Positions 1-64,000 of a stretch of 64,000 nt of DNA are shown piece after piece. Source of the DNA: Myxococcota bacterium. GTDB lineage: Bacteria; Myxococcota_A; UBA796; UBA2385. Made by a program: the position numbers and the translations under genes. The stretch is from the NCBI GenBank assembly GCA_044344255.1, contig JBIJDH010000001.1, positions 96,001 through 160,000 on the forward strand. Direction: 5' to 3'. The notes under the pieces are model-generated. The model searched no databases, was not told the DNA's origin, and saw only the letters and a program-made list of their open reading frames with translations. Positions within the stretch are counted from its first letter, which is position 1, and each line of letters begins with the position of its first letter.

Positions 1-57
1 CCCGCTCCCAACTCCCCCTCCCTCGACGCCCAGCTTGACCGGCAGCTTGACCCTCGC

Positions 58-504
58 GTGGTCGGCCTCTGGCGGATGCAGGGCCTGCTCCGCCTCGTCT
101 TCGCCGGGCTCCCCACCTCGCTGGCGGTCGGCTTCGGGCTCGGTCGCTTCCTGAGCGTCCCGCTCGGGGTGGGCGTCGCGGCCACGCTGCTGCTCTTCCA
201 CCTCGGGAGGGCCACCGTCTGGCCTGCGCTCGCCTATCGGGCCTACCGCTTCAGCCTGCGCGAACACGATCTGCTGGTGCAGAGCGGGGTGCTCTATCGG
301 CGCTGGTCGAGCGTCCCCCTGTCGCGCATCCAGCACGTGGACACGCGACAAGGGCCGGTGGAGCGTATCTTCGGCCTGTCCAACCTCCAGGTGTACACAG
401 CGGCCGGAATGAGCGCCGACGGCAGCATCCCCGGCCTCGCGGAGGCAGAGGCCGAGCAGCTCCGCGACGAGCTCTCCCGGCGGGGCGGCGATGACGGAGT
501 CTGA
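58..504 (+). CDS. bPH_2 (YdbS-like) membrane protein; may start upstream of 58
   Basis: Two hydrophobic segments then RIQHVDTRQGPVERIFGL...YTAAG...IPGL, the YdbS-type PH domain pattern; overlaps start of next gene. Confidence 0.85.
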   Translation: MVGLWRMQGLLRLVFAGLPTSLAVGFGLGRFLSVPLGVGVAATLLLFHLGRATVWPALAYRAYRFSLREHDLLVQSGVLYRRWSSVPLSRIQHVDTRQGPVERIFGLSNLQVYTAAGMSADGSIPGLAEAEAEQLRDELSRRGGDDGV

Positions 505-1936
505 CGGTCCGCACGACGAGACGCCCTGGCGGAGCCTCCACCCCGCCAGCCTCTTCGTCAACCTCATCCCCCAGGCCTGGCGCACGGTTCGCGGCGCCTG
601 GCCCTTCCTGCTGGCGATCGCGGTCGGCGGGGCCCGAGATCCGAGCGCGCTCTTCAACCTCAGCCTGATCGGCTTCTTCTTCCTGGCGGCCCTGGCCCGC
701 TCGGCGGTCCACGTCGCCACGCTGCGCTACCGCGTGGTGGAGGGGAAGCTCGAGCTCCGGGCGGGGCTGCTCAACCGCCGCGCCCAGGTCATCGACGCCG
801 TCCGCATCCAGAACGTGAGCATCGAGCGGAACATCTTCCATCGGATGAGCGGCCTCGTCGAGCTCAAGGTCGACACCGCCGGGGGAGGCGGCACCGAGGG
901 CCTCCTCTCGGCCCTCTCGGTCGGCGAGGCCCAGGGGCTCAAGGCCGAGCTGCAGGCGGCCCATGACCGCAAGGCCCCGGAGGAGCCCAACGCCGCCGCC
1001 GTCCCCACCGACGTGCTGACCGAGATGGGCCTGCTCGAGTGCCTGGCCTATGGCTTCACCAACCGGAGCGTGGGCGCCGTGGCGCTCCTCACCGCGGTGA
1101 TGCTGGAGGGGATGGCGCGGATGGGCCCGAGCGGCGGCTCCGAGCTCGCCGCCGCCACCCGACAGCCCCGCGCCATTCTGGCGGCCGTGCTCATCGCGTT
1201 TGCGGCCTCCTGGCTGCTCTCGGCGGGCAACGCCCTCCTCCGCCACCACCGCTGCCGCCTGTCGCTCGAGAAGGAGCGCCTCGTCGTGGAGGAGGGACTG
1301 TTCACGCGGCGGCGGGTCGAGATCCCTATCGGGAAGGTGCAGGTCGTGCTGGTAGACGAGACCTTCCTGCGCAGACGGATGGGCTATGGCACCCTGCAGA
1401 TAGAGACCGCGGCCCTCGGCGTGATGGAGGGGCCGGCGCGACAGGCGGAGGGTCGGGTGCCGATGGTGCCGCTCGAGCTCCTGTCCACCTGCCTCTCTAC
1501 CGCCATCCCCACGCTGCCCTTTGACCCTTGGGAGGCGCCGCTCCTGCCGGCGCACCGCCGGGCCTTTCACCGCGCCACGCTGCAACGCACCCTCAACATC
1601 CTGCTGCTCAGCCTCGTGGCCGCCGCCTTCGTGGGCGGATGGGGGGCGCTCGGGCTCACCCTGCTCCCCACGGCCCCCCTGCTCGCCTGGCTCGACTGGC
1701 GCTCGCAGGGCTGGCTGATCACGCCGGAGGTGCTGGTGATCCGCCGCGGCTGGCTCTCCCGCACCACCTGTGTCATCGACCGGAACAAGCTCCAGAGCGT
1801 GCACCTGAGCCAGTCCCCCCTCCTCCGCCTGAACGGGCTCGGGCGGGTGGTGGTGCGGGTCGCCGGCACGGAGCTCGCCCTGCCCGACCTCTCCTTCGAG
1901 GAGGCCCAGGTGAGGCTGCAGTCGCTGCGGGACTGA
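491..1936 (+). CDS. Multi-bPH_2 (YdbT-like) membrane protein
   Basis: N-terminal WRSLHP; three PH-like repeats (RIQNVSI, KVQVVLV, KLQSVHL) separated by TM pairs; canonical partner of YdbS. Confidence 0.85.
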   Translation: MTESDGPHDETPWRSLHPASLFVNLIPQAWRTVRGAWPFLLAIAVGGARDPSALFNLSLIGFFFLAALARSAVHVATLRYRVVEGKLELRAGLLNRRAQVIDAVRIQNVSIERNIFHRMSGLVELKVDTAGGGGTEGLLSALSVGEAQGLKAELQAAHDRKAPEEPNAAAVPTDVLTEMGLLECLAYGFTNRSVGAVALLTAVMLEGMARMGPSGGSELAAATRQPRAILAAVLIAFAASWLLSAGNALLRHHRCRLSLEKERLVVEEGLFTRRRVEIPIGKVQVVLVDETFLRRRMGYGTLQIETAALGVMEGPARQAEGRVPMVPLELLSTCLSTAIPTLPFDPWEAPLLPAHRRAFHRATLQRTLNILLLSLVAAAFVGGWGALGLTLLPTAPLLAWLDWRSQGWLITPEVLVIRRGWLSRTTCVIDRNKLQSVHLSQSPLLRLNGLGRVVVRVAGTELALPDLSFEEAQVRLQSLRD

Positions 1937-1951
1937 GCGGGGCTCGGCTCT

Positions 1952-3193
1952 TCAGCCGAGGATGAGCTTGACCGCGATGATCGAGCCGATGACCCCCATG
2001 ATGTCAGCGGAGAGGCCCGAGACCACGGCGTGCCGGCTGCGGATGATGCCGATGCTGCCAAAATAGACGGCGAGCACGTAGAAGGTGGTCTCCGAGGAGC
2101 CGTTGAGCGTGCTCGCGAGCTGCCCGATGTAGGAGTCGGGGCCGTGCGACTTGATGAGCTCCGTGGTGAGGCCAAAGGCGCCCGAGCCCGAGAGCGGTCG
2201 GAGGAAGGCCAGCGGCAGCACCTCACCGGGCATGCCCAGCGGCTCGGTGTAGGGGCCGAGCGTGCCCGTGAGGGCGCCGAGGCCCCCGGAAGCACGGAGC
2301 ATCCCCACCGCGACGAGGATGGCGACGAGGTAGGGCATGATCGAGGTGGCCATGGTGAAGCCCTCCTTTGCCCCCTTGATGAAGACCTCGTAGACCTTCA
2401 CCCCGCGAATAACGCCGATGAGCAGCATGCCCATGATTAGGCCCGGCAGGATCCAGGCGCTGGCGGCCTCCTTGTACACATAGGTCAGGGTGACGAGGCC
2501 GATGAGAGCGGCGAGGAAGGCCACCAACCCCACCACCGCGACGGGATCGCTCTCCCGCCGGCCCGCCGCCTCTCGGGCGACGGCGGCGTCGGACTCGGTC
2601 TGGGCGGCGCTCAGCGGGAAGAGCCGGGTGCGGCTGATGAACTTGGTGAAGACCACGGCGAGCACAGTGTTTATCGCCGTGGCGAGGAGGGTCGTGGGGA
2701 AGATCGCCGCCGGATCCGCCGAGCCCTCCGCCGCTCGAATGCCGATGATGCCCGTCGGCAGGACGGCCACGCCGCTCGTGTTGATCGCGAGGAAGAGCAC
2801 CATGGCGTTCGTGGCCGTTCCCTTCTCCTTGTTCAAGGTCTCCAGCTCCGACATCGCCTTGAGGCCGAAGGGGGTGGCGGCGTTGCCGAGCCCGAGCACA
2901 TTCGCGGCGAGGTTCATGATCATCGCGCCCATCGCGGGGTGGTCCGGTGGGACGTCGGGGAACAGGCGCACCATGACCGGCCGGATGATTCGGGCCATGA
3001 AGGTGAGACCCCCGGCCTCTTCAACCACCTTCATCAAGCCGAGGAAGAGCGAGATGTAGCCCACCAGGCCGAGCGCGAGCTCGATGGCGGCCTTGGCGCT
3101 GTCCATCGCCGCCTTGCCGGTCTCGGCGGGGGTGCCGTTCCACACGGTGAAGGCAAAGGCGACGGCGATGATGCCGAAGAAGATCTTGTTCAT
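1952..3193 (-). CDS. spmAB: Fused SpmA/SpmB nucleoside-recognition (Gate) membrane protein
   Basis: ANVLGLGNAATPFGLKAM (SpmA) and RPLSGSGA / GSSETTFYVLAVYFG (SpmB) motifs. Confidence 0.9.
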   Translation of the reverse strand: MNKIFFGIIAVAFAFTVWNGTPAETGKAAMDSAKAAIELALGLVGYISLFLGLMKVVEEAGGLTFMARIIRPVMVRLFPDVPPDHPAMGAMIMNLAANVLGLGNAATPFGLKAMSELETLNKEKGTATNAMVLFLAINTSGVAVLPTGIIGIRAAEGSADPAAIFPTTLLATAINTVLAVVFTKFISRTRLFPLSAAQTESDAAVAREAAGRRESDPVAVVGLVAFLAALIGLVTLTYVYKEAASAWILPGLIMGMLLIGVIRGVKVYEVFIKGAKEGFTMATSIMPYLVAILVAVGMLRASGGLGALTGTLGPYTEPLGMPGEVLPLAFLRPLSGSGAFGLTTELIKSHGPDSYIGQLASTLNGSSETTFYVLAVYFGSIGIIRSRHAVVSGLSADIMGVIGSIIAVKLILG

Positions 3194-3211
3194 CGATGCA
3201 CCCGGGGAGGG

Positions 3212-4123
3212 TCAGCCTTCGGGGAGGGTGAAGGCGAGGAGGGTGAGGAGGGCGCGGCCGAGGGCGGTCGGGTCCTGCGCCGCGAGGGGGAGAGCGCCGA
3301 GGTCGTGCACCGAGATCGAGCGACGGCCGGTGGGCGGGAGCGGGGGATCGACGAAGCGCTGGTCGGCCACGGCGATGGGGTCGACGGGCTGGCCGGGGGA
3401 GAGGTCGACCGCCGAGAGGTAGAGCGTCAGCCGCTGGAGCTCGGTGTCGAGGCGCTCGTGGGTGAAGAGGGCGCGGAAGGCCTCCCGATCGGCCGAGACG
3501 GGGCTCCCCAGCGCGACGAAGGCGAGCAGGCGGTCGCGGAGGGGGGCGTCTTCGGCCAGGGCGGCGAGGAGCGCCGACCCCGCGGCGCCGCGCACGATGA
3601 GCACGAGGCGGTCGGAGGGAGCCCCCCAGGCGGCCTCCAGGCGGTCCCCAAGCCCCTCCTCACCCGACAGGGCGGAGAGGTCGTGGGATCGCAGCCCCCC
3701 GCTCCCCAGGGCCAGGGAGAGGTCGGGCCAGCCCTCGACGGCGAACACCACGTGCCCGAGGCGTCGGCGGAGGCCCTCCTGCACCGCCGGCGTCCAGCGG
3801 GCGATGGCCTCCCAGTCAACGGTGGGGCCGAGGCGGCCCCGCGGATCATAGTCAGCGCCGAGCCCCGCGGGATCCTCCTCGAGCTCCGCCGTGGCCAAGC
3901 CGCCGAGGAGGCTCGGGAGGCGCGCCTCGAGCTCCGTCGTCCACCGAAGCTTGGCGGCGTCCACCGGGAGCCCTTCGGCCTCGATCGCGCCGCGGGTCAG
4001 GGTGGCGAGGACGAGCTTGAAGAGGCGCTCGGTGTCGAGCGAGGGGGGCTCGGGGAGCGTCCGTACGGCGGCCCAGACGGCCAGCCCCACGACGACCAGC
4101 TCGACCAGCCCCTCGGCCGTCAT
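3212..4123 (-). CDS. Hypothetical protein with N-terminal TM; possibly a degenerate alpha/beta-hydrolase fold
   Basis: Coding-like composition; ATGA overlap with upstream gene; LVLIVRGAAG...FVALGSP weakly resembles hydrolase strands. Confidence 0.6.
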   Translation of the reverse strand: MTAEGLVELVVVGLAVWAAVRTLPEPPSLDTERLFKLVLATLTRGAIEAEGLPVDAAKLRWTTELEARLPSLLGGLATAELEEDPAGLGADYDPRGRLGPTVDWEAIARWTPAVQEGLRRRLGHVVFAVEGWPDLSLALGSGGLRSHDLSALSGEEGLGDRLEAAWGAPSDRLVLIVRGAAGSALLAALAEDAPLRDRLLAFVALGSPVSADREAFRALFTHERLDTELQRLTLYLSAVDLSPGQPVDPIAVADQRFVDPPLPPTGRRSISVHDLGALPLAAQDPTALGRALLTLLAFTLPEG

Positions 4124-5619
4124 CGGGCGCCTCCGCGGGGCAGGGCCAGCCTCAAGGGGGGCGCCGCCTCGGTGGAGTAGGCCGGGAGGGCGACACCGTC
4201 AGCCTTGGCCTTACGAACGATGAAGTAGAGCGCGGTGTAGAGCGCGAGCCACTCCCAGAAGGGCTTCTCATTCAAGGTGAACTCGAGGAAGGACCAAGCG
4301 AAGTAGCCGAGCATCGCCGCCGGCATCGTCCACGCGTAGACGCCGGCCACCGTGCCCTTCGTGAGCGCCACCACCTCCCGCACCATCCGCACCACCGCCA
4401 CGAAGAGCCACGCGCAGAGCCCGAGCCCGACCACGCCGTAGTGGGCGATGACCTCCCAGAAGATGCCGTGGGGGTAATCGTAGAGGGAGTCGGAGACATA
4501 GTAGTTGTAGGAGGGCAGCAGGAGCTCGTAGCCCCCCGCGCCGATGCCGAGGCCCTTGGTGTCGAGGAACATCTGCACGCAGACCAGCCAATTCAGCTCT
4601 CGGTAGTTTCCGCTCAACCCGAGGTTGCTGGCGATGCGCATCAAGGCCTTGGCGCTGTCCCCGAGGTTGAAGGAGATGCCCACCACGAAGATGACGGCGG
4701 TGATGGCGCCGAAGCGGAGGAACCACCGCCGAAAGAGCGGGTGCATCCCCGCGGCGAGCAGGCCGCCGATGAGCGTGGCGGCGGCGCCGCCCCGCGAGCC
4801 GGAGAGCAGCATCATGAAGAAGATGAAGCAGCCCGCCAGCACGAGCAGCCAACGCCGCCAGCGCACCTTGTCGACGAGCGCCATCCCGAAGCAGGTGTGG
4901 ATGATGAACATCAGGTTCATCGCGAACCAGTTCGGCTGTTGGCCGAGCCCCGTCTCCCGCCCGCCGCCCGAGGCCGCCTTGAACGTGACCGTCGTGACCT
5001 GGATGCCGAGCACATCCACCGCGATCGTGAGGAGGCCGATCACCACACACGCGCCCACCCAGAACCACAACATCCGCTGGAAGTCGGCCCAGGTCTTCAC
5101 GTAGGCCAGGATGACGATCGTGTTCGCCAGCACCATCAGCATCGGGAGGATGTCGCCGATGGCGTCCTTCTTGTCGACACACCAGGCGAGCGACAGCACG
5201 ATCCAGCCCGCCAGCGCCAACCACGGCGCCTGCCACGGCCAGCGCTGCCAGAGCGCGGTGCGCCGCGAGAGCGCGTGGGCGAGCAGCGCGAAGAGGCAGA
5301 GCAGCAACGCGGGCTCGAAGGGGCCGATGCCGACGGTGCCGATCCGCAAGAAGACGATCGCCCCCGTAGAGAGCAGCCGGGCGCCGATCAGCACGCCGAC
5401 CCCGATCAGGGGCCGCTCGAGGACGAAGAGCAGCACCCCGACGCCCAGCACGAGGGCGAAGCAGATGCGCGGGTCGATCACAAAGAAGCCAGCGACCACC
5501 ACCTGCGCGAGCCCGACGATCAGCAGCCCGGCGGGCCCCCCCAAGGGCGCGCTCCAGCGTTCCACGCGTTCCCTGACCGAGTCGAGCAAGCCGAATCCAG
5601 CGCCGCGAGGCAGATCCAC
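4120..5619 (-). CDS. O-antigen ligase / O-oligosaccharyltransferase-like (Wzy_C) polytopic membrane protein
   Basis: About 12 TM segments; QPNWFA, LSGSRGG, GIGAGGY, YPHGIFWEVIAHYGVVG motifs; GTG start at 5619 preferred because the ORF-track TTG (5661) is part of a TTGACA hexamer. Confidence 0.85.
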   Translation of the reverse strand: MDLPRGAGFGLLDSVRERVERWSAPLGGPAGLLIVGLAQVVVAGFFVIDPRICFALVLGVGVLLFVLERPLIGVGVLIGARLLSTGAIVFLRIGTVGIGPFEPALLLCLFALLAHALSRRTALWQRWPWQAPWLALAGWIVLSLAWCVDKKDAIGDILPMLMVLANTIVILAYVKTWADFQRMLWFWVGACVVIGLLTIAVDVLGIQVTTVTFKAASGGGRETGLGQQPNWFAMNLMFIIHTCFGMALVDKVRWRRWLLVLAGCFIFFMMLLSGSRGGAAATLIGGLLAAGMHPLFRRWFLRFGAITAVIFVVGISFNLGDSAKALMRIASNLGLSGNYRELNWLVCVQMFLDTKGLGIGAGGYELLLPSYNYYVSDSLYDYPHGIFWEVIAHYGVVGLGLCAWLFVAVVRMVREVVALTKGTVAGVYAWTMPAAMLGYFAWSFLEFTLNEKPFWEWLALYTALYFIVRKAKADGVALPAYSTEAAPPLRLALPRGGAR

Positions 5620-5709
5620 ACCGATCGCTGGCAGGTACCGCCCTCGGGGTGCACATGTCAACCGTCCGTGAGCACCGCGGAGATCGACCCGAGAATGTGG
5701 TCGCCCTTC

Positions 5710-5738
5710 TTGACAGGGGGGCCGTCATTGGTGAGACT
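5710..5738 (+). promoter_or_regulatory. Putative sigma70 promoter for the small lipoprotein gene
   Basis: TTGACA (5710-5715), 17 nt, GAGACT (5733-5738); a divergent TTGACA lies on the minus strand at 5656-5661. Confidence 0.5.
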
Positions 5739-5844
5739 GCATTCAGCCCCGCGAGGGGCTGCTCCGGGTCCACACTCCGGAGCACGAGTCGTGGCAGAGC
5801 AGTCCGCCACGATTTGATCGAACCCCCCGATTGAGGAGACGCCT

Positions 5845-5946
5845 ATGACCGCTCGCATCCTTCTTCTTCTCGCCGCCGTGATGTCCCTCTCCCTCGCCGC
5901 TTGCGGCGACAAGGATGACGACACCGCCGCCGAGATGTCCAACTGA
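5845..5946 (+). CDS. 33-aa small lipoprotein MTARILLLLAAVMSLSLAAC-GDKDDDTAAEMSN
   Basis: GAGGAG RBS at 5833-5838, ATG, signal peptide with LAAC lipobox, TGA, then a terminator; below the ORF-track cutoff. Confidence 0.85.
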   Translation: MTARILLLLAAVMSLSLAACGDKDDDTAAEMSN

Positions 5947-5967
5947 AGAAGTCCTCCTCGTGAGGAC

Positions 5968-6001
5968 CGGCGCCCCCGTCTTGACGGGGGCGTCGTCTTT
6001 T
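5968..6001 (+). terminator. Intrinsic terminator
   Basis: CGCCCCCGTC / GACGGGGGCG perfect inverted repeat followed by TCGTCTTTT. Confidence 0.75.
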
Positions 6002-6040
6002 GGGGGTCCTCCTCCCTACGTTTCTCCCTACGCTTCTCCC

Positions 6041-6262
6041 TCAGCGTCGGCGGCGCGACGAGGGGTTCACGGGGACCGGAACGGGGACGGGGATCGGCGC
6101 CGGGCCGGGGAGCAGCTCGTCCATCCACTCGTCGAAGCGCTCGGCGACCTCACGCAGCCGGTCGTTCAAGCTGCGGCCTGCGGGACGCGCCCGATCGCGG
6201 CCAGGATCGCCAGGCGACCCTCCCTTCGTGCTGTCCCTGCTGTTGTTGTCGCCATGGGGCAA
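6041..6262 (-). CDS. 73-aa hypothetical protein with C-terminal PAPIPVPVPVPV-RRRR tail
   Basis: AGGAGG 6 nt before TTG at 6262; TATACT upstream; amphipathic LNDRLREVAERFDEWMDELL helix. Confidence 0.6.
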   Translation of the reverse strand: MPHGDNNSRDSTKGGSPGDPGRDRARPAGRSLNDRLREVAERFDEWMDELLPGPAPIPVPVPVPVNPSSRRRR

Positions 6263-6450
6263 GGCGGACCTCCTGGTCGGAGTGCTAGTATAGACACGGA
6301 AACCTGTAGCGCCATCCTCCGAGTCCTCCCAGAAAAAATCCGGCTGGCCCCATCCGCAACCGCCCGCTCCCCCTGGCCCTGCTCCTCTCCCTGGCGATCT
6401 GGTTCGCCCTCGCCGCGACCTCCTCGCGCGCGGTCGGCCTCGTCGGGGAG

Positions 6451-8040
6451 GTGGCGATCGGCCAGGCCCTGGCTGACCCACCCGCGGTGATGGTCTCGGT
6501 AGATCCACTCATCTGGGCGGATGGCGCCGCGACCCCCTCCGCGGGCTCGACGTGGGGGCCCCTCATCGCCAGCCAGGCGCGCCCGATCGAGCGCCTCACC
6601 CTGCCGGGCGGCCTGCGCCTGCCCCTCGCGATCAACGCCCACACCGGCGGCCTCTCGGACTGGCCAGCCCGCCTCGTCTACGGGCTCACGGGGTCCGCAG
6701 GGGCGGTGAGGGCGCTGAACATCGCGCTCGGCGCCCTGCTCATCGTCCTCGTCCACCGCTTCCTCGCCCGCTCCGCCTCCGCGGTGGCGGCCGGCGTGGC
6801 CGCCGTGTTCCTCGCCACGGACTGGGCCTTCTTGTTCTACAAGCAGGTGCTCGGTGGCACGGAGCTCACCCTCCAGCTGGCCGGGCTGCTGTGCCTCTTG
6901 GGGCTTTGGAGGCGACGGTGGGCGGGTGGGCGCCACGGGCTCCTGCTCCTGGGGTTCGGCTTGGGGTTGGGAGTACAAGCGAAGCTCACCTTCGTCCTCA
7001 GCTTCGCCGCGCTGGCCCTCGCCGCGCTCGCGCTCCGCCGGGATCGACCCGCGACGCAGCCCCCGCTCCCCTCCCCCAAGGCCGCGCCGCTGCTGGCGCT
7101 GCTCTGCTGGACCGCGCCGCTGTGGTTGACCTGGATCCACCACAGGCTGGGGGTGCCCGCCTCGCCGCACGTGAACAGCCACGACTTCGCCGGGATGCAG
7201 GTGGGCCGCGTCACGGCCGCGCTCACCGGAGCGGCGACCCCGACCCGGGAGGGGCTCGAAAACCTGTTCGCGTGGGCGATCTCTCCCCTCCCCTTCTTCG
7301 CGCGAGCGTATGGTGCCACCGGGGCGCCAGCGGTCTCGATCGGGCGGATCATCGGTTGGGCCCTGCTCTTCGCAGGGGTCGGCTTCGCCTGGGTCGACCG
7401 CCACCCGACACCGAGACAGGCCCTCCTCCGCCTCACCAGCCTCACCCTCCTGCTCCAGGTGGGCCTCCTGTGGCTCGTGGCCCGCGATCTCCACCACCTC
7501 GCGATGGCCGAGCCCACCCTGGCCTTGGTCGTGGGGCTGTCCACCGCCGAGCTCGCCGCCCGCTTCGGCCCGCAGCGGAGCTTCGTGGTCACCGCGGTCG
7601 CGGCCCTGCTCTGCGCCCCATGGGCGATCTCCGGCATCGACACCCTACGGCGCACCGATCCCGTGCTCTCCACCATCTCCGTGCCCACCTTCACCGCCGC
7701 CGGGCAGGCGGCCCTGGTGGAGATGGTGCGGGGCGCAGGCGTCGAGCGGCTCACCCTCTGCAATTACGAGGCCATGGGCGTCTTCGAGCTCATGATCCCC
7801 GAGATCGCCGTACAAAACGCCTGGGGAGCCGCCTCCCGCGCCGAGGCCGACCTGCTCCCGCACCTCCTCCGCGTCGCCGTCGGCGGCCACCTGCTGATCG
7901 TCCGCAGCAGCGCGCCGATGATCTACGACCGGCACCCCCGAGCGGCCGATCTGCGGCGGGCGGCGGTGTCCGAGGGGCTCACGGTCGAGCCCGTCGCGGC
8001 CCTCCCCGACGGGGCGGCCGAGCTCTACGCGATCCGCTGA
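6451..8040 (+). CDS. Polytopic membrane protein, GT-C/PMT-ArnT-like glycosyltransferase candidate; true start probably near 6352
   Basis: Many TM segments with a PMT_2-like pattern (AVRALNIALG, GLGLGVQAKL) and a soluble C-terminal domain. Confidence 0.65.
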   Translation: MAIGQALADPPAVMVSVDPLIWADGAATPSAGSTWGPLIASQARPIERLTLPGGLRLPLAINAHTGGLSDWPARLVYGLTGSAGAVRALNIALGALLIVLVHRFLARSASAVAAGVAAVFLATDWAFLFYKQVLGGTELTLQLAGLLCLLGLWRRRWAGGRHGLLLLGFGLGLGVQAKLTFVLSFAALALAALALRRDRPATQPPLPSPKAAPLLALLCWTAPLWLTWIHHRLGVPASPHVNSHDFAGMQVGRVTAALTGAATPTREGLENLFAWAISPLPFFARAYGATGAPAVSIGRIIGWALLFAGVGFAWVDRHPTPRQALLRLTSLTLLLQVGLLWLVARDLHHLAMAEPTLALVVGLSTAELAARFGPQRSFVVTAVAALLCAPWAISGIDTLRRTDPVLSTISVPTFTAAGQAALVEMVRGAGVERLTLCNYEAMGVFELMIPEIAVQNAWGAASRAEADLLPHLLRVAVGGHLLIVRSSAPMIYDRHPRAADLRRAAVSEGLTVEPVAALPDGAAELYAIR

Positions 8041-8055
8041 CCGGAGCCCAGCCCC

Positions 8056-9072
8056 TCAGCGAGCCGCCAGCGACTGGCCGAGCAGGGCGTCGAGGCGGGC
8101 CCGATCGGCCTGGAAGGCGGGAGACTGCGAGGCCTCGAACTTCCGGCGAACGGCGCCGTGGTAGTCGATGGGGTCGACCACCTTGCCGCCGACCTCCACC
8201 TGGTAGTGCAGGTGGGGGCCCATCGAGTGGCCGGTGTTGCCCGACAGCGCCAGCACCTGGTTGGGCGCGACGCGGGTGCCGACGTCGACCTTGTTCTCCG
8301 AGAGGTGGAGGAACTTCGCGACCGCCCCGTCGTCGAACTGGACCTCGACACAGTTGCCGTTGGAGGCCCAATTCCAGTTCACGCGGGTGACCACGCCGGC
8401 CTTGGGAGAGACGACCTCGGTGCCCACCGGCGTCTTGAAGTCCATGCCCTTGTGGGTGGGGCGGTCTCGCAGGAGGCTGGTGATCTGCTCGTAGTCGATG
8501 AGCGGCGAGCTCTGGAGGCGGTAGGGCACCTCGGTGCCATCCTCCTGCCAGTAGGAGGGGTAGGCGTCGCCGGGGGCCTGCCAGCGGTAGGCGGTCAGCG
8601 TGCGGCCGAGCTTGGAGGAGTGCAAGCGAGCAGCGGCGATCTCGTAGATGCCGTCCGCGTTCTTGTGCCAGGCGACCTCCATGTGGTCGCCCTTCATCAC
8701 GTCGCGGCGGAGCTCCATGTCCCAGACGAAGAGGCGCGAGAAGACCGCGCTCAGGGCGTCGCCGTCTTCGCCGACCGCGCCGCGGAAGGTGGCGGCCAGG
8801 GTGCCCGAGACCTCACCGCTGGTCACGGTCCAGTCCCCGGGCATCGGCGCCACGGCAGGGGCAGCGGGCAGCGCGGGGGGCGGCGCGGCCCCCTCGGCGG
8901 GGTTGGGCGAGGCGGTCTCGAGGGAGGGGGCGACGTCCGCCTCGGCCGCGGGTGCCGAACCGGCCGCCGGGCCCTCGTCGAGCACCATGACCACGTTGAG
9001 GAGGAGCGAGCAGCCGAGGAGTCCGTAGAGCAGCCAGGGCTTACCGTAGGGGGGATCGAATCGGAAAGCCAT
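8056..9072 (-). CDS. M23 family metallopeptidase
   Basis: N-terminal TM; HKGMD (HxxxD), FLHLS, SGNTGHSMGPHLH motifs. Confidence 0.92.
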   Translation of the reverse strand: MAFRFDPPYGKPWLLYGLLGCSLLLNVVMVLDEGPAAGSAPAAEADVAPSLETASPNPAEGAAPPPALPAAPAVAPMPGDWTVTSGEVSGTLAATFRGAVGEDGDALSAVFSRLFVWDMELRRDVMKGDHMEVAWHKNADGIYEIAAARLHSSKLGRTLTAYRWQAPGDAYPSYWQEDGTEVPYRLQSSPLIDYEQITSLLRDRPTHKGMDFKTPVGTEVVSPKAGVVTRVNWNWASNGNCVEVQFDDGAVAKFLHLSENKVDVGTRVAPNQVLALSGNTGHSMGPHLHYQVEVGGKVVDPIDYHGAVRRKFEASQSPAFQADRARLDALLGQSLAAR

Positions 9073-9146
9073 CCGGGGGACCTCGATTGGGAGCCCAAGT
9101 CTGGCCCGTCCCCTCCAACCTGTCAAGGTGGACCCTCGAAATCACA

Positions 9147-10385
9147 TCAAGGGAGCTTCGCGCCCGGGAGCCCACCCGTGAGCCGAGCGCCGTCTCCGGC
9201 CTGGAGGTCCATCCGATAGAGGTTCCAGCTGCGATCTCGCCGCGCGCCCACGCGGCGGAGGACGTGGTGGAGGGCGTGGGCCTCCTCTCCCGTCCAGGAG
9301 ACGTCGATCACCCGCACCCCGCGGGCCAGCGCCCGGCGCGCGGTCTCGGCGAGGAGCAGGAGCTCGAGGCTGCGCATTCGATAGTCCGGCAGCACCGCGA
9401 TGTTCTGGAGGCGCAGCGTGGTGCTGTGCGGGCAGCCGACGAGCAGGCGCAGCCAGGCGGTGGGCAAGAGGCGCCCGTCCCGCGGCAGGAGGGGGGTCAC
9501 GTCGGGGAGGGTGATCGCGCAGCCCACCGGGCGGCCCTCATGCTCGACGAAGAGCAGCAAGTCATCGATGGCGACGCGGCCCAGATCGTAAGCGAAGGCG
9601 GCGAGGCTGCGGTGGCTCAGCGGGGAGTGCCCCCACTGATCGGCGCGGGAGGCGTTGAGCAGGGCGTGCCAGTGGACGAGGTCGTCCTCCCGACGCCGGC
9701 CGCATGCCGATCGCACCGTGAAGCCGTCCCGCTCCACCAGCCGCTCAGCCTGCGAGAGGACCTGCAGCAGGCGCGGATCGGCGAGCCCCTGGCGCAGATC
9801 CCACCGCCAGCCGACGAGCTCACGAGCCGGCTGAAAGCCGAGGCCCTCCAGCAGGGGACCGTGGGTCGGTGGGTTGTAGGCGGTGCCGAAGACCGGCGGA
9901 CGATCGAAGCCCGACACCAGCGTGCCCGCCACATGATCGAGCGAGAAGCTCACCGGGCCGAAGAGCTCGAGGGCGCCCTGCTCGCGGAGCCAGCCGCCCG
10001 CCGCGGCGAAGAGGGCCTCGGCTGCCGCCGCGTCCTCCGCCTCGAAGAAGCCGAACCAGGCCGCGCCCTTCCCCTGGGCGCGATCGAAGGCGCGATCGAT
10101 CTGCACGGTGACCCGCCCGACCAGCCGCCCCCGCCGCTCGGCGATGAGGGCGATGAGCTCGATGTCTTCGAGGGCCGGGTTGCGATCTGGATCGAGGAAG
10201 AAGTGGCTGTCGCGGCGGAGCGGGGGCACAAAGCGAGGGTCCGCCGCGTAGAGCGCCGGGGGCACCGCCATAAAGCGCCGCCGATCGGCGCGGCGGCGCA
10301 GATCGACGCGGGTCACGCGCAAGGGCCCCTCCGCCTGCAGGGCAGCGGTGGCTTCAGGGTGGGCGCGGAGGGCGGCCAGGGGCAT
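9147..10385 (-). CDS. GNAT-fold protein, YghO-like
   Basis: LYAADPRFVPPL, GRLVGR, FGFFEA, LFGP, YNPP, ITLPD, VLPDYR, VSWT pattern of this family. Confidence 0.75.
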   Translation of the reverse strand: MPLAALRAHPEATAALQAEGPLRVTRVDLRRRADRRRFMAVPPALYAADPRFVPPLRRDSHFFLDPDRNPALEDIELIALIAERRGRLVGRVTVQIDRAFDRAQGKGAAWFGFFEAEDAAAAEALFAAAGGWLREQGALELFGPVSFSLDHVAGTLVSGFDRPPVFGTAYNPPTHGPLLEGLGFQPARELVGWRWDLRQGLADPRLLQVLSQAERLVERDGFTVRSACGRRREDDLVHWHALLNASRADQWGHSPLSHRSLAAFAYDLGRVAIDDLLLFVEHEGRPVGCAITLPDVTPLLPRDGRLLPTAWLRLLVGCPHSTTLRLQNIAVLPDYRMRSLELLLLAETARRALARGVRVIDVSWTGEEAHALHHVLRRVGARRDRSWNLYRMDLQAGDGARLTGGLPGAKLP

Positions 10386-10443
10386 CCCCGCACCCTACCC
10401 GAACCGATCGACGCCGCCACGCGAGGCGGCGCGGCCCTCGGGC

Positions 10444-11133
10444 TCAGGGTGCGCCGAAGAGGGGCACCTGGCGCTCCTCCACCGGGAGGTATCGCTCGGG
10501 GGAGCCCGCCACCGGACGCCCATCCAGCCAGCCGCGGATGTAGGACAGCACCTGCGCGCGATGCTCCATGTCGCCGACGTAGTCGAGCTCCGCGGTGTTG
10601 AGCACGTAGATCGGCGCCCCCTCGAAGCCCGACCAGAGCCGATAGTACCGCGCTCGGAGAGACTCGAGGTACTCGGCCGAGATCACCTGCTCCGCCGCGA
10701 TGCCACGCCGGCCGATCCGTCCGCGGATCACCTCGGTGGGGGCGTCGAGGAAGAGGATGAAGTCCGGCCGCGGGATGGTGCCGGACAGCAAGCGCGCGAA
10801 CCGATCGTAGAGGTCGAGCTCGTCTCCCACGAGGGTCTCCTCGGCGAAGAGGCGATCCTTGGCGAAGATGTAGTCCGACACGATGACCTCGTTGAAGAGG
10901 TCGACCTGCTGGAGCTGCTGCTGCTGGGCGAAGCGGCTGGCCAGGTAGAACATCTGGGCGGGGAAGGCGTACCGATCGCGGTCCGAGTAGAAGGCCGCCA
11001 GGAAGGGATTGTCATCCCACGGCTCGAGCACCAGCCGGGCCCCCCAGTCGGCCTCCAGGATGCGGCAGAGGGAGGTCTTCCCGACGCCGATCAGCCCCTC
11101 GATGACGATGAACTTGGGGCGAAAGGGCGACAC
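10444..11133 (-). CDS. Deoxynucleoside kinase
   Basis: IVIEGLIGVGKTSL P-loop, NPFLAAFY, QMFYLASRF, DYIFAKDRLFA, PDFILFL; GTG start. Confidence 0.92.
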   Translation of the reverse strand: MSPFRPKFIVIEGLIGVGKTSLCRILEADWGARLVLEPWDDNPFLAAFYSDRDRYAFPAQMFYLASRFAQQQQLQQVDLFNEVIVSDYIFAKDRLFAEETLVGDELDLYDRFARLLSGTIPRPDFILFLDAPTEVIRGRIGRRGIAAEQVISAEYLESLRARYYRLWSGFEGAPIYVLNTAELDYVGDMEHRAQVLSYIRGWLDGRPVAGSPERYLPVEERQVPLFGAP

Positions 11134-11176
11134 AGGGAGCCTCCAAGCGTGGGCCTTCGGGCCGCGCCGACGCTCC

Positions 11177-12715
11177 CTAATCCGATCCCCCCGGCCCTCG
11201 CCCCCCTGTCCCGTGCTCCAGGGACCGACATCCTTCAACCTCAGCGTGCGCCGACTGCACGGCGAGGTGCGGAGTCGTCCCGATCGGACGCCCGTCTTGG
11301 CACGGCCTCGGCGCGAGATCGGGCCCCGCTCTCCACACCTTCCTCCACACCGCCAGCGGGCCGGAGCCCCGGTAGACCGCCTCCCAGCCGGACCGATCCA
11401 CCGTGAGCGGCGGCCCCTCGCCCACGAACCAGCACAGCCAGTCCGCCTCGCTGCCATCGGGATCGTGGCGCGGGAGGCGGGCGTAGAGGCCGATGTCTTG
11501 GTACACGCCGCCAAGCAGTGCCGATCCGGGCGCCGCGGCCCCCGCGATCCATCCCGCCACCTCGGCGAAGTGCTCGGCGCGCGCACGCTCGGCGCGCCAG
11601 CCCCCGATCGCCTCGGGCCAGCGCATCAGGGCCGGGGAGGCGCCCGCCAGCACCAGCAGGACGACGAGGCGCCGCCTCCAGCCGCTCGCACCCGCGCCCG
11701 CCGCGGCCACGGCCAGCGCGAGCGGCAAGAGCAGCAGGACGTGGCGCCGTTGGGACCAGATCACCAGCGCCGGGGCCGCCGCGAGTAAGGGCAGCCAGGC
11801 CCCGAGGAGCCGGCCGCGGGGAGCGGCGACCGCCACCGCGACGAGGATGATCAGGAGCCCATCTCCGGAGAGCGAGAGCGCCCGCCGAGCGTGCCAGGCG
11901 AGCTGCCCCACACGATCCCCGCCCTCCACCAGGGCGAGGTAGGCCGCACGATCGCCCCGATGAAGCTCGCGGAGGAAGGGGAGCGACTCTGGGCCGGTCG
12001 CCTGAAAGACCGCCAGGGCGCCGCTCGACCGATCCGACCAGGGCTGCGCCCAAGGCCAAGGCCCTCCGCCGAAGGCGAGCGGGCCGACACAGAGGAGGAC
12101 GGTGAGCAGGCCGAGGGCGCCGAAGCGCCGCGCGTGAAGGAGGAGCGCGCCCGCGACGACCGCCAGCGGGAGCCCGTGCTCTCGCACCAGGGGCAGCAAG
12201 CCCGCCACCCCGGCCGCGATCAAGGCGGCCCGAGCGGATGTCCGGGCCTGGAAGAGCGCGCCGGCCAGCAGGACAGTGAGCAGGGCCGCGAGGCTGTCGG
12301 GCTGCACCTGCTGGGCCCAGGCCGCCACGTCGGGCGAGAGGAGGGCCAGGACCGCGCCGAGCCCCGCAGCCGCTGGGGAAGCGCCCCCTCGGCGGGCCAA
12401 CCAGAAGACCGCCGGCGGCACCCCAGCGGCGGCCACCATCGACACCGACACCGCCGCCGGAACGAGCGGGAGCCCGAGGGCGATCAGCGCCGCGACGAGG
12501 GCGGGGTAGCCGGGCGGCACCAGCGGCGGCGCCCCCACGAGGAGATCACGCGCAGTGAGGCCCCAGAGCGGCGCGTCGGTGCCGAGGGCCCCCCACAGGC
12601 CCGCGCCCAGCCGGAGCAGGGCGTGGGCCGCGAGCGCGCAGCCCCCGAGCGCGACGAGGCGCACCCACGGGATGAACGGAGGCTCAGCGACGACGGGGGT
12701 GAGGCTGCCCTGCAC
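11177..12715 (-). CDS. Polytopic membrane protein, GT-C-like candidate
   Basis: PPGYPALVA motif after the first TM, QPDSL, multiple TM segments, soluble C-terminus. Confidence 0.6.
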   Translation of the reverse strand: MQGSLTPVVAEPPFIPWVRLVALGGCALAAHALLRLGAGLWGALGTDAPLWGLTARDLLVGAPPLVPPGYPALVAALIALGLPLVPAAVSVSMVAAAGVPPAVFWLARRGGASPAAAGLGAVLALLSPDVAAWAQQVQPDSLAALLTVLLAGALFQARTSARAALIAAGVAGLLPLVREHGLPLAVVAGALLLHARRFGALGLLTVLLCVGPLAFGGGPWPWAQPWSDRSSGALAVFQATGPESLPFLRELHRGDRAAYLALVEGGDRVGQLAWHARRALSLSGDGLLIILVAVAVAAPRGRLLGAWLPLLAAAPALVIWSQRRHVLLLLPLALAVAAAGAGASGWRRRLVVLLVLAGASPALMRWPEAIGGWRAERARAEHFAEVAGWIAGAAAPGSALLGGVYQDIGLYARLPRHDPDGSEADWLCWFVGEGPPLTVDRSGWEAVYRGSGPLAVWRKVWRAGPDLAPRPCQDGRPIGTTPHLAVQSAHAEVEGCRSLEHGTGGRGPGGSD

Positions 12716-12748
12716 GTTCGGACGCGCCTCACGGCCGCCCGACGGGCC

Positions 12749-13576
12749 TCACTTGCCCTTCTTCTTGGTGCCCTTCTTGGCCGCGGTCGTCGTCGGCCCG
12801 TCGAGGTCTTCCACCTCCATGTCCTCCTCGGGCTCCGCGCGGGTGGCCGTGCTGGTCCGCGTGGAGGTCGTGGTGGTGGTCGTGGTGCCCGCCGACGCCG
12901 CCGAGGCCGTGCGCGAGGTGCCCCCCGTCGTGGTCGCGGTCGATCCGCTGGTCCCCGTCGAAGTGGTGCCGGCGGTGCGACTCGACGCGGTGCGGGAGCT
13001 GCCGCCGGAGGAGGTGGAGGTCGAGCCGGACGAGGTGCTGGTGCGAGACGAACCCTGGCCCGTACTGGCCGTCGCCGACCGTGAGCTCCCGGTGCTCCCG
13101 GAGCTCCCGGAGGCGGTCTTCGCCGAGCGGCCGGAGGAGGCCGCGCTCGCGGCGGCGGGCGCCTCCTTCTCGGGGGCCTTCTCCGCGGGGGGCTCGGCGG
13201 CGGCCGTGGTCGCCTCGGCGGCGGCGGGGTCGGCAGCGGCGGGGTCTACGGCCGCGGGGTCTGCTTCGGCCGCCTGCTCCGGAGCCGGCGCTTCGACGGC
13301 GGGGGCGGCCTCGGCCGCGGGCTCCTCCGGTGCGACCTCCTCTTCTTCCTCCCCGCCCTCCTCGGCTCCACCGGCGGAGCCGGGCACGCTCACGCCCTGC
13401 TCCTCCAGCCAGGCCGTCAGCGCGGCGTCCCCCTGAGAGTAGAGGAAGTACCCCACGCCTGCGGCGCCGACGCCCGCGCAGCCGAGGATCATGATGAGCC
13501 CAGCACACCCACCGATCGCGATCTTTACGCCCTTGCTCGCCACGAGAACCTCCAACGCGCAGGAGCGCGCCAACAC
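12749..13576 (-). CDS. Membrane-anchored low-complexity protein (Ala/Glu/Pro then Ser/Thr/Gly-rich)
   Basis: Single N-terminal TM followed by long disordered tracts; start uncertain. Confidence 0.65.
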   Translation of the reverse strand: MLARSCALEVLVASKGVKIAIGGCAGLIMILGCAGVGAAGVGYFLYSQGDAALTAWLEEQGVSVPGSAGGAEEGGEEEEEVAPEEPAAEAAPAVEAPAPEQAAEADPAAVDPAAADPAAAEATTAAAEPPAEKAPEKEAPAAASAASSGRSAKTASGSSGSTGSSRSATASTGQGSSRTSTSSGSTSTSSGGSSRTASSRTAGTTSTGTSGSTATTTGGTSRTASAASAGTTTTTTTSTRTSTATRAEPEEDMEVEDLDGPTTTAAKKGTKKKGK

Positions 13577-13649
13577 GACCAGCGGTTATCCCCGCCCTCC
13601 ACAAGAGGGTAGGTCACCGGTCTGCCCTTGGGACGCCCCAAAGACGTCG

Positions 13650-14549
13650 TCAGGGGCCAGTATCTTCATAGAAGTAGGCGGAAACCGCGTCGTACTCGAA
13701 GTTCACCGAGATGTCGTGACACACCCCGCCTTCGTCGGGCCAGAGGTCGGCGCTGGCGTCCAGCAGCGACTGCATGATGCCCGCCAGGGCCGCGTCCACG
13801 TTGTTGGTCTCGGCGACGTCGACGAGCGCGTCGATGTTCGTCCCTCCCCCCATGACACCCGAGGCGTTCTCGGCGTCCTCCAGGTTTACGCGGAAGGCGC
13901 CCCCCTGCACCTTGAAGTCGACGTTGACGTCAAAGACGGTGAGGGGGATTGAGAGCTCGAGGGGCGCCGCGATCAGGACCCCGTCCACGATGCTGGCCTG
14001 ACCGACATGGACGGCGGGGATGGAGAGGTCGCGATCGAAGGTCTGGCCGGAGAGGATGAGCCCATCCGTGCCGAGCATCGGGGTGCCGGTGCCGCGGAGC
14101 ACCGTGAAGTCTACGCAGTCGTCGTTGATGAGGTCGTCCACGCCGGTGATCTGGTACATGATCAGCAGGTTGCCGGCCTCGATGCTCGACTGGATCAGCC
14201 CTTCGATCGCGGCCGCTTCGGTGAGGTCGAGGGCGGGCTGCACCCGCGCCCAGCCGTTGTCGATGCCGGTGTTGCCATCGGGGTCGACATAGTCGGTGAT
14301 GCCACAGCCGAGGGCGTCACTCTCGGCGCTGACCGAGCCGTCGAGGTCGAAGCCGTCCGAGACCCCATCGGCGTCGGCGCGCACGAAGGCGAGGGTGCGG
14401 AGCAGGCCCACCACCGGCTCGCCGCCCTCGCAGGTGCCCGCCGCGCTCCCCTCCGCAGGATCGCCCGGCTCATCTTCAGCGCGACAGCCGGCCTGGAGCG
14501 CGACGAGGAACGCCACCAGCGGGAGGGTCGTAAGGGGGGGGATGCGCAT
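13650..14549 (-). CDS. Hypothetical lipoprotein
   Basis: ATG at 14549 after GGAG; LQAGC lipobox; acidic domain with DGFDLDG and GIDN. Confidence 0.75.
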   Translation of the reverse strand: MRIPPLTTLPLVAFLVALQAGCRAEDEPGDPAEGSAAGTCEGGEPVVGLLRTLAFVRADADGVSDGFDLDGSVSAESDALGCGITDYVDPDGNTGIDNGWARVQPALDLTEAAAIEGLIQSSIEAGNLLIMYQITGVDDLINDDCVDFTVLRGTGTPMLGTDGLILSGQTFDRDLSIPAVHVGQASIVDGVLIAAPLELSIPLTVFDVNVDFKVQGGAFRVNLEDAENASGVMGGGTNIDALVDVAETNNVDAALAGIMQSLLDASADLWPDEGGVCHDISVNFEYDAVSAYFYEDTGP

Positions 14550-14596
14550 GGGGCGGTCACTCCTGCGGGGGCGGGCAGGCGCCCCCCAACTCGAGA

Positions 14597-15928
14597 TCAC
14601 GCTTCGATGTCGGCGAGGCCGTCGGTGACGTAGCCTTCGTCCTGACCGAAGTCGCTGGCGGTGATGTCCATCGAGCGGATGAGGGTGAGGAGCACCTTGC
14701 TCACGTTCTCGGAGGTGTAGGAGCGGTAGTGGAGCCCGGTCCGCAGCGCCCCACAGGCGCTGCCTCCGATGAGGATGGGCATGTCCTCTCCGGAGTGGGT
14801 CTGGCCCTTCGAGACGTCCGTCGTGCCGAGCACGGCGCAATTGTCGAGCAAGGTGCCGTCCGCCTCCGGGACGGCGTCCATCGCGCCGAGGAGGTAGGCG
14901 TACTCTTCCACGCAGAGGCTCGTGATGGCGTGGACCTCGGGCTGATCTCCCGGCTCGTCATGGGTGAGGTTGTGGTGCCCCGCGCTCGCCCCCGGGAAGA
15001 GCACGTTGGACACCGGATCCGTCAGGTAGTGGCTCACCACCCGCGTCTGGTCACAGGCCAGGGCCATCACGAGGAGGTCACACATCGCGCGGCTGACCGC
15101 GGAGATCTGCGGCCGGCCGTCAATGTCGGGGTACTCGGCCAGCGGCTCGCTGGGGCGGGTGCAGGCCTCGAGGTTGGGCGGGTCCTCCTGCAGGCGGGCG
15201 AGCCGCTGCTCGAGATCGCGGATGCCATCGAGGTGCTGGTCAAGGCGGGCCGCGTCCGCTGCCCCGACCCGCTTGCGGAGGGCGGCGGTGTCAGCCATCA
15301 CGGCGTCGAGCACGCTCTGCCGGAGGCCGAGGCGGGGATCGACCACGCCCTCTTCACCGGGCTCCCGGAAGGTGGAGCCGAAGATGAGCTCATAGAGCGC
15401 GTACGGCGAGGTCTCTGGCGGGTTCTTGCTGCTCGGGCCGTTGTACGACATCCCCGAGTTGTTGGTGGCCCCGGTCTGGATCGAGCGGAAGATGGAGTCG
15501 TCACCGAGCTCGGCGGCGATCACCTGATCGATCGAGGGGGCCATGAAGGTGAAGTCGGTGCCCACCGCCTGAAGCGGCGCGCCGGAGAGCATGCCTGCGG
15601 CGGTGGCGAGGTGGGCCTCCGTGTTGGGCACCTTGACGGCCATTCCGCTGACGACGGAGAGCTTGTGCTTGATGGCGGCGAGGCTGGCGAGCTCCGTGGA
15701 CAGGCTCCACTCGTCGCCCTCCCCCTCGCCAGTGGGCACCCAGTAGTTCGGGTTGTTCCCGTTGCCCCAGTAGAAGAGCGCGAAGCGCCGGGGGATGGCC
15801 CCGCCGCAGGCGTAGGCCGTGCCACTGCTGTTGAAGAAGGCCTCGAGCGGCGGCAGGGCCACCGAGACGAGGCTGCCGCGGAGGAAGCCGCGGAGGAGGT
15901 GTCGGCGGTTGATCGGCGCGCGGGCCAT
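14597..15928 (-). CDS. DUF1552 (HXXSHH) domain protein, Tat-like leader
   Basis: RRHLLRG leader, LPPLEA, SIDQVIA, ALACDQTRV, HHNLTH, TLLDN, HSGEDMP. Confidence 0.88.
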   Translation of the reverse strand: MARAPINRRHLLRGFLRGSLVSVALPPLEAFFNSSGTAYACGGAIPRRFALFYWGNGNNPNYWVPTGEGEGDEWSLSTELASLAAIKHKLSVVSGMAVKVPNTEAHLATAAGMLSGAPLQAVGTDFTFMAPSIDQVIAAELGDDSIFRSIQTGATNNSGMSYNGPSSKNPPETSPYALYELIFGSTFREPGEEGVVDPRLGLRQSVLDAVMADTAALRKRVGAADAARLDQHLDGIRDLEQRLARLQEDPPNLEACTRPSEPLAEYPDIDGRPQISAVSRAMCDLLVMALACDQTRVVSHYLTDPVSNVLFPGASAGHHNLTHDEPGDQPEVHAITSLCVEEYAYLLGAMDAVPEADGTLLDNCAVLGTTDVSKGQTHSGEDMPILIGGSACGALRTGLHYRSYTSENVSKVLLTLIRSMDITASDFGQDEGYVTDGLADIEA

Positions 15929-15929
15929 C

Positions 15930-17648
15930 TCAGCCTCCCACCGCTTCGAGGGCGCCCGCGGTGCGGAAGCCCGGGCTCGTGACCAGCGCCCGGAGGAGAG
16001 GCTCGACCCGGTGTTCCTCCATCACGAAGGCCTCGTTCAGCCAGTTCACCATCGCCTCCTCTCCCTCGGCGAGGGGGTGGCCCTCGGCGTAGCGGTACAT
16101 GGTCTCGGTGAGGCAGTACGGCACCCGGGGGCTCTCCGCGAGGCGCTGGCCGAGGCCGATGGCGTCGGCGAAGGGCTCACCGTCGAGCTCGCCGCTGGGG
16201 TCGATCACCGTGTCATTCTCGGTGAGGCGCCAGCTCCCGAGGCCGTCGAAGTTCTCGAGGCCGAGCCCGATGGGGTCCATCAGGTTGTGACAGGTGGCGC
16301 AGGCCGGATCCGTGGCGTGCACCGAGAGTCGGTCGCGCATGGTCGGCCCCGCCTCGGAGACCTCGGGGAGGGAGGCGTTGAGGTCGGCGGGGGGCGGCAG
16401 CACCGTCTGGCAGAGGAGCTGCTCTCGCATCGACTTGCCGCGCACCGTGGCCGAGGTGCTCGTGGGGTGCGCGTTGAGCGCGAGGAAGCCCACCTGGCCG
16501 AGCAGGCCCGCTCGGCCGCCGTCGGCGGGGAGCTCCACCTCTCCGAAGCCGTCCCGCGAGGGCGCGGCGACGTTGTAGAGGGCCGCGAGCTCCCGGTTCA
16601 CAAAGGTGCGGCGGGTGGTGAAGAGGTCAAGGTAGCTCCCCTGCTCTTCGAAGATCAAGGCCTCGATGCCGAGGCGGGTCTCCTCCCGGCCGGCGGCGCC
16701 GAGGCTGTCGGTGAAACGAGTGAAGACCGTGGGGTCCTTGTCGATGTTCGGGAGGGAGTGGAGCGCCAGCATCTCGTCGAAGAGGGTCGCCACCCCCTCG
16801 CGGACACGCGGATCGGCGAGCAGCCGATCGGCCTGGACCGCGATGCCAGCATCGGTGCTGAGCTCTCCCGCCTCGGCGGCGTCGAGGAGCTCATCGTCGG
16901 GCATCGTGTTCCAGAGGAAGTAGCTCAGCCGGGACGCCATCTCGACGCTGGTGTAGACCCGCCCGCCCGCGCCGTCGTCCTCACCGAGCTCGACCCGGTA
17001 GATGAAATAGGGCGACTGCAGCAAGCCAGCGACACCGAACTCAAGGCCGGCGTAGAAGTCGTCGAGCACCGCGGCGGCGGTGGTGCTGACGAGGCTCAGG
17101 CTGTCGAGCTCCTCCTCGCTCAGCGGGCGGCGCCAGGCCCGACGCCCGAGGGCGCGGAGGGTGTCGCGGACGCAGTCCGGATCGACCACGTCCACGGGGG
17201 AGCAGGTGACGAGGGTGGCCCGCCGTGTCTCGGAGGCCATCACCTGCTCCGCGAGGTTGAAGGCAGCGTCTTCGTAATCGGCGACCCCGCTCGCCGAGAG
17301 GCTGGCCGCGGTGGCGCCCTCGGAGAACAAGCCGTCCACGGCGGTGTCCGGCTCGAGGCCCTGAGGCACGACGATGTCGTCGCCGAACAAGGCGCGCACG
17401 GTGTTCCCGTATTGAACGGTGGTCAACCGTCGGAGCTGCGGCTCGGCGGGCGTCACCGAGGGGGCCGGCCCCAGCTCGGCTTGGGACTCACCCTTGGCGA
17501 CCGGCTCGTCCTTGCAAGCCGGGCCGGCGACCAGCGCCGCCCCGAGGGCGAGCGGCAGCAGCGCGGAGGGCGGGCGGTGTCGGAGCGGGTTGTTCAACAG
17601 CTTGTTCAACAGCGGCCACCTCGGCGCGACGGCGCGTTCGCGCGACAA
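15930..17648 (-). CDS. DUF1592/1595/1588/1585 (PSD/PSCyt3) domain lipoprotein with CxxCH
   Basis: LRRLT..QYGNTV, AWRRPL, QSPYFIYR, ASRLSYFLWNTMPDDELL, CATCH..MDPIG.GLENFD. Confidence 0.9.
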   Translation of the reverse strand: MSRERAVAPRWPLLNKLLNNPLRHRPPSALLPLALGAALVAGPACKDEPVAKGESQAELGPAPSVTPAEPQLRRLTTVQYGNTVRALFGDDIVVPQGLEPDTAVDGLFSEGATAASLSASGVADYEDAAFNLAEQVMASETRRATLVTCSPVDVVDPDCVRDTLRALGRRAWRRPLSEEELDSLSLVSTTAAAVLDDFYAGLEFGVAGLLQSPYFIYRVELGEDDGAGGRVYTSVEMASRLSYFLWNTMPDDELLDAAEAGELSTDAGIAVQADRLLADPRVREGVATLFDEMLALHSLPNIDKDPTVFTRFTDSLGAAGREETRLGIEALIFEEQGSYLDLFTTRRTFVNRELAALYNVAAPSRDGFGEVELPADGGRAGLLGQVGFLALNAHPTSTSATVRGKSMREQLLCQTVLPPPADLNASLPEVSEAGPTMRDRLSVHATDPACATCHNLMDPIGLGLENFDGLGSWRLTENDTVIDPSGELDGEPFADAIGLGQRLAESPRVPYCLTETMYRYAEGHPLAEGEEAMVNWLNEAFVMEEHRVEPLLRALVTSPGFRTAGALEAVGG

Positions 17649-17702
17649 TGTACGCTCAGATGGTCAGGCCCACAAGCGCTCACCGCCGCCGGCCCGGGCC
17701 TC

Positions 17703-18422
17703 TCAAGCCGGCGGGATCACACCATCCCACGTCAGCGCTCCGCCGGCGCTGAGGTCGAGGCTGATCGAGTCGAGGGCCACCGAGACCGCCACATCGTCGA
17801 AGCCCACCCAGTTGAGCTCGCCCTCGGCGAAGGTGTCCCAGCCGTCGGAGGAGAGGATGACCATCCGCCCGGCGTACACGTCGTCCTCGATCGGCGGCTC
17901 GTCAAAGGTGAAGCGCAGCGTGTCTCCGAGGAGGAGCATGGCCCACGGGTCGCCGGGATCGGGGGAGCAGACAGCCTCGGCGAAGAGCAGGTCTCCGTCC
18001 CGATCAAGCGTCATCGGGCAGTCGAGGGAGAAGGGGTAGGGCTGCCCCTCGAAGACCGCGACCGCCTCGACGGACAGGGACCCCTCGTAGTGGCCGTCGC
18101 CGTCGTTACGACCGTCACAGTCGTCGTCGACCCCGTCCCAACGCTCCGGGGCCCCCGGGTAGATGTCGGGGTCGGCGTCTCGGCAATCGACGTCCTCGGC
18201 GTATCCATCCCCGTCGCGGTCTTGGAGCGGGGTCTCACCGCCCCCCCCGACGTCCCCTCCGCCTCCCCCATCTCCGCCTCCGTCCGTGGCCTCGGCCGAC
18301 CCGCTGTCTTCCGCCTTGGAGGTGCAGCCGGCGAGGCAAGATCCTCCCACGGCGCCGAGCAAGAGGAGGCCCGGGAGGCGCAGAGGGGAGCAAAGCCACG
18401 AGCGAGGATGATGGTCAAGCAT
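17703..18422 (-). CDS. Lipoprotein with one MopE-type putative metal-binding repeat
   Basis: LAGC lipobox; DRDGDGY..DCRDADPDIYPGAPERWDGVDDDCDG. Confidence 0.75.
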   Translation of the reverse strand: MLDHHPRSWLCSPLRLPGLLLLGAVGGSCLAGCTSKAEDSGSAEATDGGGDGGGGGDVGGGGETPLQDRDGDGYAEDVDCRDADPDIYPGAPERWDGVDDDCDGRNDGDGHYEGSLSVEAVAVFEGQPYPFSLDCPMTLDRDGDLLFAEAVCSPDPGDPWAMLLLGDTLRFTFDEPPIEDDVYAGRMVILSSDGWDTFAEGELNWVGFDDVAVSVALDSISLDLSAGGALTWDGVIPPA

Positions 18423-19005
18423 GGCACATGTTATCTGGCGCAGCGACCTGGAGGCTGCCCTGACTGGAATCGACCCCTCCCGCCCCAGCTACTCGGTGCG
18501 GATCGCGCTCCTGACGGTCTCGGACAGCCGCTCCGTGGCGGACGACCGATCGGGCGCCTACCTCGCCACCACCCTCCTTGCGGCTGGGCACACCCTGGCC
18601 AATCGCGCCATCGTGAAGGACGAGGTGGACGAAATCGTCGCCCGCCTGCGCGCGTGGATCGACGACCCCACCGTCGACGTGGTGATCTGCACGGGTGGCA
18701 CCGGCCTCACCGGGCGGGACGTCACCCCCGAGGCCTTCGATGTGGTGGTAGAGAAGCAGATCCCCGGCTTCGGAGAGCTGTTTCGCTGGCTCTCCTTTCA
18801 GAAGATCGGCACATCCACCATCCAGTCTCGCGCCACCGCCGGGGTCGCCGGGGGCACCTACCTCTTCGCCCTGCCGGGCTCGCCCTCCGCCTGTCGAGAC
18901 GCCTGGGAGGGCATCCTGGTACATCAGCTCGACAGCCGCTATCGGCCCTGCAATTTCGTCGAGATCATGCCACGCCTCTCCGAGCACTTGAGCCGAAGAC
19001 CCTGA
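18421..19005 (+). CDS. moaB: Molybdenum cofactor biosynthesis protein B (start possibly CTG 18460)
   Basis: LTVSDSR, TGGTGLTGRDVTPEA, PGFGELFR, QSRA, LPGSP motifs. Confidence 0.93.
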   Translation: MAHVIWRSDLEAALTGIDPSRPSYSVRIALLTVSDSRSVADDRSGAYLATTLLAAGHTLANRAIVKDEVDEIVARLRAWIDDPTVDVVICTGGTGLTGRDVTPEAFDVVVEKQIPGFGELFRWLSFQKIGTSTIQSRATAGVAGGTYLFALPGSPSACRDAWEGILVHQLDSRYRPCNFVEIMPRLSEHLSRRP

Positions 19006-19100
19006 GCCGCAGAACCTGAGCGCTCCGCGGGAGGAGCCACGCGCGAACCGCCGCCCGGGCCCTTGAACCGACCCTCTCACCGTGGCAGCATCGGAGCCGC

Positions 19101-20891
19101 ATGCGCCTCCCCCTCTTCGCCCTGTGGGCCGCCCTCGGGCTCTCTTCCCCCGCCCTCGCGGGGACGGCCGTCCCCACGGTCGATCCCGTCGTCCGCACCG
19201 GTGAGAAGGCCCCCAAGGATGTCGCGCTGGTCGTGGGGAACGAGGCGTACACCTCGCTGCCGCAGTTCGTCCGCGGCGGTGAAGACGCGCGCTCCTTCCG
19301 AGACTGGCTCTTGCTCTCCCGGGGGGTCGCCAAGGGGCGCGTGGTCTCGCTCGGCAACGTCGGCCGAGAGGCGATGTTGAAAGAGGCGAAGAAGATCGCC
19401 ACCAAGGTCAAGAAGGGCGGGACGGTGTGGATCTACTACGCCGGGCACGGCGCGGTGACCGACGATGGCCGTCGCCTCCTCCTCGGGGTCGACGCGGGCG
19501 CAGGAAACCTCACCAGCCGAGGCCTCCGCCTCGACGAGCTGATCGACGTCTTCACACGCCCCATGAAGGCCGATCGGGTCATCGTCGTGCTCGACGCCGG
19601 CTTCGGAAACGCCGGGAGAGACGGGCTGGAGCTGATCCCCGGCCGCGACACCAAGGTCCCGGACGGCTTCACGCTGCCCTCGGAGCGGGTGGCCGTGTGG
19701 GCGGCCGCCCGCGACGACGCGCCGTCCTGGTCCTTCGATCCGGGGCGACACGGGCTCTTCACCTGGTCGGCCCTCGGTGCTCTCCGCGGCTGGGCCGACG
19801 GCGAGCTCGATGGTCAGCCCGATGGCCGCGTCACCTTCGAGGAGGCCCAGGCCTACACGGCTCGGCTCGGGGTCTCGGTCGGACGGGCGGCCCACCCCAC
19901 CGAAGATCGACGCCTGGAGCCGCAGGGCTGGGTGCTGGCCCAAGGGAAGGGCCTGGAGCGCGGCCCCGACGCCGCCACCCTGGCCACGGTCGCCCGCGAA
20001 GACATCGCCGCCCGGATGAAGGAGTCAGAGGAGCGCCTCCGCGCCGAGGCCGCCGCCTTCTGGAAGGACACCCTCAACCTCGCTCGCCAGGGGGGCCCGG
20101 CTGGCGAGGAGGCCCTGATGGCCTACATCGGCGAGTTCTCCCGCGCGACCGCGACCCTCTCCTGGGCGGTGCCGATCGCCGAGGTGCAGGACGCCCGCCG
20201 CCTGCTCTCCCGCTACGGCGAGGCCGACGCCACCGAGGCCGTCGCCAAGGCCGCCGTCTCCAGCGGGGAGGAGCTCGCCACCTGCGACAGCCTCCCCCAG
20301 CTCGAGGTGGGGGCCGCCTCCGGCGGGCTCAGCGCCGGCGTGGTCCGCTGCCTCGAGGGTCGGCTCAAGACCGAGCGGCTGCAGACCAACAAGAACAAGC
20401 TCTCGCGCCTCCTCATGGCGAACGCTGAGGCCGCCGGCGACACCACCTCCTGGGAGCGGCTGATCGCCCGACACCTCGATGAGATCGATCGCTCCGACCC
20501 GAACCTGTGCCTCCGCTACTCCGTCTTCCTCCACAAGACCGGCGACCCCGAGAACGCCGAAGAGGCCATCCGCTGGGCGGACTATGCGCTCGAGAACAAG
20601 CAGATCTGGGAGGGCGACGAGTACGTCAAGCGGGTGAACGCGATCTACCGCCTGCGCGCCGAAGCCGCCCAGCGGCTCTGGCAGGACGCCGAGGACCGCT
20701 ACCGCCGCGAGCCCACGCCGGAGATCGACGCGCAGACCCTCGAGTATCGTGGCCTGTCCAAGGACTACGCCCGAGAGTGGCTGGACTACGCGCGAGCGGC
20801 TCGCCAGCCCACCGACACCGCCTACAACCTCTGCACGTCGGCGGCCGGGACCACCTCCTTCTGTCAAGAGGAGCCCAAGGGCCACCCCTGA
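19101..20891 (+). CDS. Secreted caspase-family (C14) domain protein lacking the catalytic Cys, with helical C-terminal domain
   Basis: Signal peptide; ALVVGNEAY, YYAGHG, VVLDAG (expected DAC), HGLFT, ADGELDG.PDGRVT. Confidence 0.82.
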   Translation: MRLPLFALWAALGLSSPALAGTAVPTVDPVVRTGEKAPKDVALVVGNEAYTSLPQFVRGGEDARSFRDWLLLSRGVAKGRVVSLGNVGREAMLKEAKKIATKVKKGGTVWIYYAGHGAVTDDGRRLLLGVDAGAGNLTSRGLRLDELIDVFTRPMKADRVIVVLDAGFGNAGRDGLELIPGRDTKVPDGFTLPSERVAVWAAARDDAPSWSFDPGRHGLFTWSALGALRGWADGELDGQPDGRVTFEEAQAYTARLGVSVGRAAHPTEDRRLEPQGWVLAQGKGLERGPDAATLATVAREDIAARMKESEERLRAEAAAFWKDTLNLARQGGPAGEEALMAYIGEFSRATATLSWAVPIAEVQDARRLLSRYGEADATEAVAKAAVSSGEELATCDSLPQLEVGAASGGLSAGVVRCLEGRLKTERLQTNKNKLSRLLMANAEAAGDTTSWERLIARHLDEIDRSDPNLCLRYSVFLHKTGDPENAEEAIRWADYALENKQIWEGDEYVKRVNAIYRLRAEAAQRLWQDAEDRYRREPTPEIDAQTLEYRGLSKDYAREWLDYARAARQPTDTAYNLCTSAAGTTSFCQEEPKGHP

Positions 20892-20982
20892 CGTCCACCC
20901 TTGACGCCCACCCCTGACGAGAGGGGAGCACCTCCGACGAGGCCGGCCGCAGGCCCGGCGCTCCGCCCCGTTCAAGCCCCGT

Positions 20983-22614
20983 TCAAGTCGTGATGATGCG
21001 GTCCATGCTCATCCAGCGGCGGAGGAGCGTGTTGGTCATCTCGCCGTTGACCGCCATCGCACCCGCGAGCGCGCCCATCTTCACGAAGTTCGTGGCGTTG
21101 GCCATCTGGATCACGGGCCAGGGGTGCTGACGCAGCAGCTCCGACTTCGAGAGCGCCTTCAGCAGGGGCTTCGGCACGAAGGGCTTGGACAGCATCTGGG
21201 TGAGGGCGATCCAGAAGGTGTCCTCCACCGGACGCGGGTACGCGAGGTTGACCCGGTGCTGGTAGAAGATGCGGGTGTTGTCCATCCCGTCGATGTCGTA
21301 CTTGCTGATGAGCTCGCTCTGAAGGAGCTTGTTGCTGAGCTCCGAGCCCGGGAAGACGGTCATCGAGAAGAGGTAGAGATCGTAGGGGTGCGGGAAGGTC
21401 GCGATCATCTCGAAGAGCTTCCGCTTGTCCTCTTCGGTAGAGACGGGGTCGTCGAAGATGAGCTGGAAGTGCGGCTTCACACCGAGCTTGTGGTACATCT
21501 GCGCGATGTCGGCGATCGAAGAGTTCTTCACGCGGCGGTCATAGAGGTGGCCCGTGACCCGCTCGCTCGACTGCACGCCCATGTAGACGCCGGAGAGCCC
21601 CGCGTCTCGGAGCATCGTCATGCGCTCTTCGTTCACGAGCTTGGGCTCGATAAAGATCTCGAAGGGGAGGCCCACGTCGCGGGGGAAGCGCTCGCAGAAG
21701 TCGGTCAACCAGTCAAGCTGGAAGTTGAAGACCTCGTCATCGAAGCGGATGCGCTTGAAGTCCCAGTGGCTGCGGGCGGCCCGGATCTCCTCCACCATGC
21801 TCGCCGGAGAGCGCACGCGGAACCACTTCTGGCCGGGGTAGACCTCCTTCTTGTAGGTAGAGTTGTAACAATAGCTGCACTTGTAGATGCAGCCGCGGCT
21901 CCCCATCATCTGGAAGACGGGGTCGCCGTGCATGGGGTCGCCCACCATGTACCGCTTGCCCTGGATGAAGTACTTGTGCGCGTGGGTGACGTAGTCCCGG
22001 AAGGCGAGATCATCGAGATCACCGACCAGGGGGCGGAGGCCGTTCTTCTGGACCTCATCCCGCCCGGTGCGGAACCAGAGGTTGGGTGAGGCCAGGGTGT
22101 CGTCGGCGCCATCGCGGAGGCGGTTGGCGAGCTCCAGCAGGGCCAGCTCACCCTCCCCGGAGAGCACCATGTCGGCGTGGTCAATACACTCGCCGGGCAT
22201 CATCGTCGCGTGCATGCCCCCCCAGAGCACGGGGATCTCGTGCTCGAGGTGCAGGTGCTCGGTGATGACACGCGCCTGCTGGGCATAGGCGCTGGCGCGG
22301 ATCGAGATGCAGACGAGATCGAGCTCCTCCTTCCGCACCACCTGCGAGAGGGTGGCGAGCTCTTCGGCGGAGGCGGGGTCCAGGTGGTTCGAGACCCAGT
22401 CCTTGAAGTAGATCTCGACGACGTGGTGCCCTTGGGCCCGCAGCGTCGCCGCGAGGATCCGGACCGCGTTGTTCTCGACGTCCCAGGTGCTGAGGATGCC
22501 GATGCGTGGGCCGTGCGCGCTGGCTTGACGGAAGATCCGGTCCAAGCGGTGATTCTTGTTGCCCGCAAACGCTCCGCTCCGCAGGGGGGCGGGCTTGGCC
22601 AGGGTCGGGTTCAT
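20983..22614 (-). CDS. B12-binding domain radical SAM protein
   Basis: WGGMHAT, GEGE, SRGCIYKCSYC (CxxxCxxC), RFDDE, MGVQS. Confidence 0.93.
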   Translation of the reverse strand: MNPTLAKPAPLRSGAFAGNKNHRLDRIFRQASAHGPRIGILSTWDVENNAVRILAATLRAQGHHVVEIYFKDWVSNHLDPASAEELATLSQVVRKEELDLVCISIRASAYAQQARVITEHLHLEHEIPVLWGGMHATMMPGECIDHADMVLSGEGELALLELANRLRDGADDTLASPNLWFRTGRDEVQKNGLRPLVGDLDDLAFRDYVTHAHKYFIQGKRYMVGDPMHGDPVFQMMGSRGCIYKCSYCYNSTYKKEVYPGQKWFRVRSPASMVEEIRAARSHWDFKRIRFDDEVFNFQLDWLTDFCERFPRDVGLPFEIFIEPKLVNEERMTMLRDAGLSGVYMGVQSSERVTGHLYDRRVKNSSIADIAQMYHKLGVKPHFQLIFDDPVSTEEDKRKLFEMIATFPHPYDLYLFSMTVFPGSELSNKLLQSELISKYDIDGMDNTRIFYQHRVNLAYPRPVEDTFWIALTQMLSKPFVPKPLLKALSKSELLRQHPWPVIQMANATNFVKMGALAGAMAVNGEMTNTLLRRWMSMDRIITT

Positions 22615-22701
22615 CGGCGGACCTCCATCTTTGGGCCTTAACGCGGGGCCCTCGCCGGTCCAGCGCGAGCCTTCGAAGCGTGGCCTACCGCGTAAGCGCC
22701 C

Positions 22702-23214
22702 TCAGCCCCGCGACGTGGGAGGTGGCCCCGACCAGCTCCGGGAGAGCCCCACTCGACGACGCGCGAAGAGACAGTTCGCGCTGCCGAGCGTGAAGTCGCG
22801 ACAACACCGCGGGCGGTCCGCATAGATCCTGCAGAGCAACGAGCCGGGGGTCAGCGCTACACAACGGTTGTCGAGCGTGCGGCGTACACCGAGCCGACCG
22901 TCGTGCACCTCGAGGAGCTCCGGCGCCGCCCGGCGCAGGGGATCCCGGCGGGACACCTCCACCGCGTCAAAGGCGGGACCGCAACACGCCCCACAGCGGA
23001 GGCAATCGAGCGCCGGCTCCCACCTCGGACAGGCGGCCCAGCCAAGCTCGATCCGCGCGCCGTCCGCGGCGAGGCATCGGGGCACCCGCCGCCCTGGCCC
23101 GCGGAGGCCGGACCAGGCACAGCTCCCGCAGGTCTCTCCGGCAAGGGGAAACCCTCCGTTTTCGGAGGCGGTCTGATCCGGCTCAGTCGATGAAGGGAGG
23201 GTCGGCGGTGACAC
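22702..23214 (-). CDS. YkgJ family Cys-cluster protein with an extra N-terminal Cys motif
   Basis: CLRCGACC...C...CRIYADRPRCCRDF; upstream CGSC..C..C; start uncertain (GTG 23214). Confidence 0.8.
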   Translation of the reverse strand: MSPPTLPSSTEPDQTASENGGFPLAGETCGSCAWSGLRGPGRRVPRCLAADGARIELGWAACPRWEPALDCLRCGACCGPAFDAVEVSRRDPLRRAAPELLEVHDGRLGVRRTLDNRCVALTPGSLLCRIYADRPRCCRDFTLGSANCLFARRRVGLSRSWSGPPPTSRG

Positions 23215-23335
23215 CAACCTCCAGCTCTCCGCCAAACCAACCGGAGGTTGACAATTCTCATCGGGGTTGCGGGTGGTCACGTTAGCCTCTCAGTGACGCA
23301 ACGAAGGCTAAGTCTTCTCTCTTCTCTTCTTCTCA

Positions 23336-23351
23336 TGGCACGATCGATGCA
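23336..23351 (+). promoter_or_regulatory. Sigma54 (-24/-12) promoter
   Basis: TGGCACGATCGATGCA = GG-N10-GC, near-consensus, in a lower-GC intergenic region. Confidence 0.7.
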
Positions 23352-23524
23352 AGCCAACCAACCCATCCGCGATCGCAAGCGGAGGGACGCTTATCGAAAC
23401 CATTGTCGCCAAGCCGGTAGTCCTGCGCCAATGACGAAACCTTGTAATCGCCCGTTATGGCCAATTGGCGGTGAACCATGAAAGGTGATCTTGCAGTCAC
23501 AAGTTGTCCAGCCTCCGAGATGTC

Positions 23525-24166
23525 ATGAAACGTCACAATGTTGCGCTACAAGACCCGCCGCCACCCGCGGCCGTTGCCCCTCTCTCGCCCTTCGTGCACG
23601 CGCTGGCCGAGCGGGAAGCCCTCGCATGGCACCTGCCACGCCCCCGCCAACGGCGCGGCGCGTCCGAGCCAGAGCCGCGGAGCCCGGCCTTGGCCTTCGG
23701 CCCCCACGGCACCACGGCGCACTTGGAGCTGCGCGCGGAGCAAGAGGCCCCAATTGTGGCGTCGTCGGCAGCATCCCCACCGCTCACGGTTCGGCGCGCC
23801 CTCGAGCGGGCCGGCGGGCTCGCAGGGGCGGCTTGGCTCGCCGACGAGCTCCAACGCGAGACCGGGGAGCCCCTCAGCGTTCGAATGGTCCGCGATCGGT
23901 TCCGGAACATCGGGAGCCATGTCCGCAAGTTGGGCGCGGGCTACTATGCCCTCAAGGACCACCCCGCCCCTCCCCTGCCGAGGTGGGCGGCGTGGTGGGT
24001 CCACGCCCGCGGCCCTTGCCCCGTTGCCGATCTCGTCGAGGCGATCTTGAAGGCTTACCCCAACGGTGACCCCCGCGCGGTCCACGCCTGGCTACACCAA
24101 GAGCCCTCCCCGCTGGTCGTGACCGCCGGGCGGGTGCACATCGTCACCAGCCGGCGTCCCGCGTGA
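23525..24166 (+). CDS. Hypothetical protein, possible winged-helix domains
   Basis: Open frame downstream of the sigma54 site; helical segments with G.GYYAL wing-like ends; GTGA overlap with next gene. Confidence 0.6.
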   Translation: MKRHNVALQDPPPPAAVAPLSPFVHALAEREALAWHLPRPRQRRGASEPEPRSPALAFGPHGTTAHLELRAEQEAPIVASSAASPPLTVRRALERAGGLAGAAWLADELQRETGEPLSVRMVRDRFRNIGSHVRKLGAGYYALKDHPAPPLPRWAAWWVHARGPCPVADLVEAILKAYPNGDPRAVHAWLHQEPSPLVVTAGRVHIVTSRRPA

Positions 24167-24414
24167 GCCCCCTGATCGGTCGCGTGCTGGAGCGCCTCGT
24201 GGAAGAGCTCTGCGCCCGCGGTCAGCTTGAGCTCAAGCCCGGCGTCTCTCCGAGCGCGCTCGCCCAGTCGCTGGGCGCCGATTTGGCAGGGGCGCAGGGC
24301 TTCGCGCAGCTCGGCCCCTTCCTGGGCGCCGCGCTGGAGCGCTCCCCCCTCGTCGAAGAGCTGTTCGCCAGCAACCGGGACATTGTGGCGCTCGTCAATC
24401 AGCTCTCCGTCTAG
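24163..24414 (+). CDS. Small hypothetical protein
   Basis: GTGA overlap with previous gene; helical 83 aa ending SPLVEELFASNRDI. Confidence 0.7.
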   Translation: MSPLIGRVLERLVEELCARGQLELKPGVSPSALAQSLGADLAGAQGFAQLGPFLGAALERSPLVEELFASNRDIVALVNQLSV

Positions 24415-24451
24415 GCTGGCCGCTCGGTGGCGGCGCGGTAGAGTGACGGCC

Positions 24452-25129
24452 ATGAAGACCCTCCCGCTCCTCCTCCCGCTCCTCGTCGCCTGCACCAGCA
24501 GCGGCGCCCCATCGAACAAGGACCGCGCTGGCGGTGACGACGCCGACAGCGGCGCGACAGGCTCCGACGGCTCCGACGGCTCCGACGGCGCGGACGGCGC
24601 GGACGGCTCCGACGGATCCGACGGCTCCGACGGCGCGGCGGACAGCGGCGCGGTCGCCTCCCTCCACGGCGACATCCCCGACTCTGCTCTGCCGCTGCCC
24701 ACCTTCGAGGCCACCAACCGCGACGGCACGCCTCGAAACCAGAACGACCTCCTCACGAATCCGACCGTGATGTGGTTCTACCCAGCCGCCGCGACCGGTG
24801 GCTGAACGGCCGAGGGTTGCGGGTTCCGCGACCTCCAGGAAGAGTTTGACGCCATCGGCGTGCGCATCGTCGGTGTGAGCTTCGACTCCCCTTCGAAGAA
24901 CCAGAGCTGGGCCGAGGGTGAGGGCTTTACGTTCGAGCTGTGGACCGACAGCGATCGCACGCTCGCGCTCTACTACGGCGCCGCCAGCTCAGAGGACCAG
25001 CTCTACGCCGAGCGCCTCACCAAGATCCTCGACGCCGAGGGGACGCTCGTGCTCGAATACTCGGTGACGAGCATCCCCTCGCACCCCGCCAACGTGCTCG
25101 AGGACTGCATCGCCCTCTTTGGCGGCTGA
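24452..25129 (+). CDS. Lipoprotein BCP/PrxQ-type peroxiredoxin, probable selenoprotein (Sec at TGA 24803-24805), 225 aa
   Basis: LVAC lipobox; WFYPAAATGG-TGA-TAEGCGFRD aligns with BCP FYPxxxTPGCTxEAC; same frame continues IVGVSFDS...LWTDSDR...RLT; SECIS-like hairpin downstream. Confidence 0.88.
24560..24631 (+). repeat. 8 x 9-bp coding tandem repeat (Gly-Ser/Ala-Asp)
   Basis: GGCTCCGAC / GGCGCGGAC / GGATCCGAC units. Confidence 0.9.
24812..24835 (+). promoter_or_regulatory. Bacterial SECIS-like stem-loop
   Basis: GGTTGCGG-GTT-CCGCGACC hairpin; G-starting loop 17 nt after the TGA. Confidence 0.75.
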
Positions 25130-25183
25130 CCCGGGGCGGGCGCCCGGGGCGCCGCTCGGGTAGATTCGGCCTTCGGAGTCGCC

Positions 25184-26935
25184 ATGCCCCTCGATCGGCC
25201 CTCACGCCGCCCCGCCCTCCTCGCGAGCCTGCTTCCACTCCTCTTGAGCGGGGCGCCCTTCGCCTGCAAAGAGGAGGCCGAAGGCGGTGACAAAGCAGGG
25301 GGCGGCGGCGAGACCGGCGACGCCTGGCGCCCCGATCTCGTCTGCCCTGGCGACGCAGGCTGCGAGACGAACGAAGGCGCCTTCCAGGCCGGCGCTGCCG
25401 CCCTGCCGATCACCCCCACCTGCTTCGAGAGCTGGACCGACCTCGACGGCTCGCTCACGTACAGCTCCAGCCAGGACAGCTTTAACGACTGCGGCTGCGA
25501 CCGCCTCTGCGAGGGAGATGAGGGCTACCCCGGCCCTGACGCCGGCGAGGCGGACGGCGAATTCCAGCCGATCTGGATCGCCGGCTTCGGCCAGGGCCGC
25601 GCCGCCACCGATGTGCACGACGACACTTGGGCCCGCGCCGCGGCCTTCCGCTCCGGCGACACCACCGTGGCCCTGGTCTCCCTTGACCTCGTCGGCCTGT
25701 TCAACAACGACGTCGTCCGAATCCGGGACGCGGTGAAGGCGGCGGGGGTCGACGTCGACCACGTCGTCGTCCAGTCCACCCACGTCCATGAGACGGCCGA
25801 CACGCTCGGGCAGTGGGGCTCCAACTTCTCCCGCCGCGGCGTCAACGACGACTACCTGGCCTACGTGATCAGCCAGTCTGCGGCAGCCGTGCAGCAGGCT
25901 GTCGCCCAGCTCGAGCCGGCCACGCTCACCACCGGCGTGATCGACAGCGCCGCCCCCTTCGGCGCCAAGGGCACCCGCAACACCGTGCGGGACAGCCGCG
26001 ACCCGGTCGTCATCGAGGAGCGCGTGAAGGTGGCCTGGCTCACGGGAGCCGACGGCCACACCATCAGCACGCTCGTCAACTGGGGCAATCACCCCGAGGT
26101 CCTGGGCGGTGACAACACCCTCATCACGAGCGACTACGTGCACTACCTCCGCCAGGGGGTCGAGCAGGGTGTGAGCTGGGACAGCGGCGACCGCGCCGGC
26201 CTGGGCGGCGTCTGCGTCTTCGTCGAGGCCTCCGTGGGGGGGCTGATGACCCCCCTCGGCATCACCGTCACGGACATGGACGGGGCCGACTTCGAAGGAG
26301 ACACCTGGGAGAAGGCGGAGGCCCTCGGAAAGGTGGTGGCCGACCTCGCCCTCCAGGCCGCGGCCGGTGGATCGGAGGCCACGGAGCCCCGCGTGGCGGT
26401 CTCGACCACCCGTTTCTTCGTCCCGGTAGAGAACTATGCCTTCCAGGCGCTGTTCCTCCTCGGGACCTTCGACCGGCCGATCTTCAACTACGACCCCGAC
26501 CGCGACCTCGACGAGACGAACATCCCCGATCTCGAGACCGAGGTGAACCTCGTGACGGTCGGCCCCATCCGTATGTTGTCCATCCCCGGCGAGCTCACCC
26601 CCGAGCTCGCCATCGGCGGCTACGACGGCAGCCGCGTGAACACCGACGAGGTCGAGCTCATCAAGGCCGACAACCCGAACCCGCCCGACCTCAGTCTGGC
26701 CCCCACCGGCCCTTACTTCGAAGACCTCATGGGGGGCGAGCAGGCCTGGATCATCGGGCTCGGCAACGACGAGATCGGCTACCTCATCCCTCCCTATGAC
26801 TACAAGCTGAACGAGTCCTCGCCCTACCTCGTCGACGCCGAGGGGGATCACTACGAGGAGACCAACTCGGTCGGGCCCTCGGCGGCCCCGGCCATCATCG
26901 CCGCGGTCGAGGCCCTGACAGGCTACACCCCATAG
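25184..26935 (+). CDS. Lipoprotein, neutral/alkaline ceramidase-like metallohydrolase
   Basis: PFAC lipobox; STHVHE, NWGNHPE, IPGELTPE, GLGNDEIGY, HYEE motifs. Confidence 0.78.
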   Translation: MPLDRPSRRPALLASLLPLLLSGAPFACKEEAEGGDKAGGGGETGDAWRPDLVCPGDAGCETNEGAFQAGAAALPITPTCFESWTDLDGSLTYSSSQDSFNDCGCDRLCEGDEGYPGPDAGEADGEFQPIWIAGFGQGRAATDVHDDTWARAAAFRSGDTTVALVSLDLVGLFNNDVVRIRDAVKAAGVDVDHVVVQSTHVHETADTLGQWGSNFSRRGVNDDYLAYVISQSAAAVQQAVAQLEPATLTTGVIDSAAPFGAKGTRNTVRDSRDPVVIEERVKVAWLTGADGHTISTLVNWGNHPEVLGGDNTLITSDYVHYLRQGVEQGVSWDSGDRAGLGGVCVFVEASVGGLMTPLGITVTDMDGADFEGDTWEKAEALGKVVADLALQAAAGGSEATEPRVAVSTTRFFVPVENYAFQALFLLGTFDRPIFNYDPDRDLDETNIPDLETEVNLVTVGPIRMLSIPGELTPELAIGGYDGSRVNTDEVELIKADNPNPPDLSLAPTGPYFEDLMGGEQAWIIGLGNDEIGYLIPPYDYKLNESSPYLVDAEGDHYEETNSVGPSAAPAIIAAVEALTGYTP

Positions 26936-26941
26936 GACTCC

Positions 26942-28051
26942 ATGAGAGATCTGTACACCGTGCTCGGCGTCGCCAAAGACGCTGACCAGGCCACGATTCG
27001 AAAGGCATACAAGAAGCTCGCCCGCGAGTTTCACCCTGACTTGAACAAGGCCCCCACCGCGGCGGACCGCTTCAAGGAGATCAGCGCCGCCTACGAGGTG
27101 CTCGAAGACGAAGAGAAACGCTCTCTCTACAACGAGTTTGGTGAAGCGTCGCTCAAGGGTGGCTTCGACGCCGAGCGCGCCCGCCAGTGGAAGTCGATGG
27201 GCGGCGGCGCGGGGGGTGGCGGCTTCCCCGGCGGCTTCGGGGGAGGCGGCGTGAACGTCGACGACCTCTTCGGCTCGCTCTTCTCCGGCGGGAGACGCGC
27301 CCAGGCCCCGCGGGCCAAGCGGGGCACCGACATCGAGGGCACCGTGCCGATCGGCCTGATGGACGCCCTCAAGGGCGCCACGAACAGCATCACCGTCCGC
27401 CGCCCCTCGAGCTGCGGCGCCTGCCAGGGAGAGGGTGGCACCGGCCGCAGCGCATGCCCCACCTGCCGGGGCACCGGGCGGATGGAGACCCACCAGTTTG
27501 GCGGGCGGATGGCCATCCCCTGTAACGAGTGCGACGGCAGCGGCAGCGCCTTCGCCGACGAGTGTGCCACCTGCGCGGGCACCGGCCGCACGATGCAGGA
27601 GGAGATCCTCAAGGTGAAGGTGCCGGTGGGGGTGAAGGACGGCCAGACCATCCGTCTCCGCGGCAAGGGCGGCGAGGGAGAGCGCGGAGGCCCTTCAGGA
27701 GACCTGCTGCTCACCATCGAGGTGGAGGCGCACCCCTTCCTCGAGCGGGACGGCGACGATCTCCGAATGGAGGTCCCCCTCACCCTCTCCGAGGCGATGC
27801 TCGGCGGCGGCGTGACCGTCCCCACTCCCCTCGACGGCGAGATCAAGGTCAAGGTGCCCCCCGGCGTACAGAACGGGCAGCGGATGCGCATCAAGGGTAA
27901 GGGAGCGGGAGAGGGCACCAGCCGAGGCGACCTCTACCTGGTGATGCGCCCGACCCCTCCCGTGACCGGCTCACCGGAGGCCCAGGAGCTCGCCCGGGCC
28001 CTCGACCGCTTTTATGAGGGAGACGTCCGGGAGAAGCTCCGCTTCGCTTGA
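26942..28051 (+). CDS. dnaJ: Chaperone DnaJ (class A)
   Basis: J domain with HPD, G/F region, four CxxCxGxG repeats, DnaJ_C. Confidence 0.93.
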   Translation: MRDLYTVLGVAKDADQATIRKAYKKLAREFHPDLNKAPTAADRFKEISAAYEVLEDEEKRSLYNEFGEASLKGGFDAERARQWKSMGGGAGGGGFPGGFGGGGVNVDDLFGSLFSGGRRAQAPRAKRGTDIEGTVPIGLMDALKGATNSITVRRPSSCGACQGEGGTGRSACPTCRGTGRMETHQFGGRMAIPCNECDGSGSAFADECATCAGTGRTMQEEILKVKVPVGVKDGQTIRLRGKGGEGERGGPSGDLLLTIEVEAHPFLERDGDDLRMEVPLTLSEAMLGGGVTVPTPLDGEIKVKVPPGVQNGQRMRIKGKGAGEGTSRGDLYLVMRPTPPVTGSPEAQELARALDRFYEGDVREKLRFA

Positions 28052-29499
28052 GGAGCGGGGCTCGCCAGAGCCGCGCGGCGCCGACGGCGGGAGAGGGCCC
28101 CGAGTCCGAGCAGCGGGGTGAGGAGGAGCGCGCCGCTGCCATCCCCCTGGCAACAGCCGCCGACGTCCTTCGACTGGCTCTCTTCCTTGAGATCGAAGGT
28201 CTTGAAGCCCTCCTGCACCGCCCAACCCGGATTGTCTGTGCCGCTCCACTCATAGGCGCCGACATCGGGGGTGTCACCCTCTCGGGGGGCGCCGTTGAAG
28301 TCGGTCTCGGGCACGAAGGTCTCTCCGGCCGGATCAGCCACATCCACCAGGGTGGCCCCATCGGTCGGATAGAAATTCCATGAGGGCGAGTTCACGTAGT
28401 CGCTGTACCCACCCCCGGCCGAGTATCCATCGGAGAACCACAGGGGGTTGTCGACGAGGCCGCAGACGATGTTGCTGCTGAAGAGCCCCACGCCGCTCTG
28501 GAGCATGCCGGTATCGTCATCGGGCCGCTCGAAATACACGCCATATCCGATCGGGTTGCAGAACGAATTGTTCGCAAGGACCATCCCCGTCTGTCCGGCC
28601 CAGTCCTCGACATAGAGGGCCCAGGAGCCCGTGTCGACGACGGTGTTGAAGGTGATGACCACGTTCTCATAGTTGCCGTAGTCACTCTCTTCACAGCGGA
28701 TCCCGTAACCATCCACGTTGAAGATGAGGTTGTTTCGAATGAGGACCGCGCCGTAGCTCTCGATTCCCTGATTGACCGTGTTCCAGATCGCGTTGGCCTC
28801 GACCACGTTCGGCGCCCCGAGCTCGGTAGAGCCCGTGTAGATGCCCGTGTTTGCGACGTTGTAAATCACATTGTCGCGCAGGGTGTTGCCCTGTCCGCCA
28901 GGAGGGATCACGATGGCGCCTGTGTAGGAGCCGTTGATGTCGTGGATCCAGTTGTTCAGGACGAAGCTATCTTGCGTCCAGACCGTACCGTCTCCGTACC
29001 CCAGATACACACCCGAGCCCTCCACGTTGTCGTGGATGTGATTGTGCTCGATGGTGATGGCTCGATTGTTCCCGCTCACGTTGAGCAGCGTGCCACCAAA
29101 CTGGCCGATCTCGCCGTTCAACACGGTGATGTTGTCGGAGGTGTCGATGTTCATTCCACCGTAACGGAGCTCCTCCCAGCCGGCGCCGCCCGAGAAGGCG
29201 AGGCCCTCGACGCGGAGGTAGCTCGACTCGACGACCCGCACCGCGTACCAGCCGCCCTCTCCAGACGGCGGCGTGTACTCGATGACCGGGAGGGCCCCCT
29301 CCGCGGCCCGGAGCACGATCGGCGCCTCGGCGGTGCCGATGCCCGTCCAGGTCAAGGTGCTGGAGATGGGGTACACGCCGTCATTGAACACGACCTCGCT
29401 GCCCGCGCCGAGGGAGGCCGTGAGCGAGGCGATGTCGTCGCCCGGGTTCACGGTCACGCTGGCCGCGAAGGACGCCGAGATAATCAGGGAGAGAAACAT
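28012..29499 (-). CDS. Secreted right-handed beta-helix protein with MYXO-CTERM-like sorting tail
   Basis: Signal peptide; Asn/Ile-rich beta-helix repeats; PDVGAYE; GGCC-hydrophobic stretch-RRRRR. Confidence 0.85.
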   Translation of the reverse strand: MFLSLIISASFAASVTVNPGDDIASLTASLGAGSEVVFNDGVYPISSTLTWTGIGTAEAPIVLRAAEGALPVIEYTPPSGEGGWYAVRVVESSYLRVEGLAFSGGAGWEELRYGGMNIDTSDNITVLNGEIGQFGGTLLNVSGNNRAITIEHNHIHDNVEGSGVYLGYGDGTVWTQDSFVLNNWIHDINGSYTGAIVIPPGGQGNTLRDNVIYNVANTGIYTGSTELGAPNVVEANAIWNTVNQGIESYGAVLIRNNLIFNVDGYGIRCEESDYGNYENVVITFNTVVDTGSWALYVEDWAGQTGMVLANNSFCNPIGYGVYFERPDDDTGMLQSGVGLFSSNIVCGLVDNPLWFSDGYSAGGGYSDYVNSPSWNFYPTDGATLVDVADPAGETFVPETDFNGAPREGDTPDVGAYEWSGTDNPGWAVQEGFKTFDLKEESQSKDVGGCCQGDGSGALLLTPLLGLGALSRRRRRAALASPAPQAKRSFSRTSPS

Positions 29500-29530
29500 C
29501 GGAAGATCCTCAAGAAGGGGTCGGGAGTCG

Positions 29531-31627
29531 TCAGGGAGCCCCCGGCCCGCCGGTATAACCGCGGTCATTCCGCGAGCCGTCGCTGTCTTCCCAGCCGGCG
29601 ACGTCGGGCCCGCTGTTTCGGGCCACCGAGCCGCTGCTCAGCCGGAGATCGTCGTCGGTGGGGTCCCCATTGTTGGTGAAATTCACAAAATCTGGGTTCT
29701 CCGCTCGGTTCTCATCCTCACCCTCCACGAGCTCCCCGCCGAGCTCGATGCCGGAGGACGTGAACCAGACGCTGTTGTAAGCCACGTCCGCCCCCGACGC
29801 GGGCAGCGCGTAGAGGCCGCTGTCCCCGTAGGAGGCCGAGATCAGGTTCGCCCAGACGATGAGCCCGGCCGAGCTCGCGGCGCCCGCATAGACGCCGGCC
29901 CCCTCGCCGACGCCGTGATTGCCCACGATCGTGTTGTTTCCGAGGACAAAGGCGGACTGACTACCCGTAATGGCCACGCCCCCGCCGAGCCCCGCCGCCG
30001 TGTTGTCCTGGATGATGTTGTTTCGAATATAGGAGGCGGCGCCGGGGGCGGAGTCCGAGATCGAGATCCCGCCGCCGTTGCTCGTGCTCTCATTCAGGAT
30101 GATGTGGCTCCGCTCCACCGAGAGGCCATAGGCCGCGGTGAAGGCGATGGCCCCGCCGACGTCGGCCGCCTTGTTGTACGACCAGGTCACACCGTCGGCC
30201 GAGACGTAGGAGGCGTCTGCGAGGAGCGCCCCGCCGCGGTTGCCCTGATTCTGGAGGTAGGCGCTGTCGGTGTCCATCAGGCTGCCGGACACGACGGCCA
30301 CCGCGCCTCCGTCGTCGTCGGCGAGGTTGTCGAAGAAGGTGGCCCGCTCGATCGTGAGGCTCCCGCTGGTGACGGCCACCCCGCCGCCGTCGCCCGAGCA
30401 GTGGTTCGCGGTCAGGCTGACGTCCTCCAGGGTGAGGTCCGCGCCGACCGCCCAGACCGCGCCGCCATCCCCCTCGGCGTTGCCCTCGGAGAGGGCGAGG
30501 TTCCGGAGCGTGAGGTGCGCCCCGTCGCGGACGGTGAAGGCACGCCCGGGTGAGCTCGAGTGGAACGTGGTCTCGTCGGGGTGGTCCCCGCCGCCCGCGA
30601 TGGTGAGGTCGATCGCGGAGATCGTCTCATTGACGGTATAGACTCCGGGGAGGAAGACGACCGACCGACAGACCTCGTCGAGGAGCAGCAGCGCCTCTTC
30701 AAGCGTGCCGACAGGATCTTCGTCATCTCCCGCCACACCGGTGGCGCCCTCCTCCACCACGACCGGGTGCGCCAGAGGGTCTGTGTCATCACAGTCTCCT
30801 CCGCCCGAACAGGGGGAATGATGATCGTTATCATCGTCTACGTCATCGGCTACGCCTGTACAGTCATTGTCCTTTCCATCACAGATCTCGTCGAGGGCAG
30901 GCGCGATGGTGGCGTCGTCGTCGTTACAGTCCCCGTCGCAGATCGAGATCCCATCCGTATCGAGATCATCGTCGTCGGCGTTTCGACCATCACAGTCGGA
31001 GTCTTTGCCGTCACAGATCTCCTCGGCGTTGGGGTGGACGTTGGCGTCGGCGTCATCACACTCCCCGCTGCAGAGCCGGTAGCCGTCGTAGTCGGCGTCC
31101 ACCTCGTCATCGGGGATCTCACCGTCGCAGTCGTTGTCCTTGCCGTCACAGGCCTCCGGGTTGCCGGGGAAGACGCTGCCGTCCTCGTCGTCGCAGTCTC
31201 CCTCCGCCGGGGACACGCCGTCTTCGTCTTCATCGCCGATGGAGGGGGTGCCGACGCCGCTGAGGTCAACGTAGGTGGTGTCGACGTCGGGGACGTCGGT
31301 GCGCACCTGGAGGCGGCCGGGGGCCGGCCCCTCCGCGTTGGGGAGGAAGACGACGGTGACGATCGAGCTCTGCCCCTCTCCCAGCTCGGTGACGCTGTCC
31401 CGCTGGATGTCCCACACCGTCGGCTCGCCGTCCACCACCGACACGCTGAGCAAGACGAAGCTGCCGCCGCCTGCGTTGGTGATCGAGAAGGTGGCCGAGC
31501 CCTCACCGTCCACCGGGACCTCCCCGAGATCGAGGGCCAGCGGATCGACCAACATCGAGGGCGGGGACTCCGAGCTCTTCTCAGAGCACGCGAGGAGCAG
31601 GGCGAGGAGCGGCAGGGCGAAGCGCAT
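29531..31627 (-). CDS. Lipoprotein: Ig-like (ASH/choice-of-anchor D) domain, MopE repeats and beta-helix
   Basis: LLAC lipobox; LDLGEV..ITNAGG; about 3.5 DCDD..P...E.CDGKDNDCDG repeats; GGA-rich beta-helix repeats. Confidence 0.85.
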   Translation of the reverse strand: MRFALPLLALLLACSEKSSESPPSMLVDPLALDLGEVPVDGEGSATFSITNAGGGSFVLLSVSVVDGEPTVWDIQRDSVTELGEGQSSIVTVVFLPNAEGPAPGRLQVRTDVPDVDTTYVDLSGVGTPSIGDEDEDGVSPAEGDCDDEDGSVFPGNPEACDGKDNDCDGEIPDDEVDADYDGYRLCSGECDDADANVHPNAEEICDGKDSDCDGRNADDDDLDTDGISICDGDCNDDDATIAPALDEICDGKDNDCTGVADDVDDDNDHHSPCSGGGDCDDTDPLAHPVVVEEGATGVAGDDEDPVGTLEEALLLLDEVCRSVVFLPGVYTVNETISAIDLTIAGGGDHPDETTFHSSSPGRAFTVRDGAHLTLRNLALSEGNAEGDGGAVWAVGADLTLEDVSLTANHCSGDGGGVAVTSGSLTIERATFFDNLADDDGGAVAVVSGSLMDTDSAYLQNQGNRGGALLADASYVSADGVTWSYNKAADVGGAIAFTAAYGLSVERSHIILNESTSNGGGISISDSAPGAASYIRNNIIQDNTAAGLGGGVAITGSQSAFVLGNNTIVGNHGVGEGAGVYAGAASSAGLIVWANLISASYGDSGLYALPASGADVAYNSVWFTSSGIELGGELVEGEDENRAENPDFVNFTNNGDPTDDDLRLSSGSVARNSGPDVAGWEDSDGSRNDRGYTGGPGAP

Positions 31628-31715
31628 GACGTGGCCGGGGTGTGGATTCAGGCGGCGGAGGGCTGCCCACAGCCCCCCGCGCGTGGCAAGCTACCATGGA
31701 GAGGTGGTCTGAGAG

Positions 31716-32351
31716 ATGCTGCGCGCCGCGCCAATTCCCAACCGAGCGTGGATGTCAGCCTGGATGGCTGGCTTCATCGCGTGTAAGGCCACGGACGACA
31801 CCGGCTCCAGCGGTGCCGGGGTCGGGCTCCCCGCAGAGAACGGCGGCGACACCTTCATCTACGACACCTCGAGCGGCGGCTTTGAGACCGGCCAGATCGG
31901 CACGTCGGATCAGACCCCCGAGCACTGGGTCACCAGCCGGGAGTCCGGCCGGGTCACGGTCACCCCCCGCGGCGGCCCGTACACCGAGCTGGCCGGCACG
32001 CTCTCGATCACGGAGGAGCTCGACGACCTCACCGAGGCCCCCACCTGCTCGCTCTCCTGGGGCCTCACGGGCACCGCGGTCGACACCGCCTGCCCCACCT
32101 GCACCGTCGCCTTTGATGTGCTCTTCTACCTGAACGACGGAGACCCCACCCTCTGCGAGACCCCCGACATCCCCTCCGACGGCGAGGTGCGCACCTTCGG
32201 CTGGTCGGAAGAAGAGGAGCTGGTCTACTTCGACTGGTACGACACCGGCGCTTGGGTCCCCTGGTACTCCGCGGTCTTCGACTGGGACAGCGGGGACATC
32301 CTCCTCTACAACGAGCGCGTGCTCGGCTTCAACCCCGAGGAAGAAGAATGA
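31716..32351 (+). CDS. Hypothetical acidic lipoprotein
   Basis: FIAC lipobox, DDTG tether, CPTC; ATGA overlap with next gene. Confidence 0.72.
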   Translation: MLRAAPIPNRAWMSAWMAGFIACKATDDTGSSGAGVGLPAENGGDTFIYDTSSGGFETGQIGTSDQTPEHWVTSRESGRVTVTPRGGPYTELAGTLSITEELDDLTEAPTCSLSWGLTGTAVDTACPTCTVAFDVLFYLNDGDPTLCETPDIPSDGEVRTFGWSEEEELVYFDWYDTGAWVPWYSAVFDWDSGDILLYNERVLGFNPEEEE

Positions 32352-33427
32352 GCCGGCGTCGCGCCTCCGCCTTGCGGGCCCTGGCGCTCGCGGCCCTCAC
32401 CTCGCTCCCAGCGCTCTCCTGCAAGGAGGAGAAGGCGGAGGGAGCCGGCCCCGCCGCCGCCGATCCCGATCCCCCCGACGCCCTGCCCATCCCCGACATC
32501 AGCGGCATGGACCTGGAGGCCGCCTTCCAGGACGCGCTCGAGCTCGCCGTCTCGGTCCACACCGGCGTGCCCTGGGACGGCCTCGGCCAGAGCCTCAGCC
32601 TCGCCCAAGCCTCCTGCCCTGACCTCTACGCCGGCAACCCCGATCCTGACGCCCTCGATGACGTCGAGGGCGGCGCGGCCTGGAAGGACGCCTGCACCAC
32701 CGCCGGCGGCCTCACCTGGGACGGCTTTGGCTGGTGGAAGGCCACCATCTCGAGCACGGGTGACATCCTCACCCCCGAGGGCCAGACCTTCGAGGGCCAA
32801 CGTGAGCTCATCGGCGACGGCAGCGTCGGCGACAGCAACGGCCCGCTCTACGGCTTCCGCGGCGAGGCCACCGACGCCCTCTCCCTCGTGTCCTCTACCG
32901 CCCCCTTCTACAAGAGCTGGAGCTGGTCGAGCACGGTCAACGGCACCACCACCGGCACGACCCTCTTCGCGCCCTCGAGCCGCACCCCTCAAGGCTGGCG
33001 GGCCGATCTGTACCTCTCCACGCAGGGCGGTTCGGCCGAGACCCTCAGCCTCCGCGGCGACGCCTACTTCTTCGAGCCGGTGATCGAGGGCAACTTCGAC
33101 AGCCTCTCGGCGGAGCTCGACTGGGCCAGCCCCGAGAGCAGCGGCCCCACCGACTGCTCGCTTGAGCCGAGGGGCATCCTCTCGATCCGCGATCCCAGCG
33201 CCATCTGGTACGATCTGGTCTTCCTCCCGCTCGAAGACAGCTCCGCCGGCGACACCGGCGCGAACGCGGCCTGTGACGGCTGCGGCACGCTCTTCGTCCG
33301 CGGCGTCGAGGTCACCGAGCTCTGCGTCGACCTCAGCTTCGTCTGGAACGGGACCCTCGATGAACCGGAGCTCGAGGGCTGGGCCTTCGACGTTCGCTCG
33401 CCAGAACCAGAACCGGAGGCCGGATGA
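32348..33427 (+). CDS. Hypothetical lipoprotein
   Basis: ALSC lipobox; beta-rich acidic sequence; CDGCG; ATGA overlaps at both ends. Confidence 0.75.
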   Translation: MSRRRASALRALALAALTSLPALSCKEEKAEGAGPAAADPDPPDALPIPDISGMDLEAAFQDALELAVSVHTGVPWDGLGQSLSLAQASCPDLYAGNPDPDALDDVEGGAAWKDACTTAGGLTWDGFGWWKATISSTGDILTPEGQTFEGQRELIGDGSVGDSNGPLYGFRGEATDALSLVSSTAPFYKSWSWSSTVNGTTTGTTLFAPSSRTPQGWRADLYLSTQGGSAETLSLRGDAYFFEPVIEGNFDSLSAELDWASPESSGPTDCSLEPRGILSIRDPSAIWYDLVFLPLEDSSAGDTGANAACDGCGTLFVRGVEVTELCVDLSFVWNGTLDEPELEGWAFDVRSPEPEPEAG

Positions 33428-35076
33428 ACCGGACGACCGCCCCCTACCTGCTCCTCCTCCTCCTCAGCGGCCTCACCTCCTGCGGCGGTGAGGGTGGCGA
33501 CGAGCCCGCCGACGGCATCACCCTGCTGTCGCCGAGGGAGCAGCTCATCCGGCTGTCGGTTGACCTCCGCGGCGTGCACCCCTCGGAGGCCGAGCTCGCG
33601 GCCATCGACGAGAACCCAGATCTCTACGACGACTTCGTGGGTCGCTTCCAGGAAGATCCGCGGATGCTCGGGCGTATGCGGGAGATCTGGAACCTCCGCT
33701 TCATGACCCGCACCGGCACGACCTACTTCGATCCCGCGGAGGCGGGCCTCTCCGGGAGCTCCGCGGCCATCGCCGGCTCGCTGGCCAACGAGCCCCTGAT
33801 GCTGCTCTCCCGCATCATCGAGGAGGACCTCCCCTACAGCGAGATCGTCGAGGCCGACTACACGATGGCCGACGGCGCGGTCGCTGCGATGTGGGATCTC
33901 GAATACCCCGAAGGGGAGACCGGCTGGCAGGTCGCCCACTACCAGGACGGCCGCCCCGAGGCCGGCATCCTCACGATGTCGACCCTCTGGCAGCGGTACC
34001 CCTCGATGGGCGGCAACGCGAACCGGCATCGGGCCAACGCCATCTCCAAGATGCTGCTCTGCGACGACTACCTGTCGCGGCCGATCGTGCTCAACCGCGC
34101 GGCCGTCGATCAGCTCACCGTCGATCCCGAAGACGCCATCGCCACCAACGCCTCCTGTCAGAGCTGCCACTCCACGCTCGACCCCCTCTCCGCGCACTTC
34201 TTCGGCTTCTTCAACGAAGAAGAGGTGGAGAGCTTGCGAGACGGGGTCACCTATCGGGCCGAGAACGAGCAGAACTGGCGGGACTACGCCGGCCGCGCCC
34301 CCGCCTACTACGGTCGCCCCACCACCGGCATCCCCGAGCTGGCCGAGCGCATCGCCAAGGACCCCCGCTTCGAGCAGTGCGCCGTGCAGACCGCCTGGGA
34401 GGGCCTAACCCAGCGCGAGCTCAGCTCGGCGGACTGGGCCGAGCTGCAGGCCCACACCCTCACCTTCCAGGAGAAGGGCCAACGCCTCAAGCCGCTCATC
34501 GAGGAGATCGTGACCGCTCGGGTGTATCGAGCCGGGGAGATCACCGATCCCGACCTCGCGATGCGGGCCCCGGTGGTCAAGACGGCCTCCCCGGCCCAGC
34601 TCGCCTCGATCATCGAGGACATCACCGGCTACCGCATGACCTTCTCAGCGGTAGACGGCCTCACCGATCCGAGCATCGGCATCGCGGTGCTCTCCGGTGG
34701 CATCGACGGCGCCTTCGTGACCCGCCCGAGCTTCGACCCCTCCGTGGGCGGGGTCTTCGTGCTGGAGCGGCTCGCGCAGTCCGCGGCTTGGGACGTCGTC
34801 TCCCACGACTTCGCCCCCGGTCGAACCGAGCCCGCCCGCCTGCTCGCGTACGTGACCCTCGAGGACACCCCGGAGTCGAACCCCACCGCCTTCGACGGAC
34901 AGCTCCGGGCGCTCTACCTCCGCGTGACCGGGCTCCCCCTCTCCGACGACGCGCCCGAGCCGGGCGAGATGATGCGCTTGTGGCGAGAGATCGCCGACCT
35001 CGAGGGTTCGCACGAGGCCGCCTGGGCGGCTGTCCTGTCGGTCATCCTGCGCGACCCGCGCGTCCTCTTTTACTAG
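33424..35076 (+). CDS. DUF1588/DUF1585-like lipoprotein with CxxCH
   Basis: LTSC lipobox; RLSVDLRG..P, AGILT, NRHRAN, CQSCHSTLDPL, DPRFEQC, DPRVLFY. Confidence 0.78.
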   Translation: MNRTTAPYLLLLLLSGLTSCGGEGGDEPADGITLLSPREQLIRLSVDLRGVHPSEAELAAIDENPDLYDDFVGRFQEDPRMLGRMREIWNLRFMTRTGTTYFDPAEAGLSGSSAAIAGSLANEPLMLLSRIIEEDLPYSEIVEADYTMADGAVAAMWDLEYPEGETGWQVAHYQDGRPEAGILTMSTLWQRYPSMGGNANRHRANAISKMLLCDDYLSRPIVLNRAAVDQLTVDPEDAIATNASCQSCHSTLDPLSAHFFGFFNEEEVESLRDGVTYRAENEQNWRDYAGRAPAYYGRPTTGIPELAERIAKDPRFEQCAVQTAWEGLTQRELSSADWAELQAHTLTFQEKGQRLKPLIEEIVTARVYRAGEITDPDLAMRAPVVKTASPAQLASIIEDITGYRMTFSAVDGLTDPSIGIAVLSGGIDGAFVTRPSFDPSVGGVFVLERLAQSAAWDVVSHDFAPGRTEPARLLAYVTLEDTPESNPTAFDGQLRALYLRVTGLPLSDDAPEPGEMMRLWREIADLEGSHEAAWAAVLSVILRDPRVLFY

Positions 35077-35095
35077 ATCCTGCGGAGCCGCGACC

Positions 35096-36334
35096 ATGTT
35101 CAACCGCCGACAGCTCCTCCAAGGTTCAGCCGCCCTCGGCGCCTGCAGCCTCCTCCCCACCGCTCAAGCCGCCGTGGCCGAGCGTAAATTCCTCTTCTTC
35201 TTCGCCTCCGGCGGGTGGGACAGCACCGCGGTGCTCGATCCCCACTTCGGGGTCGAGGGCGTCGACATGGAGGTGGACAGCGAGCCCGGGGGCGTGGGGA
35301 ACCTCATCTACACCGGCGGCCCAGGCCGGGTGGAGGTCGACCACTTCTTTCGCCGCTGGGGGCGCCGCGCCGCGATCGTCAACGGGCTCGACAGCCACAG
35401 CGTCGGCCACGAGTCGGCCCGCCAGTTCGTGATGACCGGCACCTCCTCGTCCTCCTTCTCCGACTGGCCCACGCTCATCGCCGCCAGCGCCCGCAACGAC
35501 TACCCGATGCCCCACGTGGTCTTCGGGGGGCCCGCCTACCCCGGCACCCGCGGCGAGACGGTGGTGCGGGCGGGCGGCGGCGCGCTGCTCAGCCTGCTCA
35601 ACGGCTCGATCGTAGGGCGCAGCGATCGTCCGGCGCCGGTGCCGGAGAGCGCCGCCGACCGCATCGCCGACGCCTACGTCTACGAGCGGGTCTCCCGCTA
35701 CGCCGCGGCCCGCATGGACGGCCTCGGCGGGGCCCGCGCGAAGTCGCTGCAGGACAACCTCGAGCGGGCCATGGAGCTCGAGGGGCGGCGCTTCGAGGCC
35801 GGCCTCGATGACCTCGGCAGCGGCATGAAGGCGCAGGGCCTGCAGGCGGTCGAGCTCATGCGCCTCGGCCTCTGCCGCACGGCGATGATCGGGATCGAGG
35901 GCGGCTGGGACACCCACAGCAACAACCTCATCCAGGGCGACCAGAACGAGGAGCTCTTCGCCACCCTCGACGCCGTGATGGAGAAGATGGCCACCACGCC
36001 CGGCACCGCGTCGCCCTACCTCATCGACGAGGTCGTGATCGTCTGCCTGAGCGAGTTCGGGCGCACGCCGAAGTTCAACGGCGGTAACGGTAAGGACCAC
36101 TGGCCGTACAGCTCGGCCCTCGTCGTGGGAGCCGGCGTCAAGGGCAACCAGCGCGTGGGCTACACCGACGACAGCCTCGTCAGTCAGCCGATCAACCTCG
36201 CCACCGGCCAGCCCGACTCCGGCGGCGACATCCCGGCGGCGGAGAACCTCGGCGTCGCCCTCCTCCGCCTCGCCAGCCTCGACCCCGAGCAGTTCCTGCC
36301 CGGCGTACAAGGGCTGGACGCGCTGCGGGCCTGA
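35096..36334 (+). CDS. DUF1501 domain protein, Tat-exported
   Basis: NRRQLL leader; GGWD, GGWDTH, SEFGRTP, GKDHW motifs. Confidence 0.9.
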   Translation: MFNRRQLLQGSAALGACSLLPTAQAAVAERKFLFFFASGGWDSTAVLDPHFGVEGVDMEVDSEPGGVGNLIYTGGPGRVEVDHFFRRWGRRAAIVNGLDSHSVGHESARQFVMTGTSSSSFSDWPTLIAASARNDYPMPHVVFGGPAYPGTRGETVVRAGGGALLSLLNGSIVGRSDRPAPVPESAADRIADAYVYERVSRYAAARMDGLGGARAKSLQDNLERAMELEGRRFEAGLDDLGSGMKAQGLQAVELMRLGLCRTAMIGIEGGWDTHSNNLIQGDQNEELFATLDAVMEKMATTPGTASPYLIDEVVIVCLSEFGRTPKFNGGNGKDHWPYSSALVVGAGVKGNQRVGYTDDSLVSQPINLATGQPDSGGDIPAAENLGVALLRLASLDPEQFLPGVQGLDALRA

Positions 36335-36670
36335 ATGTTGATCCTGCTGCTCTCCGCCGCCTGCTCCCAGCCCGCCGACACCGGCGCGGTGGTGTGCGGG
36401 ACCCACTCCCCGACGCTCGGGTACTCGAACTTCGGAGAGGGCTTCCTGCTCGAGCACTGCGCGGGCTGCCACAGCTCGATGCTGCCCGCCGACGCCCGCC
36501 AAGGGGCGCCCGTGGGGGTCGATCTCGACAGCCTCGACCTCGCGCGGGAGTGGGCCGAGCGCTCGAAGATCCGCACCGTCACAGAGCTCACGATGCCACC
36601 GGGCGGCGGCCCCTCCGATGAGGAGCGCCTCTGGTTCAGCGAGTGGATCGACTGTGGGATGCCGCCATGA
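36335..36670 (+). CDS. Small monoheme c-type cytochrome lipoprotein
   Basis: SAAC lipobox; CAGCH; MPP (distal Met); ends WIDCG. Confidence 0.85.
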   Translation: MLILLLSAACSQPADTGAVVCGTHSPTLGYSNFGEGFLLEHCAGCHSSMLPADARQGAPVGVDLDSLDLAREWAERSKIRTVTELTMPPGGGPSDEERLWFSEWIDCGMPP

Positions 36671-37347
36671 TCCCGCCCCGGCCCCGCGCGGCCTGCGCGC
36701 CCCTCCGGCTGCTCCACGGCGCCCTCCCGGCCCTGGTGGCCTGCTCGGAGTACCAGGTGCGAGAGCCGGACGCCCTGCCCACGGCCGAGGCGCCGGCGAT
36801 CCCGGCCACGATCTACGGCAACCCGCCCGACTGGCAGACCTGCGAGCCCGGCTTCGCCGGACACTACACGAACCTCACCGCCGACGAGATGGGCGTCGCC
36901 GCCCCCGACACCGGCGTTGAGGACGCCCTCGACCCCACCGCCCTCGACTGGTGGGATCCGTCCCGCCCCTCGATCGCCGACTTTGACCCCAGCCTCGACT
37001 TTGGCGCCAACTGGTGGCCGCTGGACGAGGGCATCGAGGGTGATCCGGCCTGGTTCGCCGTCTGGTGGGTCGCCTGGCTGCGGGTCTGGGATGACACCGA
37101 GGCCAGCTTCACCCTCGGCGCCGCGACCGACGCCTGGGTGCTGCTCGACGACGTGCAGGTGGCCGCCCAGTCCGGCCGCACCGCCTTCGAGCCCGAGACC
37201 GTGCCGCTGTCCCTCGACGGTGGGCAGTACCCGGTGATCGTCTACGCCGCCCAGCGTGGGGGCCCGGCGAGCGCCCTCCGCTTCCGCTGGCTCACCGGCG
37301 ACGTCACCCTCTGTTACCCGGACTTCAGCGAGACCGTGGTCGACTGA
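36667..37347 (+). CDS. Lipoprotein with PA14-like domain
   Basis: LVAC lipobox; LDFGANWWP, FAVWW, TDAWVLLDD, L.GGQYPV..YAAQ pattern; ATGA overlap. Confidence 0.7.
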   Translation: MIPPRPRAACAPLRLLHGALPALVACSEYQVREPDALPTAEAPAIPATIYGNPPDWQTCEPGFAGHYTNLTADEMGVAAPDTGVEDALDPTALDWWDPSRPSIADFDPSLDFGANWWPLDEGIEGDPAWFAVWWVAWLRVWDDTEASFTLGAATDAWVLLDDVQVAAQSGRTAFEPETVPLSLDGGQYPVIVYAAQRGGPASALRFRWLTGDVTLCYPDFSETVVD

Positions 37348-37512
37348 CCGGCCGTGGTTGACAGGGGGCAGAGAGCGGACCCGAGCTTAGCGCTTTCCCC
37401 TCGGTTGATTCCGCGCTACTCTGCCGCCCACTTTCCAGGGTGGCACCCCGCGGCCTCCAGCGGTCGCTTGCCTCCCCGCCCGATCGGTCCGCGTACCCCA
37501 GATGGAGATCTC

Positions 37513-38547
37513 ATGCTGAAGCGCCTCGCCGCTGTGTCCCTGCTGCTCGCCCTTTCGGCCACCGCCTCCGCCACCCCGGCCCGCATCGACGGGCTGTCCC
37601 GGAACGGCGGCTTCACCGACGACAGCGACTTCTTCCTCTTCCCCTCGGTCCTCGGCGATGAGGGCCAGAACGTGTGGCTGCACTACGACGGCGCGGCCCA
37701 GGGCGGCATCTCCTGGGAGAACGACGTCACCCGAGCCCTCTACTTCAACCACGTGCCAGCGGGCGGCTCCACGGCCTCCGGCGCCCCCGCCGCCTGGGTC
37801 GCCACCTTCACCCAGGCCTCCGACGGCGCCGGCTTCAGCGGCCACATCGGCTGGGACGCCGCCACGCTCGAGCTCGGCGGCGCCTACGGCAAGGGCGAGG
37901 GCGGCGACGAGCCCACCAACTGGGCCCTCAGCGGCAACCTCCTCCTCCAGGGCCGCGTCCTCGACGACTCCACCACCAAGGACACCGAGAAGGCCGCTGC
38001 GGGCATCGACCTCACCTTCCGCCACCGCAAGCTGACCGACCAGTCGGCCCAGCTCATCTCGGTCGACGTCGATTACCGCGAGAAGGACCGCACCACCCTC
38101 ACCGGCGCCTTCCAGATCGGCCCCCGCTTCAACGCCGACGGCGTGGACGCTGCCCTCCTCTTCGGCCCCGTGCTCGGCATCACCTCGCTCGACGCCGAGG
38201 CCGGCAAGGACCTCTACGGCAAGGACGTTCCCACGATCCTCGCGGTCGACGTCCCCGTGGCCAACGTCGCCGCCGAGTACGCGGTGCGCGAGTGGATGTA
38301 CCTCCGCGGCGCCGCCACCGCCGGCTGGCACGTCGACACGCTCGTGGGCCTCAAGGACACCAAGGCCACCGACTTCCCGATGGTGTGGAGCTCCCGCGTC
38401 GGCGGCTCGATGGGCGCCGGCTTCAAGCAGGAGCACGCCAGCTTTGACCTCGCCGTGAACCCCGGCTGGGCCATCGGCGGCCCCTACTTCCTCTCCGGCG
38501 CCGCCAACCCGATGCTGGCCAGCATCTCGGCCCGCATCGACCTCTGA
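37513..38547 (+). CDS. Putative outer-membrane beta-barrel protein
   Basis: GGAG RBS; signal peptide ending ASA; alternating beta-strand pattern; C-terminal strand ISARIDL; strongly C/G-ending codons. Confidence 0.7.
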   Translation: MLKRLAAVSLLLALSATASATPARIDGLSRNGGFTDDSDFFLFPSVLGDEGQNVWLHYDGAAQGGISWENDVTRALYFNHVPAGGSTASGAPAAWVATFTQASDGAGFSGHIGWDAATLELGGAYGKGEGGDEPTNWALSGNLLLQGRVLDDSTTKDTEKAAAGIDLTFRHRKLTDQSAQLISVDVDYREKDRTTLTGAFQIGPRFNADGVDAALLFGPVLGITSLDAEAGKDLYGKDVPTILAVDVPVANVAAEYAVREWMYLRGAATAGWHVDTLVGLKDTKATDFPMVWSSRVGGSMGAGFKQEHASFDLAVNPGWAIGGPYFLSGAANPMLASISARIDL

Positions 38548-38568
38548 CCCAGGGCCGGAGCCGAACCC

Positions 38569-39147
38569 CTACATGATCCGCAGCTTGTAGGGGTTCTTCT
38601 CCTTCTTCTTCTCGGACTCGACGAGATCGGCCTCGGCGGCCTTGAGGACCTCCTTGAAGGTCTCGTTGTCGGGCTCGAAGGTCAGGGCGAACTTGATGTT
38701 CATCACGCCCGCCTTGTAGTTCTTGTCCTTGATGTCGCGCAGCGCCATCTTCCAGTAGCGCTCGGCCTTCGGGTGGGTGGCCGCGGCCTCGGGGTCGTTG
38801 GCCTTCTTGTCTGCGGCGGCCTGCTTCTCGGCGTCGTCGGTCATGCGCAGCGCGCCGCCCTCGAGGAGCTGATCGTAGCGGACGCGCTGCTCCGGGTCCT
38901 TGAGGCAGCGGTAGGCCTCGTTGACGAGCCGGTAGATGTCGTTGGCGCGGCTGGCGACCCCGGGGTCGCCCAGGCTGTTGAAGCGGTCGGGGTGGAGGCG
39001 ACGGCTCTCCTTGCGGAAGCCGACGCCGATGTCGTCTTGCACACAGGAGCGATCGGCCCCGAGGATGCGGTAGTAGTCAAGCTCGGGGAGGAGCTCGTGC
39101 AGCGCGTCGATCTCGACGCGCATACGGGTGCGGGGATCTGGCGCCAT
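38569..39147 (-). CDS. J-domain protein with TPR-like C-terminal helices
   Basis: DYYRILG, LHPDRF, NEAYRCLKDPEQRVRYD. Confidence 0.88.
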   Translation of the reverse strand: MAPDPRTRMRVEIDALHELLPELDYYRILGADRSCVQDDIGVGFRKESRRLHPDRFNSLGDPGVASRANDIYRLVNEAYRCLKDPEQRVRYDQLLEGGALRMTDDAEKQAAADKKANDPEAAATHPKAERYWKMALRDIKDKNYKAGVMNIKFALTFEPDNETFKEVLKAAEADLVESEKKKEKNPYKLRIM

Positions 39148-39186
39148 CCGGGACTCCCGAGTCGGGTGCCGGGCCGAGGCCCGGGA

Positions 39187-40749
<1,563 letters not shown>

Positions 40750-40805
40750 GTCCAACTCCTGTTTACCGAGAGGCCCCCCCGCCAAGGCGAGGGGCAACGA
40801 GCGCC

Positions 40806-41603
40806 TCATTCGCCTGAGCTTAGCAGCCCATCGAGCAAGAGGGCCAGCTCGTCATGAATGCGACCGTTCGTGGCGAGCAGCTGTCGCCCCTCCAGCCGAA
40901 AGGGGCCACCGCGGAGGTCGGTGACCCGGCCCCCCGCCTCCCGGACGAGCAGGGAGCCCGCCGCCATGTCCCAGGGGGCCAGGCCGAGCTCCCAGAAGCC
41001 GTCGGCCCGGCCGCTGGCGACGTGACAGAAATCAAGGGAGGCCGCCCCATTTCTGAGCACACCGTGGGCGCGCTCCAGCATCACCTGGACGAAGCGGAGG
41101 TAGTAGGCCGCTCGCTCTCGACGATCGTAGGGGAAGCCCGTGATCAGCAGGGAGTCGCCGAGGGTCGCGGCCCCGGACACCCGGATGGGCTGGCCGTCCC
41201 GGGCGGCCCCCCGGCCCTTCGCGGCGGTCCAGGTCTCGCCCCGGACCGGATCGTAGATGCAGCCGGCGACCACCTCGCCCTCCGCCTGAAAGCCGATCGA
41301 CACCGCGTACGCGGGGAAGCCGTGGACGAAGTTGGTGGTGCCGTCGAGCGGATCGATGACCCAGCGGGTCGCGGCCACCGAGGCCCCGCTCCCCTCCTCG
41401 GCCAGGACCGGCACCCCTGGGCAGCGCCGCTCCAGGAGCTCGACGATGCAGCGCTCGGCGGCGAGATCGACCTCCGTCACGAGGTCGATCGCCCCCTTGT
41501 GGGAGATCTGGCGCGGACCTCCCCGTTCGGTCACGGCGTCACGGATGAGGGCCCCCGCCGCCTGAGCGGCCTCAACCGCCACCTGGAGGTGCTCGACGCT
41601 CAT
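40806..41603 (-). CDS. suhB: Inositol monophosphatase family protein
   Basis: DLVTEVD, WVIDPLDGTTNF, WDMAAG. Confidence 0.9.
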   Translation of the reverse strand: MSVEHLQVAVEAAQAAGALIRDAVTERGGPRQISHKGAIDLVTEVDLAAERCIVELLERRCPGVPVLAEEGSGASVAATRWVIDPLDGTTNFVHGFPAYAVSIGFQAEGEVVAGCIYDPVRGETWTAAKGRGAARDGQPIRVSGAATLGDSLLITGFPYDRRERAAYYLRFVQVMLERAHGVLRNGAASLDFCHVASGRADGFWELGLAPWDMAAGSLLVREAGGRVTDLRGGPFRLEGRQLLATNGRIHDELALLLDGLLSSGE

Positions 41604-43600
41604 CCCGGGCTGCAGGTGAGCGCGCCCCCTGCCTCCGTGCAGGTCCAGGTGCCCGCCCCGCGCACCGTCACGGCGGCCTTGGCGTCGCCCACCGCCATCA
41701 TGCAGGTGGTGATGGACTCGAACTCCAGCCGCACCGAGCCGACGAACTCCTTCTTCTGCCCGTCGCCACAGGTGAGCTTGGCCTGCTTGCCCATGAGCGA
41801 GAATTTCACCTCGGCGGGGAAGGTGCCGCCGGAGCCAGCGCTCGAGCTCGAGCTCGAGCCGCTCGACGGTGGGGCGGTGGTCGTCTTCTTCGAGGCGCTG
41901 GAGCCGCTGGAGCTGGTAGACCCTGCGCTCGACCCGCCGCTGCTGGTCGTGCTTCGGCTGCTGCCCGAAGAGGTGCCGGTAGAGGAGCCGGCGGAGGAGC
42001 CAGTGGTGGAGCCGGCGCTGGTGCTGCGCCCGCCGCCCTTGCTCCCGGAGCCTCCGCTGGCGCTCGTCGAGCCGGTGCCCGTCGAGCCGGTGCTCGTCGA
42101 GCTGCGCGAAGAGGCGCCCGCGCTCCCCTCCGCCTTCGGCGGGGGCTGGGTGAGGTCCTCCTCCGTGGCAGCCCCATCCGCAGCGGCGTCATCGTCGGCG
42201 CTCCCCTCGTCACCGTCGGACTTGCCGTCGCCACCCGCGGCGCCCGCCTCGGCGGCGCCCTCACCCCGTGCGGCGCTCCCCTCTCCGCTGCCCTCAGGCA
42301 GCTCGGGGCGGCTGACGAAATAGTAGACACCACCGAGCCCCCCTGCGCCCAGGCACAGGAGGAACAGCACGACGAAGACGCCGACCACGACCTTGAGCGC
42401 GCCACCCCCTGCAGGAGCCGGCTCCGGCGAGGGGGGCGCCTCCTGGAGACCCGCGGAGGCGAAGGGAGAGGCCACCGCGATCGGCGCGGGGCCCGAGCGA
42501 GCGGGCGGCGCCGGGTTGGCCACCGGGGCGACGGGGCTCGGCGCCCAGGCGGCGGGAGGCGGGGCGGCGGGGCCCCTCTCCTGGGCGGGGCTCGAGCGGG
42601 CCGGGCGGGGCGGCGGCGCAGGGGGATCCAGCGGGCGGGGCGGCTCAGCGGCCCGGTGGAGGCCGCGCGGCGGGGGCAGCATGGCCGCCGCGCCCCCATA
42701 GGTGTTGTCGGGGGCCGGCGGCGGGGGGATTGGGGCCGTCTCCCGCGTACGCCCACGCCCCGGATCGAATCGGGCCCGCACCGGCTCGGAGCGGGCGCTG
42801 TCCTCTTCGTCCTCTTGGGCGAGGAGAGCCGCGATCTTGTCGGGAGACCAGAAGGCCGTCGACTCGCCCTTCGCGCTGGCCGCCTTTCGAATGCGCAGCG
42901 CCTGGGTGTGGGAGACCGGCCCGGAGATGCTGACGGGCCCGCCGAGTTCCTCCTCGAAGGGAGCCGGGGCTGCGCGCGCGCCGCCGGCGGCCCGCGCGGT
43001 GAGCAGGCGATCGGCCCAGTCTGAGAGCTCCTCCCCCGGGGTCTGCGCCGAGAGCTGGGCGAGCACGTTGGCGACGTCGAGGGCGGCGGGGCGCTCGGCG
43101 GGCTCATGGGCCAGCATCGAGCAGAGGAAGTGCACGACGTCGTCGAGCCAGCGCCTCCCCTGCAGCTCACCCCAGTCCAGCTGCTTGAGCCGATCTACGA
43201 TGTAGTCGTCGTGCGCGTCTCGATCGCGGGGGATGTCCCCCATCGGCTCGGACGCGAGGGCGGCGTGCAGGATGATGCCGAGGCCGTAGATGTCGGTGGC
43301 GATGCCGTTCGGCTGCCCTTCCGGAGCCCGGCCGCCTCGGCGACGGGCGCCGTAGCCATCGACGGCCACCGTCCCCCCCTCCTGGACCTTCACGCTCCCG
43401 GGCCGGAGGTCACCGTGAATGGCACGATCTTCCTCCGCGATCGTGAGGATGTCTGCGAGGTAGGAGATGAGCTCCAGGGCCGCCCGAACAGGCATGGGCC
43501 CACCCTGGAGCAGCTCGGAGAGGGGCTGCCCGGTGGCGTCGCCCTCGTCGTTGATCACCTGCCCCTGCGGACCGGGCTCTCTGGCGTACCAGCTGCTCAA
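41600..43600 (-). CDS. Membrane-anchored Ser/Thr-kinase-like protein (C-lobe only, probable pseudokinase)
   Basis: IHGDLRP, APE, DIYGLG, ERP; Pro-rich linker, one TM, Ser/Gly-rich region, Cys-containing end domain. Confidence 0.78.
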   Translation of the reverse strand: MSSWYAREPGPQGQVINDEGDATGQPLSELLQGGPMPVRAALELISYLADILTIAEEDRAIHGDLRPGSVKVQEGGTVAVDGYGARRRGGRAPEGQPNGIATDIYGLGIILHAALASEPMGDIPRDRDAHDDYIVDRLKQLDWGELQGRRWLDDVVHFLCSMLAHEPAERPAALDVANVLAQLSAQTPGEELSDWADRLLTARAAGGARAAPAPFEEELGGPVSISGPVSHTQALRIRKAASAKGESTAFWSPDKIAALLAQEDEEDSARSEPVRARFDPGRGRTRETAPIPPPPAPDNTYGGAAAMLPPPRGLHRAAEPPRPLDPPAPPPRPARSSPAQERGPAAPPPAAWAPSPVAPVANPAPPARSGPAPIAVASPFASAGLQEAPPSPEPAPAGGGALKVVVGVFVVLFLLCLGAGGLGGVYYFVSRPELPEGSGEGSAARGEGAAEAGAAGGDGKSDGDEGSADDDAAADGAATEEDLTQPPPKAEGSAGASSRSSTSTGSTGTGSTSASGGSGSKGGGRSTSAGSTTGSSAGSSTGTSSGSSRSTTSSGGSSAGSTSSSGSSASKKTTTAPPSSGSSSSSSAGSGGTFPAEVKFSLMGKQAKLTCGDGQKKEFVGSVRLEFESITTCMMAVGDAKAAVTVRGAGTWTCTEAGGALTCSPG

Positions 43601-45126
43601 GGGCGCTCCAGCTCCAGGATGAGGAGGCGGCGAGTCTGCTTGGGGTCGGCGCCCCCTTCGAAGGCCCGCATGACGGCCCCCATGAAGAAGCCCAGCATAG
43701 CGCTGTTGCCGCCACGATAGCGGGCCACCTGGTCGGGGTGCGCGGCGAGCACCGCCGCGATCTTCCCAAGAAGGGTGGCTTCATCGCCGATCTGTCGGAG
43801 GCCGCGCGCGTCGGCGATCGCGCCCGGATCACCGCCCTGCGCGCGCAGCTCGCCCAGGATGTCCCGAGCCTGGCCGCGGTTGACCCCGCCCGCGTCGAGG
43901 AGGCCTTGGAGGGCCACCAGCATGGCGGGCTGGAGGCGACCGAGGCCGAGCTCCTCCTTCGCGGCGCGGAGGAGCTCGCCCTGCGCCCACGCGGCCATCA
44001 ACCGCGGCGCGCCGCCAAGGCGGACGCACTCCTCAAAGAACTCGAGCACGACGGCATCTCCGAGGAGCACCCGCGCCTCGGCCTCGGACAGCTCTGTGCG
44101 GGCCTGAAGATCGCGAAGCCGCCGCTGATCGAGGTCCAGCAGGTGAGCGTGGAGCGGGGCGCCGGGGAGGGTTGCCGCGGCCTCCGCCACCATCGCCTCG
44201 CTCACCGCGAGGGGCAGGAGGTCTGGCTCGGGCAGGTAGCGGTAGTCGGCGGCCTCCTCCTTGCTGCGCAGGAGCGCAGTGTCCTTGCCCGTCCAAGTGC
44301 GGGTCTCGGGGAGGACGCGGCCCCCCGCCTCCAGGATGAAGGTCTGACGCTCGATCTCCGCGCGGAGGGCTCGGGCGACGAAGCGGAACGAGTTGACGTT
44401 CTTGACCTCTACCCGCGTCCCCCAGGGCGCCCCTTCGCGACAGACGCTGACGTTGGCGTCGCAGCGGAGGTGGCCCTTCTCCATGTCTCCGGTACAGACC
44501 CCCGCCTCGACGAGCACCCGGTGCAACATCCGCATCCAGGCCTCGGCCTCCTCGGGGCTGCGCAGATCCGGGCGCCCGACGATCTCGATCAGCGGCACGC
44601 CCCCTCGGTTCCAATCGACCGCGCTGCCGCCCGAGGCGTGGTGCATCCGCCCTGCGTCCTCCTCGAGGTGCACACGCTCCAGCTCAAAGCTGCGCCGGGA
44701 CCCGCCGATCTCGACCTCAATCTGACCCCCCGTACACAAGGGGCGGTCAAACTGCGTGATCTGATAGCCCTTCGGGAGGTCGGGGTAGAAGTAGTGCTTT
44801 CGCGCGAAGACGCTGCGCGCCTCGATCTTCGCGCCGAGGGCGACCCCGGCCCTCAGCGCGAGGGACACCGCGCCCTCGTTCAAGATCGGCAGCGTGCCGG
44901 GGTGGCCGAGGCAGATGGGGCAGACGTTCTGGTTCGGCCCGGCCTCGCCGTCGACGGGGCAGCCACAGAAGAGCTTGGTCCGAGTTCGAAGCTGCGCGTG
45001 ACACTCGAGGCCGATGATCGCCGTCCACCGCCCCGGCTCCCCGGAGCGGGAGGGGAGGCTCTCCGCGTCTCCAGGGCTCGCCGGCGGATGGTGCTGCACA
45101 GTCGCTCCTCGCCGCCGGCCTAACAC
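43597..45126 (-). CDS. gatB: Asp/Glu-tRNA amidotransferase subunit B (true start probably somewhat downstream)
   Basis: IGLECHAQL, YFYPDLPKGYQITQ, HLEEDAG, LRCDANVS, YRYLPEPDL. Confidence 0.95.
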   Translation of the reverse strand: MLGRRRGATVQHHPPASPGDAESLPSRSGEPGRWTAIIGLECHAQLRTRTKLFCGCPVDGEAGPNQNVCPICLGHPGTLPILNEGAVSLALRAGVALGAKIEARSVFARKHYFYPDLPKGYQITQFDRPLCTGGQIEVEIGGSRRSFELERVHLEEDAGRMHHASGGSAVDWNRGGVPLIEIVGRPDLRSPEEAEAWMRMLHRVLVEAGVCTGDMEKGHLRCDANVSVCREGAPWGTRVEVKNVNSFRFVARALRAEIERQTFILEAGGRVLPETRTWTGKDTALLRSKEEAADYRYLPEPDLLPLAVSEAMVAEAAATLPGAPLHAHLLDLDQRRLRDLQARTELSEAEARVLLGDAVVLEFFEECVRLGGAPRLMAAWAQGELLRAAKEELGLGRLQPAMLVALQGLLDAGGVNRGQARDILGELRAQGGDPGAIADARGLRQIGDEATLLGKIAAVLAAHPDQVARYRGGNSAMLGFFMGAVMRAFEGGADPKQTRRLLILELERP

Positions 45127-45261
45127 GCCGCAGATTGACAGGCCTCAGCCACGACGCGCCCCTCCACCCCCGGTGTCCGCCCGGGTGACGAAGCTGACCG
45201 CGGCTTGACCTCCCCGCAGGCGGACTGTGGCACTATGGGCCCTTCGACGGAGCGCTCGTTC

Positions 45262-45558
45262 ATGTCCGTCTCTCGTGTACCCGCCGCGCGCCCCCTCGCG
45301 GCCGCCGAGACCCCCACGCCATCCTACGTCTGGGTCGTCGAGGCGCCCTCGCTGCCGCCGGTTCAGGTGTCGGCGCGAAACTGGATCGTCGCGCTGGGCA
45401 TCGGCTTGCAGCGGCTCGGCGTCGAGCCGGACATCAACCGGCTCGCCTGCGAGCTGCTTCAGAACGGCTCCGCCATCGCCCACGACACCGAGAATGGCGT
45501 GCGCTACGTCGTCCGGCCGGCGACCGTCGCCGAGCTGGAGGCTCCCCCTCCGCGCTGA
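45262..45558 (+). CDS. Small hypothetical protein
   Basis: ARNWIVALG..L, LACELLQNG, RYVV; start uncertain (45235 or 45262). Confidence 0.6.
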   Translation: MSVSRVPAARPLAAAETPTPSYVWVVEAPSLPPVQVSARNWIVALGIGLQRLGVEPDINRLACELLQNGSAIAHDTENGVRYVVRPATVAELEAPPPR

Positions 45559-45589
45559 GCCGGGCGAAGCGGGAGGCAGCTCAAACGCG

Positions 45590-45628
45590 CACGAGGCGGG
45601 GGGTCGTCGCCGACCCGCCCGCCTCGTG
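45590..45628. terminator. Strong hairpin between convergent genes
   Basis: 11-bp plus 6-bp stem (CACGAGGCGGG-GGGTCG / CGACCC-g-CCCGCCTCGTG); loop reads GCGA on the minus strand. Confidence 0.7.
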
Positions 45629-45648
45629 GCCCGACCCAGAGGGTGGGC

Positions 45649-47280
45649 TCAGCCTTCGCAGTCGCCGTAGAGCGCGTACTCGATCTCGACCGTAGACCCG
45701 CCCTCGGGGACGTAGTCAGACTCGAAGTCGATCGAGTTGTCGGTGGGATTGTACTCCCAGCCGAGGGTCGAGCTCACGCCGTCGATACGCACAACGATCG
45801 TCTCGGGCACCGGCCAGTCGGTGAGCTCGAAGCTCGAGGTGTCCGAGGTGGAGCCCTCCGCCAAGGCCTCGAGGTGGGAGCCCCAGTCCGTCGCGCAGAT
45901 GCTGAGGAAGAGGCCGCCGGTGGCGACGACCGCCTCGTAGTAGCCGGTGTAGGCCGAAGCGGAGCTGCAGCCGCTCGGGTAGTCCCCCCCGATGGCGTGG
46001 AAGACGACGTCGTCGGGATCGGCCTTGAGGGACTGGAACTCCGCGACGTAGTACGCGTAGTTGTTGACGCTCTGCTCGTTCTCGTCGGACACGCCGACGA
46101 GGTTCAGCGTGGCCTCCTCGCGGATGAGGCCCCAGTTGCAGCCGCTGGAGTCGATGGCCTCGGCGAGGCAGGCCTCCTCGAGCATGAAGCCGCGCTCGGT
46201 GTTGCTGGCGTAGCTGCCTCCCAGGTTGATCATCGTGGTGATGGTCGACTGGGCGTCCGAGGCGCTGAAGGTGTTGTCGATGTAGAGGTCAGAGCCGTTG
46301 ATGCAGCCGTTGTCCTCCACCGTCGCGGCGACGTGGTAGTCGGCGTCGAGGCCGGCCATCGTCGAGACGAAGGTGCCGAAGTTCGTCTGCACGTTGATGA
46401 TGTCGTCGTCCATCGAGCAGGACTTGTCGACCGCGAAGATGATGTCGGTCATGCCCTTGATGGGCTGCTCGTAGGTGTCGAGGTTCGTGCCCGCGAGGGT
46501 GCCCGTGCCCTCCTGGGTCGCCATGACCTGGGGGGTGTAGGGGTCGTTCGAGTCGACGAAGAGGTAGGCGATGTCCGAGTACTCATCGTGCGGCAGGTAC
46601 GAGACCGACACGGTGGTGGACTCGTTCGGCGCGAGGGTCCAGGGGAGGGCGCCGAGGGCAGAGTCGTTCTCGAAGCTGACGTCGTCGGTCGAGGCGGTGT
46701 TGAACTCGAAGCCCGTCACGACGAGGTTCGCGTTCCCGATGTTCTTGATCGTGATCGGCTGGGCGGCGTCGCAGCCGATGAAGAGCGAGCCGAAGTCGTA
46801 CTCGGTGGGGCTGACCTCGATGACCGGGGCGATGCCCTCCCCGTTCAGGGTGACCTCCACCGTGGGCTCATCGGGATCATCCGACTCGATGAGGACGAGG
46901 CCCGGGGTGACCTCGGCCGTCACGGGGGCGAAGGTCACGGTGAACTGCGAGGTGCCGCCCGCCTGCACGAGGAAGGAGCTGATGACGCCCAGGGTGTAGG
47001 GGCCCGTCTCGTCTTCGATGTAGATGTCTTGGATGTGGAGGTCGCCCTCCCCCACGTTGGAGATGGTGACCACCGCCGAGTTCTCATCGGGGGGCGCCGC
47101 CTCGATGTTGACGTTGACCGAGCCGAAGTTCACGTTCATCGGATCCACGGCGATGTCGGGGGCGCCGTCTTCGATGTCCGTCTGCTCGCTGCTCTTGTCC
47201 TGCTTGATCTCGTAATCACTGCAGGCCAAGGCAAAGACGCCGAGGGCGGCGAGCAGGGCGCTGTTCTTGGTCATGTCCAT
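45649..47280 (-). CDS. Lipoprotein with two Ig-like (ASH/choice-of-anchor D) domains and a vWA domain
   Basis: ALAC lipobox; two P...FG..I.N.G..L repeats; DIIFAVDKSCSM MIDAS; VSDENE; ATGG. Confidence 0.85.
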   Translation of the reverse strand: MDMTKNSALLAALGVFALACSDYEIKQDKSSEQTDIEDGAPDIAVDPMNVNFGSVNVNIEAAPPDENSAVVTISNVGEGDLHIQDIYIEDETGPYTLGVISSFLVQAGGTSQFTVTFAPVTAEVTPGLVLIESDDPDEPTVEVTLNGEGIAPVIEVSPTEYDFGSLFIGCDAAQPITIKNIGNANLVVTGFEFNTASTDDVSFENDSALGALPWTLAPNESTTVSVSYLPHDEYSDIAYLFVDSNDPYTPQVMATQEGTGTLAGTNLDTYEQPIKGMTDIIFAVDKSCSMDDDIINVQTNFGTFVSTMAGLDADYHVAATVEDNGCINGSDLYIDNTFSASDAQSTITTMINLGGSYASNTERGFMLEEACLAEAIDSSGCNWGLIREEATLNLVGVSDENEQSVNNYAYYVAEFQSLKADPDDVVFHAIGGDYPSGCSSASAYTGYYEAVVATGGLFLSICATDWGSHLEALAEGSTSDTSSFELTDWPVPETIVVRIDGVSSTLGWEYNPTDNSIDFESDYVPEGGSTVEIEYALYGDCEG

Positions 47281-47405
47281 CTCCGATGCAGGAAGGCGGG
47301 GCCGCGGATCCAGAGCCGGGAGGGCGGGGGCCACACCGAGCTCTCTCGAGTTCTTCCCTGACTACGTGCCACGCGACGAGCGTGTGACAGGGCTTGGGGA
47401 GGATT

Positions 47406-49442
47406 CTACCGGATGGCGGTTCCAGGCGCTACGGGGCTGGTCACGGTGAGCAGCGCGAGGCCGTCGCCGTCGCCTGCCGCGAGCACCATCCCGTGGCTCT
47501 GGATGCCGCGGAGCTTGGCCGGCTTGAGGTTGGCGACGACCACGACGGTCTTGCCGACGAGCTCTTCCGGCGTGAAGCGGGCCGCGATGCCCGCCACGAT
47601 CGTGCGGGGGCTCCCCTCCCCGAGATCCATCTGGAGGACCAGGAGGCGATCGGCCTTCGGGTGGCGATCGGCGGCGAGCACGAGGCCCGCCCGCAGGGCC
47701 ACCTTGCCGAAGGTGTCGAAGTCGATCAGCTCGGGCAGCGGCGCGGGGGCGGCGCTCTCGGCAGGAGCAGCAGGTGCGGAGGTCTCGGACATGGGCTTGG
47801 GCTCGTTCTTCGGGGCGGAGGAGGGGGACGGAGGGGCGGGGCGCTGGGCGGCCTCGGCGGCGGCGGCGGCCTCCGCGCGGGCGATCGCCTCGACGATCAG
47901 CGGGGGGAGGCCGTCCAGTCGGGGGAACAGCGGCTCCCCGAGCGTGAGCGGGGCGCCGACCCGGAGCCCGGCGAGGCCGTCCGCGGCGTGGAGCACGGTC
48001 ACCCGCACGCCGCCGAGGCGCTCCCCGAGCACGGCCGCCTTGGCGGGGCAGAAGGGGGCGAGCAGCAGGGCCGCGACACGACAGATCTCCAGCGCGCGCC
48101 GCATGACGCCGGCGAGGCGCTCGGTCTGCCCGAGGCGGTTGAGCTTCCAGGGCTCTTCGACCTGAAGGTAGTTGTTACCGGCCTTCACGAGCTCCCAGAG
48201 CACCTCGAGGGCCCGCGAGAACTGGACCCCCTGCATCTCGAGCACGAAGCTCGCATAGGTGCGCGCGGCGAGGGCCTCCAGCGCGAGGTCCGCCGCCGAG
48301 GGGCTGTCCAAGGCGGGCACCATGCCCCCGAGCCACTTCTCGGACATCGAGATCGCGCGGTGGGCCAGGTTCCCGAGGTCGTTGGCGAGGTCCGCGTTGA
48401 CGCGGGTGAGGAAGGCTTCGTGCTGGAATTCGCCGTCCCCGCCGAAGGGGAGCTCTCGCAGCAGGAAGTAGCGGACCGCATCCGGGCCGTAGGCGTCGAC
48501 CAGCAGGTTCGGATCCACCACGTTGCCGAAGGACTTGCTCATCTTCGTGCCGGCCACCGTCCACCAGCCGTGGACGTACAGGGTCGTGGCCGGCTCCAGG
48601 CCCAGCGCGAAGAGCATCGTCGACCAGTACACGGCGTGCGGGATCAGGATGTCCTTGCCGATGAGCTGGACGTCGGCGGGCCAACGCTCCGAGAAGGTGC
48701 TGCTGCGCTGCGCTTCGTCGGGGTGGTACCCGATCGCCGTCAAGTAGTTGAGGAGGGCGTCGAACCACACATAGGTGACGTAGTCCGGGGCGAAGGGCAG
48801 CGGGATGCCCCAGGGCAGGCGGACCGCGGGCCGACTGATACAGAGGTCGGTCACCTCCTTCCGGAGGTAGCCGATGACCTCGTTCCGACGAGCCTCCGGG
48901 CGGATGAAGTCCGGGTGGTCACCGATCCAGGCGCGGAGCCGGTCGGCGTACTTCGACATCCGGAAGAAGTAGTTCTGCTCCTTCACCCACTCCACCGCCG
49001 TGCCGGTCTCGGGGCAGCGGCCGTCCACGAGGTCCTTCTCGGTGAAGAAACGCTCGGCCGACTTGCTGTACCAGCCCTCGTAGTCGGCGGCGTAGATGTC
49101 TCCCGCCTCCCACAGCTGCTGGAGGACCGCCTGCACCACGCGCGTGTGGCGCGGCTCGGTCGTGCGGATGAAGTCGCTGGTCTCCACCGCGATTCGGGGC
49201 AGGAGATCGCGGAAGGCGCCCTGGAGACCGTCCACATGCTCGGCGGGGCTGAGGCCCCGGGCCAGGGCGCTCTCATAGACCTTCTGCCCATGCTCGTCCG
49301 TGCCGGTGAGCATCCAGGCGGAGTCCCCCAACATGGCGTGCCATCGTCGCAGCACGTCCGCGGCGATGGAGGTGTACGCGTGACCCATGTGGGGGTTCGC
49401 GTTCACGTAATAGATGGGCGTGGTCACATAGAAAGATGACAC
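47406..49442 (-). CDS. metG: Methionine--tRNA ligase with C-terminal tRNA-binding domain
   Basis: TTPIYY, HMGH, GTDEHG, YVWFDAL, KMSKS; C-terminal ANLKPAKLRG. Confidence 0.97.
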   Translation of the reverse strand: MSSFYVTTPIYYVNANPHMGHAYTSIAADVLRRWHAMLGDSAWMLTGTDEHGQKVYESALARGLSPAEHVDGLQGAFRDLLPRIAVETSDFIRTTEPRHTRVVQAVLQQLWEAGDIYAADYEGWYSKSAERFFTEKDLVDGRCPETGTAVEWVKEQNYFFRMSKYADRLRAWIGDHPDFIRPEARRNEVIGYLRKEVTDLCISRPAVRLPWGIPLPFAPDYVTYVWFDALLNYLTAIGYHPDEAQRSSTFSERWPADVQLIGKDILIPHAVYWSTMLFALGLEPATTLYVHGWWTVAGTKMSKSFGNVVDPNLLVDAYGPDAVRYFLLRELPFGGDGEFQHEAFLTRVNADLANDLGNLAHRAISMSEKWLGGMVPALDSPSAADLALEALAARTYASFVLEMQGVQFSRALEVLWELVKAGNNYLQVEEPWKLNRLGQTERLAGVMRRALEICRVAALLLAPFCPAKAAVLGERLGGVRVTVLHAADGLAGLRVGAPLTLGEPLFPRLDGLPPLIVEAIARAEAAAAAEAAQRPAPPSPSSAPKNEPKPMSETSAPAAPAESAAPAPLPELIDFDTFGKVALRAGLVLAADRHPKADRLLVLQMDLGEGSPRTIVAGIAARFTPEELVGKTVVVVANLKPAKLRGIQSHGMVLAAGDGDGLALLTVTSPVAPGTAIR

Positions 49443-49562
49443 AGCAGACCTCTTCGCCGGAGAGACCGCCCGAGTCGGCGGCCCTCCTTGCTACTCCCCC
49501 GACCCGCCCGGGGCAAGGCGAAGCGCCTTGTCCCCTCCCCCCACCCGCGATACCCAACCGCC

Positions 49563-50498
49563 ATGGTCCAGGCGCTCGGCTACTCCATCGGTGACTTCGA
49601 TCCCAACGACCCCGGGCGGCTCTGTCGCGGGAGGGAGCGTTGGATTGACTCCTACCCGAACGAAGACCGCCTGCTCTTCCACCGCGTCGTCGTCAGCGGC
49701 GCCACCTTCTCCGACGACAGCGCGAGGGACGCCATGCGCGGCCTCGCCTGGTCGGGCGTGACGGGCGGCGAGATCACCCGCACCTTGTTCCCCACGGCGA
49801 ACCTCGTGGCCTGGGCCGAAGACGCCCACCCCCACGCGGTCCCCGCCAAAGCGCAGGGCCTCGAACACTATGTGCTCCGCCGCCCGGGCTCGTCGTTGCG
49901 GCGCTGGGTGACCCGCTGGAGCATGCCCTGCGTGAGCTCGATGGACGTGGACGACGCCATCGCAGGCGGGGCAGACGTCTTCCTGGTCCTCGAAGAGGCA
50001 CCCGCCACCGTCGAGACGCCCATCCCCGCCGAAGACGCGCCCCTCGCCGACGCCGACGCCGAGCCTGCCCGCGCCGGCGGCCTGCCCGAGTCGCTGCGCC
50101 AGGGGCTCTTCTACCTCGTGGGCCAGCGCGTCGAAGGCCCCCCCTCCCGGAACTTCCAGCCCGTCGCGTTGACGCCGCTCTTCCACGAGGCCCGCGCCGT
50201 CGTGCTGCTCCACCAGGACAAGCACGGCCCCTGCATCGGCGTCTACTCCCCGGAGCCCCTCTTCGACGAAGAGATCATCGCGCGGCTCGCGCGGGTCCGT
50301 GGGGCCCTCCCGGTCCCCTTCGCCATCCCCCCGATGCTCGCCCGCTGGGATCGGGCCCTCTGGGAGCTGCGGCAAGACTGGTCTGAGGCGCAGAGCGGAG
50401 AATTCCCGGTGCCCCCCGCGCCCGACACCCGCGGCGGCTGGGGGCGACGGCGCACCAGCGGCGCCGCCCCGGCGCCCGGCGAAGAAGAAGAGGAGTAG
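49563..50498 (+). CDS. Hypothetical protein
   Basis: Coding-like frame from MVQALG; H.DKHG and PFAIPPMLARWDRAL segments. Confidence 0.7.
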   Translation: MVQALGYSIGDFDPNDPGRLCRGRERWIDSYPNEDRLLFHRVVVSGATFSDDSARDAMRGLAWSGVTGGEITRTLFPTANLVAWAEDAHPHAVPAKAQGLEHYVLRRPGSSLRRWVTRWSMPCVSSMDVDDAIAGGADVFLVLEEAPATVETPIPAEDAPLADADAEPARAGGLPESLRQGLFYLVGQRVEGPPSRNFQPVALTPLFHEARAVVLLHQDKHGPCIGVYSPEPLFDEEIIARLARVRGALPVPFAIPPMLARWDRALWELRQDWSEAQSGEFPVPPAPDTRGGWGRRRTSGAAPAPGEEEEE

Positions 50499-50503
50499 CC
50501 CCG

Positions 50504-51379
50504 CTGCGCCTCCCGCGAACGACGGCGTGGCGCACAGCGGCGTGGCGTGCGATCGCGCTGGCGCTCCTGTTGGCGGTGCCCGCGCGCGCGGCCGAGGAGG
50601 ATTGGCTGCGGCTCGACGGCGTCGGCCCCCTCCGCTGGGGTGCCACCGAGGCGCTGGCCGGGGCCAGCCCCCGCTCCCGAGAGCTCTACCTCCCCGACTC
50701 CGCCCCCCTCGGCAACGGCCCCACCGCCCAGCCCACCGATCTCGAGCTCCCCGCTCCCGCCGCGTCCAAGGAGCGCCGCGTGGTCCGCGTCGTCGGCGGG
50801 AGGCTCTCCGACGCCTGGCTGATCCGCGAAGGCCCGATCGACGTCTCCCCCTACGTGTCGCGCGGCGCCCTGCGGTGGAGCGGCGCCGCCCTGGGTCCCG
50901 GAGAGCGCGGCGCGCGGGCCTTCGGCGACGCCACCGCCTGGACCGTCGGAGACCGCAGCGTGCTGTGGTGGCGGGACCGCATCACCCCCCGTGAAATCCT
51001 GGTCAGCCGCTCGATCGCCTCCATCGGCGCGCCCGGCGCCGGGCTGCCCTTGATGGCGCCCTCGTCCCCGTCCTCGCCCCTGTCGAACGACGAGGACGAC
51101 GCCCTCCCGAGCGAGCCCCGGCTCCCCGACCTCCTCTTCAAGGGCGACCTCAAGGCGAGCCTCAAGCCCTGGCGGGGCCCGCTCTCCGCCTGCCTGGAGG
51201 GCGCGGCCACCCCGGCCAAGGTCGACGTGGACCTCATCTTTGACGCCCAGGGGCGCCCCGCGCGGATCCGCGCCGAGAGCGACCACCCGAACCTGCTCCC
51301 CTGCTTCGCCGCCGCGGTCCTCGACAGCCGCGCCGCGGCCGGAGCCTACGGCACCGTCACCGTCATCCGCCTCCGGTGA
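50504..51379 (+). CDS. Exported protein with C-terminal TonB/AgmX-like domain (start CTG 50504 inferred; ORF track gives 50570)
   Basis: Signal peptide AIALALLLAVPARA; C-terminal C...V.V.LIFDAQG...C pattern. Confidence 0.6.
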   Translation: MRLPRTTAWRTAAWRAIALALLLAVPARAAEEDWLRLDGVGPLRWGATEALAGASPRSRELYLPDSAPLGNGPTAQPTDLELPAPAASKERRVVRVVGGRLSDAWLIREGPIDVSPYVSRGALRWSGAALGPGERGARAFGDATAWTVGDRSVLWWRDRITPREILVSRSIASIGAPGAGLPLMAPSSPSSPLSNDEDDALPSEPRLPDLLFKGDLKASLKPWRGPLSACLEGAATPAKVDVDLIFDAQGRPARIRAESDHPNLLPCFAAAVLDSRAAAGAYGTVTVIRLR

Positions 51380-51388
51380 GGCCGGGCC

Positions 51389-51994
51389 TCAGATGACCTG
51401 CGGCTCGTTCGGATCGAAGCCCGCGGGCGCCTTGCCCGGGTTCTGCCGATAAAAGTCCTCGGCCTCGGCGCGGGTGCCGTCCATGAGGTCGACCATGTAG
51501 GCCTTGTCGTGGACCATGTCCTGACGAGAGAAGGCGTTGATCTCGTAGATGCCCGTGTCCATGCGGATGGCGTCCTTCGGGCAGGCCTCGACACAGAAGC
51601 CACAGTAGATGCAGCGCAACATGTCGATCTGGAATTCGACGGGGAACTTCTCGATGGAGTCGTTGCCGTCTTCCCCAGCCTCGATGGTGATGCACCGGGC
51701 GGGGCAGACCTGCGCGCAGCACATGCAGGCCACACACTTCACCTTGCCATCGGGGCGGGTGGTGAGGCGGTGCGCCCCCTTGTACCGCTCGGGCATGACC
51801 TTGCGGACGTCCGGATACTCGATCGTCCGGAACGCATCGTCCTGCTTGAACAGGTTGTTCTTGATGTTGTTCACCACGTGCGACATGGTGATCCAGAGAC
51901 CCTTCAAGATCTCCACGATGTACAGCTTCTGAGCGAAGCCGAAGTCGCGGGGACGACGGTCGATGCTCGTCTCGGTCGGCGTGGGCGAAGCCAT
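51389..51994 (-). CDS. nuoI: NADH-quinone oxidoreductase subunit I
   Basis: CVACMCCAQVCP and CIYCGFCVEACP. Confidence 0.95.
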   Translation of the reverse strand: MASPTPTETSIDRRPRDFGFAQKLYIVEILKGLWITMSHVVNNIKNNLFKQDDAFRTIEYPDVRKVMPERYKGAHRLTTRPDGKVKCVACMCCAQVCPARCITIEAGEDGNDSIEKFPVEFQIDMLRCIYCGFCVEACPKDAIRMDTGIYEINAFSRQDMVHDKAYMVDLMDGTRAEAEDFYRQNPGKAPAGFDPNEPQVI

Positions 51995-52026
51995 GAGGAT
52001 GCCTCCTGGGGGGCGGGGAGCCCCGC

Positions 52027-53367
52027 TCAGGCGAAGAGCTTGTTCTTGACGATGACCCAAACGCCAGCGAGGAAGACGTTACCGACGGCGACCGGCAACA
52101 TCATCCGCCAACCCAGGTTCATGAGCTGGTCATAGCGGAAGCGCGGGATGGTCCAGCGCACCCAGATCATGATCCAGCAGCCGATGAGGGTCTTGACCAC
52201 GAGCACGTTGGTCTGGATGAGGAAGGCCACGATCTCGGGGCCGAGCTGGGACTTGCCGACGATGCCGGAGAGCCCGAGGCCGCCGAGGCCGAGGTGCACG
52301 AGCGCCGCGCCCGCCCAGATCACCGCGAAGACCAACGGCTCCTTCTGACGGGGATCGTTCTTGGCGATCACCTGGTAGAAGTTCCGCTTCCGCCTGCCGA
52401 TCGCGATGACCGAGAACGCGAGGAAGACCGGGACCGCGAGGAAGCCGATCGCCGTGACGATGAGGTCGGAGTGGGCGCGGATGGCCTCGCCGTTCAGGAA
52501 GGGGAAGTTGTATCCCCCGAAGAAGAGCGACGCGGTCACCGCGGAGCCCACCACCATGTGGGCGTACTCCGCCATGAAGAACAGCGCGAAGCGCAGCGAG
52601 CTGTACTCGGTGTGGTAGCCCGCCACGAGCTCGGCCTCACCCTCGGGGAGGTCAAAGGGCATGCGGTTCGTCTCTGCGAACACGCTGGTCCAGAAGAGGA
52701 TGAAGGCCAGCGGGCCGACGATGCCCCCCTGAAACACGCCCCAATGCAAGATGGAGCCGGACTGCGCCGCCACGATGTCCCCGAGCCGCGGCGAGCCGAA
52801 GCACATGAACATCACCACCACCGACAGGCCCATGGACAGCTCGTAGCTGACCATCTGGGCGCTGGCGCGGAGGCCGCCGAGCAGGGCGAACTTGTTGTTG
52901 CTGGCCCAGCCCGCGAGCATCACGCCGTAGACGCCGAGGGAGCCGATGGCCAGGACGTAGAGGAGCCCCCCGTTGATGTCGGCGACCTGCAGCTTGATCT
53001 TGTAAGCCTCCGTGAGGCCCAGCATGCCCGCGGGGAGCGTGAGGTGGTCCCCCCAGGGCACCACCGCGAAGGTCATGAGCGCGACGCTCATCGAGATCAC
53101 GGGGGCCACGAACCAGAAGGTGCGCTCCACCTGCTGGGGGATGATGTCCTCCTTGGTGATCAGCTTGACGACGTCCACCAGGGTGTGGATCAAGCCGCCC
53201 GCCCGCACGCCAAAGATGTCGGCGCGGTTCGGCCCCGGGCGGTCCTGGATGTAGGCCGCCCCCTTCCGCTCGCCCCAGATGAGGAGCGGCACGATGTTCA
53301 TCACGAAGACCACCGCGAACACACACCGCAGGACGGTGACCGCGATCTCGATTGGCTGGACGTCCAT
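52027..53367 (-). CDS. nuoH: NADH-quinone oxidoreductase subunit H (with insertion)
   Basis: ERK..QDRPGPN, AETNRMPFDLPEGE.ELVAG, PRFRYDQLM. Confidence 0.95.
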   Translation of the reverse strand: MDVQPIEIAVTVLRCVFAVVFVMNIVPLLIWGERKGAAYIQDRPGPNRADIFGVRAGGLIHTLVDVVKLITKEDIIPQQVERTFWFVAPVISMSVALMTFAVVPWGDHLTLPAGMLGLTEAYKIKLQVADINGGLLYVLAIGSLGVYGVMLAGWASNNKFALLGGLRASAQMVSYELSMGLSVVVMFMCFGSPRLGDIVAAQSGSILHWGVFQGGIVGPLAFILFWTSVFAETNRMPFDLPEGEAELVAGYHTEYSSLRFALFFMAEYAHMVVGSAVTASLFFGGYNFPFLNGEAIRAHSDLIVTAIGFLAVPVFLAFSVIAIGRRKRNFYQVIAKNDPRQKEPLVFAVIWAGAALVHLGLGGLGLSGIVGKSQLGPEIVAFLIQTNVLVVKTLIGCWIMIWVRWTIPRFRYDQLMNLGWRMMLPVAVGNVFLAGVWVIVKNKLFA

Positions 53368-53389
53368 GGTCGACTTCCGGCTTGAAGGC

Positions 53390-54997
53390 TTAAGCGGGGC
53401 TCTGGCTCGGCTGGTCACCGCCGCCTGCCGAGGCGCCGCCGATCAGGTCGAGGGCACCCGGGTGGATGGACTGACCCTGCGTTCCGAGCGTCTGGTAGCT
53501 CATTCCCGCGAAGGCCGGGACCGCCTCGGCGAGGCGCTTGAAGGCCGCGGCGGCCATCGAGAAGTTGGGGGCGCGTCCGAGCGCCTTGCCGAGCTTCTCC
53601 ATGAGCTGCCAGGCCGGGAGCGAGTCGCCGGAGGGCGGGAAGGCCCGGCGCATCCGCTGCACCCGACCGTTCCGGTTCGTGTAGGTGCCGTCCTGCTCCA
53701 CCGCGTGAGCGGCAGGGAGCACGTATCGGGCGGCGTCGGAGGTCGCGTTCTGCTGGCTGCCCACGTAGATGATGTCCACCTTGGGCATCGATCGACCGAG
53801 GCGGCCGACCACGTCATCCTCGAGGACGAGCAGCACCTGCACCCCGGCCTCGCCGAGGCGCACGAGGTCGCCGGCGCCCCCCGCCTGCCCGTCAAAGCGC
53901 GCCAGCAGCCGCGCGCCTGAGGTGTTCGGGTTCTTGTCTGCGCTCACGAGCAGGGTGTCGCTGTAGGTGGAGGCGCCGGGGTCGTTGCCCTCACAGGCGT
54001 ACAGGGACACGCCGCTCAGGTTGTCTCGGACCACGCGAAGAAGACCCCAGTTGGCCTCGTTGGTGGCCTGAGCGCCGAGCACCGCGCCCACCTTCCCCGA
54101 CCGCAGGGCCGCGACGACCGCGCCGATGGCCTCATCGGTGTCGACCTTTCGACCATCGACCCGCGCACGGAGCAGCCGATTGGCGGCGTTCGCTCCAGAG
54201 GCCATCGCTCGACCGGGATCACACATCCAGGACTTATTGACCGCGTCGTTCCGACGAGGGGTGTAGCGGAAGACGCTCCCACTCTCGTGATGGACGGTGA
54301 TGTTGCAGCCCGTCGCACAACCGGTACAGAGAGAGTCGCCCTCTTTGAGGTACCAGACCCGCTTGGTGAAGCGGAAGTCCTTGTTGGTCAAGGCCCCGAC
54401 CGGACAGATGTCGGCCAACACACCCTGGTATTGGTGCTTCAGCCGTTCGCCGGGAAAGAGGCCGATCTCGGTGTGATCGCCGCGGTTGAAGAGGCGGAGA
54501 TCACCCGTCCCCGTCACCTCGTCCCCGAAGCGCACGCAGCGGGAGCAGGCGACGCAGCGCTCCGCGTCGAGGACGATGTGCTCGCCAATGTCCTGGCGCT
54601 TCGTCTTGTTGACCTTGGCGTCCACCCCACGAGACTCGTAGCCGCCGTGGTCCATGTAGTAGTCCTGCAGCCTGCACTCCCCGGCCTGGTCGCAGATCGG
54701 GCAGTCCAGGGGGTGGTTGACCAGCAGGAACTCCATCACGGACTTGCGCATCTGCTTGACGATCGCGGTGTCGGTGCGGATCGCGAGGCCGTCACGGGCC
54801 TTCATGTTGCAGGCGATGTCCACGCCGCGCCCGCCCGCCTCGATGTCTACGAGGCACATCCGGCAGTTTCCCGCGACCGAGAGGTGCGGGTGGTAGCAGT
54901 AGTGCGGGATCTCGACGCCGGTCTGGCGGGCGGCCTCGATCATGTTGGTCCCTTCCGGGACCTCGACGGAGACGCCGTTGATTTTCACCGTTGGCAT
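53390..54997 (-). CDS. nuoG: NADH-quinone oxidoreductase subunit G (short form)
   Basis: YCYHP..GNCRMC, HPLDCPICDQAGEC, CVACSRC, CPVGAL, CTGCATGC. Confidence 0.93.
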   Translation of the reverse strand: MPTVKINGVSVEVPEGTNMIEAARQTGVEIPHYCYHPHLSVAGNCRMCLVDIEAGGRGVDIACNMKARDGLAIRTDTAIVKQMRKSVMEFLLVNHPLDCPICDQAGECRLQDYYMDHGGYESRGVDAKVNKTKRQDIGEHIVLDAERCVACSRCVRFGDEVTGTGDLRLFNRGDHTEIGLFPGERLKHQYQGVLADICPVGALTNKDFRFTKRVWYLKEGDSLCTGCATGCNITVHHESGSVFRYTPRRNDAVNKSWMCDPGRAMASGANAANRLLRARVDGRKVDTDEAIGAVVAALRSGKVGAVLGAQATNEANWGLLRVVRDNLSGVSLYACEGNDPGASTYSDTLLVSADKNPNTSGARLLARFDGQAGGAGDLVRLGEAGVQVLLVLEDDVVGRLGRSMPKVDIIYVGSQQNATSDAARYVLPAAHAVEQDGTYTNRNGRVQRMRRAFPPSGDSLPAWQLMEKLGKALGRAPNFSMAAAAFKRLAEAVPAFAGMSYQTLGTQGQSIHPGALDLIGGASAGGGDQPSQSPA

Positions 54998-55049
54998 TTT
55001 CTTACCGACAGCATGTTCGGTTGGACATGTCGAGGCGACATGAAGGGCC

Positions 55050-56344
<1,295 letters not shown>

Positions 56345-56369
<25 letters not shown>

Positions 56370-56923
56370 TGATCCGCTTCGGGGCGAGGGGTAGGGAGGG
56401 GGCGGCCGCTGCGCAGTCCGTCCACGATCAGGTCAATGCCCTTCTCGGTGAGCAGCTCGTAGAAGTGCTCGTCGATCTGCATCATCGGCGCGGAGCCACA
56501 CGAGGCCAGGCACTCGACCCGCTCCAGCTTGAAGAGCCCGTCGGGGCTGTGGCCGGTGGCGGGGTCAATCTGCAGCTTCGCCGCGATGTAGTCCACGATC
56601 CGATTCGCGCCACGGAGGGCGCAGGGGAGCGTGTGGCAGACCTGGAGGACGTAGCGCCCCGTCGGCTGCTTCTTCAACATCGTGTAGAAGGAGGCCACCG
56701 ACAGCACGTCGCTCGGCGGCAGGTCCATCGTGAGCGCGACCCGCCGGAGGACGTCCGGTGAGAGCCAGCCCCACTTTCGCTGGGCCATCCACAACACGGG
56801 CAGCAGCGCGGCGCGCCGTTCGGGGTACCGACGGGCGATTTCCTCGATCTCCACGCGCTCCTCGGCGGTCCAATCGACCGGTCCGTGGCTCGTAGCGGGG
56901 GGACCCTTGGAGTGAGAAGCCAT
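56345..56923 (-). CDS. nuoE: NADH-quinone oxidoreductase subunit E
   Basis: VASFY, CHTLPC, ECLASC. Confidence 0.95.
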
Positions 56924-56931
56924 GGAGATTC

Positions 56932-58122
56932 CTAGCGATCCAGCTCGCCAGCGATGATGTTGACCGAGCCAAGGGCCGCGATCGCGTCGGCGAGCATCGC
57001 ACCCTTGATCATCGTGGGGAAGGCCGTGTAGTTGGCAAAGCAGGGGGGGCGAATACGCACACGCCAGGCCTTCGGGCCACCGTCGGAGACGATGTAGAAG
57101 CCGAGCTCCCCATTTCCACCTTCGGTGGCCGAATAAATCTCGCCTCGTGCGGGCGAGACGCCGTGCATCACGATCTTGAAGTGGCTGATGAGGCCCTCCA
57201 TCGTATTGTACACGAGGTCTTTGGCTGGCTTTACGTAGCGGGGGTCATCGAGGATGTGCGGGCCCTCGGGGAGCTTCTCGATGGACTGCATGACCAGCCG
57301 ACGCGACTGCTCCATCTCCTTGAAGCGGAGCGTGATGCGGTCGTAGGTGTCACCGTGAGAGCCCAGGGGCACCTCAAAGTCGTAGGTGTCGTAGCCCCAA
57401 TAGGGCTGCGTCTTGCGGACGTCGTACGGGATGCCGGTGGCGCGCAGACACACGCCGGTCATGCCGTAGCGCAGCGCATCCTGTTGGGAGATCGCGCAGA
57501 CGCCCTGGGTCCGATCGACGAAGATGCGGTTCGTCTCGACCAACCCCTGCACATCAGCGAGGTGGTTCTTGAGATCGGCCATCACGCCGCTCAGCTTCTC
57601 GAGCCAGCCCTCAGGCACGTCCATCGCGACGCCGCCGATGCGAGGGTAATTCACCATCATTCGGGCGCCGCACAGCTCTTCGTACAGATCGTAGATCTTT
57701 TCACGATAGTTGTACAGATACCAGAAGTTGGTGAGCCCGCCGAGGTCGACCATGTTCGCGCCGATGCAGACGCAGTGGTCGATGATGCGCCCCATCTCGC
57801 TGGTCATCACCCGCAGCACTTGGGCGCGCGGCGGAGCCTCGATGCCGAGCATCTGCTCCACGGCGTAGCACCAAGCGTTAGAGTTCAGCACCGGCCCCAT
57901 GTAGTTGAGGCGCTCGGCGTAGGGAACAACGTGCTCATAAAACACGTTCTCCGCCTGCTTCTCGAAGCCGCGATGGAGATAACCGATCTCGAAGCCGCTG
58001 GCGGTGATGGTCTCACCGTCGAGCTCGACCTGAATTCGCAGCGTTCCGTGGGTGACCGGATGGCTGGGCCCGATGTTGATGACGAGGCGCTCAGCGTCGA
58101 TCGGGGAGACGATAGTGCTCAT
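56932..58122 (-). CDS. nuoD: NADH-quinone oxidoreductase subunit D
   Basis: GPSHPVTHG, GYLHRGFEK, GELG, C-terminal GELDR. Confidence 0.96.
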   Translation of the reverse strand: MSTIVSPIDAERLVINIGPSHPVTHGTLRIQVELDGETITASGFEIGYLHRGFEKQAENVFYEHVVPYAERLNYMGPVLNSNAWCYAVEQMLGIEAPPRAQVLRVMTSEMGRIIDHCVCIGANMVDLGGLTNFWYLYNYREKIYDLYEELCGARMMVNYPRIGGVAMDVPEGWLEKLSGVMADLKNHLADVQGLVETNRIFVDRTQGVCAISQQDALRYGMTGVCLRATGIPYDVRKTQPYWGYDTYDFEVPLGSHGDTYDRITLRFKEMEQSRRLVMQSIEKLPEGPHILDDPRYVKPAKDLVYNTMEGLISHFKIVMHGVSPARGEIYSATEGGNGELGFYIVSDGGPKAWRVRIRPPCFANYTAFPTMIKGAMLADAIAALGSVNIIAGELDR

Positions 58123-58643
58123 GCCCACTCCGGATCGTCAGGGATGAGGTTCTCGACGGGCCGGCTGAGGCGCTGCCGCTTGCCGATCGGGTAGTCCTTC
58201 CGGAGAGGGTGGCCCTGGAAGTCCTCATGGTTCAGGATGCGCCGGAGGTTCTTGTGACCGGCGAAGCGCACGCCGTACTGGTCGTAGACCTCGCGCTCCA
58301 TCCAGTTGCAGCCGGGCCACAGCTCGAAGAGTGTGGGGACCTCCACGCCGTCATCCTCCACCGCCACCTTCACCCGGTAGCGGTGGTTGATCGTGTGGGA
58401 GTAGAACTGGTAGACCACCTCGTACCGCCACTCCCGATCGTCGCCGTAGTCCTGGTAATCCACCCCGGCGACGTCCATCAGGATGGTCATCCCGAGCTCA
58501 GGATCGTCGCGGAGATAGGTCGCCACGGCCAAGAGGTCAGCCGGGCGGATCGTGATGGCCTGCTGCCCGCAGGAGTCGGTGACGCTGACGACACGGTCTG
58601 CGAACTTTGCGCGCATCCGTTCGGTGATCTCTGCCTGCTGCAT
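58119..58643 (-). CDS. nuoC: NADH-quinone oxidoreductase subunit C
   Basis: WMEREVYD, LRRIL, GHPLRKDYP. Confidence 0.94.
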   Translation of the reverse strand: MQQAEITERMRAKFADRVVSVTDSCGQQAITIRPADLLAVATYLRDDPELGMTILMDVAGVDYQDYGDDREWRYEVVYQFYSHTINHRYRVKVAVEDDGVEVPTLFELWPGCNWMEREVYDQYGVRFAGHKNLRRILNHEDFQGHPLRKDYPIGKRQRLSRPVENLIPDDPEWA

Positions 58644-58702
58644 CGGTCCTTCCATACGTCGTCCCCGCGTCAGGCGCGGGTCCGGAGGGTGTCTCGGGAG
58701 CC

Positions 58703-59178
<476 letters not shown>

Positions 59179-59188
<10 letters not shown>

Positions 59189-59547
59189 TCGAAGGCCCCC
59201 CGGCGCAGGCAGTAGAACCAACCGAGGAAGAGGGTCCCGAGGAACACGGCCATCTCCCCCAACGCGAAGAGCGCCGCCCCACTCTGAACAAACTTCTGGT
59301 AGACGGAGGACCACGGGAAGAGGAAGACCGCTTCCAAGTCGAACAACAGGAACAGCACCGCGACCATGTAGAACTTGACGCTGAAGCGCTGCTGCGTGCC
59401 ACCGACCGGCGGCATGCCACACTCGTACACCGCCGTCTTGGCGGGGACGGGCCGCTTCGGGCCAAAGTAGAAGCTCAGCCCCACGAAGGCGAGGCTGAAC
59501 ACCACCGCGATGGTGAGCGAGACGAGGATGGGAAAATACGGGTTCAT
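59179..59547 (-). CDS. nuoA: NADH-quinone oxidoreductase subunit A
   Basis: [23 protein letters not shown]. Confidence 0.95.
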
Positions 59548-59628
59548 GGGCCCTCGCCCTACCCCCTCGGCGCCCGCTGGTCAAGGCGGGAGGAGGGCTG
59601 CGGGGCTCCGCCATGCTAACAAGGCGCC

Positions 59629-60285
59629 ATGCGGATCCTCGGACTAGACGAAGCGGGGCGGGGCAGCGTCCTCGGGCCCATGGTCATCGGTGCTTTCTCT
59701 TGCCTCGCCGCCGACGAAGCGGCCCTTCAGGCAGCGGGGGCGGCGGACTCGAAGACCTTGAGCGCCAAGGCGCGAGAGCGAATTCGCGAGCGGCTGACCC
59801 CGCTCGGCGTCGCGGCCGCGCATGTGATCCCCGCGACGGCTATCGACGCGGGCAACCTCAACACGATCGAGGAGGAGGTCTTCGCGCTCGCCATCATCGC
59901 CGCAGCGCCGGACGTGGTCTTCATCGACGCCCCCGTGAACCCGCGCGGCATCCCGGCCTTCCAGCGCCGGCTGGTCGCGCGCCTCGGAGATGCCGCCGTC
60001 CCCCGCTTCGTCATCGAGCCGAAGGCCGACCTCAACTACCCTGTCGTGGGCGCGGCCAGCATCTTCGCGAAGGTGGCACGAGACGCCGCCATCACCGCCC
60101 TCTCCGAGGAGCAGCTCGACGCGGGGTGGGGCGCGCTCGGCTCCGGTTACCCCTCCGATCCGACCACCCGTCGTTGGCTCCTCGGCTTCCTCCGACGAGG
60201 AGAGCCCCTCCCGGTGTGTGTGCGCAGCCGCTGGGGCACCATCGATGTGCTCCGCCAAGAGCTGTTGTTTGGGCCGCGCGGGTGA
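59629..60285 (+). CDS. rnhB: Ribonuclease HII
   Basis: [36 protein letters not shown]. Confidence 0.93.
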
Positions 60286-60968
60286 TCGGCCTCAGCGTCC
60301 CCCTCTTCAACGAGGAGGCCCTGGTGGACTCCGTGGTCGAGGACATCGTCGAGGTCTTGAGCCGGGAGGGCATCCCCTACCGCATCGCCCTGGTGGACAA
60401 CGGGAGCCTCGACACCACAGGCGCGCGGATCGAGGGCCTGCTGGACCGACACCCGGGGCTGCTGGCCGTGCGCCTGTCCCCCAATCAGGGGTACGGCGGC
60501 GGGATCCTGTCTGGCGTCGAGCGCCTGCTCCAGGAGCCCGCGGTGGAGGTGCTGGGCTGGATCTGGGGGGACGGGCAGGTGTCTCCGGAGGTGCTCCCCG
60601 CCCTGTACGCCGATTGCCAAGCCGGAAGCCCGATGGCCAAGGCGCGCCGGACCGACCGGCAAACTCCCCTTGTCCGCCGCCTGGTCTCGGCGGGCTTCGA
60701 GGCCTTCACCTCCGCCCTCGGCGTACGCTCCGCCGACATCAACGGCTGTCCGAAGCTCTTCCGGCGGGAGGCGCTGGTCGCGCTGGGGCCCCGCTGCCGG
60801 GGCTGGTCGCTGGACGCCGAGGTGATGATCGGCGCCGAGGCGCGGGGCTGGCGCGTCGCCGAGCGGCCGGTCCGGCTCCGCGAGCGGGCAGCGGGGGAGA
60901 GCAAGGTGCGCGTGTCTACAGCGGTTGAGATCGCCCGACACGTCGTCGGCTGGAAGCTGCGCGGCTGA
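60282..60968 (+). CDS. Glycosyltransferase family 2
   Basis: VPLFNEE, VDNGSLDTT, NQGYGGG, GDGQ; GTGA overlap with rnhB. Confidence 0.9.
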   Translation: MIGLSVPLFNEEALVDSVVEDIVEVLSREGIPYRIALVDNGSLDTTGARIEGLLDRHPGLLAVRLSPNQGYGGGILSGVERLLQEPAVEVLGWIWGDGQVSPEVLPALYADCQAGSPMAKARRTDRQTPLVRRLVSAGFEAFTSALGVRSADINGCPKLFRREALVALGPRCRGWSLDAEVMIGAEARGWRVAERPVRLRERAAGESKVRVSTAVEIARHVVGWKLRG

Positions 60969-60989
60969 GGCCGGCGCTCCGCCCGCGGC

Positions 60990-61757
60990 TCACTCACCCG
61001 CCTCAAAGTCAGACCAGGGATCCCCCGCGCTGTCATCGATGTCGTGGAAGGCGGCGGCGATGCCCTCCATGGGCAAGTCCCGATCGACAAAGGCGATGCC
61101 GACGAGGGGATCGGGCCCGTTGCCGAGGGGCGGGCGCCGGGAGCGCTCGTGCCAGCCGGTGATGCCCGCCACGGTGCCCGTGGAGCGCGCGTGGAAGAGG
61201 CGATACGAGAGCACCCGCCCGTCGTCGTCGCGCGTCACGTCGACCACGATGCCCACGTGCACCACCCCGTCGAGCCCTCGCCCTCGGCTGGTGTAGCCGT
61301 AGAACATGGCGGCGCCCGGCACGATCCAGGGGTCAGCGTCTTCGGGGCGCTCCACCCGCGTGAGCAGGCCGCGGTCGTCGTACCAATGCGCGAGGGCGTG
61401 GGAGCTGCGCGCGACGTCCATCGTCGGCGCCTCGATGCCCGAGCAGCGCCGCTCCAGCACGCTGAGAACGCGGTGGAACATGCCCGAGCAGTCGGACTGC
61501 GGCTGGCTGTTGTAGCGCACCCGCTGCTCGCTCAGGAGGCGAGCCGTCTGGCGGACCACGGTGGCCAGCTCGGTTCGCCCCTGATCACAGGGCCCATCCG
61601 CTACGGAGGGCTGCATCGCCGGCTCCGGCACGTCCATCGAGATCAGGTGGTGCAGCGGGGTGGGCGGGCCCACCACGCGCTCCGAGCGGGCGACGTTGCC
61701 GAGCCCGAAGAGGGCGAGCAGCCCTGTCGCCCATCCCAGTCGCGCGAGATGTCTCAT
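60990..61757 (-). CDS. Secreted NlpC/P60-like cysteine hydrolase
   Basis: Signal peptide; DCSG, PGAAMFY, HVGIV, FHA. Confidence 0.72.
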   Translation of the reverse strand: MRHLARLGWATGLLALFGLGNVARSERVVGPPTPLHHLISMDVPEPAMQPSVADGPCDQGRTELATVVRQTARLLSEQRVRYNSQPQSDCSGMFHRVLSVLERRCSGIEAPTMDVARSSHALAHWYDDRGLLTRVERPEDADPWIVPGAAMFYGYTSRGRGLDGVVHVGIVVDVTRDDDGRVLSYRLFHARSTGTVAGITGWHERSRRPPLGNGPDPLVGIAFVDRDLPMEGIAAAFHDIDDSAGDPWSDFEAGE

Positions 61758-61909
61758 CCTGCCTCCGCGGCGAACGTTGACCCCGACCCGATGAACCTAC
61801 TTCGGGCGTGGAACGAACACCAGCGGAATACAGGTGAACTGCGTTCTTTTTTTGGACGTTTGAGGTCAAATGGTCGAAGGACCGCCCTCAAGTGGTCTGC
61901 GCGCCGCGC

Positions 61910-64000
61910 TCAAGCGCCGCGCAGCACCACACCAAGCTGCGACTCCAGCGCGGCGACGACCCCCGCCCGGACGGCCACGGCCTCGTCCATCGTGAGGGTT
62001 CGATCGGGGTGCGACAGCCGAAAACGTAGCCCAATCGCCTTCTTATCGGCGGACATCGGCTCACCCCGATAGACATCGAAGACCGTGAAGCCCCCCGCGG
62101 CGGCCCCGGCCGCCCCTTGGGCGACCCGCACGAGCTCCGAAGCGAGCAGGGTCTCGTCCGCCACGACGGCGACATCGAGCTCGATCGCCGGAAAACGAGG
62201 GAGCCCTTGGACCCGGTGATACCGATGCTCGGCGTCCAGCAGGGCGTCGAGGTCGAGCTCCGCCAGCAGGATCCTACGCTTTCCGAGATCGAAGCCGAGG
62301 GCGACCGCGGGGTGGACGGCGCCCAGGTGCCCGAGCGTGCGGCCGCCGGCGACCAGGCGGGCGCAGAGGCCGGGGTGGAAGGGGGCCTCGTCGGCGGGCT
62401 CGAGCGCGGCGCCGTTGATGTGGAGGTGCTGGCAGAGATCGAGCACGACCCTGGACAGGTCGTAGAAGTCCAGCGCGCGGGGCTCGGGCTCATGGAGGGT
62501 GGGCGGCGCAGAGGCGCCCAGGAGAGCCAGGCTGACCCGCTCCCCCTCACCAGGCAGGCCGGGGTTGACGCCCGGCGCTTCGGGCAGCACGACGACCCCC
62601 ACTTCGAAGATCTGACAGCCCCCTGGAGAGCCCAGGTTGAGGCGCAGGGTCTCGAGCAGGTGAGCCTGCAGGGTGCGCCGCATGACGCTGCGTTCGGCGC
62701 TGATGGGGTTGACGAGCCGAAGGTACGGCGGAGGCGGCACGACGGGCCGCCCGAGCCCCAGCTTCGCCTCGAGGTCGGCGCTGGAGAGGCTGTAGGTGAC
62801 GGTCTCTTGGAGGCCGGCGGCGACGAGGTGGTCGATCACCCGGTCCCGCACGGCCAGCCTGCGGCTCGGCGGGTGGTTGGGCACCGGCTCGGCGGGCATG
62901 GTGGCGGGCATGGCGTCGTAGCCGCCGAGGCGAGCCACCTCCTCGAGGAGGTCACAGGGGAGGAGGAGGTCCTGGCGGGCGGAGGGGACGCGGACCACGA
63001 GGGTGCCGCCTTCCTCCACGATCGCCTCGACATCGACCTTCCCGAGGAGCTCGGTCACCCGCTCCACCGGGAGATCGACCCCGAGGGCGGCGCCGATGTC
63101 CTGGAAGGGGAGGCGGATCTCCCTCCGCACCGGCGGCCGCGGGGACCACAGGCCCGTGCCCACCACGCGCAGCGCCGGGCAGGTCTGACGGAGCAGGGCG
63201 ATGATGCGGCGGAGGCCGATCTCGACGAGGGCCGGATCGACGCCGCGACTGAAGCGGGCCGAGGAGTCCGTGAAGATCTGCGCCGCCGCTTGGGAGCGCC
63301 GGATCGCGATCAGGTCAAAATTGGCGGACTCGAGCAGGACCGAGCGGGTCTCCTCGGTGACCCGGCTCTCCCAGCCGCCCATCACCCCGGCCAGCGCGAC
63401 GGGGCGCCCCGCCGAGGAGATGAAGGGGGCGCCCTTGGCCACGGCCACCGCGGGATCGCCCTCCTCCCGCATCAGCGGCAGGAAGGCCTCGCCGGCCTCG
63501 GCGCCTCGGACGCGGAGCTGCAAGGAGGGAAGCTTGGCGGCGTCGTAGGCGTGGGTCGGCTGTCCGAGCTCGAGCATCGCGTAGTTCGAGGCGTCTACGA
63601 CGTTGTTGATGGGCTGGCTGCCCGCGACCACGAGCCGCTCGCGCAGCCAGCGCGGAGAAGGGCCGACCACCACGCCCTCGAGCAGCACCACGCCGAAGCG
63701 CCCGCAGACCTCCACGTCCTCGGCGCTGGGGTCGAGCGCGGAGGAGCCGACGACGAGAGGCTCGAGGTCGACCTCGAGGCGGGTGGGCCGGTCGAGCAGG
63801 GCGCCGACCTCCCGGGCCACGCCGAGCACCGACTGGCAGCGCGCGATGTTCGGCAAGATACCGATGTGCAGGACCCGATCGGCGATCCGCCCGGCCACAG
63901 GGCCACCGTCGAGGCCGAGCGCCGCGGCGAGGGGCTGGCCGGCCGTCATCGCCCCGTCGAGCAGCAGGATGCCCGAACGGTCCTCGCCGAGGCCGAGCTC
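61910..64000 (-). CDS. pheT: Phenylalanine--tRNA ligase beta subunit (5' end outside window)
   Basis: INNVVD, GQPTHAYD, LAGVMGG, DLLEEVAR, FDVYRG, RTLT. Confidence 0.96.
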   Translation of the reverse strand, partial: ELGLGEDRSGILLLDGAMTAGQPLAAALGLDGGPVAGRIADRVLHIGILPNIARCQSVLGVAREVGALLDRPTRLEVDLEPLVVGSSALDPSAEDVEVCGRFGVVLLEGVVVGPSPRWLRERLVVAGSQPINNVVDASNYAMLELGQPTHAYDAAKLPSLQLRVRGAEAGEAFLPLMREEGDPAVAVAKGAPFISSAGRPVALAGVMGGWESRVTEETRSVLLESANFDLIAIRRSQAAAQIFTDSSARFSRGVDPALVEIGLRRIIALLRQTCPALRVVGTGLWSPRPPVRREIRLPFQDIGAALGVDLPVERVTELLGKVDVEAIVEEGGTLVVRVPSARQDLLLPCDLLEEVARLGGYDAMPATMPAEPVPNHPPSRRLAVRDRVIDHLVAAGLQETVTYSLSSADLEAKLGLGRPVVPPPPYLRLVNPISAERSVMRRTLQAHLLETLRLNLGSPGGCQIFEVGVVVLPEAPGVNPGLPGEGERVSLALLGASAPPTLHEPEPRALDFYDLSRVVLDLCQHLHINGAALEPADEAPFHPGLCARLVAGGRTLGHLGAVHPAVALGFDLGKRRILLAELDLDALLDAEHRYHRVQGLPRFPAIELDVAVVADETLLASELVRVAQGAAGAAAGGFTVFDVYRGEPMSADKKAIGLRFRLSHPDRTLTMDEAVAVRAGVVAALESQLGVVLRGA

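Follow-up and report, generated by a model that had tools for sequence, protein, structure and literature searches.

A peroxiredoxin frame with an internal TGA

The window, the whole 64,000-nucleotide stretch that we analyzed, carries a predicted peroxiredoxin lipoprotein gene on its forward strand, with the following features.

24452..25129 (+): whole gene, 225 aa with UGA predicted as Sec at codon 118; predicted BCP/PrxQ-type peroxiredoxin lipoprotein
24452..24493 (+): predicted lipoprotein signal peptide with lipobox LVAC (from the sequence and a lipobox regex in the family)
24494..24661 (+): acidic low-complexity linker rich in Asp, Gly, and Ser (DGS/DGA repeats), predicted to be a disordered tether
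24662..25126 (+): thioredoxin-fold PrxQ/BCP catalytic domain, aa 71-225, with P111, T115, U118, and R188
24803..24805 (+): in-frame TGA, predicted selenocysteine U118 at the peroxidatic position (PxxxTxxU118)
24815..24833 (+): bacterial SECIS-type hairpin, 8-bp stem, 3-nt GUU loop, -11.9 kcal/mol
24818..24820 (+): Cys123 (UxxxxC), candidate helix-alpha2 resolving cysteine, in 72/73 copies
25106..25108 (+): Cys219 in the C-terminal helix (211-223), candidate alternative resolving or structural Cys, in 57/73 copies
25184..26935 (+): predicted lipoprotein, co-oriented, 54 nt downstream, with a weak neutral-ceramidase-like match

The frame at 24452-25129 (+) reads MKTLPLLLPLLVAC...WFYPAAATGG*TAEGCGFRD...EDCIALFGG* and holds 225 codons plus a terminal TGA; its sole internal stop is the TGA at 24803-24805, codon 118. 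The ORF list cuts the gene into two ORFs, the first ending at 24805 and the second spanning 24860-25129, and we verified the claim of a preliminary description of this DNA that one frame, split by the ORF track, runs from the lipobox through the TGA to the C terminus. That description was made without the hairpin at 24815-24833 and without the third cysteine, C219, in the last helix. Translated with U at position 118, the protein divides into four segments, namely, a signal that ends in LVAC14, an acidic D/G/S linker reaching about residue 70, a PF00578 domain, and a helix at the C terminus. The U118-read protein scored 85.6 bits against PF00578 in a profile search (cutoff, 26), and alignment placed the TGA column on the peroxidatic Cys of M. 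tuberculosis BcpB (5epf) and Xanthomonas PrxQ, as had been proposed for the only stop.

In the protein collection, the N-terminal 117 aa and the C-terminal 89 aa of the window's protein are stored as separate entries. The N-terminal piece of two relatives, one of them MCB9779969.1, is named hypothetical protein, and most of the 94 domain matches are pieces of 85 to 110 aa with partial domain coverage. Several relatives are labeled Alphaproteobacteria by NCBI, and one fragment carries the label Myxococcales, which points to Myxococcota. The U118-read frame corrects a systematic annotation error: a gene that about 80% of the order's genomes carry is entered as a hypothetical protein and a peroxiredoxin fragment that lacks the active site.

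Contigs from two independent runs (lake metagenomes), neither of them marked as the source, cross the TGA with no change and read neither TGC nor TGT at this site. Record 20 of X6 has 0 differences over 24584-25375, record 6 of X12 has 4 differences with none in the TGA, and 7 of 7 variants downstream of the TGA are synonymous; the comparison of contigs covered 4 of the 24 listed runs. Of all 24, 18 contain half or more of the words of the stretch; these runs are all from lake, fresh, or river water, and three may be the source. Two RNA contigs, X19 (24871-25115) and X20 (25006-25267), cover parts downstream of the TGA only and cannot show transcription.

Conservation and probable decoding of the TGA

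The gene is present in 18 of the 21 other genomes of the family, and all 21 TGA loci of the family (the window's own and two paralogues included) have the TGA at the identical column. At an E value of 1e-28, 124 of 154 genomes of the order gave a match, with 145 matches in total. One TGA is found in 134 of the 145 and none in the other 11, ten of which have TGC at this position and one of which, a divergent copy, has Ser. Of the 145 matches, 58 were extracted; setting aside the Ser copy left 10 Cys copies and 47 TGA copies, the latter from seven families. Because the TGA occupies the same column in 21/21 family TGA loci and 47/47 order-level TGA copies, its position is not due to chance. In a sample of the phylum, 89 of 401 genomes matched at an E value of 1e-22, and the 20 loci taken from outside the order all have the TGA, 16 with a long N-terminal extension and 4 as short cytoplasmic Sec-PrxQs. 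Lipoprotein Sec forms were found in other orders and classes too. A pattern search of the genome contigs returned 2 loci only. Downstream of the TGA, dN/dS was 0.22 to 0.33 in five close pairs, a result that shows purifying selection and not the relaxed selection of a pseudogene.

The stem of the SECIS-type hairpin starts nine bases past the UGA, and the loop starts 17 nt after the UGA. The hairpin agrees with all four consensus bSECIS criteria (loop of 3 to 9 nt, stem of 4 to 16 bp, G in the first two loop positions, 16 to 37 nt from the UGA, MFE of -7.5 or lower; PMC13188914). By itself, the hairpin was not unusually stable relative to shuffled sequence (z of -0.24 to -1.3), and because this single-hairpin shuffle test was not significant, the support for the element is comparative. 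The 19-nt hairpin was kept in 47 of the 47 TGA copies examined and in 0 of the 10 Cys copies. The TGA copies have 19 identical bases except at one loop position (43 with GUA and 4 with GUU) and fold at -11.9 kcal/mol, and the Cys copies (n = 10) use other codons for almost the same residues, with folding energies of -3.7 to -7.5 kcal/mol. Codon +4 is GGT in 47/47 TGA copies versus 0/10 Cys copies, and codon +6 is GGG in 47/47 versus 1/10; in the rest of these genes, GGT accounts for 14% of Gly codons, and in the long ORFs of the genome, for 7.5%. Over codons +4 to +9, pS was 0, versus 0.52 to 0.57 in the flanks (30 pairs). In 25 rows picked so that every stem variant is included, pairing held in 97.5% of cells, two pairs changed on both sides, and the pairing or covariation score was reached by 0 of 500 shuffles, a type of count that kinship of the rows inflates. 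The gene offers a clean natural control for the bacterial SECIS, with the codons for the same residues frozen in 47/47 Sec alleles and freed in 10/10 Cys alleles.

The decoding genes that the preliminary description had proposed to look for are all present in the host genome (G000; 8.18 Mb, 95% complete): selA (397.6 bits), selB (268.4 bits), selD (259.6 bits), and tRNA-Sec (64.3 bits), each above its curated cutoff. The tRNA-SeC was also called by ARAGORN, and it is the sole TCA-anticodon tRNA found. SelD is a Cys form, fused behind an N-terminal domain that by eye resembles a pyridine-nucleotide oxidoreductase (L005:235-2583, G000 C52). As an internal control, a formate-dehydrogenase-like molybdopterin gene at C54:29207-31210 (-) of the same genome has a TGA in frame together with a GGUCU-loop hairpin of its own. 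No selA match was obtained in five TGA-bearing genomes, four of which have selB and tRNA-Sec. No match to the gene was found in G079 (97% complete) or G086 (98%), two genomes that lack both selA and tRNA-Sec.

It is very improbable that the TGA is a true stop, whether in a pseudogene or through an assembly error, or that it encodes Trp or Cys under another code. The two database fragments and G052, a 77% complete genome with a TGA-bearing match in which neither selA nor selB was found, fit a true stop, but the same TGA and frozen hairpin recur in 47/47 copies of seven families, selection downstream is purifying, and independent runs agree on the TGA. One database homologue, P0003, has Trp at the TGA column, most simply through the gene caller's choice of code; arguments against another code are that TGA also terminates the gene and most of its copies and that no TCA-anticodon tRNA other than tRNA-Sec was found. 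We regard it as very likely from these comparisons that the internal TGA is decoded as Sec and that the frame is a single selenoprotein gene.

We built a quick tree rooted on the four cytoplasmic Sec-PrxQs; of 84 rows, 18 were excluded because they were near-duplicates, cytoplasmic Cys BCPs, or a long branch. The exported copies fell on one side of a branch with a support of 100, and the Cys copies were nested inside. In the simplest reading, a cytoplasmic Sec-PrxQ would have gained the anchor and the Cys alleles would be derived. Sec-to-Cys origins number 2 to 5, since parsimony counts 5 changes and the starred branches force only 2. We did not retain the idea of several independent Sec-to-Cys reversions, as a single origin for the 8 non-paralogue Cys rows was not rejected (p-AU 0.425). 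An origin of the Cys alleles through loss of the Sec machinery was also set aside: 8 of the 10 Cys-copy genomes have a selA match (one of them partial), and G067 has tRNA-Sec. The Sec-to-Cys changes, mostly in genomes that keep selA, provide matched alleles with which the advantage of selenium to a noncytoplasmic peroxidase can be addressed.

Several loci depart from the common arrangement. L095 (G074 C34:98500-101200) holds three tandem Sec copies of the peroxiredoxin lipoprotein with a hairpin in each. L050, L051, and L052 form a divergent paralogue clade without the Pro and Thr of PxxxTxx, in which 2 of 3 retain Sec and the hairpin and which possibly has a changed activity. In L127 (G440 C210), the Sec peroxiredoxin is apparently fused to a preceding domain in place of the short signal. 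In four genomes of genus g54 (L096-L099), the gene lies 4 to 7 kb from selA. We treated this linkage as incidental, given the unrelated genes in between and the lack of such a link in the window's genome.

Predicted envelope location, active site, and proposed recycling

A lipobox has the motif [LVI][ASTVI][GAS]C. Scored by regex after a hydrophobic stretch, it was present in 53/57 and 66/73 family copies (two copy sets). In the window's protein, the predicted lipid-attachment site is Cys14 (24491-24493), with Thr at +2. Among the copies missed by the regex, L043 and L080 look frameshifted upstream, L090 has a Cys-less signal, L127 is the apparent fusion, and three have lipoboxes visible by eye. 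The h-region of the signal peptide is short and holds two prolines, which counts against a lipoprotein. Judged from the sequences, the gene product is very likely a lipoprotein, consistent with the earlier proposal of an exported, membrane-tethered protein.

The linker is 7 to 133 aa long across the family, and residues 1-70 of the AlphaFold model have a pLDDT of about 50 to 60 with no secondary structure assigned. The preliminary description had considered this architecture unusual. That view does not hold for this lineage: the same module of lipobox and acidic linker heads 161 of 637 lipobox-like starts in the genome (rough regex), and because it is so common, we regard the anchor and linker as the style of the lineage and not as a special adaptation. 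The envelope appears very rich in lipoproteins: the genome has five Lgt homologues, and an acidic low-complexity linker follows about 160 of the lipobox-like starts.

The E. coli +2 sorting rule concerns Asp at +2, which is found in 0 of 66 lipobox copies. Lys is found at +2 in 3 of 66, and the Myxococcus sorting rule for lipoproteins involves +2 Lys, according to the available part of PMC3222651. Since the +2 residue of the window protein is neither Asp nor Lys and the genome has LolA (1 match, with 5 for Lgt), sorting to the outer membrane is suggested.

The active site is well kept, with P in 69/73, T or S in 71/73, and R (R188) in 73/73 copies, and given the conservation of these residues, peroxidase chemistry is what we infer as the best reading. 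From residue 71, the AlphaFold model forms a block with a pLDDT of 84 to 98, mostly 95 to 98; the top Foldseek matches were BcpB 5epf, Bcp1 3drn, and Xanthomonas PrxQ, and there is no Prx1/Prx6-type C-terminal extension. No NCBIfam model reached its cutoff with the protein. The equivalog scores were 64.2 versus 140 for NF006960 (Bcp) and 48.1 versus 260 for NF053650 (PrxQ), and four Cys relatives were likewise below the NCBIfam BCP/PrxQ cutoffs. The PrxU model NF040737 gave 16.7 versus 270 bits.

The UxxxxC pattern of the preliminary description stands as far as the presence of C123 is concerned, but the resolving role may not be that of C123: this codon falls within the SECIS stem, the Sec lipoprotein L120 lacks the residue, and C219 is an alternative. 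A Sec lipoprotein peroxidase with a structural C123-C219 disulfide (or with C219 resolving), in which U118 acts as a 1-Sec center resolved by a partner protein or a small thiol, is a reading that we consider unlikely. Because the stem holds the C123 codon, the conservation of C123 is not independent of the RNA; even so, C123 is retained in 10/10 Cys copies despite the decayed hairpin. C219 is absent from the four cytoplasmic Sec-PrxQs, a point in favor of this reading, but it is also missing from 16 of 73 copies, all of which except L120 keep C123. L120, with both cysteines missing, retains Sec and the hairpin. In the accessible text of PMC4749874, the resolving Cys of PrxQs may sit in helix alpha2, alpha3, or alpha5, with the alpha2 position used by about 60% and about a third having none, so that this source can be read both ways.

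The host genome has one DsbD_TM gene, a 1004-aa open frame (L104:2477-5491, G000 C36) with two DsbD_N matches and a thioredoxin domain. Its two N-terminal domains are different, one DsbD-alpha-like and the second matching 6c29, which we take to be the ScsB N-domain, and the predicted layout is as expected of a ScsB/DsbD-type transporter. There are 32 PF00578 matches in the genome, some of them ResA-like. Reduction of the periplasmic PrxQ PprX by ScsB passes through TlpA in Caulobacter, and deletion of pprX caused no peroxide sensitivity, as reported in the part of PMC3322552 available to us.

Three more lipobox-bearing thioredoxin-fold genes of the genome have a TGA at UxxC with a hairpin behind it.

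L101, G000 C26:174942-175661 (-): lipobox, thioredoxin fold, UxxC
L102, G000 C59:222787-223620 (+): lipobox, thioredoxin fold, UxxC
L100, G000 C18:61926-63956 (-): lipobox, thioredoxin fold, UxxC

One of these is above the cutoff of NF053656 (TUGYCR selenoprotein), and one is a long fusion that ends in the redoxin; each type is widespread in the order, mostly with the TGA. Relatives of the TUGYCR type at G058 C47:60031-60450 and G060 C7:38807-39229 have a double TGA, possibly double-Sec. L103 (G000 C51:89087-89719, +) is a SelL-related redoxin with UxxC and no signal. This list of the selenoproteome is incomplete because our genome-wide UGA scan missed FdhA and one redoxin, which were found by other routes.

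The three Sec TlpA-like lipoprotein families did not track the peroxiredoxin gene among 86 genomes at least 90% complete: they were found in 50, 34, and 33 of 71 gene-bearing genomes versus 8, 10, and 4 of 15 gene-lacking genomes, and 11 of the 71 had none of the three (single-protein queries at an E value of 1e-25, absence meaning not found with that query). Co-occurrence therefore gave no support to a dedicated all-selenium relay. This lack of co-occurrence also fits a Sec lipoprotein that faces the cell surface or matrix, where it would scavenge or sense outside oxidants with no ScsB/DsbD recycling. We consider such a location improbable. The lipobox and acidic linker that the protein shares with many other starts of the genome would suit it, and Myxococcus sends some lipoproteins to the extracellular matrix, but the matrix signal is Ala at +7 in the consulted portion of PMC3222651, and the window protein has Pro there. 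Moreover, a peroxiredoxin needs a reductant, and the transmembrane electron source of this genome delivers to the periplasm.

The downstream gene at 25184-26935 scored 21.7 bits against PF04734, below the cutoff of 32.1. It adjoins the peroxiredoxin in 13 of 35 loci, all in family f1, the window's family, and is a possible operon partner linked to lipid handling. Also nearby in the window are a B12-binding radical SAM gene at 20983-22614 (-), a DnaJ homologue at 26942-28051 (+), and a DUF1592/DUF1588 protein at 15930-17648 (-), for which we saw no link.

The best explanation overall, and one that we think probable, is an exported, lipid-anchored Sec BCP/PrxQ that likely reduces peroxides in the periplasm. 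In this mechanism, SelB with Sec-tRNA would bind the hairpin and Sec would be inserted at U118. The protein would be exported and receive its lipid at Cys14; its probable destination is the inner face of the outer membrane, where the domain would sit on a flexible acidic tether of about 55 residues. The U118 selenolate would attack H2O2 or organic (possibly lipid) hydroperoxides, and the resulting selenenic acid would be resolved, most simply by C123, to give a selenenyl-sulfide. Re-reduction could come from a periplasmic TlpA/ResA-like thioredoxin fed by a ScsB/DsbD-type transporter, by analogy with PprX in Caulobacter. For the whole sequence of steps, from Sec insertion to ScsB/DsbD recycling, our confidence is moderate.

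The genome has three heme-copper oxidase subunit I genes, and because these occur together with lake or river sources, oxic life is indicated. The peroxiredoxin is the most widely kept of four predicted lipid-anchored thioredoxin-fold selenoproteins in the genome. Taken jointly, these observations allow a more speculative reading, to which we give little weight: an oxygen-respiring aquatic lineage may have moved much of its selenoproteome to the envelope, and the tethered Sec-PrxQ would be a reductase of membrane-lipid hydroperoxides that ScsB feeds across the inner membrane, a bacterial working analogue of GPX4. If this is true, the question of why selenium is kept in an oxidizing compartment could be addressed directly with the natural Sec/Cys alleles in Sec-decoding genomes.

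Relation to known systems

Sec-peroxiredoxins, envelope PrxQ (PprX), and exported or lipid-anchored selenoproteins are already known, and we did not find the combination, a lipid-anchored Sec-PrxQ, described. Our literature search returned no lipid-anchored Sec-peroxiredoxin; supplements of selenoproteome surveys may contain members, and subscription journals were mostly outside the search. The Sec Peroxiredoxin (Prx) family is defined by PF00578 and the motif (Pxxx)TxxU, with the prototype in Eubacterium acidaminophilum, and three copies are listed for Anaeromyxobacter dehalogenans (PMC13188914, Table 1; PMC1794560, Table 3; both sources available in part). The window's gene shares with this family PF00578, PxxxTxxU, a UGA with a coding-region bSECIS, and a selABCD host, and it adds the N-terminal lipobox and acidic tether. 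In the accessible review text of PMC13188914, the words "lipoprotein," "signal peptide," and "periplasm" were not found. In the available text of PMC1794560, Sec-Prx is associated with low oxygen, and the changes counted in Prx are five from Cys to Sec and none from Sec to Cys, whereas the host here looks aerobic and the Cys copies are nested inside a Sec clade.

SaoX/SaoC lipoproteins (bioRxiv 10.1101/2022.07.06.499078) and periplasmic MccSep (PMC13510729) indicate, in the parts of these reports consulted, that selenoproteins can be exported and lipid anchored. However, their folds and functions are unrelated to those of the window's protein, and they are described in anaerobes. The cytoplasmic BCP/PrxQ proteins (BcpB 5epf, Sulfolobus Bcp1 3drn, and Xanthomonas PrxQ) are the best sequence and fold matches and have the same active-site residues, but identity is about 26 to 32%, and Sec, the lipobox, and the linker are additions of the window's protein.

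PprX of Caulobacter crescentus (PMC3322552, available in part) shares the BCP/PrxQ subfamily, PxxxTxxC/U plus Arg, and an export signal, and its setting of a ScsB/DsbD-type transporter with TlpA-like proteins is also found in the host genome. The window's protein differs in having Sec for Cys and a predicted lipid anchor with a long acidic linker in place of the 20-aa signal sequence of PprX. Compared by description, the two cysteines of PprX are far apart in sequence, and the window's protein has one Cys in alpha2 and another in the C-terminal helix.
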